From the NCBI RefSeq assembly GCF_963921235.1, contig NW_026948143.1:124001-169845 (forward strand): DNA of 45,845 bases, in the 5' to 3' direction. The translations under genes were made by a program, and so were the position numbers. This document shows, piece after piece, positions 1-45,845 of the stretch. The stretch is from Mobula hypostoma (Eukaryota). Every line of letters begins with the position of its first letter. The stretch's first letter is position 1. The notes below the pieces were generated by a model that worked only from the letters and a program-made list of their open reading frames with translations, searched no databases and was not told where the DNA came from.

Positions 1-165
1 GCAGATACATTGGAGACATTTCCCAGATTCTTAGCTAGATACGTGATAGAAAAATGGAGGGCTACATGGGAGGGAAAGGTTAGATTGATGGTGGGGCAGG
101 TTAATATTGGTCAGCCCAGTATTGTGGGTCAAAAGGCTCATTCTGTGTTGTACCGTTTTATGTTC
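1..165 (+). mobile_element. 3' end (ORF2 tail and 3' UTR) of a decayed CR1-type LINE, cut by the window start
   Basis: Ends 'tgtgggtcaaaaggctcattctgtgttgtaccgttttatgttc', a degenerate form of the CR1 3' terminus plus (ttctatg)-like tail also seen at 45742-45800. The opening bases resemble the ORF2 C-terminal region. Confidence 0.65.
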
Positions 166-377
166 GATCCAGCTGGACTGAGACTGAGAATTGTGGATTC
201 GCCAGAGCCAGAGGCTTCAAACCAGGGTTGGTAGAGGTAGTGAACCTCAACAGTTGGAGATAGGAGAGAGATCAAAAAAGATGAAGATTTCAGAATTTAG
301 TAAATGATTGCAGGAGGCAGAGAAAACAAAGTTTGCAATAACAGGAGCTTGTGGTTGGTTGTTATTGGTTCTCTAGT

Positions 378-460
378 TGCAAGAGCCTGGGGAATTCAGG
401 CCATGAGGTGGTGGGTGTGGGAGGGTGATGATGATGCAGCCATCAGTGAAACCTGGCTTC
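378..460 (+). mobile_element. Possible highly decayed fragment of a LINE APE endonuclease N-terminus
   Basis: 'gatgcagccatcagtgaaacctggctt' reads DAAISETWL (compare DIVGITETWL at ~42973-43002). It is preceded by 'gcaagagcctggggaat', resembling NARSIxN with one indel. Confidence 0.35.
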
Positions 461-720
461 TTGGACAGCTGTAGTCACTTACATTTCATGATTAGTCAGA
501 ACAAAAAGGAATTTAAAATAAAAGGATCTTTTAAAGAAGATGTGCTTTCTGGTTTGTGCTGAAGGGAGACATTTTTTATTAGGGGTGAAAATACATTAAT
601 GACACAATAAACAAGCTTTGATTGAGCAATTACTTTGTTTCCCCAGAGGGTTCTGGGAGAAACATCCATGAACTCACTGGAATGTTGTAAATAATAAACC
701 TGATTAGAGGAGCTTGCTAA

Positions 721-1284
721 TAAGACCATAAGATATAGGAGCAGAAGTAGGCTATTTGGCCCATCGAGTCTGCTGCACCATTCAATCATGGTCTGATCCA
801 ATTCTTCCAGTCATCCCCACTCACCTGCTTTCACCCCATACCCTTTGATGCCCTGGCTAATCAAGAATCTATCTATCTCTGCTTTAAATGCACCCAATGA
901 CTTGGCCTCCACAGCTGCTCGTGGCAACAAATTCCACAGATTTACCACCCTCTGACTAAAGTAATCTCTTGGCATCTCTGTTCTAAATGGACATCCTTCA
1001 ATCCTGAAGTCGTGCCCTCTTGTCCTAAACTCCCTTACCATGGGAAGTAACTTTGCCATATCTAATCTGTTCAGGCCTTTTAACATCTGGAATGTTTCTA
1101 TGAGATCCCCCCTCATTCTCCTGAACTCCAGGGAATACAGCCCAAGAGCTGCCAGAATCTGTCGATTCTTGAAAGATCATTAACGCCTCCACAATCTCTC
1201 CAGCTGCGTCCTTTAGAACCCAAGGGTGCATTCCATCAGGTCCAGGAGATTTATCCAACCTCAGACCACTAAGCATCCTGAGCA
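721..1284 (-). mobile_element. 5'-truncated, internally deleted CR1 LINE (mid-ORF2 piece, ORF2 C-terminus, 3' UTR and tail)
   Basis: ORF 811-1116 (-) is a CR1 ORF2 C-terminus (RGDLIETF...TRGH...FSQRVVNLWNLLP...GIKGYG). 1157-1284 (-) encodes DKSPGPDGMHPWVLK...DSG. The 3' UTR ends 'gcctacttctgctcctatatcttatggtctta'. AATAAG flanks it at 719-724 and 1284-1289 (possible TSD). Confidence 0.9.
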
Positions 1285-1289
1285 ATAAG

Positions 1290-2692
1290 CTTTAATGTAT
1301 TAGTCTTCACTGTGGAAGATACCAGCAATATGCTAGAAGTTCAAGAGTGTCAGGGGCAGAAGTGTGTGAAGTTACCATTACTAGGGAGAAGGCACTTCGG
1401 AAACTGGCAAGTCTGAAGGTAGATATGTCACCAGATGGTACATACCCCAGGGTTCTGAAAGAGGTGGCTGAAGAGCTTGTAGAGGCATTGCTAATGATCT
1501 TTCGAGAATCAATTGATTCTGGCATATTTCCAGAGGACTGAGCCACTCCACTCTTTAGAAGGGGAGAGAGGCAGAAGAAAGGAAGTTGTAGGCCAGTTTG
1601 TCTAACCTCAGAAGTTGGGAATATGTTGGAATTGATTTAGAGTATGGTTTCAGGGTACTTGAAGACATATGATCAAAAAGGCTGAAATCAGCATAGTTTC
1701 CTTAAGGGAAAATCTTGCCTGACAAATCTGTTGGAATTCTATGAAGAACTAACAAGCAGGATAGACAAAGGAGAACCAGTGGATGTTGGATTTTCAGAAG
1801 GCTTTTGACAAGGTGCCAGACATGATGCAGCTAAACAAGCTTCGAGCCCATGGTATTACAGGAAAGATTCTAGCATGGATATAGCAGTGGTTGATTGGCA
1901 GGAGACAAAGCGTGGGAATAAAAGGTTGGCTGCCAGAGACCAGTGGTTTTCCACAGGGGTCTATGTTGGGACTGCTTCTTTTTAAATTACACATCATTGA
2001 TTTGGAAGAAGAAATTGTTGACTTTGTGGCCAAGTTTTCAGATGATATGTTGATAGGTGGAGGAGCAGGTAATGTTGAGGAAGTTAAGAGGCTACAGAAG
2101 TGGCAGATGGAATACAATGTTGAGAAGTGTATGGTGTTGCCTTTGGCTGAAGAAATAAAAGGGCAGACTATTTACTAAATGGAGTGAAAATTCAAAAATC
2201 TGAGGCACAAAGGGGCTTGGGAAGGTTGATTTGGTAGTGAGCAAGGCAAATGCAACATTAGCATTCATTTTAAGAGGAATGAGTATAAAAGCAAGGCCTC
2301 ACTAAGAGTAGAGTAAGTAGTTTAGCACCCCTCTGTTTGAAGGATACTGATGAGAATGATTGTAGGATTGAAAGGCTTATGATATGAGGAACATTTGATG
2401 GTTCTAGGCCTGTACTCACTGGAATTCAGAAGAAAGAGGGTTGTCCTCTTTGAAACCTATTCAATAAAGAAAGGCTTCGATAGAGCAGATTTGGAAAGGA
2501 TGTTTCCTGTGTGGGGGAGTCTTGGACCAGAGGCCACAGCCTCAGAATAGAGAGACCTCTATTAACAACGGAGATGACAAGAGGGGTGAATCTGTGGAAT
2601 TTGTTGCCACAGGAAGCTGTGAAGGCCAAGTCTGGAAGTATTCTTAAGGCAGAGGTTGATAGATTCTTGATTGTACAAGGCATGAAGGAATA
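1290..2692 (+). mobile_element. Older, heavily decayed CR1 LINE ORF2 fragment (RT domain to near C-terminus)
   Basis: Fragmentary ORFs collinear with the CR1 at ~44050-45670: LKVDMSPDGTYPRVLKEVAEELVEAL, GKSCLTNLLEF, DFQKAFDKVP, PQGSMLG, KFSDD, WQMEYNVEKC, TRGHSLRI, VNLWNLLPQEAV. Many indels and stops; no 3' UTR. Confidence 0.9.
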
Positions 2693-2766
2693 TAAGCCAA
2701 AAAATTATAAGATATAGGAGCAGAATGCTGGTTAAGTGGGATGAGGAATGGCAAATGGGGTTTAAT
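2693..2766. mobile_element. Mosaic of two tiny CR1-related scraps
   Basis: 'ataagatataggagcagaa' (~2707-2725) is identical to 728-746, a minus-strand CR1 3' tail. 2728-2766 (+) reads LVKWDEEWQMGFN, homologous to LGEWANS(W)QMQFN at ~44936-44974. Confidence 0.55.
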
Positions 2767-2767
2767 T

Positions 2768-2809
2768 TGTGGGGTGTCTGCATGTGTGAGGGACAGTATG
2801 GGGTGTCTG
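2768..2809 (+). repeat. Degenerate left edge of the 30-bp satellite, cut off from the main array by the LTR element
   Basis: 'tgtggggtgtctgcatgtgtgagggacagtatggggtgtctg' is ~1.4 units resembling the consensus and shares 'acagtatgg' with the first unit right of the element (7236-7244). Confidence 0.75.
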
Positions 2810-3022
2810 TGTGGTAGACCACATATATAAGTTGTAACTGGGTTACCTGTCTGGACAGGCCCCTCTGCTGACTGCTCCTGTGGCTCCTCCCACAGACCGC
2901 TGAATAAAGGCGATTGTGCCACTGCTCCTCCCTCAGTCCAGACGTTGGTCCATTTACTGTTAATAAAAGCCTTTCAGTATTTACTCTACTTCCAGTCTTT
3001 TGGAGTAATTGATGGTGCATTA
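2810..3022 (+). repeat. 5' LTR (213 bp)
   Basis: Starts TGTGGTAGACC and ends GTGCATTA (the 3' LTR ends GTGCATCA). Aligns end to end with 6981-7211 but lacks 18 nt (ggacagacactcagcatg). TATA-like TGAATAAA at 2901-2908; AATAAA at 2962-2967. Confidence 0.93.
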
Positions 3023-3023
3023 A

Positions 3024-3038
3024 TTTTATTAACAGTAA
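3024..3038 (+). promoter_or_regulatory. Non-tRNA primer-binding-site position, complementary to the element's own LTR
   Basis: TTTTATTAACAGTAA starts 1 nt after the LTR end and is the exact reverse complement of TTACTGTTAATAAAA at 2954-2968. No TGG-initiated tRNA PBS is present. Confidence 0.75.
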
Positions 3039-3047
3039 TTTTAAAGC

Positions 3048-6000
3048 ATTGAGCACGTCCTGAGACCCGACAAGCTAGACCTCAACCCGCAAATACCTGA
3101 AGCCGGAAATGCTTTCGAACTCTGGCTGGCCTGCTTCGAATCATACCTGGAGGAGATTGAAGTGACTGAGTCCACCACGAAGCGCCGAGTTCTCCTCTCC
3201 AGGGTCAGTCCACGGGTCTACTCAATGATTAGAGACTAGCGGAGCTATGACAGTGCGATGAGCGCCCTCAAAAGACAATACCTGCGGCCGGTAAACACCG
3301 TCTATGCGCAACATCGCTTAGCAACGCGGCAGCAGCAGCCCGGAGAGTTGAGCGCTGAGTTCGTCCAGGCCCTACAGATACTTGTGCGGGCCTGCGATTG
3401 CCGGGGGCTAACGGCTGACGGCTGAAGAGCACTCGGAGCTCCTAGTAAGAGACACCTTCGTCACGGGGACCAGGTCAGTGTATGTGCGCCAGCGGCTGCT
3501 GGAACACGCCGATCGTACCTTACGTTTGGCGATCGAGCTGGCTGACATGCTGGAGGCCGCTCTGCACAACTCTGACCCTTTCCAGGCACGCGATCTCCCG
3601 ACGGCCTTGTGGACGCCGCAGACCCCGCAACCCGCCTCTGAATCGACCTCGGTTGCTGCCAGTTACGGGTCCGCGAAGTGCTACTTCTGCGGACTCGAGA
3701 AGCACCCCTGGAAACGCTGCCCAGCCCGAGAAGCTAGCTGCTCCAGCTGCGGAAAGAAGAGCCACTTCGCCAAGGCCTGTAAGTCAAAACCGCGAGTGGG
3801 ATCGAGCAGCACTGCGTGCGAGACGTGGGGGTCGCCATCTTCCCTGCACACTGCCACCACGTGCGAGACCTGGGGGTGGCCATCTTGGTCGGCGCCACCT
3901 CGGACCGCCTACGACCCACGGGTGCTCACGAGGCACCCCACCGCACCGGACCAAGTCAGCGACTCAACTCTAGCCTCCGTGACCCTCAACCAAAGCGCCC
4001 CCCACCAGCTTGGAAGGTCAATGATGGACATCCTGGTGGAGGGGCCCAGGACAAGCTGTCTGTTTGACACAGACAGCGCGGAGAGTTTTATCCACCCGGA
4101 CACGGTGCAGCATTGCAGACTTGTGATACGGCCGGTAAGTCAGAGGGTCGCCATGGCTTCCGGGTCATATGCAAAAGACATCTGGGAGGGTTGTGTAGCG
4201 ACGCTAATGGTGCAGGGCACAGAATATCAAGACTTTACGTTACTGGTTATGCCTCAACTGTGTGCCCCTGTGCTATTGGGGTCGACTTCCAGAGCCACCT
4301 GAAAAGCGTGACAATGAAGTATGATGGGCCCCTCCCACCAATCACTGTTGGAAATCCTCAGTTTTGTAGGGATACGTCACATACCCTGCTACTGACCACA
4401 CACACATACCGACCCGCACATCCCACCCAACACCATGCCAACAGCCGCACTACCAACGCCACTTGCGGCCTCTCCACCCTCAGGATCCCTCCCCCACCGC
4501 TGTTCACCAGCCTGACCCCCGACTGTAAACCTGTGGCAACTAAAAGCAGGAGGTACAGCGCGGGGGACAGAGCCTTCATTAAGTCGGAGGTGCAGTGGCT
4601 GCTCAAGGAGGGGGTCACTGAGACAAGCACAAGTCCTTGGAGGACGCAGGTGGTCATTGTTCGGAACGGGGAGAAGAATAGGATGGTCGTGGACTATAGC
4701 CAGACCATCAATAGGTTCACACAGCTCGACGCGTACCCTCTACCCGGCATCGCGGATATCGTCAATCAGATAGCACAGTACAAGGTGTACTCGACCATAG
4801 ACCTAAAATCCGCTTACCATCAGCTCCCCATCCGCCGGGAGGACCGCCCTTACACTGCCTTCGAGGCGGACGGCAGGCTTTATCAATTCCTGCGTGTCCC
4901 CTTCGGTGTCACGAATGGTGTATCTGTCTTCCAGAGGGCAATGGACCGGATGGTGGACCAGTGCCAACTGAAGGCCACGTTCCCATATCTGGATAACATC
5001 ATCATCTGCGGTCACGACCGGCAGGATCACACAACTACCTCTAAAAATTTCTCCAAGCGGCCAAAGCTTTCAATCTCACCTATAACAAGGACAAGTGTGT
5101 ATTCGGAACCACCTGATCTGCTATCCTTGGGTGTGTCGTGGAGAACGGAGTCATTGGCCCTGACCCCGACCGTATGCACCCCCTGTTGGAACTCCCTCTT
5201 CCCAACACCCTCAGAGCCCTCAAAAGGTGCCTGGGCTTCTTTTCATATTACGCCCAATGGGTCTCTAACTACGCAGACAAGGCCCGCCCCCTGGTCAAGT
5301 CCACCACATTCCCCCTCTCTGCCGAGGCCTGCGCGGCCTTCAGCCGCATTAAAAGGGGACATTGCCAAAGCAGCAATGCATGCGGTGGATGAGGCCATTC
5401 CCTTCCAAGTAGAGAGGACGCCTCCGACTTTGCGCTGGCTGCTACCCTCAACCAGGCAGGAAGACCAGTGGCATTCTTCTCCCATACCCTTCAAGGCCCT
5501 GAAATTCGGCACTCTGCGGTAGAGAAAGAGGCCCAGGCCATAGTGGAAGCTATTAGGAACTGGAGGCACTATCTCGCCGGCAAAAAGTTTCACCCTGCTA
5601 ACTGACCAGCGCTCAGTCGCATTCATGTTTAGTAACCAACAGCGGAGCAAAATCAAAAATGATAAAATTCTGAGGTGGAGAATCGAACTCTCCACCTACA
5701 ACTGTGACATCATGTACAGGCCTGGGAAGCTCAACGAGCCCTCTGATGCCCTATCCCGGAGAGCGTGCGCCAGCGTGCAGATTGACTGGATATACGCCCT
5801 ACATGTAGATCTTTGCCACCCGGGGTCGCCCGGCTTTTCCACTTCGTGAAAGCCCGGAACCTGCCTTACTCCCTTGAGGAGATCAGGACGATGACCAGGG
5901 ACTGCCAAGTCTGCACAGAGTGCAAACCGCACTTCTACCGACCTGAAAAGGCACCACTCATCAAGGCCACCCGCCCCTTTGAGCAACTGAGTGTTGACTT

Positions 6001-6928
6001 TAAGGGCCCCCTTCCCTCCACCGACCACAGTGTGTACTTTCTTAATGTTATCGTCGAGTACTCGCGGTTCCCCTTCGCCATCCCCTGCCCCGATACCACT
6101 ACCACATCAGTCATAAAAGCCCTGCGCAAGCTCTTCACTCTGTTCGGATACCCATGCTATATCCACAGTGACAGAGGGTCCTCGTTTATGAGTGACGAGC
6201 TGCGCCAATACCTGCTGGCTAGGAATATTGTAACTAATAGGACCACAAGCTATAATCTCCGGGGGAATGGACAGGGGGAGGAGGAGAATTCCATGGTGTG
6301 GGAGGCTACACTCTTAGCCCTCAGGTCAAAGGGACTGCCGGTCTCCCACTGGCAGGAGGTCCTTCCCGAGGCACTCCACTCCATCCGCTCCCTGTTATGC
6401 ACAGCCACCAATGCCACCCCTCATGAGCGACTCTTTTCTTTTCCCAGAAAGTCGACCACTGGGACCACCCTACCATCTTGGCTGACGTCCCCGGGGCCAG
6501 TGCTGCTCCGGAAACATGCGAGGAGCAATAAATACTCCCTGATAGTTGAGAGGGTTCACTTACTTCATGCGAACCCCCAGTACGCCTACGTGGTTTTACC
6601 TGATGGGCGGGAGGACACGGTCTCCATCCGCGACCTGGCGCCCACAGGAGATCCGGGCCCGTACCCTGAACACTCCGTGGTGACTATTGACCCCGTACCC
6701 ACCAATGTATGCACCTACGAGACACCGTGCACCCCAAACCCTATACAGACACCACACGACACTCCCATACCGGGCGCGACGCACACGCACGAGGGATTAC
6801 CGACGCCGAACGTGCTGGCACCTGAAGTCAGGCCGGAGCCAGCACAACCGCCATCGCCGGAGCTATGTGGATCACAGCGACAGACTCGACCGCCTGATAG
6901 ACTTAACCTGCAAATATACTTCTTGTAA
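3048..6928 (+). pseudogene. gag-pol: Disrupted gag-pol polyprotein (Gag with 2 CCHC knuckles, aspartic protease, RT, RNase H, integrase)
   Basis: The frame opens at ATT 3048 (probably mutated ATG; EHVLRPDKLDLNP). Knuckles CYFCGLEKHPWKRC and CSSCGKKSHFAKAC; protease LFDTDS (4066); RT SPW..RMVVDY..DAYPLP..IDLKSAYHQ..PFG..YLDN; RNase H DAS..EKEAQAIV..TDQ; integrase H-H-C-C, SVDFKGP, HSDRGSSF, GNGQGE. Lesions: TAG 3237, 7-bp duplication 3411-3424, TGA 5114, frameshifts near 4280, 5030, 5355, 5415, 5585 and 5830. Confidence 0.93.
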
Positions 6929-6964
6929 ATATTGTCAGTCACTTCACCCCGCGGGATTCTTTTT

Positions 6965-6980
6965 AAAAAGGAGGGGTGAA
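6965..6980 (+). promoter_or_regulatory. Polypurine tract (plus-strand primer)
   Basis: AAAAAGGAGGGGTGAA directly abuts the TG start of the 3' LTR. Confidence 0.88.
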
Positions 6981-7211
6981 TGTGGTAAACCATGTATATA
7001 TGTTGCAACCAGGTTAACTGTCTGGACACACACCTCTGCTGAATGCCCCTGTGGCTCCTCCCACAGACCCCTGAATAAAGGCGATTGTGTCATGATCCTC
7101 CCACAATCCAGGACAGACACTCAGCATGGACGTTGATCCATTTACTGTGAATAAAAGCCTTTCAGAATTTACTCTACTACTACTCTTTTGATGGCAATTG
7201 ATAGTGCATCA
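6981..7211 (+). repeat. 3' LTR (231 bp)
   Basis: TGTGGTAAACC...GTGCATCA, preceded by the PPT and followed by the TSD GTCTG. About 86% identical to the 5' LTR by manual alignment. Confidence 0.93.
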
Positions 7212-10200
7212 GTCTGTGTGTGTATGTGTGTGGGAACAGTATGGAATATCTGTGTGTGAGGGAGTGCTGTGGGATGTCTGTGCGTGTGAGGGAGTGCTGT
7301 GAGATGTCTCTGCATGTGAGGGACTGCTATGGGATGTCTGTGTTTGTGAGGGAGTACTGTGGGATGTCTGTGTGTGTGAGGGAGTGCTGTGGGATGTCTG
7401 TGTGTGTGAGGGAGTGCTGTGAGATGTCTCTGTAAGTGAGGGAGTGCTGTGAGATGTCTGTGTGTGTGAGGGAGTGCTGTGGGATGTCTGTGTGTGTGAG
7501 GGAGTGCTGTGGGATGTCTGTGTGTGTGAGGGAGTGCTGTGAGATGTCTCTGTGTGTGAGGGAGTGCTGTGGGATGTCTGTGTGTGTGAGGGAGTGCTGT
7601 GAGATGTCTCTGTATGTGAGGGAGTGCTGTGAGATGTCTGTGTGTGTGAGGGAGTGCTGTGGGATGTCTGTGTGTGTGAGGGAGTGCTGTGGGATGTCTG
7701 TGTGTGTGAGGGAGTGCTGTGAGATGTCTCTGTATGTGAGGGAGTGCTGTGGGATGTCTGTGTGTGTGAGGGAGTGCTGTGGGATGTCTGTGTGTGTGAG
7801 GGAGTGCTGTGTGATGTCTCTGTATGTGAGGGAGTGCTGTGGGATGTCTGTGTGTGTGAGGGAGTGCTGTGGGATGTCTGTGTGTGTGAGGGAGTGCTGT
7901 GGGATGTCTCTGCATGTGAGGGACTGCTTTGGGATGTCTCTGTGTGTGAGGGAGTGCTGTGGGATGTCTGTGTGTGTGAGGGAGTGCTGTGAGATGTCTG
8001 TGCATGTGAGGGACTGCTGTGGGATGTCTCTGTGTGTGAGGGAGTGCTGTGGGATGTCTGTGTGTGTGAGGGAGTGCTGTGAGATGCCTGTGCATGTGAG
8101 GGAGTGTTGTGGGATGTCTGTGTGTGTGAGGGAGTGCTGTGCGGTGTCTCTGTGTTTGAGGGAGTGCTCTGGGGTGTCTGTGTGTGAGGGAGTGCTGTGG
8201 GATGTCTGTGTGTGTGAGGGAGTGCTGTGGGATACCTGTGTGTTCGAGGGAGTGCTGTGGGATGTCTCTGTATGTGAGGGAGTACTGTGCGGTGTCTCTG
8301 TGTTTGAGGGAGTGCTGTGAGATGTCTGTGTGTGTGAAGGAGTGCTGTGGGATGTCTGTCTGTGTGAGGGAGTGCTGTGAGAAGTCTGTGTGTGTGAGGG
8401 AGTGCTGTGGGATGTCTGTGTGTGTGAGGGAGTGCTGTGGGATGTCTGTGTGTGTGAGGGAGTGCTGTGCACTGTTTGTGTGTGTGAGGGAGAGCTGTGA
8501 GATGTCTGTGCATGTGAGGGAGTGTTGTGGGATGTCTGTGTGTGTCAGGGAGTGTTGTGGGATGTCTGTGTGTGTGAGGGAGTGCTGTGTGGTGTCTCTG
8601 TGTTTGAGGGAGTGCTCTGGGGTGTCTGTGTGTGAGGGAGTGCTGTGGGATGTCTCTGTGTGTGAGGGAGTGCTCTGGGATGTGTGTGTGTGTGAGGGAG
8701 TGCTGTGAGATGTCTGTGCGTGTGAGGGAGTGTTGTGGGATGTCTGTGTGTGTGAGGGAGTGCTGTGGGACGTCTGTGTGTGTGAGGGAGTGCTGTAGGA
8801 TGTCTGTGTGTGTGAGGGAGTGCTGTGGACTGTTTGTGTGTGTGAGGGAGTGCTGTGAGATGTCTGTGCATGTGAGGGACTGTTGTGGGATGTCTGTGTG
8901 TGTCAGGGAGTGTTGTGGGATGTCTGTGCGTGTGAGGGAGTGCTGTGGGATGTCTGTGTGTGTGAGGGAGTGCTGTGCGGTGTCTCTGTGTTTGAGGGAG
9001 TGCTGTGGGATGTCTGTGTGTGTGAGGGAGTGCTGTGGGATGTCTGTGTGTGTGAGGGAGTGCTGTGAGATGTCTCTGTATGTGAGGGAGTGCTGTGGGA
9101 TGTCTGTGTGTGTGAGGGAGTGCTGTGAGATGTCTGTGCATGTGAGGGAGTGCTGTGGGATGTCTCTGTGTGTGAGGGAGTGCTGTGGGATGTGTGTGTG
9201 TGTGAGGGAGTGCTGTGAGATGTCTGTGCATGTGAGGGAGTGTTGTGGGATGTCTGTGTGTGTGAGGGAGTGCTGTGCGGTGTCTCTGTGTTTGAGGGAG
9301 TGCTCTGGGGTGTCTGTGTGTGAGGGAGTGCTGTGAGATGTCTGTGTGTGTGAGGGAGTGTTGTGAGATGTCTGTGCGTGTGAGGGAGTGTTGTGGGATG
9401 TCTGTGCGTGTGAGGGAGTGCTGTGGGATGTCTGTGTGTGTATGTGTGTGGGAACAGTATGGAATATCTGTGTGTGAGGGAGTGCTGTGGGATGTCTGTG
9501 CGTGTGAGGGAGTGCTGTGAGATGTCTCTGTAAGTGAGGGAGTGCTGTGAGATGTCTGTGTGTGTGAGGGAGTGCTGTGGGATGTCTGTGTGTGTGAGGG
9601 AGTGCTGTGAGATGTCTCTGTATGTGAGGGAGTGCTGTGGGATGTCTCTGTAGGTGAGGGAGTGCTGTGAGATGTCTGTGTTTGTGAGGGAGTACTGTGG
9701 GATGTCTGTGCGTGTGAGGGAGTGCTGTGGGATGTCTCTGCATGTGAGGGACTGCTATGGGATGTCTGTGTTTGTGAGGGAGTACTGTGGGATGTCTGTG
9801 CGTGTGAGGGAGTGCTGTGGGATGTCTGTGCGTGTGAGGGAGTGCTGTGGACTGTTTGTGTGTGTGAGGGAGTGCTGTGGGATGTCTGTGTGTGTGAGGG
9901 AGTGCTGTGAGATGTCTCTGTAAGTGAGGGAGTGCTGTGAGATGTCTGTGTGTGTGAGGGAGTGCTGTGGGATGTCTGTGTGTGTGAGGGAGTGCTGTGG
10001 GATGACTGTGTGTGTGAGGGAGTGCTGTGAGATGTCTCTGTATGTGAGGGAGTGCTGTGGGATGTCTCTGTAGGTGAGGGAGTGCTGTGAGATGTCTCTG
10101 TATGTGAGGGAGTGCTGTGAGATGTCTGTGTATGTGAGGGAGTGCTGTGGGATGTCTCTGTATGTGAGGGAGTGCTGTGGGATGTCTGTGTGTTTCAGGG

Positions 10201-13200
10201 AGTGCTGTGAGATGTCTCTGTATGTGAGGGAGTGCTGTGGGATGTCTGTGTGTTTGAGGGAGTGCTGTGGGATGTCTGTGTGTGTGAGGGAGTGCTGTGT
10301 GATGTCTCTGCATGTGAGGGACTGCTGTGGGATGTCTCTGTGTGTGAGGGAGTGCTGTGGGATGTCTGTGTGTGTGAGGGAGTGCTGTGAGATGTCTCTG
10401 CATGTGAGGGACTGCTGTGGGATGTCTCTGTGTGTGAGGGAGTGCTGTGGGATGTCTGTGTGTGTGAGGGAGTGCTGTGAGATGTCTCTGCATGTGAGGG
10501 ACTGCTGTGGGATGTCTCTGTGTGTGAGGGAGTGCTGTGGGATGTCTGTGTGTGTGAGGGAGTGCTGTGAGATGCCTGTGCATGTGAGGGAGTGTTGTGG
10601 GATGTCTGTGTGTGTGAGGGAGTGCTGTGCGGTGTCTCTGTGTTTGAGGGAGTGCTCTGGGGTGTCTGTGTGTGAGGGAGTGCTGTGGGATGTCTGTGTG
10701 TGTGAGGGAGTGCTGTGGGATGTCTCTGTGTGTGAGGGAGTGCTGTGGGATGTCTGTGTGTGTGAGGGAGTGCTGTGAGATGTCTCTGTGTGTGAGGGAG
10801 TGCTGTGGGATGTCTGTGTGTGTGAGGGAGTGCTGTGGGATACCTGTGTGTTCGAGGGAGTGCTGTGGGATGTCTCTGTATGTGAGGGAGTACTGTGCGG
10901 TGTCTCTGTGTTTGAGGGAGTGCTGTGAGATGTCTGTGTGTGTGAAGGAGTGCTGTGGGATGTCTGTCTGTGTGAGGGAGTGCTGTGAGAAGTCTGTGTG
11001 TGTGAGGGAGTGCTGTGGGATGTCTGTGTGTGTGAGGGAGTGCTGTGGGATGTCTGTGTGTGTGAGGGAGTGCTGTGCACTGTTTGTGTGTGTGAGGGAG
11101 AGCTGTGAGATGTCTGTGCATGTGAGGGAGTGTTGTGGGATGTCTGTGTGTGTCAGGGAGTGTTGTGGGATGTCTGTGTGTGTGAGGGAGTGCTGTGTGG
11201 TGTCTCTGTGTTTGAGGGAGTGCTCTGGGGTGTCTGTGTGTGAGGGAGTGCTGTGGGATGTCTCTGTGTGTGAGGGAGTGCTCTGGGATGTGTGTGTGTG
11301 TGAGGGAGTGCTGTGAGATGTCTGTGCGTGTGAGGGAGTGTTGTGGGATGTCTGTGTGTGTGAGGGAGTGCTGTGGGACGTCTGTGTGTGTGAGGGAGTG
11401 CTGTAGGATGTCTGTGTGTGTGAGGGAGTGCTGTGGACTGTTTGTGTGTGTGAGGGAGTGCTGTGAGATGTCTGTGCATGTGAGGGACTGTTGTGGGATG
11501 TCTGTGTGTGTCAGGGAGTGTTGTGGGATGTCTGTGCGTGTGAGGGAGTGTTGTGGGATGTCTGTGTGTGTGAGGGAGTGCTGTGCGGTGTCTCTGTGTT
11601 TGAGGGAGTGCTCTGGGGTGTCTGTGTGTGAGGGAGTGCTGTGGGATGTCTGTGTGTTTGAGGGAGTGCTGTGAGATGTCTCTGTATGTGAGGGAGTGCT
11701 GTGGGATGTCTGTGTGTGTGAGGGAGTGCTGTGAGATGTCTGTGCATGTGAGGGAGTACTGTGGGATGTCTCTGTGTGTGAGGGAGTGCTGTGGGATGTG
11801 TGTGTGTGTGAGGGAGTGCTGTGAGATGTCTGTGCATGTGAGGGAGTGTTGTGGGATGTCTGTGTGTGTGAGGGAGTGCTGTGCGGTGTCTCTGTGTTTG
11901 AGGGAGTGCTCTGGGGTGTCTGTGTGTGAGGGAGTGCTGTGAGATGTCTGTGTGTGTGAGGGAGTGTTGTGAGATGTCTGTGCGTGTGAGGGAGTGTTGT
12001 GGGATGTCTGTGTGTGTGAGGGAGTGCTGTGGGACGTCTGTGTGTGTGAGGGAGTGCTGTGGGATGTCTGTGTGTGTGAGGGAGTGCTGTGGACTGTTTG
12101 TGGGTGTGAGGGAGTGCTGTGAGATGTCTGTGCATGTGAGGGACTGTTGTGGGATGTCTGTGTGTGTCAGGGAGTGTTGTGGGATGTCTGTGTGTGTGAG
12201 GGAGTGTTGTGGGATGTTTGTGTGTGTGAGGGAGTGCTGTGGGACGACTGTGTGTGTGAGGGAGTGCTGTGGGATGTCTGTGCATGTGAGGGAGTGCTGT
12301 GAGATGTCTGTGTGTGAGGGACTGCTGTGGGATGTCTGTGTCTGTGAGGGAGTGCTGTGAGATGTCTCTGTATGTGAGGGAGTGATGTGGGATGTCTGTG
12401 TGTGTGAGGGAGTGCTGTGGGATGTCTGTGTGTGTGAGGGAGTGTTGTGGGATGTCTGTGTGTGTGAGGGAGTGCTGTGGGATGACTGTGTGTGTGAGGG
12501 AGTGCTTTAGGATGTCTGTGCGTGTGAGGGAGTGCTGTGAGATGTCTGTGTGTGAGGGACTGCTGTGGGATGTCTGTGTGTGTGAGGGAGTGCTATGGGA
12601 TGTCTGTGTGTTTGAGGGGGTGCTGTGAGATGTCTCTGTATGTGAGGGAGTGCTGTTGGATGTCTGTGTGTGTGAGGGAGTGCTGTGGACTGTTTGTGTG
12701 TGTGAGGGAGTGCTGTGAGATGTCTCTGCATGTGAGGGAGTGTTGTGGGATGTCTGTGTGTGTGAGGGAGTGCTGTGAGATGTCTGTGCATGTGAGGGAG
12801 AGTTGTGGGATGGCTGTGTGTGTGAGGGAGTGCTGTGCGGTGTCTCTGTGTTTGAGGGAGTGCTGTGAGATGTCTGTGTGTGTGAGCGAGTGCTGTGGGA
12901 TGTCTGTGTGTTTGAGGGAGCGCTGTGGGATGTCTCTCTCTGTGAGGGAGTGCTGTGGGATGTCTGTGCATGTGAGGGAGTGCTGTGAGATGTCTCTGTA
13001 TGTGAGGGAGTGCTGTGGGATGACTGTGTGTGTGACGGAGTGCTGTGGAATGTCTGTGCGTGTGAGGGAGTGCTGTGAGATGTCCGTGTGTGTGAGGGAG
13101 TGCTGTGAGATATCTGTGTGTGTGAGGGAGTGCTGTGAGATGTCTGTGTGTGAGGGAGTGCTGTGGGGTGTCTGTGTGTGTGAGGGAGTGCTGTGAGATG

Positions 13201-16200
13201 TCTGTGTGTGAGGGACTGCTGTGGGATCTGTGTGTGTGTCAGGGAGTGCTGTGCGATGTCTGTGTGTGTGAGGGAGTGTTGTGGGATATCTGTGTGTTTG
13301 AGGGAGTGCTGTGCGATGTCTGTGTGTGTGAGGGAGTGTTGTGGGATGTCTGTGTGTTTGAGGGAGTGCTGTGCGATGTCTGTGTGTGTGAGGGAGTGTT
13401 GTGGGATGTTTGTGTGTGTGAGGGAGTGCAGTGGAATGTCTGAGTGTGTGAGGGAGTGCTGTGCGATGTCTGTGTGTGTGAGGGAGTGTTGTGGGATGTT
13501 TGTGTGTGTGAGGGAGTGCTGTGGGATGACTGTGTGTGTGAACGAGTGCTGTGGGATGTCTGTGCGTGTGAGGGAGTGCTGTGAGATGTCTGTGTGTGAG
13601 GGACTGCTGTGGGATGTCTGTGTGTGTGAGGGAGTGCTGTGGGATGTCTGTGTGTGTGAGGGAGTGTTGTGGGATGTTTGTGTGTGTGAGGGAGTGCTGT
13701 GGGATGACTGTGTGTGTGAGGGAGAGCTATGGGATGTCTGTGCGTGTGAGGGAGTGCTGTGAGATGTCTGTGTGTGAGGGATGTCTGTGTGTGTGAGGGA
13801 GTGCTATGGGATGTCTGTGTGTTTGAGGGGGTGCTGTGAGATGTCTCTGTATGTGAGGGAGTGCTGTGGGATGTCTGTGTGTGTGAGGGAGTGCTGTGGA
13901 CTGTTTGTGTGTGTGAGGGAGTGCTGTGAGATGTCTCTGCATGTGAGGGAGTGTTGTGGGATGTCTGTGTGTGTGAGGGAGTGCTGTGCGGTGTCTCTGT
14001 GTTCGAGGGTGTGCTGTGGGATGTCTCTGTATGTGAGGGAGTACTGTGCGGTGTCTCTGTGTTTGAGGGAGTGCTGTGAGATGTCTGTGTGTGTGAGGGA
14101 GTGCTCTGGGATGTCTGTGTGTGTGAGGGAGTGCTGTGAGATGTCTGTGTAAGTGAGGGAGTGTTGTGGGATGTCTGTGTGTGTGAGGGAGTGCTGTGCG
14201 GTGTCTCTGTGTTTGAGGGAGTGCTCTGAGGTGTCTGTGTGTGTGATGGAGTGCTGTGGGATACCTGCGTGTTCGAGGGAGTGCTGTGGGATGTCTCTGT
14301 ATGGGAGGGAGTACTGTGCGGTGTCTCTGTGTGTGAGGGAGTGCTGTGAGATGTCTTTGTGTCTGAGGGAGTACTGTGGGATGTGTCTGTGTGTGAGAGA
14401 GTGCTGTGGGATGTCTTTGTGTGTGAGGGAGTTCTGTGGGATGTTTCTGTGTGTGAGGGAGTGCTGTGGGATGTCTGTGTGTTTGAGGGAGTGCTGTGGG
14501 ATTTCTCTCTATGTGAGGGAGTGCTGTGGGATGTCTGTGTGTGTGAGGGAGTGCTGTGAGATGTCTCTGTATGTGAGGGAGTGCTGTGGGATGTCAATGT
14601 GTGTGAGGGAGTGATGTGCGGTGTCTCTGTGTTTGAGGGAGTGCTGTGGGATGTCTCTGTATGTGAGGGAGTGCTGTGGGATGGCTCTCTATGTGAGGGA
14701 GTGCTGTGAGATGTCTGTGTGTGTGAGGGGGTGCTGTGAGATGTCTCTGTATGTGAGGGTGTGCTGTGGGATATCTGTGTGTGTGAGGGAGTGCTGTGAG
14801 ATGTCTGTGTGTGTGAGGGTGGGCTGTGGGATGTCTCTGTGTGTGAGGAAGTGTTGTGGGATGTCTGTGTGTGTGAGGGAGTGCTGTGAGATGTCTGTGT
14901 GTGTGAGGGAGTGCTGTGGGATGTCTGTGTGTGTGAGGGAGTGCTGTGGGATATCTGTGTGTTCGAGGGAATGCTGTGGGATGTCTGCCTGTGTGAGGGA
15001 GTGCTGTGCGATGTCTCTCTATGTGAGGGGGTGCTGTGGGATGTCTATGTGTGTGAGGGAGTGTTGAGGGATGTCTGTGTGTGTGAGGGAGTGCGGTGGG
15101 ATGTCTGTGCTTGTGAAGGAGTGCTGTGAGATGTCTGTTTGTGTGAGGGAGCCTGTGGGATGTCTCTGTGTTTGAGGGAGTGCTGTGGGACGTCTGTGCA
15201 TGTGAGGGAGTGCTGTGAGATGTCTGTGTGTGTGAGGGAGTGCTGTGAGATGTGTGTGTGTATGTGAGGGAGTGCTGTGAGATGTCTGTATGTGTGTGGG
15301 AGTGCGGTGAGATGTCTGAGTGTGTGAGGGAGTGCTGTGGACTGTTTGTGTGTGTGAGGGAGTGCTGTGAGATGTCTGTGAGTTTGAGGGAGTGCTGTGC
15401 GATGTCTGTGTGTGTGCAGGAGTGTTGTGGGATCTTTGTGTGTGTGAGGGAGTGCTGTGGGATGACTGTGTGTGTGAGGGAGTGCTGTGGGATGTCTGTG
15501 AGTGTGAGGGATTGCTGTGAGATATCTGTGTGTGTGAGGGAGTTCTGTGGGATATCTCTGTGTGTGAGGGAGTGCTGTGGGATGTCTGTGTGTGTGAGGG
15601 AGTGCTGTGAGATGTCTCTGTATGTGAGGGAGTGCTGTGGGATGTCAATGTGTGTGACGGAGTTCTGTGGGATATCTCTGTGTGTGAGGGAGTGCTGTGG
15701 GATGTCTGTGTGTGTGAGGGAGTTCTGTGGGATGTTTGTGTGTGTGAGGGAGTGCTGTGGGACGTCTGTGTGTGTGGGGGAGTGTTGAGGGATGTCTGTG
15801 TGTGTGAGGGAGTGCTGTGGGACGCCTGTGTGTGTGAGGGAGTGCTGTGGGATGTCTGTGTCTGTGAGCGAGTACTGTGGGACATCTGTGTGTGTGAGGG
15901 AGTGCTGTGGGATATCTGTGTGTTCGAGGGAGTGCTGTGGGATGTCTGTGTGTGTGAGGGAGTGCTGTGGGATGTTTGTGTGTGTGAGGGAGTGCTGTGA
16001 GATGTCTGTGTGTGTGAGGGAGTGCTGTGGGATGTCTCTGTATGTGAGGAAGTGCTGTGTGATGTCTGTGTGTGTGAGGGAGTGCTGTGGGATGTCTGTG
16101 TGTGTGTGTGGGAGTGCTGTGGGATGTCTGTGTGTGTGAGGGAGTGCTGTCAGATGTCTGTGTGTGTGAGGGAGTGCTGTGAGATGTCTGTGTGTGTCAG

Positions 16201-19200
16201 GGAGTTCTGTGGACTGATTGTGTATGTGAGGGAGTGCTGTGGGATGTCTGTGTGTTTGAGGGAGTGCTGTGGGATGTCTCTGTATGTGAGGGAGTGCTGT
16301 GGGATGTCAATGTGTGTGAGGGAGTGATGTGCGGTGTCTCTGTGTTTGAGGGAGTGCTGTGGGATGTCTCTGTATGTGAGGGAGTGCTGTGGGATGGCTC
16401 TCTATGTGAGGGAGTGCTGTGAGATGTCTGTGTGTGTGAGGGAGTGCTGTGAGATGTCTCTGTATGTGAGGGTGTGCTGTGGGATATCTGTGTGTGTGAG
16501 GGAGTGCTGTGAGATGTCTGTGTGTGTGAGGGTGGGCTGTGGGATGTCTCTGTGTGTGAGGAAGTGTTGTGGGATGTCTGTGTGTGTGAGGGAGTGCTGT
16601 GGGATATCTGTGTGTTCGAGGGAATGCTGTGGGATGTCTGCGTGTGTGAGGGAGTGCTGTGCGATGTCTCTCTATGTGAGGGGGTGCTGTGGGATGTCTA
16701 TATGTGTGAGGGAGTGTTGAGGGATGTCTGTGTGTTTGAGGGAGTGCTGTGAGATGTCTCTGTATGTGAGGGAGTGCTGTGGGATGTCTGTGTGTTTGAG
16801 GGAGTACTGTTGACTGTTTGTGTGTGTGAGGGAGTGCTGTGAGATGTCTCTGCATGTGAGGGAGTGTTGTGGGATGTCTGTGTGTGTGAGGGAGTGCTGT
16901 GAGATGTCTGTGCATGTGAGGGAGTGCTGTGGGATGTCTCTGTGTGTGAGGTAGTGCTGTGGGATGTGTGTGTGTGTGAGGGAGTGCTGTGAGATGTCTG
17001 TGCATGTGAGGGAGTGTTGTGGGATGTCTGTGTGTGTGAGGGAGTGCTGTGCGGTGTCTCTGTGTTTGAGGGAGTGCTCTGGGGTGTCTGTGTGTGAGGG
17101 AGTGCTCTGAGATGTCTGTGTGTGTGAGGGAGTGCTGTGGGATACATGTGTGTTCGAGGGAGTGCTGTGGGATGTCTCTGTATGTGAGGGAGTACTGTGC
17201 TGTGTCTCTGTGTTTGAGGGAGTGCTGTGAGATGTCTGTGTGTGTGAGGGAGTGCTGTGGGATGTCTGTCTGTGTGAGGGACTGCTGTGAGAAGTCTGTG
17301 TGTGTGAGGGAGTGCTGTGGGATGTCTGTGTGTGTGAGGGAGTGATGTGGGATGTCTGTGTGTGTGAGGGAGTGCTGTGGACTGTTTGTGTGTGTGAGGG
17401 AGTGCTGTGAGATGCCTGTGCATGTGAGGGAGTGTTGTGGGATGTCTGTGTGTGTCAGTGAGTGTTGTGGGATGTCTGTGTGTGTGAGGGAGTGCTGTGT
17501 GGTGTCTCTGTGTTTGAGGGAGTGCTGTGAGATGTCTCTGTGCATGTGAGGGAGTGTTGTGGGATGTCTGTGTGTGAGGGAGTGCTGTGCGGTGTCTCTG
17601 TGTTTGAGGGAGTGCACTGGGGTGTCTGTGTGTGAGGGAGTGCTGTGGGATGTCTGTGTGTGTGAGGGAGTGCTGTGAGATGTCTCTGTGTGTGAGGGAG
17701 TGCTGTGGGATGTCTCTCTGTGTGAAGGAGTGCTGTGGGATACCTGTGTGTGTGAGGGAGTGCTGTGGGATGTCTCTGTGTGTGAGGGAGTGCTGTGGGA
17801 TGTCTGTGTGTGTGAGGGAGTGCTGTGGGATGTCTGTGTGTGTGAGGGAGTGCTGTGGGATGTCTGTGTGTGTGAGGGAGTGCTGTGGGATGTCTGTGTG
17901 TGTGAGGGAGTGCTGTGGGATGTCTCTGTGTGTGAGGGAGTGCTGTGGGATGTCTGTGTGTGTGAGGGAGTGCTGTGGGATGTCTGTGTGTGTTGTGAGG
18001 GAGTGTGCTGTGGGATGTCTGTGTGTGTGAGGGAGTGCTGTGGGATGTCTGTGTGTGTGAGGGAGATGTCTGTGTGTGTGAGGGAGTGCTGTCTCTGTGT
18101 GTGTGAGGGAGTGCTGTGGGATGTCTCTCTATGTGTGTGGTATGTCTGTGTGTGTGAGGGAGTGCTGTGAGATGTGTGTGTGTGTGAGGCTGTGGGATCT
18201 GTGTGCTGAGGGAGTGCTGGATGTCTCTCTATGTGAGGGGGTGTGTGGATGTCTGTGTGTGTGAGGGAGTGCTGTGAGATGTGTGTGTGTGTGAGTGAGT
18301 GCTGTGGGATGTCTCTGTATGTGAGGGAGTGCTGTGGGATGTCTGTGTGTGTGAGGGAGTGCTGTGGGATGTCTCTGTGTGTGAGGGAGTGCTGTGAAAT
18401 GTCTGTGCGTGTGAGGGAGTGCTGTGGGATGTGTGTGTGTGTGAGGGAGTGCTGTGGGATGTCTGTGTGAGGGAGTGCTGTGGGATGTCTGTGTGTGTGA
18501 GGGAGTGCTGTGGGATGTCTGTGTGTGTGAGGGAGTGCTGTGAGATGTCTGTGTGTGTGAGGGAGTGCTGTGGGATGTCTGTGTGTGTGAGGGAGTGCTG
18601 TGGGAGTCTGTGTGTGTGAGGGAGTGCTGTGGGATGTCTGTGGGATGTTTGTGTGTGTGTGAGGGAGTGCTGTGGGATGTCTGTGTGTGTGAGGGAGTGC
18701 TGTGGGATGTCTGTGTGTGTGAGGGAGTGCTGTGAGATGTCTGTGTGTGTGAGGGAGTGTTGTGGGTTGTCTGCGTGTGTGAGGGAGTGCTGTGGGATGT
18801 CTGTGTGTGTGAGGGAGTGCTGTGGGATGTCTGTGTGTGTGAGGGAGTGTTCTGTGGATGTTTGTGTGTGTGAGGGAGTGCTGTGGGATGACTGTGTGTG
18901 TGAGGGAGTGCTGTGGGATGTCTGTGTGTGTGAGGGAGTGCTGTGGGATGTCTCTGTGTGTGAGGGAGTGCTGTGGGATGTCTGTGTGTGTGAGGGAGTG
19001 CTGTGGGATGTCTGTGTGTGTGAGGGAGTGCTGTGGGATGTCTCTGTGTGTGAGGGAGTGCTGTGGGATGTCTGTGTGTGTGAGGGAGTGCTGTGGGATG
19101 TCTGTGTGTGTGAGGGAGTGCTGTGGGATGTCTGTGTGTGTGAGGGAGTGCTGTGGGATGTCTGTGTGTGTGAGGGAGTGCTGTGAGGGAGTGATGTCTC

Positions 19201-22200
19201 TGTGTGTGAGGGAGTGCTGTGGGATGTCTGTGTGTGTGAGGGAGTGCTGTGGGATGTCTGTGTGTGTGAGGGAGTGCTGTGGGATGTCTGTGTGTGTGAG
19301 GGAGTGCTGTGGGATGTCTGTGTGTGTGAGGGAGTGCTGTGGGATGTCTGTGTGTGTGAGGGTGTGTTGTGGGATGTTCTGTGTGTGTGAGGGAGTGCTG
19401 TGGGATGTCTGTGTGTGTGAGGGAGTGCTGTGGGATGTCTGTGTGTGTGAGGGAGTGCTGTGGGATGTCTGTGTGTGAGGGACTGCTGTGGGATGTCTGT
19501 GTGTGTGAGGGAGTGCTGTGGGATGTCTGTGTGTGTGAGGGAGTGCTGTGGGATGTCTGTGTGTGTGAGGGAGTGCTGTGGGATGTCTGTGTGTGTGAGG
19601 GAGTGCTGTGAGATGTCTGTGTGTGTGAGGGAGTGCTGTGGGATGTCTGTGCGTGTGAGGGAGTGCTGTGAGATGTCTGTGTGTGAGGGACTGCTGTGGG
19701 ATGTCTGTATGTGTGAGGGAGTGCTGTGGGATGTCTGTGTGTGTGAGGGAGTGCTGTGGGATGTCTCTGTGTGTGAGGGAGTTGCTGTGGGATGTCTGTG
19801 TGTGTGAGGGAGTGCTGTGAGATGTCTGTGTGTGTGAGGGAGTGCTGTGGGATGTCTGTGTGTGTGAGGGAGTGCTGTGGGATGTCTGTGTGTGTGAGGG
19901 AGTGCTGTGGGATGTCTGTGTGTGTGAGGGAGTGCTGTGGGATGTCTGTGTGTGTGAGGGAGTGCTGTGAGATGTCTGTGTGTGTGAGGGAGTGCTGTGG
20001 GATGTCTGTGTGTGTGAGGGAGTGCTGTGGGATGTCTGTGTGTTGTGAGGGAGTGCTGTGGGATGTCTGTGTGTGTGAGGGAGTGCTGGGATGTGTGTGT
20101 TGTGAGGGAGTGCTGTGGGATGTCTGTGTGTGTGAGGGAGTGCTGTGGGATGTCTTGTGGATTGTGTGTCTGTATGTTGAGGGAGTGTGTGAGGGAGTCT
20201 GTGTGTGTGTGCTGTGGGATGTCTGTGTGTGTGAGGGAGTGCTGTGGGATGTCTGTGTGTGTGAGGGAGTGCTGTGAGATGTCTGTGTGTGTGAGGGAGT
20301 GCTGTGGGATGTCTGTGTGTGTGAGGGAGTGCTGTGGGATGTCTGTGTGTGTGAGGGAGTGCTGTGGGATGTCTGTGTGTGTGAGGGAGTGCTGTGGGAT
20401 GTCTGTGTGTGTGAGGGAGTGCTGTGGGATGTCTGTGTGTGTGAGGGAGTGCTGTGGGATGTCTGTGTGTGTGAGGGAGTGCTGTGGGATGTCTGTGTGT
20501 GTGAGGGAGTGCTGTGGGATGTCTGTGTGTGTGAGGGAGTGCTGTGGGATGTCTGTGTGTGTGAGGGAGTGCTGTGGGATGTCTGTGTGTGTGAGGGAGT
20601 GCTGTGGGATGTCTGTGTGTGTGAGGGAGTGCTGTGGGATGTCTGTGTGTGTGAGGGAGTGCATGTCTGTGTGTGTGAGGGAGTGCTGTGGGATGTCTGT
20701 GTGTGTGAGGGAGTGCTGTGGGATGTCTGTGTGTGTGAGGGAGTGCTGTGGGATGTCTGTGTGTGTGAGGGAGTGCTGTGGGATGTCTGTGTGTGTGAGG
20801 GAGTGCTGTGGGATGTCTGTGTGTGTGAGGGAGTGCTGTGAGATGTCTGTGTGTGTGAGGGAGTGCTGTGGGATGTCTGTGTGTGTGAGGGAGTGCTGTG
20901 CGATGTCTGTGTGTGTGAGGGAGTGCTGTGGGATGTCTGTGTGTGTGAGGGAGTGCTGTGGGATGTCTGTGTGTGTGAGGGAGTGCTGTGGGATGTCTGT
21001 GTGTGTGAGGGAGTGCTGTGGGATGTCTGTGTGTGTGAGGGAGTGCTGTGGGATGTCTGTGTGTGTGAGGGAGTGCTGTGGGATGTCTGTGTGTGTGAGG
21101 GAGTGCTGTGAGATGTCTGTGTGTGTGAGGGAGTGCTGTGGGATGTCTGTGTGTGTGAGGGAGTTCTGTGGGATGTCTGTGTGTGTGAGGGAGTGCTGTG
21201 GGATGTCTGTGCGTGTGAGGGATTGCTGAGAGATGTCTGTGGGTGTGAGGGAGTGCTGTGAGGTGTCTGTGTGTGAGGGACTGCTGTGGGATATCTGTGT
21301 GTGTGAGGGGGTGCTGTGGGATTTCTGTGTGTGTGAGGGTGTGCTGTGAGATGTCTGTGTGTGTGAGGGATTGCTGTGGGATGTCTCTCTATGTGAGGGG
21401 GTGCTGTGGGATGTCTGTGTGTGTGAGGGAGTGTTGAGGGATGTCTGTGTGTGTGAGGGAGTGCTGTGGGAAGTCTGTGTGTTTGAGGGAGTGCTTTGGG
21501 ATGTCTGTGTGTGTGAGGGAGTGCTGTGAGATGTCTCTGTATGTGAGGGAGTGCTGTGGGATGTCTATGTGTGTGAGGGAGTGTTGTGGGATGTTTGTGT
21601 GTGTGAGGGAGTGCTGTGGGATGACTGTGCGTGTGAGGGAGTGCTGTGAGATGTCTGTGTGTGAGGGACTGCTGTGGGATGTCTGTATGTGTGAGGGAGT
21701 TCTGTGGGATGTCTGTGTGTGTGAGGGAGTGCTGTGCTGAGAGATGTCTGTGGGTGTGAGGGAGTGCTGTGAGGTGTCTGTGTGTGAGGGACTGCTGTGG
21801 GATATCTGTGTGTGTGAGGGGGTGCTGTGGGATTTCTGTGTGTGTGAGGGTGTGCTGTGAGATGTCTGTGTGTGTGAGGGATTGCTGTGGGATGTCTCTC
21901 TATGTGAGGGGGTGCTGTGGGATGTCTGTGTGTGTGAGGGAGTGCTGTGGGATGTCTGTGTGTGTGAGGGAGTGCTGTGGGATGTCTGTGTGTTTGAGGG
22001 AGTGCTTTGGGATGTCTGTGTGTGTGAGGGAGTGCTGTGGACTGTCCGTGTATGTGAGGGAGTGCTCTGGGATGACTGTGTGTGTGAGGGAGTGCTGTGG
22101 GATGTCTGTGTCTGTGAGGGAGTGTTGAGGGATGTCTGTGTGTGTGAGGGAGTGCTGTGAGATGTCTGTGTGTGTGAGGGAGTGCTGTGGGATGTCTGTG

Positions 22201-24867
22201 TGTGTGAGGGAGTGCTGTGAGATGACTGTGTGTGTGAGGGAGTGCTGTGGGATGTCTCTCTATGTGAGGGGGTGCTGTGGGATTTCTGTGTGTGTGAGGG
22301 AGTGCTGTGAGATGACTGTGTGTGTGAGGGACTGCTGTGGGATGTCTGTGTGTTTGCGGGAGTGCTGTGGGATTTCTGTGTGTGTGAGGGAGTGCTGTGG
22401 ACTGTCTGTGTATATGAGGGAGTGCTGTGAGATGTCTGTGTGTGTGAGGGACTGCTGTGGGATGTCTGTGTGTGTGAGGGAGTGCTGTGGGATATCTGTG
22501 TGTTCGAGGGTGTGCTGTGAGATGTCTGTGTGCGTGAGGGAGTGCTGTGGGATGTCTCTGTGTGTGAGGGAGTGCAGTGGGATGTCTCTGTCTGTGAGGG
22601 AGTGCTGTGGGATGTCTGTGTATGTGAGGGAGTGCAGTGAGATGTCTGTGTGTGTGAGGGAGTGCTGTGGGATGTCTGTGTGTGTGAGGGAGTGCTGTGG
22701 GATGTCTCTCTATGTGAGGGGGTGCTGTGGGATTTCTGTGTGTGTGAGGGAGTGCTGTGAGATGTCTGTGTGTGTGAGGGATTGCTGTGGGATGTCTCTC
22801 TATGTGAGGGGGTGCTGTGGGATGTCTGTGTGTGTGAGGGAGTGCTGAGGGATGTCTGTGTGTGTGAGGGAGTGCTGTGGGATGTCTGTGTGTGAGGGAG
22901 TGCTGTGGGATGTCTGTGTGTGTGAGGGAGTGCTGTGGGATGTCTGTGTGTGTGAGGGAGTGCTGTGGGATGTCTCTCTATGTGAGGGGGTGCTGTGGGA
23001 TTTCTGTGTGTGTGAGGGAGTGCTGTGAGATGTCTGTGTGTGTGAGGGATTGCTCTGGGATGTCTCTCTATGCGAGGGGGTGCTGTGGGATGTCTGTGTG
23101 TGTGAGGGAGTGTTGAGTGATGTCTGTGTGTGTGAGGGAGTGCTGTGGGATGTCTGTGTGTGTGAGTGAGTGCTGTGGACTGTCTGTGTGTGTGAGGGAG
23201 TGCTGTGGGATGTCTGTGTGTTTGAGGGAGTGCTGTGGGATGTCTGTGTGTGTGAGGGAGTGCTGTGGACTGTCTGTGTGTGTGAGGGAGTGCTGTGGGA
23301 TGTCTGTGTGTTTGAGGGAGTGCTGTGGGACGTCTGTGCATGTGAGGGTGTGCTGTGGGATGTCTCTGTGTGTGAGGGAGTGCCGTGAGATGTTTGTGTG
23401 TGTGAGGGAGTGCTGTGGGATGTCTGTGTGTGTGTCAATGAGTGCTGTGGGATGTCTGCGTGTTTGAGGGAGTGCTGTGGGATGTCTCTGTTTGTGAAGG
23501 AGTGCTGTGGGATGTGTGTGTGTGTGAGGGAGTGCTGTGAGATGTCTGTGTGTGTGAGGGAGTGCTGTGGGATGTTTGTGTGTGTGAGGGAGTGCTGTGG
23601 GATGTCTGTGTGTGTGACGGAGTGCTGTGGGATGTCTGGGTGTGTGAGGGAGTGCTGTGGGATGTCTGTGTGTGTGAGGGAGTGCTGTGAGATGTCTGTG
23701 TTTTCGAGGGAGTGCTGTGAGACGTCTGTGTGTGTGAGGGAGTGCTGTGGGATGTCTCTGTGTGTGAGGGAGTGCTGTGAGATGTGTGTGTGTGAGGAGT
23801 CTGGGATGTCTCTGTATGTGAGGGAGTGCTGTGGGATGTCTGTGTGTGTGAGGGAGTGCTGTGGGATGTCTGTGTGTGTGAGGGAGTGCTGTGGGATGTC
23901 TGTGTGTGTGAGGGAGTGCTGTGGGATGTCTCTGTTTGTGAGGGAGTGCTGTGGGATGTCTGTGTGTGTGAGGGAGTGCTGTGAGATGTCTGTGTGTGTG
24001 AGGGAGTGCTGTGGGATGTCTCTGTGTGTGAGGGAGTGCTGTGGGATGTCTGTGTGTGTGAGGGAGTGCTGTGGGATGTCTGTGTGTGTGAGGGAGTGCT
24101 GTGGGATGTCTGTGTGTGTGAGGGAGTGCTGTGGGATGTCTGTGTGTGTGAGGGAGTGCTGTGGGATGTCTGTGTGTGTGAGGGAGTGCTGTGGGATGTC
24201 TGTGTGTGTGAGGGAGTGCTGTGGGATGTCTGTGTGTGTGACGGAGTGCTGTGGGATGTCTGTGTGTGTGAGGGAGTGCTGTGGGATGTCTGTGTGTGTG
24301 AGGGAGTGCTGTGGGATGTCTGTGTGTGTGAGGGAGTGCTGTGGGATGTCTGTGTGTGTGAGGGAGTGCTGTGGGATGTCTGTGTGTGTGAGGGAGTGCT
24401 GTGGGATGTCTGTGTGTGTGAGGGAGTGCTGTGGGATGTCTGTGTGTGTGAGGGAGTGCTGTGGGATGTCTGTGTGTGTGAGGGAGTGCTGTGGGATGTC
24501 TGTGTGTGTGAGGGAGTGTTGTGGGATGTCTGTCTGTGGGATGTCTGTGTGTGAGGGAGTGCTGTGGGATGTCTGTGTGTTGTGAGGGAGTGTCTGTGGG
24601 ATGTCTGTGTGTGTGAGGGATTCTTGTGTGAGGGTGTGCTGTGATGTCTGTGTGTGTGAGGGAGTGCTGTGGGATGTCTGTGTGTGTGAGGGAGTGCTGT
24701 GGGATGTCTCTGTGTGTGAGGGAGTGCTGTGGGATGTCTGTGTGTGTGAGGGAGTGCTGTGGGATGTCTGTGTGTGTGAGGGAGTGCTGTGAGATGTCTG
24801 TGTGTGTGAGGGAGTGCTGTGGGATGTCTGTGTGTGTGAGGGAGTGCTGTGGGATGTCTGTGTGTGT

Positions 24868-24945
24868 GACAGTCTCACTCGCTGCTCCCAGTGGAAGGTG
24901 TCTGTGTGTCTGACAGTTTCACTCGCTGCTCCCGCGGAATGTGTC
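24868..24945 (+). repeat. Two isolated units of the 44-bp satellite
   Basis: gacagtctcactcgctgctcccagtggaaggtgtctgtgtgtct followed by gacagtttcactcgctgctcccgcggaatgtgtc. Confidence 0.85.
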
Positions 24946-26415
24946 CGTGTGTGTGAGGGATGCTGTGGGATGTCTGTGTGTGTGAGGGAGTCTGTGGGAT
25001 GTCTGTGTGTGTGAGGGAGTGCTGTGGGATGTCTGTGTGTGTGGGATGTCTGTGTGTGTGAGGGAGTGCTGTGGGATGTCTGTGTGTGTGAGGGAGTGCT
25101 GTGGGATGTCTGTGTGTGTGAGGGAGTGCTGTGGGATGTCTGTGTGTGTGAGGGAGGTGCTGTGGGATGTCTGTGTGTGTGAGGGAGTGCTGTGGGATGT
25201 CTGTGTGTGTGAGGGAGTGCTGTGAGATGTCTGTGTGTGTGAGGGAGTTCTGTGGGATGTCTCTGTGTGTGAGGGAGTGCTGTGGGATGTCTGTGTGTGT
25301 GAGGGAGTGCTGTGGGATGTCTGTGTGTGTGAGGGAGTGCTGTGGGATGTCTCTGTGTGTGCTGAGGGAGTGTGCTGTGGGATGTCTGTGTGTGTGAGGG
25401 AGTGCTGTGGATGTCTGTGAGGGAGTGCTGTGGGATGTCTGTGTATGTGAGGGAGTGCTGTGGGATGTCTGTGTGTGTGAGGGAGTGCTGTGGGATGTGT
25501 GTCTGTGTTTGTGTGTGTGAGGATGCTGTGGATGTGCTGTGGGATGTCTCTGTGTGTGTGAGGGAGTGCTGTGTCTGGATGAGGGAGTCTGTGTGTGTGA
25601 GGGAGTGCTGTGGGATGTCTGTGTGTGTGAGGGAGTGCTGTGGGATGTCTGTGTGTGTGAGGGAGTGCTGTGGGATGTCTGTGTGTGTGAGGGAGTGCTG
25701 TGGGATGTCTGTGTGTGTGAGGGAGTGCTGTGGGATGTCTGTGTGTGTGAGGGAGTGCTGTGGATGTCTGTGTGTGTGAGGGAGTGCTGTGGGATGTCTG
25801 TGTGTGTGAGGGAGTGCTGTGGGATGTCTCTCTGTATGTGAGGGAGTGCTGTGAGATGTCTGTGTGTGTGAGGGAGTGCTGTGGGATGTCTGTGTGTGTG
25901 AGGGAGTGCTGTGGGATGTCTGTGTGTGTGAGGGAGTGCTGTGGGATGACTGTGTGTGTGAGGGAGTGCTGTGGGATGTCTGTGTGTGTGAGGGAGTGCT
26001 GTGGGATGTCTGTGTGTGTGAGGGAGTGCTGTGGGATGTCTGTGTGTGTGAGGGAGTGCTGTGGGATGTCTGTGTGTGTGAGGGAGTGCTGTGGGATGTC
26101 TGTGTGTGTGAGGGAGTGCTGTGGGATGTCTGTGTGTGTGAGGGAGTGCTGTGGGATGTCTCTGTGTGTGAGGGAGTGCTGTGGGATGTCTGTGTGTGTG
26201 AGGGAGTGCTGTGGGATGTCTGTGTGTGTGAGGGAGTGCTGTGGGATGTCTGTGTGTGTGAGGGAGTGCTGTGGGATGTCTGTGTGTGTGAGGGAGTGCT
26301 GTGGGATGTCTGTGTGTGTGAGGGAGTGCTGTGGGATGTCTGTGTGTGTGAGGGAGTGCTGTGGGATGTCTGTGTGTGTGAGGGAGTGCTGTGGGATGTC
26401 TGTGTGTCTGTGTGT

Positions 26416-26489
26416 GACAGTCTCACTCGCTGCTCCCGTGGTAAGGTGTCTGTGTGTGTCACAGTCTCACTCGCTGCTCCCGGGGGAAG
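26416..26489 (+). repeat. Two isolated units of the 44-bp satellite
   Basis: gacagtctcactcgctgctcccgtggtaagg... followed by cacagtctcactcgctgctcccgggggaag. Confidence 0.85.
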
Positions 26490-29400
26490 TGGTGTCTGTG
26501 TGTGTGAGGGAGTGCTGTGGGATGTCTGTGTGTGTGAGGGAGTGCTGTGGGATGTCTGTGTGTGTGAAGGGAGTGCTGTGGGATGTCTGTGTGTGTGAGG
26601 GAGTGCTGTGGGATGTCTGTGTGTGTGAGGGAGTGCTGTGGGATGTCTGTGTGTGTGAGGGAGTGCTGTGGGATGTCTCTCTATGTGAGGGAGTGCTGTG
26701 GGATGTCTGTGTGTGTGAGGGAGTGCTGTGGGATGTCTGTGTGTGTGAGGGAGTGCTGTGGGATGTCTGTGTGTTTGAGGGAGTGCTGTGGGATGTCTGT
26801 GTGTGTGAGGGAGTGCTGTGGGATGTCTGTGTGTGTGAGGGAGTGCTGTGGGATGTCTCTGTGTGTGAGGGAGTGGTGTGGGCTATGTCTGTGTGTGTGA
26901 GGGAGTGCTGTGGGATGTCTGTGTGTGTGAGGGAGTGCTGTGGGATGTCTGTGTGTGTGAGGGAGTGCTGTGGGATGTCTGTGTGTGTGAGGGAGTGCTG
27001 TGGGATGTCTGTGTGTGTGAGGGAGTGCTGTGGGATGTCTGTGCGTGTGAGGGAGTGCTGTGAGATGTCTGTGTGTGTGAGGGAGTGCTGTGAGGTGTCT
27101 GTGTGTGAGGGACTGCTGTGGGATATCTGTGTGTGTGAGGGGGTGCTGTGGGATTTCTGTGTGTGTGAGGGTGTGCTGTGAGATGTCTGTGTGTGTGAGG
27201 GATTGCTGTGGGATGTCTCTCTATGTGAGGGGGTGCTGTGGGATGTCTGTGTGTGTGAGGGAGTGGTGTGGGATGTCTGTGTGTGTGAGGGAGTGCTGTG
27301 GGATGTCTGTGTGTTTGAGGGAGTGCTGTGGGATGTCTGTGTGTGTGAGGGAGTGCTGTGGGATGTCTGTGTGTGTGAGGGAGTGCTGTGGGATGACTGT
27401 GTGTGTGAGGGAGTGCTGTGGGATGTCTGTGTGTGTGAGGGAGTGCTGTGGGATGTCTGTGTGTGTGAGGGAGTGCAGTGGGATGTCTGTGTGTGTGAGG
27501 GAGTGCTGTGGGATGTCTGTGTGTGTGAGGGAGTGCTGTGAGATGTCTGTGTGTGTGAGGGAGTGCTGTGGGATGTCTGTGTATGTGAGGGGGTGCTGTG
27601 GGATTTCTGTGTGTGTGAGGGAGTGCTGTGAGATGACTGTGTGTGTGAGGGACTGCTGTGGGATGTCTGTGTGTTTGCGGGAGTGCTGTGGGATTTCTGT
27701 GTGTGTGAGGGAGTGCTGTGGACTGTCTGTGTATATGAGGGAGTGCTGTGAGATGTCTGTGTGTGAGGGACTGCTGTGGGATGTCTGTGTGTGTGAGGGA
27801 GTGCTGTGGGATTTCTGTGTGTGTGAGGGAGTGCTGTGAGATGTCTGTGTATATGCGTGAGGGAGTGCTGTGAGATGTCTGTGTGTGAGGGACTGCTGTG
27901 GGATGTCTGTGTGTGTGAGGGAGTGCTGTGGGATATCTGTGTGTTCGAGGGTGTGCTGTGAGATGTCTGTGTGCGTGTGGGAGTGCTGTGGGATGTCTCT
28001 GTGTGTGAGGGAGTGCAGTGGGATGTCTCTGTGTGTGAGGGAGTGCTGTGGGATGTCTGTGTATGTGAGGGAGTGCTGTGGGATGTCTCTGTGTGTGAGG
28101 GAGTGCTGTGGGATGTCTGTGTGTGTGAGGGAGTGCTGTGGGATGTCTGTGTGTGTGAGGGAGTGCTGTGGGATGTCTGTGTGTGTGAGGGAGTGCTGTG
28201 GGATGTCTGTGTGTGTGAGGGAGTGCTGTGAGTGTCTGTGTGTATGTGAGGGAGTGTCTGGGATGTCTGTGTGTGTGAGGGAGTGCTGTGGGATGTCTGT
28301 GTGTGTGAGGGAGTGCTGTGGGATGTCTGTGTGTGTGAGGGAGTGCTGTGAGATGTCTGTGTGTGTGAGGGAGTGCTGTGGGATGTCTCTGTATGTGAGG
28401 GAGTGCTGTGAGATGTCTGTGTGTGTGAGGGAGTGCTGTGGGATGTCTGTGTGTTTTAGGCAGTGCTGTGCGATGTCTGTGTGTGTGAGGGAGTTCTGTG
28501 GGATGTCTGTGTGTGTGAGGGAGTGCTGTGGGATGACTGTGTGTGTGAACGAGTGCTGTGGGATGTCTGTGCGTGTGAGGGAGTGCTGTGAGATGTCTGT
28601 GTGTGAGGGACTGCTGTGGGATGTCTGTATGTGTGAGGGAGTTCTGTGGGATGTCTGTGTGTGTGAGGGAGTGCTGTGGGATGTCTGTGTGTGTGTCAAT
28701 GAGTGCTGTGGGATGTCTGCGTGTTTGAGGGAGTGCTGTGGGATGTCTCTGTGTGTGAGGGAGTGCTGTGGGATGTCTGTGTGTGTGAGGGAGTGCTGTG
28801 AGATGTCTGTGTGTGTGAGGGAGTGCTGTGGGATGTCTGTGTGTGTGAGGGAGTGCTGTGGGATGTCTGTGTGTGTGAGGGAGTGCTGTGAGATGTCTGT
28901 GTGTGAGGGAGTGCTGTGGGATGTCTGTGTGTGTGAGGGAGTGCTGTGGGATGTCTGTGTGTGTGAGGGAGTGCTGTGGGATGTCTGTGTGTGTGAGGGA
29001 GTGCTGTGGGATGTCTGTGTGTGTGAGGGAGTGCTGTGGGATGTCTGTGTGTGTGAGGGAGGGAGTGCTGTGTGAGGGAGTGCTGTCTGTGTGTGTGAGT
29101 GAGTGCTGTGGACTGTCTGTGTGTGTGAGGGAGTGCTGTGGGATGTCTGTGTGTTTGAGGGAGTGCTGTGGGATGTCTGTGTGTGTGAGGGAGTGCTGTG
29201 GACTGTCTGTGTGTGTGAGGGAGTGCTGTGGGATGTCTGTGTGTTTGAGGGAGTGCTGTGGGACGTCTGTGCATGTGAGGGTGTGCTGTGGGATGTCTCT
29301 GTGTGTGAGGGAGTGCCGTGAGATGTTTGTGTGTGTGAGGGAGTGCTGTGGGATGTCTGTGTGTGTGTCAATGAGTGCTGTGGGATGTCTGCGTGTTTGA

Positions 29401-32400
29401 GGGAGTGCTGTGGGATGTCTGTGTGTGTGAGGGAGTGCTGTGGGATGTCTGTGTGTGTGAGGGAGTGCTGTGAGATGTCTGTGTGTGTGAGGGAGTGCTG
29501 TGGGATGTTTGTGTGTGTGAGGGAGTGCTGTGGGATGTCTGTGTGTGTGACGGAGTGCTGTGGGATGTCTGGGTGTGTGTGTGGATGTCTGTGTGTGTGA
29601 GGGAGTGCTGTGGGATGTCTGTGTGTGTGAGGGAGTGCTGTGGGATGTCTGTGTGTGTGAGGGAGTGCTGTGGGATGTCTGTGTGTGTGAGGGAGTGCTG
29701 TGGGATGTCTGTGTGTGTGAGGGAGTGCTGCTGGGATGTCTGTGTGTGTGAGGGAGTGCTGTGGGATGTCTGGGTGTGTGAGGGAGTGTTGTGGGATGTC
29801 TGCGTGTGTGAGGGAGTGCTGTGGGACGTCTGTGTGTTTGAGGGAATGCTGTGCGATGTCTGTGTGTGTGAGGGAGTGTTCTGTGATGTTTGTGTGTGTG
29901 AGGGAGTACTGTGGGATGACTGTGTGTGTGAGGGACTGCTGTGGGTTGTCTGTGTGTGTGAGGGAGTTCTGTGGGATGTCTCTGTGTGTGAGGGAGTGCT
30001 GTGGGATGTCTGTGTGTGTGAGGGAGTGTTGTGGGATGTCTGTGTATGTGAGGGAGTGCTGTGAGATGTCTGTGTGTGTGAGGGAGTGCTGTGGGATGTC
30101 TGTGTTTGTAAGGGAGTTCTGTGGGATTTCTCTGTATGTGAGGGAGTGCTGTGGGATGTCTGTGTGTGTGAGGGAGTGTTGTGGGTTGTCTGCGTTTGTG
30201 AGGGAGTGCTGTGGGATGTCTGTCTGTTTGAGGGAGGGCTGTGCGATATCTGTGTGTGTGAGGGAGTGTTCTGTGATGTTTGTGTGTGTGAGGGAGTACT
30301 GTGGGATGTCTGTGTGTGTGAGGGAGTGCTGTGGGATGTCTGTGTGTGTGAGGGAGTGCTGTGGGATGTCTCTGTATGTGAGGGAGTGCTGTGGGATGTC
30401 TGTGTGTGTGAGGGAGTGCTGTGGGATGTCTGTGTGTGTGAGGGAGTGCTGTGGGATGTCTCTCTAGGTGAGGGAGTGCTGTGGGATGTCTGTGTGTGTG
30501 AGGGAGTGCTGTGAGATGTCTCTGTATGTGAGGGAGTGCTGTGGGATGTCTGTGTGTGTGAGGGAGTGCTGTGGGATGTCTGTGTGTGTGAGGGAGTGCT
30601 GTGGGATGTCTGTGTGTGTGAGGGAGTGCTGTGGGATGTCTGTGTGTGTGAGGGAGTGCTGTGGGATGTCTGTGTGTTTTAGGCAGTGCTGTGGGATGTC
30701 TGTGTGTGTGAGGGAGTTCTGTGGGATGTCTGTGTGTGTGAGGGAGTGCTGTGGGATGTCTGTGCGTGTGAGGGATTGCTGAGAGATGTCTGTGGGTGTG
30801 AGGGAGTGCTGTGAGGTGTCTGTGTGTGAGGGACTGCTGTGGGATATCTGTGTGTGTGAGGGGGTGCTGTGGGATTTCTGTGTGTGTGAGGGTGTGCTGT
30901 GAGATGTCTGTGTGTGTGAGGGATTGCTGTGGGATGTCTCTCTATGCGAGGGGGTGCTGTGATGTCTGTGTGTGTGAGGGAGTGATGTGGGATGTCTGTG
31001 TGTGTGAGGGAGTGCTGTGGGATGTCTGGGTGTGTGAGGGAGTGCTGTGGGATGTCTGTGTGTTTGAGGGAGTGCTTTGGGATGTCTGTGTGTGTGAGGG
31101 AGTGCTGTGAGATGTCTCTGTATGTGAGGGAGTGCTGTGGGATGTCTATGTGTGTGAGGGAGTGTTGTGGGATGTTTGTGTGTGTGAGGGAGTGCTGTGG
31201 GATGACTGTGTGTGTGAACGAGTGCTGTGGGATGTCTGTGCGTGTGAGGGAGTGCTGTGAGATGTCTGTGTGTGAGGGACTGCTGTGGGATGTCTGTATG
31301 TGTGAGGGAGTTCTGTGGGATGTCTGTGTGTGTGAGGGAGTGCTGTGGGATGTCTGTGCGTGTGAGGGATTGCTGAGAGATGTCTGTGGGTGTGAGGGAG
31401 TGCTGTGAGGTGTCTGTGTGTGAGGGACTGCTGTGGGATATCTGTGTGTGTGAGGGGGTGCTGTGGGATTTCTGTGTGTGTGAGGGTGTGCTGTGAGATG
31501 TCTGTGTGTGTGAGGGATTGCTGTGGGATGTCTCTCTATGTGAGGGGGTGCTGTGGGATGTCTGTGTGTGTGAGGGAGTGCTGAGGGATGTCTGTGTGTG
31601 TGAGGGAGTGCTGTGGGAAGTCTGTGTGTTTGAGGGAGTGCTTTGGGATGTCTGTGTGTGTGAGGGAGTGCTGTGGACTGTCCGTGTATGTGAGGGAGTG
31701 CTCTGGGATGACTGTGTGTGTGAGGGAGTGCTGTGGGATGTCTGTGTCTGTGAGGGAGTGTTGAGGGATGTCTGTGTGTGTGAGGGAGTGCTGTGGGATG
31801 TCTGTGTGTGTGAGGGAGTGCTGTGGGATGTCTGTGTGTGTGAGGGAGTGCTGTGAGATGACTGTGTGTGTGAGGGAGTGCTGTGGGATGTCTCTCTATG
31901 TGAGGGGGTGCTGTGGGATTTCTGTGTGTGTGAGGGAGTGCTGTGAGATGACTGTGTGTGTGAGGGACTGCTGTGGGATGTCTGTGTGTTTGCGGGAGTG
32001 CTGTGGGATTTCTGTGTGTGTGAGGGAGTGCTGTGGACTGTCTGTGTATATGAGGGAGTGCTGTGAGATGTCTGTGTGTGAGGGACTGCTGTGGGATGTC
32101 TGTGTGTGTGAGGGAGTGCTGTGGGATATCTGTGTGTTCGAGGGTGTGCTGTGAGATGTCTGTGTGCGTGAGGGAGTGCTGTGGGATGTCTCTGTGTGTG
32201 AGGGAGTGCAGTGGGATGTCTCTGTCTGTGAGGGAGTGCTGTGGGATGTCTGTGTATGTGAGGGAGTGCAGTGAGATGTCTGTGTGTGTGAGGGAGTGCT
32301 GTGGGATGTCTGTGTGTATGAGGGAGTGCTGTGGGATGTCTCTCTATGTGAGGGGGTGCTGTGGGATTTCTGTGTGTGTGAGGGAGTGCTGTGAGATGTC

Positions 32401-35400
32401 TGTGTGTGTGAGGGATTGCTGTGGGATGTCTCTCTATGTGAGGGGGTGCTGTGGGATGTCTGTGTGTGTGAGGGAGTGTTGAGGGATGTCTGTGTGTGTG
32501 AGGGAGTGCTGTGGGATGTCTGTGTGTTTGAGGGAGTGCTGTGGGATGTCTGTGTGTGTGAGGGAGTGCTGTGGGATGTCTCTCTATGTGAGGGGGTGCT
32601 GTGGGATTTCTGTGTGTGTGAGGGAGTGCTGTGAGATGTCTGTGTGTGTGAGGGATTGCTCTGGGATGTCTCTCTATGCGAGGGGGTGCTGTGGGATGTC
32701 TGTGTGTGTGAGGGAGTGTTGAGTGATGTCTGTGTGTGTGAGGGAGTGCTGTGGGATGTCTGTGTGTGTGAGTGAGTGCTGTGGACTGTCTGTGTGTGTG
32801 AGGGAGTGCTGTGGGATGTCTGTGTGTTTGAGGGAGTGCTGTGGGATGTCTGTGTGTGTGAGGGAGTGCTGTGGACTGTCTGTGTGTGTGAGGGAGTGCT
32901 GTGGGATGTCTGTGTGTTTGAGGGAGTGCTGTGGGACGTCTGTGCATGTGAGGGTGTGCTGTGGGATGTCTCTGTGTGTGAGGGAGTGCCGTGAGATGTT
33001 TGTGTGTGTGAGGGAGTGCTGTGGGATGTCTGTGTGTGTGTCAATGAGTGCTGTGGGATGTCTGCGTGTTTGAGGGAGTGCTGTGGGATGTCTCTGTTTG
33101 TGAAGGAGTGCTGTGGGATGTGTGTGTGTGTGAGGGAGTGCTGTGAGATGTCTGTGTGTGTGAGGGAGTGCTGTGGGATGTTTGTGTGTGTGAGGGAGTG
33201 CTGTGGGATGTCTGTGTGTGTGACGGAGTGCTGTGGGATGTCTGGGTGTGTGAGGGAGTGCTGTGGGATGTCTGTGTGTGTGAGGGAGTGCTGTGAGATG
33301 TCTGTGTTTTGAGGGAGTGCTGTGAGAGTCTGTGTGTGTGAGGGAGTCTGTGTGTGTGAGGGAGTGCTGTGGGATGTCTGTGTGTGTGAGGGAGTGCTGT
33401 GGGATGTCTGTGTGTGTGAGGGAGTGCTGTGGGATGTCTGTGTGTGTGAGGGAGTGCTCGTGTGTGAGATGTCTGTGTGTGTGAGGGAGTGTCTGTGGGA
33501 GTGTCTTGTGTGTATGTGAGGGAGTGCTGTGTGTGTGAGGGAGTGTCTGTGGGATGTCTCTGTGTGTGAGGGAGTGCTGGGATGTCTGTGTGTGTGAGGG
33601 AGGGATGTCTGTGTTGTGAGGGAGTGCTGTGAGATGCTGTGTGTGTGAGGGAGTGCTGTGGGATGTCTGTGTTGTAGGGAGTCTGTGTGTTGTGAGGGAG
33701 TGCTGTGCGATGTCTGTGTGTGTGAGGGAGTGTTCTGTGATGTTTGTGTGTGTGAGGGAGTACTGTGGGATGACTGTGTGTGTGAGGGACTGCTGTGGGT
33801 TGTCTGTGTGTGTGACGGAGTTCTGTGGGATGTCTCTGTGTGAGGGAGTGCTGTGGGATGTCTGTGTGTGTGAGGGAGTGCTGTGGGATGTCTGTGTGTT
33901 GAGGGAGTGCTGTGGGATGTCTGTGTGTGTGAGGGAGTGCTGTGGGATGTCTGTGTGTGTGAGGGAGTGCTGTGAGATGTCTGTGTATGTGAGGGAGTGC
34001 TGTGGGATGTCTCTGTGTGTGAGGGAGTGCTGTGGGATGTCTGTGTGTGTGAGGGAGTGCTGTGGGATGTCTGTGTATGTGAGGGAGTGCTGTGAGATGT
34101 CTGTGTGTGTGAGGGAGTGCTGTGGGATGTCTGTGTGTGTGAGGGAGTGCTGTGGATGTCTGTGTGTGTGAGGGAGTGTCTGTGGGATGTCTGTGTGTGT
34201 GAGGGAGTGCTGTGGGATGTCTGTCGTGTGTGAGGGAGTGCTGTGGGATGTCTGTGTGTGTGAGGGAGTGCTGTGGGATGTCTGTGTGTGTGAGGGAGTG
34301 CTGTGGGATGTCTGTGTGTGTGAGGGAGTGCTGTGGGATGTCTGTGTGTTGTGAGGGAGTGTCTGTGGGATGTCTGTGTGTGTGAGGGAGTGCTGTGTGT
34401 TGAGGGAGTGTGGGATGTCTGTGTGTGTGTGCTGTGAGTGTTGTGAGGGAGTGCTGTGGGATGTCTGTGTGTGTGAGGGAGTGCTGTGGGATGTCTGTGT
34501 GTGTGAGGGAGTGCTGTGGGATGTTCTGTGAGGGATGATGTCTGTGTGTGTGAGGGAGTGCTGTGGGATGTCTGTGTGTGTGAGGGAGTGCTGTGGGATG
34601 TCTGTGTGTGTGAGGGAGTTCTGTGGGATGTCTGTGTGTGTGAGGGAGTGCTGTGGGATGTCTGTGTGTGTGAGGGAGTGCTGAGGGATGTTGTGTGTGT
34701 GTCTGTCTGTGTGTTTGAGGGAGTGCTGTGGGATGTCTGTGTGTGTGAGGGAGTGCTGTGGGATGTCTGTGTGTGTGAGGGAGTGCTGTGGGATGTCTGT
34801 GTGTGTGAGGGAGTGCTGTGGGATGTCTGTGTGTGTGAGGGAGTGCTGTGGGATGTCTGTGTGTGTGAGGGAGTGCTGTGGATGACTGTGTGTGTGTCTG
34901 TATGTGAGGGAGTGCTGTGGGATGTCTGTGTGTGTGAGGGAGTGCTGTGGGATGTCTGTGTGTGTGAGGGAGTGCTGTGGGATGTCTGTGTGTGTGAGGG
35001 AGTGCTGTGGGATGTCTGTGTGTGTGAGGGAGTGCTGTGGGATGTCTGTGTGTGTGAGGGAGTGCTGTGGGATGTCTGTGTGTGTGAGGGAGTGCTGTGG
35101 GATGTCTGTGTGTGTGAGGGAGTGCTGTGGGATGTCTGTGTGTGTGAGGGAGTGCTGTGGGATGTCTGTGTGTGTGAGGGAGTGCTGTGAGATGTCTGTG
35201 TGTGAGGGAGTGCTGTGGGATGTCTGTGTGTGTGAGGGAGTGCTGTGGGATGTCTCTGTGTGTGAGGGAGTGCTGTGGGATGTCTGTGTGTGTGAGGGAG
35301 TGCTGTGGGATAAAATGCCTGGTCTTTTGTGAGGGGTGCTGTGGGATGTCTGTGTGTGTGAGGGAGTGTGGGGATGTCTGTGTGTGTGAGGGAGTGCTGT

Positions 35401-35788
35401 GGGGTCTGTGTTGTGTTGAGGGAGTGTCTGTGTGTGTGAGGGAGTGCTGGGATGTCTGTGATGTGTGCTGTGGGATGTCTGTGTGTGTGTGTTGTGGGAG
35501 TGTGGGATGTCTGTGTGTGTGAGGGAGTGCTGTGGGATGTCTGTGTGTGTGAGGGAGTGCTGTGGGATGTCTGTGTGTGTGAGGGAGTGCTGTGGGATGT
35601 CTGTGTGTGTGAGGGAGTGCTGTGGGATGTCTGTGTGTGTGAGGGAGTGCTGTGGGATGTCTGTGTGTGTGAACGAGTGCTGTGGGATGTCTGTGCGTGT
35701 GAGGGAGTGCTGTGAGATGTCTGTGTGTGAGGGACTGCTGTGGGATGTCTGTATGTGTGAGGGAGTTCTGTGGGATGTCTGTGTGTGT

Positions 35789-36823
35789 GACAGTCTCACT
35801 CACTGCTCCCGGGGAAAGGTGTCTGTGTGTCTGACTGTCTCACTCGCTGCTCCCGGGGGAGGGTGTCTGTGTGTGTGGCAGTCTCACTCGCTGCTCCCGG
35901 GGGAAGGTGTCTGTGTGTGTGACAGTCTCACTCACTGCTCCCGGCGGATGGTGTCTGTGTGTGTGACATTCTCAATTGCTGCTCCCGGGGGATGGTTTCT
36001 CTGTGTGTCACAGTCCCATTTGCTGCTCCCGGGGGAAAATGCCTGTGTGTTTGCAGTCTCACTCGCTGCTCCTGGTGGAATGTGTCTGTGTGTGTGACAG
36101 CCTGACTCGCTGCTCCTGGTGGAAGGTGTCTGTGTGTGTGACAGTCTCACTCGCTGCTCCCGGGGGAAGATGTCTGTGTTTGTGACAATCTCACTAGCTG
36201 CTCCCGGGGAAAGGTGTCCGTGTCTGACAGTCTCACTCGCTGCTCCCCGGGGGCATTTGTCTGTGTGTGACAGTCTCACTCACTGCACCCGGGGGAAGGT
36301 GTCTGTGTGTGTGACAGTCTCACTCGCTGCTCCCTGGGGAATGTGTCTGTGTGTGTGACAGTCTCACTCGCTGCTCCCGGGGGATGGTGTCTGTGTGTGA
36401 CAGTCTCACTCGCTGCTCCCGTGGTAAGGTGTCTGTGTGTGTGACATTCTCACTCGCTGCTCCCGGGGGAAGGTGTCTGTCTGTCTGACAGTCTCACTCG
36501 CTGCTCCCGGGGGAAGGTGTCTGTGTGTGTGACAGTCTCACTCGCTGCTCCCGGGGGAAGGTGTCTGTGTGTCTGACAGTCTCACTCGCTGCTCCCGGGG
36601 GAAGCTGTCTGTGTGTGTGACATACTCACTCGCTGCTCCCAGAGGAAGGTGTCTGTGTGTTTGACAGTCTCACTTGCTGCTCCCAGGGGAAGGTGTCTGT
36701 GTGTCTGACAGTCTCACTCGCTGCTCCCGGGGGAGGGTGTCTGTGTGTGTGACAGTCTCACTCGCTGCTCCCAGGGTAAGGTGTCTGTGTGTGACAGTCT
36801 CACTCGCTGCTCCCGGGGGAGGG
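35789..36823 (+). repeat. Second satellite, 44-bp unit GACAGTCTCACTCGCTGCTCCCGGGGGAAGGTGTCTGTGTGTGT, about 24 copies
   Basis: Successive GACAG starts lie 44 nt apart (e.g. 36487 and 36531), with some 42-bp units. Shares TGTCTGTGTGTGTGA with the 30-mer; contains CCCGGG and two CpGs per unit. Confidence 0.97.
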
Positions 36824-39800
36824 TCGTGTGACAGAGGGATTGCTGTGAGGGATTGCTGTGTCTCTCTATGTGAGGGGGTGCTGTGGGATGTCTGTGTGTG
36901 TGAGGGAGTGTTGAGGGATGTCTGTGTGTGTGAGGGAGTGCTGTGGGAAGTCTGTGTGTTTGAGGGAGTGCTTTGGGATGTCTGTGTGTGTGAGGGAGTG
37001 CTGTGGACTGTCCGTGTATGTGAGGGAGTGCTCTGGGATGACTGTGTGTGTGAGGGAGTGCTGTGGGATGTCTGTGTCTGTGAGGGAGTGTTGAGGGATG
37101 TCTGTGTGTGTGAGGGAGTGCAGTGAGATGTCTGTGTGTGTGAGGGAGTGCTGTGGGATGTCTGTGTGTGTGAGGGAGTGCTGTGAGATGACTGTGTGTG
37201 TGAGGGAGTGCTGTGGGATGTCTCTCTATGTGAGGGGGTGCTGTGGGATTTCTGTGTGTGTGAGGGAGTGCTGTGAGATGACTGTGTGTGTGAGGGACTG
37301 CTGTGGGATGTCTGTGTGTTTGCGGGAGTGCTGTGGGATTTCTGTGTGTGTGAGGGAGTGCTGTGGACTGTCTGTGTATATGAGGGAGTGCTGTGAGATG
37401 TCTGTGTGTGAGGGACTGCTGTGGGATGTCTGTGTGTGTGAGGGAGTGCTGTGGGATATCTGTGTGTTCGAGGGTGTGCTGTGAGATGTCTGTGTGCGTG
37501 AGGGAGTGCTGTGGGATGTCTCTGTGTGTGAGGGAGTGCAGTGGGATGTCTCTGTCTGTGAGGGAGTGCTGTGGGATGTCTGTGTATGTGAGGGAGTGCA
37601 GTGAGATGTCTGTGTGTGTGAGGGAGTGCTGTGGGATGTCTGTGTGTGTGAGGGAGTGCTGTGGGATGTCTCTCTATGTGAGGGGGTGCTGTGGGATTTC
37701 TGTGTGTGTGAGGGAGTGCTGTGAGATGTCTGTGTGTGTGAGGGATTGCTGTGGGATGTCTCTCTATGTGAGGGGGTGCTGTGGGATGTCTGTGTGTGTG
37801 AGGGAGTGTTGAGGGATGTCTGTGTGTGTGAGGGAGTGCTGTGGGATGTCTGTGTGTTTGAGGGAGTGCTGTGGGATGTCTGTGTGTGTGAGGGAGTGCT
37901 GTGGGATGTCTCTCTATGTGAGGGGGTGCTGTGGGATTTCTGTGTGTGTGAGGGAGTGCTGTGAGATGTCTGTGTGTGTGAGGGATTGCTCTGGGATGTC
38001 TCTCTATGCGAGGGGGTGCTGTGGGATGTCTGTGTGTGTGAGGGAGTGTTGAGTGATGTCTGTGTGTGTGAGGGAGTGCTGTGGGATGTCTGTGTGTGTG
38101 AGTGAGTGCTGTGGACTGTCTGTGTGTGTGAGGGAGTGCTGTGGGATGTCTGTGTGTTTGAGGGAGTGCTGTGGGATGTCTGTGTGTGTGAGGGAGTGCT
38201 GTGGACTGTCTGTGTGTGTGAGGGAGTGCTGTGGGATGTCTGTGTGTTTGAGGGAGTGCTGTGGGACGTCTGTGCATGTGAGGGTGTGCTGTGGGATGTC
38301 TCTGTGTGTGAGGGAGTGCCGTGAGATGTTTGTGTGTGTGAGGGAGTGCTGTGGGATGTCTGTGTGTGTGTCAATGAGTGCTGTGGGATGTCTGCGTGTT
38401 TGAGGGAGTGCTGTGGGATGTCTCTGTTTGTGAAGGAGTGCTGTGGGATGTGTGTGTGTGTGAGGGAGTGCTGTGAGATGTCTGTGTGTGTGAGGGAGTG
38501 CTGTGGGATGTTTGTGTGTGTGAGGGAGTGCTGTGGGATGTCTGTGTGTGTGACGGAGTGCTGTGGGATGTCTGGGTGTGTGAGGGAGTGCTGTGGGATG
38601 TCTGTGTGTGTGAGGGAGTGCTGTGAGATGTCTGTGTTTTCGAGGGAGTGCTGTGAGACGTCTGTGTGTGTGAGGGAGTGCTGTGGGATGTCTCTGTGTG
38701 TGAGGGAGTGCTGTGGGATGTCTGTGTGTGTGAGGGAGTGCTGTGAGATGTCTGTGTGTGTGAGGGAGTGCTGTGGGATGTCTGTGTGTGTGAGGGAGTG
38801 CTGTGGGATGTTTGTGTGTGTGAGGGAGTGCTGTGGGATGTCTGTGTGTGTGACGGAGTGCTGTGGGATGTCTGGGTGTGTGAGGGAGTGCTGTGGGATG
38901 TCTGTGTGTTTGAGGGAGTGCTATGAGACGTCTGTGTGTGTGAGGGAGTGCTGTGAGATTTCTGTGTGTGAGGGAGTGCTGTGGGATATCTGTGTGTATG
39001 AGGGAGTGCTGTGAGATGTCTGTGTGTGTGAGGGAGTGCTGTGGACTGTTTGTGTGTGTGAGGGAGTGCTGTGGGATGTCTATGTGTGTGAGGGAGTGCT
39101 GTGGACTGTTTGTGTGTGTGAGGGATTGCTGTGAGATGTTTGTGCATGTGAGCGAGTGCTGTGGGATGTCTGTGTGTGTGAGGGAGTGCCGTGAGATGTT
39201 TGTGTGTGTGAGGGAGTGCTGTGGGATGTCTGTGTGTGTGTCAATGAGTGCTGTGGGATGTCTGCGTGTTTGAGGGAGTGCTGTGGGATGTCTCTGTTTG
39301 TGAAGGAGTGCTGTGGGATGTGTGTGTGTGTGAGGGAGTGCTGTGAGATGTCTGTGTGTGTGAGGGAGTGCTGTGGGATGTTTGTGTGTGTGAGGGAGTG
39401 CTGTGGGATGTCTGTGTGTGTGACGGAGTGCTGTGGTATGTCTGGGTGTGTGAGGGAGTGCTGTGGGATGTCTGTGTGTGTGAGGGAGTGCTGTGAGATG
39501 TCTGTGTTTTCGAGGGAGTGCTGTGAGACGTCTGTGTGTGTGAGGGAGTGCTGTGGGATGTCTCTGTGTGTGAGGGAGTGCTGTGGGATGTCTGTGTGTG
39601 TGAGGGAGTGCTGTGAGATGTCTGTGTGTGTGAGGGAGTGCTGTGGGATGTCTGTGTGTGTGAGGGAGTGCTGTGGGATGTTTGTGTGTGTGAGGGAGTG
39701 CTGTGGGATGTCTGTGTGTGTGACGGAGTGCTGTGGGATGTCTGGGTGTGTGAGGGAGTGCTGTGGGATGTCTGTGTGTTTGAGGGAGTGCTATGAGACG

Positions 39801-41662
39801 TCTGTGTGTGTGAGGGAGTGCTGTGAGATTTCTGTGTGTGAGGGAGTGCTGTGGGATATCTGTGTGTATGAGGGAGTGCTGTGAGATGTCTGTGTGTGTG
39901 AGGGAGTGCTGTGGACTGTTTGTGTGTGTGAGGGAGTGCTGTGGGATGTCTATGTGTGTGAGGGAGTGCTGTGGACTGTTTGTGTGTGTGAGGGATTGCT
40001 GTGAGATGTTTGTGCATGTGAGCGAGTGCTGTGGGATGTCTGTGTGTGTGAGGGAGTGCTGTGGGATGTCTGTGTTTGTGAGGGAGTGCTGTGGGATGTC
40101 TGTGTGTGTGACGGAGTGCTGTGGGATGTCTGTGTGTTTGAGGGAGTGCTGTGAGATGTCTGGTGTGTGAGGGCGTGTTGTGGGAGGTCTGTCTGTGTGA
40201 GGGAGTGCTGTGGGATGTCTGTGTGTGTGAGGGAGTGCCTGTGGGATATCTGTGTGTTCGAGGGAGTGCTGTGGGATGTCTGTGTGTGTGAGGGAGTGCT
40301 GTGGGATGTCTGTGTGTGTGAGGGAGTACTGTGTGGTGTCTCTGTGTTTGAGGGAGTGCTGTGGGATGTCTGTGTGTGTGAGGGAGTGCTGTGGAATGTC
40401 TGTGTGTGTGAGGGAGTGCTGTGAGATGTCTGTGTGTCTGAGGGAGTGCTGTGAGATGTCTCTGTATGTGAGGGAGTGCTGTGGGATGTCTATGTGTGTG
40501 AGGGAGTGCTGTGTGGTGTCTCTGTGTTTGAGGGAGTGCTGTGGACTGTCTGTATGTTTGAGGGAGTGCTGTGGGATGTCTGTGTGTGTGAGGGAGTGCT
40601 GTGAGATGTTTGTGTGTGTGAGGGAGTGCTATGAGACGTCTGTGTGTGTGAGGGAGTGCTGTGGGATTTCTGTGTGTGTGAGGGAGTGCTGTGAGATTTC
40701 TGTGTGTGTGAGGGAGTGCTATGAGACGTCTGTGTGTGTGAGGGAGTGCTGTGGACTGTTTGTGTGTGTGAGGGCGTACTGTGGGATGTCTGTGTGTCTG
40801 AGGGAGTGCTGTGAGATGTCTGTGTGTGTGAGGGAGTGCTGTGGACTGTTTGTGTGTGTGAGGGAGTGCTGTGGGATGTCTGTGTGTGTGAGGGAGTGCT
40901 GTGGACTGTTTGTGTATGTGAGGGAGTGCTGTGGGATGTCTGTGTGTGTGAGGGAGTACTGTGGGGTGTCTCTGTGTTTGAGGGCGTACTGTGGGATGTC
41001 TGTGTGTCTGAGGGAGTGCTGTGAGATGTCTGTGTGTGTGAGGGAGTGCTGTGGGCTGTTTGTGAGTGTGAGGGAGTGCTGTGGGATGTCTGTGTGTTTG
41101 TGGGAGCGCTGTGAGATGTCTGTGTGTGTGAGGGAGTGCTGTGGACTGTTTGTGTGTGTGTCAGGGAGTACTGTGGGATGACTGTGTGTGTGAGGGAGTG
41201 CTGTGGACTGTCTGTGTGTGTGAGGGAGTGCTGTGGACTGTCTGTGTGTGTGAGGGAGTGCTGTGAGATGTCTGTGTGTGGGAGGGAGTGCTGTGAGATG
41301 TCTGTGTGTGTGAGGGAGTGCTGTGGACTGTGTTTGTGAGGAGCACTGTGGATTATCTGTGTGTGAGGGAGTGCTGGGAATGAGGTAACTCTGGGTTTGA
41401 ACAGCAACAAGAAATATTTAACTTTCATGCGAAGTTGAATGAAGTCAAGATGCTTTTCTTGATCTGAAAATATTCCAGACCGGGCTCCAGTCGCATCGCA
41501 ATCCTAATCCTTTCCAGATGTCCAGCTTCTCCAGTTGTTTTCAATTTAAGCATGTTATTTTAAAAATGTCTGTTGTTCTAATAAGTACCTCAACCATTAC
41601 TCAGCACTGCATGTTGATAAGAATTGGGACACACCAAACAGATTCTGCCCATGCTGGAAATC

Positions 41663-42127
41663 GTTGGCTGGGGAAGATGGCAGTGCGATGCAGCGCGTGC
41701 AGGTCTCCGGTGAAATGATATCGTATCTGTTAAATAGGGGCCGTGGACAATTCTAATTTGATGAAGACAGAAGTGAGAGGCAGAGGAACACCTGGAGAAA
41801 TTTCTGAAATGCCTGGTTCACTGCTGTTGTTACTGTGCAATCGAGAATTTCCGGAGGGTAGGCCCCAAAATCCCCGGCGTTGCCTACTGCTGGCAGAGGG
41901 CTGATCAGAACTCGAAGTTTTCGGACGACTCAGAGTCGGACTGTGGTCGGGCATGGCAGGAAGAGTTTTTTTCCTTCGCCCACCTGCGTGAGATGTGGGA
42001 CTTTCGAGAAACTTTGAACTTTTTTTACTGTGCCATGGACTGTTCTTCATCAATATTGGTATTGTTGCACTGTTGCAACTATACGTTATAATTATGTGGT
42101 TTTGTTAGTTTTTCAGTCTTGGTCTGT
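41663..42127 (+). mobile_element. Probable non-autonomous (non-coding) retroelement, 3' end missing
   Basis: Abrupt shift to CpG-containing sequence starting 'gggaagatggcagtgcgatgcagcgcg' (YY1-like AAGATGGC, as at many LINE 5' ends), with a T-rich distal part and no credible ORF. Family assignment is by recognition only. Confidence 0.45.
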
Positions 42128-42165
42128 AGACATGTGACCAGATTGGGGCCTCTCAGCGGCGGCCT

Positions 42166-42717
42166 ATGGGTGGCTCTGCGGCACAGGAGGGAAGGAAAAG
42201 GAGTGGGAGAACTATAGTTATAGGGGATTCGATTGTAAGGAGAATAGATAGGCATTTCTGCAGCCGCAAACGAGACTCCAGGAGGGTATGTTGCCTCCCT
42301 GGTGCAAGGGTCAAGGATGTCTCTGAGCAGCTGCAGGACATTCTGGAGTGGGAGGGTGAACAGCCAGTGGCCGTGGTGCACAGAGGTACCAACGATACAG
42401 GTGAAAAACGGGATGAGGTCGTACAAGGTGAATTCAGGGAGTTAGGGGATAAACTAAAAAGTAGGACCACAAAGGTAATAATCTCTGGATTACTACCAGT
42501 GCCACGTGCTAGTCAGAGTAGAAATAGGAGGATATTTCAGATGAATACGTGGCTTGAAAAATGGTGCAAGGGGGAGGGATTCAAATTTCTGGGGCATTGG
42601 AACCAGTTCTGGAGGAGGTGGGACCAGTACAAACAGGACGGTCTGCACCTGGGCTGGACTGGAACCAATGTCCCAGGGGGAGCGTTTGGTACTGTTGTTC
42701 AGGAGGATTTAAACTAA
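42166..42717 (+). pseudogene. C-terminal part of CR1 ORF1: SGNH/GDSL esterase-like domain
   Basis: Blocks IVIGDS, CLPGA, VHRGTND and DGLHL occur in order in an uninterrupted frame. The N-terminal part of ORF1 is absent. Confidence 0.9.
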
Positions 42718-42729
42718 TGTGGCAGGGGG

Positions 42730-45697
42730 ATGGGCAAGTGCAGAGAGACAGAGGGGTGTAAAATGAGGGTAGAAGCAAAAAGTAGTAAAATGAAAAGTAA
42801 AAGTGGCAGGCCGACAAATCCAGGGCAAAAATTGAAAAGGGACACTTTTCAACATAATCGTATAAGGGCTAAGAGTGTTGTAAAAGCAAGCCTGAAGGCT
42901 TTGTGTGTCAATGCAAGGAGCATTTGTAACAAGGTGGATGAATTGAATGGGCAGATAGTTATTAATGAATATGATATAGTTGGGATCACAGAGACATGGC
43001 TCCAGGGTGACCAAGGATGGGAGCTCAACATTCAGGGATATTCAATATTCAGGAGGGATAGACATGAAAGAAAAGGAGGTGGGTGGTATTGCTGGTTAGA
43101 GAGGAAATTAACGCAATAGAAAGGAAGGACATTAGCCGGGAGGATGTGGAATCGATATGGGTAGAGCTGCATAATGCTAAGGGTCAGAAAATGCTGGTGG
43201 GAGTTGTGTACAGGCCACCTAATAGTTATAGTGAGGTTGAGGATAGCATTAAACAGGAAATTAGAAATGCGTGAAATAAAGGAACAGCAGTTATAATGGG
43301 CGACTTCAATCTACATATAGATTGGGTGAACCAAATTGGTAAGGGTGCTGAGGAAGAGGATTTCTTGGAATGTATGCGGGATGGTTTTCTGAACCAACAT
43401 GTCGAGGAACTAACTAGAGAGCAGCCATTCTAGACTGGGTATTGAGCAATGAGGAAGGGTTAATTAGCAATCTTGTCATGTGAGGCCCTTTGGGTAAGAG
43501 TGACCATAATATGGTGAAATTCTTCATTAAGATGGAGAGTGACATAGTTAATTCAGAAACAAAGGTTCTGAACTTAAAGAAGGGTAACTTTGAAGGTATG
43601 AGATGTGAATTAGCTAAGATAGACTGGCAAATGATACTTAAAGGATTGACGGTGGATATGCAATGGCAAGCATTTAAAGGTTGCATGGATGAACTACAAC
43701 AATTGTTCATCCCAGTTTGGCAAAAGAATAAACCAGGGAAGGTAGTGCACCCGTGGCTGACATGGGAAATTAGGGATAGTATCAATTCCAAAGAAGAAGC
43801 AAACAAATTAGCCAGAGAAAGTGGCTCACCTGAGGACTGCGAGAAATTCAGAGTCCAGCAGAGGAGGACAAAGGGCTTAATTAGGAAGGGGAAAAACGGT
43901 TATGAGAGAAAGTTGGCAGGGAACATAAAAACTGACTGTAAAAGCTTTTATAGATATATGAAAAGAAAAAGATTGGTTAAGACAAAGGTAGGTCCCCTAC
44001 AGTCAGAAACAGGTGAATTGATCATGGGGAACAAGGACATGGCAGACCAATTGAATAATTACTTTGGTTCTGTCTTCACTAAAGAGGTCATAAATAATCT
44101 TCCGGAAATAGTAGGGGACCAAGGGTCTAGTCAGTTGGAGGAACTGAAGGAAATACATGTTAGTAGGGAAGTGGTGTTAGGTAAATTGAAGGGATTGAAG
44201 GCAGATAAATCCCCCGGGCCAAATGGTCTGCATCCCAGAGTGGTTAAGGAAGTAGCCCAAGAAATAGTGGATGCATTAGTGATAATTTTTCAAAACTCTT
44301 TAGATTCTGGATTAGTTCTTGAGGATTGGAGGGTGGCTAATGTAACCCCACTTTTTAAAAAAGGAGGGAGAGAGAAACCGGGGAATTATAGACCGGTTAG
44401 CCTGACATCAGTGGTAGGGAAAATGCTAGAGTCAGTGATCAAAGATGTGATAACAGCACATTTGGAAAGTGGTGTAATCATCAGACAAAGTCAGCATGGA
44501 TTTGTGAAAGGAAAATCATGTCTGACGAATCTCATAGAATTTTTTGAGGATGTAACTAGTAGAGTGGATAGGGGAGAGCCAGTGGATGTGGTATATTTGG
44601 ATTTTCAAAAGGCTTTTGACAAGGTCCCACACAGGAGATTAGTGTGCAAACTTAAAGCACACGGTATTGGGGGTAAGGTATTGATGTGGATAGAGAATTG
44701 GTTGGCAGACAGGAAGCAAAAAGTGGGAATAAATGGGACCTTTTCAGAATGGCAGGCAGTGACTAGTGGGGTACTGCAAGGCTCAGTGCTGGGACCCCAG
44801 TTGTTTACAATATATATTAATGACTTGGATGAGGGAATTAAATGCAGTATCTCCAAGTTTGTGGATGACACGAAGCTGGGCGGCAGTGTTAGCTGTGAGG
44901 AGGATGCTAAGAGGATGCAGGGTGACTTGGATAGGTTAGGTGAGTGGGCAAATTCATAGCAGATGCAATTTAATGTGGATAAATGTGAGGTTATCCACTT
45001 TGGTGGCAAAAACAGGAAAACAGATTATTATTTGAATGGTGGCAGATTAGGAAAAGGGGAGGTGCAACGAGACCTGGGTGTCATTATACACCAGTCATTG
45101 AAAGTGGGCATGCAGGTACAGCAGGCGGTGAAAAAGGCGAATGGTATGCTGGCATTCATAGCAAGAGGATTCGAGTACAGGAGCAGGGAGGTACTATTGT
45201 AGTTGTACAAGGCCTTGGTGAGACCACACCTGGAGTATTGTGTGCAGCTTTGGTCCCCTAATCTGAGGAAAGACATTCTTGCCATAGAGGGAGTACAGAG
45301 AAGGTTCACCAGATTGATTCCTGGGATGGCAGGACTTTCATATGATGAAAGACTGGATCGACTAGGCTTATACTCGTTGGAATTTAGAAGATTGAGGGGG
45401 GATCTTATTGAAACGTATAAAATCTGAAAGGGATTGGACAGGCTAGATGCAGGAAGATTGTTCCCGATGTGGGGGAAGTCCAGAACGAGGGGTCACAGTT
45501 TGAGGATAAAGGGGAAGCCTTTTAGGACCGAGATTAGGAAAAACTTCTTCACACAGAGAGTGGTGAATCTGTGTAATTCTCTGCCATAGGAAACAGTTGA
45601 GGCCAGTTCATTGGCTATATTTAAGAGGGAGTTAGATATGGCCCTTGTGGCTAAAGGGATCAGCGGGTATGGAGGGAAGGCTGGTACAGGGTTCTGA
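42730..45697 (+). pseudogene. CR1 ORF2 (APE endonuclease and reverse transcriptase), disrupted; exact start uncertain
   Basis: APE motifs NARSI, GITETW, VYRPP, GDFN, ILD, SDH; RT motifs NYRPVSL, QHGF, DFQKAFD, QGSVLGP, FVDD. Stops at 43272, 43481, 44957, 45200 and ~45587; frameshifts near 43085, 43425 and 45423; likely native stop TGA 45695-45697. Confidence 0.93.
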
Positions 45698-45845
45698 GTT
45701 GGATGATCAGCCATGATCATACTGAATGGCGGTGCAGGCTCGAAGGGCCAAATGGCCTACTCCTGCACCTATTTTCCATGTTTCTATGTTTTCTATATGT
45801 CTGAACACTGGAATACTGAGCTGCCAGTCCTGCCCCTCCTGCAAG

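Follow-up and report, generated by a model that had tools for sequence, protein, structure and literature searches.

A Ty3/gypsy Family of Mobula hypostoma That Probably Primes Reverse Transcription From Its Own LTR

Introduction

Self-priming of reverse transcription is, as a mechanism, not new, and it is already known from the LTR retrotransposons Tf1, Tf2, and Tj1. In Tf1, the initial 11 bases anneal to the primer-binding site, or PBS, and RNase H cleaves between bases 11 and 12 (PMC7175516); the same model is also set out in PMC5341516. For Tj1, self-priming was proposed on the ground that its primer site is complementary to the 5′ LTR (PMC4600332), and similar proposals have been made for the Tf1/sushi elements of yeast and vertebrates, for Tcn1, and for TAR copia (PMC6317226). 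Hairpin priming is credited to "some chromoviruses" only in PMC3601003. So far, the Tf1/sushi-type chromoviruses and a few plant and fungal lineages have been regarded as the specialists in self-priming.

Our starting point was an earlier note on a stretch of 45,845 nucleotides (hereafter, the window) from the genome of Mobula hypostoma, an animal genome of 3.48 Gb. The note had proposed that a gypsy element in the window carries a PBS complementary to its own LTR and might prime itself without a tRNA. That proposal is supported by comparison, namely by conservation of the pairing, by covariation, and by its recurrence with unrelated sequences in distant relatives. We consider it likely, on the strength of these sequence comparisons, that the element is a decayed Ty3/gypsy copy whose family and wider lineage prime minus-strand synthesis by themselves, and not by means of a tRNA.

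The closest described systems are similar to the window element in some respects and different in others. As in Tf1 and Tf2 of Schizosaccharomyces pombe, there is no tRNA site, a site adjacent to U5 can pair with the element's own R, and the resulting hairpin encloses U5; in Tf1, the primer is produced by an RNase H cut where the duplex ends (PMC7175516 and PMC5341516). However, the 11 nt used by Tf1 are the very first bases of its RNA, whereas the arms are 15 nt long in the window family and 11–19 nt in its relatives. In addition, and unlike Tf1 and Tf2, the arm of the window element holds a putative poly(A) signal, and the element, whose host is an animal, carries two CCHC knuckles and no chromodomain. 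The vertebrate Tf1/sushi elements (sushi-ichi; Butler et al., 2001, as cited in PMC6317226) are likewise vertebrate LTR retrotransposons for which self-priming was proposed, but these are chromoviruses, whereas no chromodomain was found in the window element or in the relatives scanned. For Tj1 of Schizosaccharomyces japonicus, Tcn1-like chromoviruses, and TAR copia of plants, self-priming was again deduced from complementarity between the site and the 5′ LTR (PMC4600332; PMC6317226); in contrast to the window family, these belong to other lineages with fungal or plant hosts, and the available portions of the two sources report no poly(A) signal within the primer.

Results

Structure and genomic setting of the element

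The window contains a 4.4-kb LTR element that spans positions 2810–7211 on the plus strand. It is a Ty3/gypsy (Metaviridae) element by the order of the domains between its LTRs, which, as judged from Pfam matches on the plus strand, is gag, protease, reverse transcriptase (RT), RNase H, and integrase (IN); the order is the same in intact relatives. The parts of the element are as follows.

2805–2809, plus strand: possible target-site duplication GTCTG, left copy (weak)
2810–3022, plus strand: 5′ LTR, 213 bp, TG...CATTA
3048–3790, plus strand: gag, decayed, with two CCHC knuckles; start codon ATT here, ATG in other copies
3679–3720 and 3739–3780, plus strand: the CCHC knuckles of gag
4027–4284, plus strand: aspartic protease domain (PF13975, PF13650)
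4674–5054, plus strand: reverse transcriptase domain, motif C reading YLDN
5544–5849, plus strand: RNase H remnant (PF17917, below the Pfam cut-off)
5969–6253, plus strand: integrase core, with a C-terminal tail to 6928 that lacks a chromodomain
6965–6976, plus strand: polypurine tract AAAAAGGAGGGG, 4 nt 5′ of the 3′ LTR
6981–7211, plus strand: 3′ LTR, 231 bp
7212–7216, plus strand: possible target-site duplication GTCTG, right copy (weak)

The two LTRs are ~80% alike and differ by a 20-nt indel, and each shows 85–91% likeness to other copies of the family. Relative to most of these copies, the 5′ LTR of the window element has a 20-nt deletion near position 2940. The gag frame is interrupted by stops and a frame shift, and at its start (3048–3050), where the window reads ATT, position 3050 is changed from T to G in all aligned contigs of sequencing runs, which gives the gag ATG. 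Given the stops and shifts in its frames, the window element is an old, dead copy.

A satellite array with a 30-bp unit (~1137 units, 84% match) begins right 3′ of the 3′ LTR and extends over 34 kb (7251–41376), while ~1.5 satellite-like units are found at 2768–2809, directly 5′ of the 5′ LTR. With satellite sequence on both flanks, the element seems to have been inserted at the edge of the array. The GTCTG duplication is weak evidence, since the word recurs in every flanking satellite unit. The upstream flank also contains a pair of inverted repeats of 90 nt that are 83% alike (2585–2672 and 859–946) and unrelated to the element.

Lineage of the element

The earlier note had described two CCHC knuckles and no chromodomain, from which it concluded that the element does not resemble Tf1/sushi. 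Both features were found again in the window element, and the conclusion holds beyond it: the chromodomain (PF00385) is absent from the IN frame of the window copy, from all 10 of the 10 intact relatives scanned, and from the domain lists that had been precomputed for the best 120 relatives. The closest proteins are from elasmobranchs (Hypanus at 61%, followed by Scyliorhinus, Mobula, and Narcine), and the hosts of the relatives include elasmobranchs, a nematode, insects, a mussel, a tunicate, and an anemone. Motif C of the RT (window 4980–4995) reads Y-[LMIV]-D-N, and not Y-x-D-D, in 11 of 13 aligned members of the lineage, intact ones from several phyla among them.

Provisionally, the element looks like a member of the Mag lineage, similar to SURL and the C-clade; the name was arrived at by comparison with published descriptions. 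The assignment is based upon element size, the short LTRs, the host range, and the LTR end motif of the relatives (PMC3601003, PMC6238403, PMC8220671, and PMC4131045). In these sources, the mean LTR of Mag C elements is given as 174 nt (PMC3601003), the length of a Mag element in a frog as 4000 bp (PMC4131045), and the LTR end motifs of the C-clade as TGTNATRT ... AYANAACA (Table 3 of PMC3601003). The LTRs of the relatives measure 102–290 bp. The Mag C-clade (SURL of sea urchins; Jule of platyfish is in the Mag lineage) is like the window family in that it is metazoan-wide, including vertebrates, has elements of ~4 kb, and has short LTRs. However, when the 3′ LTR ends were compared with AYANAACA by eye, three relatives matched at 8/8 (L087) or 7/8 (L078, L061) positions, whereas the window family's own LTR end fits the motif at 5/8 positions only.

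A site complementary to the LTR directly follows the 5′ LTR

The sequence on either side of the 5′ LTR end comprises the following features.

2954–2968, plus strand: LTR arm and candidate self-primer, TTACTGTTAATAAAA; the proposed cut would leave a 3′-OH after 2968
2962–2967, plus strand: AATAAA within the arm, putative poly(A) signal
2969–3022, plus strand: hairpin loop of 54 nt (the rest of R, and U5), with inner helices including 2981–2987 / 3002–3008
3023, plus strand: single spacer base, A, between the LTR and the primer-binding site
3024–3038, plus strand: primer-binding site TTTTATTAACAGTAA, exact reverse complement of 2954–2968

The two observations on which the earlier note was built are thereby borne out: the PBS is a 15/15 reverse complement of LTR positions 2954–2968, and it lies 1 nt after the 5′ LTR, as the LTR limits of 2810–3022 leave A3023 as the only spacer base. 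A search with TTTTATTAACAGTAA that allowed up to two mismatches found three sites in the window, which are the arm, the PBS itself, and 7142–7156 on the minus strand, in the 3′ LTR (one mismatch); the 15-mer match was seen in 0 of 100 shuffles. The mismatch in the arm of the 3′ LTR is a T to G change at the eighth base, which would mismatch the PBS and which, considering the age of the copy, most likely arose after insertion.

When folded as RNA, positions 2950–3042 (93 nt) form one long hairpin closed by the 15-bp stem, with an energy of −25.1 kcal/mol (z −5.5); none of 200 shuffles was as good. The additional pairing of TTACTC with GAGTAA within the loop, which the earlier note had suggested, is largely retained in this minimum-energy fold, where five of its six pairs are present. 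The same 15-bp stem appeared in the minimum-energy fold of all eight of the eight other family copies that were folded. RNAalifold, when run on the gapped family alignment, gave no useful consensus, and single folds and pair counts were used instead.

The whole leader of the window element has room for 1 spacer base, the site of 15 nt, and another 9 bases, a length that is set by the position of the gag ATG in other copies, where the window reads ATT. In the window family, the gag ATG is found ~10 nt 3′ of the site, and in relatives it is 0–25 nt away. No TGG-type tRNA site is present in the 25 nt between the LTR and the gag start of the window element, and the leader is so short that another primer site would not fit. 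A search of the PBS against small RNAs, which the earlier note had suggested and which we ran on Rfam, returned no match for the site. The stems of retroviral leaders provide a further comparison. The retroviral U5-IR and U5-leader stems and the poly(A) hairpin of HIV-1 aid initiation or hide the 5′ poly(A) signal, but such stems flank a tRNA site, whereas in the window element the pairing involves the site itself.

Conservation and covariation of the stem within the family

A family search with the LTR plus leader as query gave 1990 first-look candidates, of which 40 were scored, yielding 30 loci at 78–100% identity; the copies used for pair counting were picked by overall likeness only. Among the 29 copies other than that of the window, 13 retain 15/15 pairs and a further 8 retain 14/15, and 370 Watson–Crick and 4 G–U pairs were counted in the 405 cells of this set. 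In a set of 57 distinct copies, 787 of 825 cells pair (780 Watson–Crick and 7 G–U), as compared with 212–303 Watson–Crick cells when the partner was slid by 1–3 columns as a control.

Covariation was assessed with a pattern in which the two central positions were left free on both arms while the other 13 positions were fixed, and the covariation described here for the family is limited to these two of the 15 pairs. The pattern had 188 matches and its reversed control had none. Among the 100 matches listed of the 188, both free positions are Watson–Crick paired in 73, 7 have wobble pairs only, and 20 are mismatched. The 73 comprise five Watson–Crick variants (TT/AA in 32, CT/AG in 19, CG/CG in 19, CA/TG in 2, and TG/CA in 1), and the wobble and mismatch classes hold the expected intermediates between them (TT/AG, CT/AA, CT/CG, CG/TG, and CG/CA). 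By comparison, 10,000 shuffles gave a mean of 25.3 and a maximum of 45, with none at 73, a control that overstates independence because the copies are related to each other. Six of the 100 listed matches turned out to be junctions of an LTR with an inverted LTR and not of an LTR with a leader; when these are subtracted, 68 Watson–Crick, 6 wobble, and 20 mismatched cases are left out of 94. The earlier note had named covariation of the 15-bp stem as a test of its proposal, and the pairing has indeed been kept while its sequence changed.

Contigs of four sequencing runs (X1, X3, X7, and X8) from four organisms cover 2810–3400, that is, the LTR and the start of gag, at 80–99% likeness. Since the contigs come from four organisms, the family is common to several species.

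The stem recurs with unrelated sequences in distant relatives

A profile made from the RT frame and 12 relatives identified 481 confirmed relatives in metagenome contigs, of which 80 loci were fetched, with RT identities of 32–61%. Direct repeats flank the RT in 24 of these loci, and 18 were usable as LTR pairs. The repeats of L073 and L096 are assembly overlaps inside gag, and those of L062, L065, L066, and L097 are cut by contig ends; all six were left out of the LTR-based count. In 16 of the 18 usable loci, an exact reverse complement of an LTR segment, 9–19 nt in length, was found 0–2 nt after the LTR end, the complementary segment itself being located 49–91 nt before that end, and 0 of 300 control windows per locus were as good. 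In the remaining two loci, the stem appears once the LTR limits are corrected.

A second scan, which is independent of LTRs, covered in 42 loci an 800-nt interval whose expected position was taken from the RT match. It revealed a perfect stem of 11–19 nt with a loop of 36–66 nt in 28 of the 42, compared with 1 of 93 coding windows that had a perfect stem of at least 11 nt. Allowing one mismatch added two more loci (L089 and L076, with 12/13 stems). A perfect stem of at least 11 nt was not found in 14 of the 42 relatives, some of which are decayed or misplaced. In a quick RT tree, stem-bearing loci are found on every main branch, and most of the stemless loci are close relatives of stem-bearing ones.

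The stem-bearing families have ~17 unrelated arm sequences, and double changes are seen within close family pairs (L061 vs. L066, L068 vs. L072, and L113 vs. L124). From family to family the sequence of the site varies, and the LTR arm varies with it. In these families, the site opens with TTTA and follows immediately upon an LTR end of the type ...ACA plus A. Among 18 families (that of the window counted), the last bases of the LTR arm are TAAA in 15 and the canonical AATAAA or ATTAAA in 10, often followed by GCC or ACC, and three families (L102, L111, and L118) have the stem without any TAAA in the arm. These comparisons identify the window family as a putative self-primer, and probably as one of a whole lineage of such elements.

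One distant family (L115, at 8518–8673, and L116) carries a TGG-type site, TGGCGACGGGCCTG, which is complementary at 13 of 14 positions to a sequence that resembles a tRNA 3′ end, CAGGGCCGTCGCCA, located 128 nt upstream. This relative may be primed by a tRNA, or it may prime itself with a sequence that imitates the end of a tRNA.

Discussion

A model for self-priming

Tf1-like self-priming in the window family is well supported by sequence comparison, since the pairing is conserved, covaries within the family, and recurs with unrelated arms in relatives, and since there is no tRNA-type site. In the model that we propose, the 15-nt PBS that follows U5 would pair, in the genomic RNA, with 15 nt of R whose 3′ end is AAUAAA(A), and this pairing would close a hairpin of 85 nt. 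An RNase H-type activity would then cut the R stretch at its 3′ end and provide a 3′-OH primer, which reverse transcriptase would extend through 55 nt back to the cut (3023 to 2969), and the short strong-stop DNA so produced would be transferred to the copy of R at the 3′ end of the RNA. The first strand transfer needs R to continue beyond 2969, and a poly(A) signal located at the 3′ end of the arm would provide just that. The pairing with the PBS would also hide the promoter-proximal poly(A) signal, whereas the 3′ copy, which has no partner nearby, would stay open.

Where the RNA starts

The model leaves a choice as to where the RNA begins relative to the arm. Three start candidates can be read from the sequence: a TATATA run near the start of the LTR, the combination of TGAATAAAGG and CTCAGTCC, and the Inr-like CCATTT at 2950–2955. 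The second of these includes a further copy of the AATAAA motif.

2903–2908, plus strand: first AATAAA, in TGAATAAAGG (2901–2910), candidate TATA-like box, conserved in family copies

The simplest reading is that the RNA would begin at the arm or close to it, on the pattern of Tf1. It is favored by the Tf1 precedent itself, by the difficulty that a long tail on the primer would create in the second transfer, and by two distant families (L061 and L067) in which the LTR upstream of the arm is only 94–100 nt long, leaving little room for a start far upstream.

Less probable, in our view, is the geometry put forward in the earlier note, in which the primer is internal and arises by internal cleavage, or in which the 3′ copy of R does the priming. 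Transcription would then start upstream of the arm, perhaps by 20–40 nt, for example at A2935 in CTCAGTCC, and a capped 5′ fragment of 34–54 nt would serve as primer, with its last 15 nt paired to the site. The TATA-like TGAATAAAGG and the Inr-like CTCAGTCC (A2935) are 32 nt apart, which is the canonical spacing, and both motifs are conserved in family copies; the stretch that leads from them to the arm is the most indel-rich of the LTR, unlike a core promoter. Family copies can also form a small hairpin just 5′ of the arm (ATGGAC-GTTG-GTCCAT; window ~2941–2953), which is shortened in the window by the 20-nt deletion and whose closing inner pair is C–G or T–A among copies, with C/A intermediates. 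This one covarying pair would fit an internal primer, but the RNA carries U3 at its 3′ end as well, so that a hairpin upstream of the arm is uninformative on the start. The arrangement requires that TGAATAAAGG be read as a TATA box, and an AT-rich box upstream of the arm is absent in 5 of 6 distant families checked; the 94–100 nt of LTR mentioned above also count against it. Furthermore, if the retroviral scheme applies, plus-strand strong-stop DNA would include a copy of any long unpaired tail, which would impede the second transfer.

No RNA runs are listed as containing the stretch, and the contigs of the four runs mentioned above, which we guess to be RNA, cover the LTR and gag without starts, ends, or loose poly(A) ends. 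A search for poly(A)-tailed processed copies, by which the poly(A) site might be mapped, gave 0 matches, and none of the metagenome contigs has a poly(A) end or terminal repeats of the R type.

We also encountered recurrent palindromes, which consist of a full LTR, the spacer, and the 15-nt site, followed by the LTR portion upstream of the arm in reverse complement. Long forms extend over 66 to >115 nt (L173, L161, L143, L187, L215, L217, and L218) and short ones over 14–24 nt (L035, L171, and L213). Such a product is expected if plus-strand strong-stop DNA folds back on the complement of arm and site and copies itself. The short inverted junctions were considered as a map of the RNA 5′ end and rejected, as they stop at −14, −18, and −24 and not at a single point, which also speaks against one fixed internal start.

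Structure, small RNAs, and chance

The overlap of the arm with a putative poly(A) signal raises another explanation for the stem, which is that it acts as RNA structure only, in poly(A) masking, packaging, or dimerisation, while priming depends on another, unrecognised primer. We regard this as unlikely. In the window, the AATAAA of the arm is followed by CA at 2993–2994 and then by a GU-rich stretch, and a canonical AATAAA or ATTAAA closes the arm in 10 of 18 families, with TAAA doing so in 15 of 18, in keeping with masking. In HIV-1, a hairpin masks the 5′ poly(A) signal, so that there is a known example of such a function, and pairing kept for masking or packaging would yield the same comparative signal as pairing kept for priming. 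However, the second arm is always exactly at the place of the primer site, 0–2 nt after the LTR; the leader is too short for another site and a TGG-type site is absent; and L102, L111, and L118 keep the stem even though their arms contain no TAAA.

Even less probable, to the point that we give it very little weight, is the idea that the partner of the site is a host tRNA, a fragment of one, or a different small RNA, and that its match to the LTR is incidental. The precedent would be elements that use internal parts of tRNAs, such as the copia lineages with half-tRNA sites (described in PMC6317226), but the site of the window family does not start with TGG and has no Rfam match, and between families it varies together with the LTR arm. 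A chance inverted repeat, for which the AT-rich arms might be taken, is refuted by the controls (0 of 100 shuffles for the 15-mer, a z of −5.5 for the fold, and stems in 1 of 93 coding windows vs. 28 of 42 loci).

Implications

Self-priming is thus our preferred explanation, and it can be extended to a joint reading of all the observations, which we offer tentatively. A whole, very widespread metazoan lineage similar to the Mag C-clade, reaching from cnidarians and molluscs to sharks, may prime itself; the 3′ end of its primer would be the poly(A) signal, and one and the same helix would both produce the primer and shut off the promoter-proximal poly(A) site. An internal piece of the leader, and not the first bases of the RNA, may serve as primer, and the palindromes could be remnants left when plus-strand strong-stop DNA folded back on this complementarity.

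Full-text searches found no literature that links Mag, SURL, or Jule to self-priming; their scope did not extend to the founding papers on SURL, Jule, and Anopheles Mag or to Butler et al. (2001), so a printed description may exist.

If the Mag lineage does prime itself, tRNA-independent priming would be common in animals. Annotation pipelines that depend on a tRNA site would then miss or misplace such elements, and host defences that act through matches between tRNA fragments and primer sites would not touch them. Finally, the overlap between primer and poly(A) signal would provide a testable link between the initiation of reverse transcription and the choice of the RNA 3′ end.
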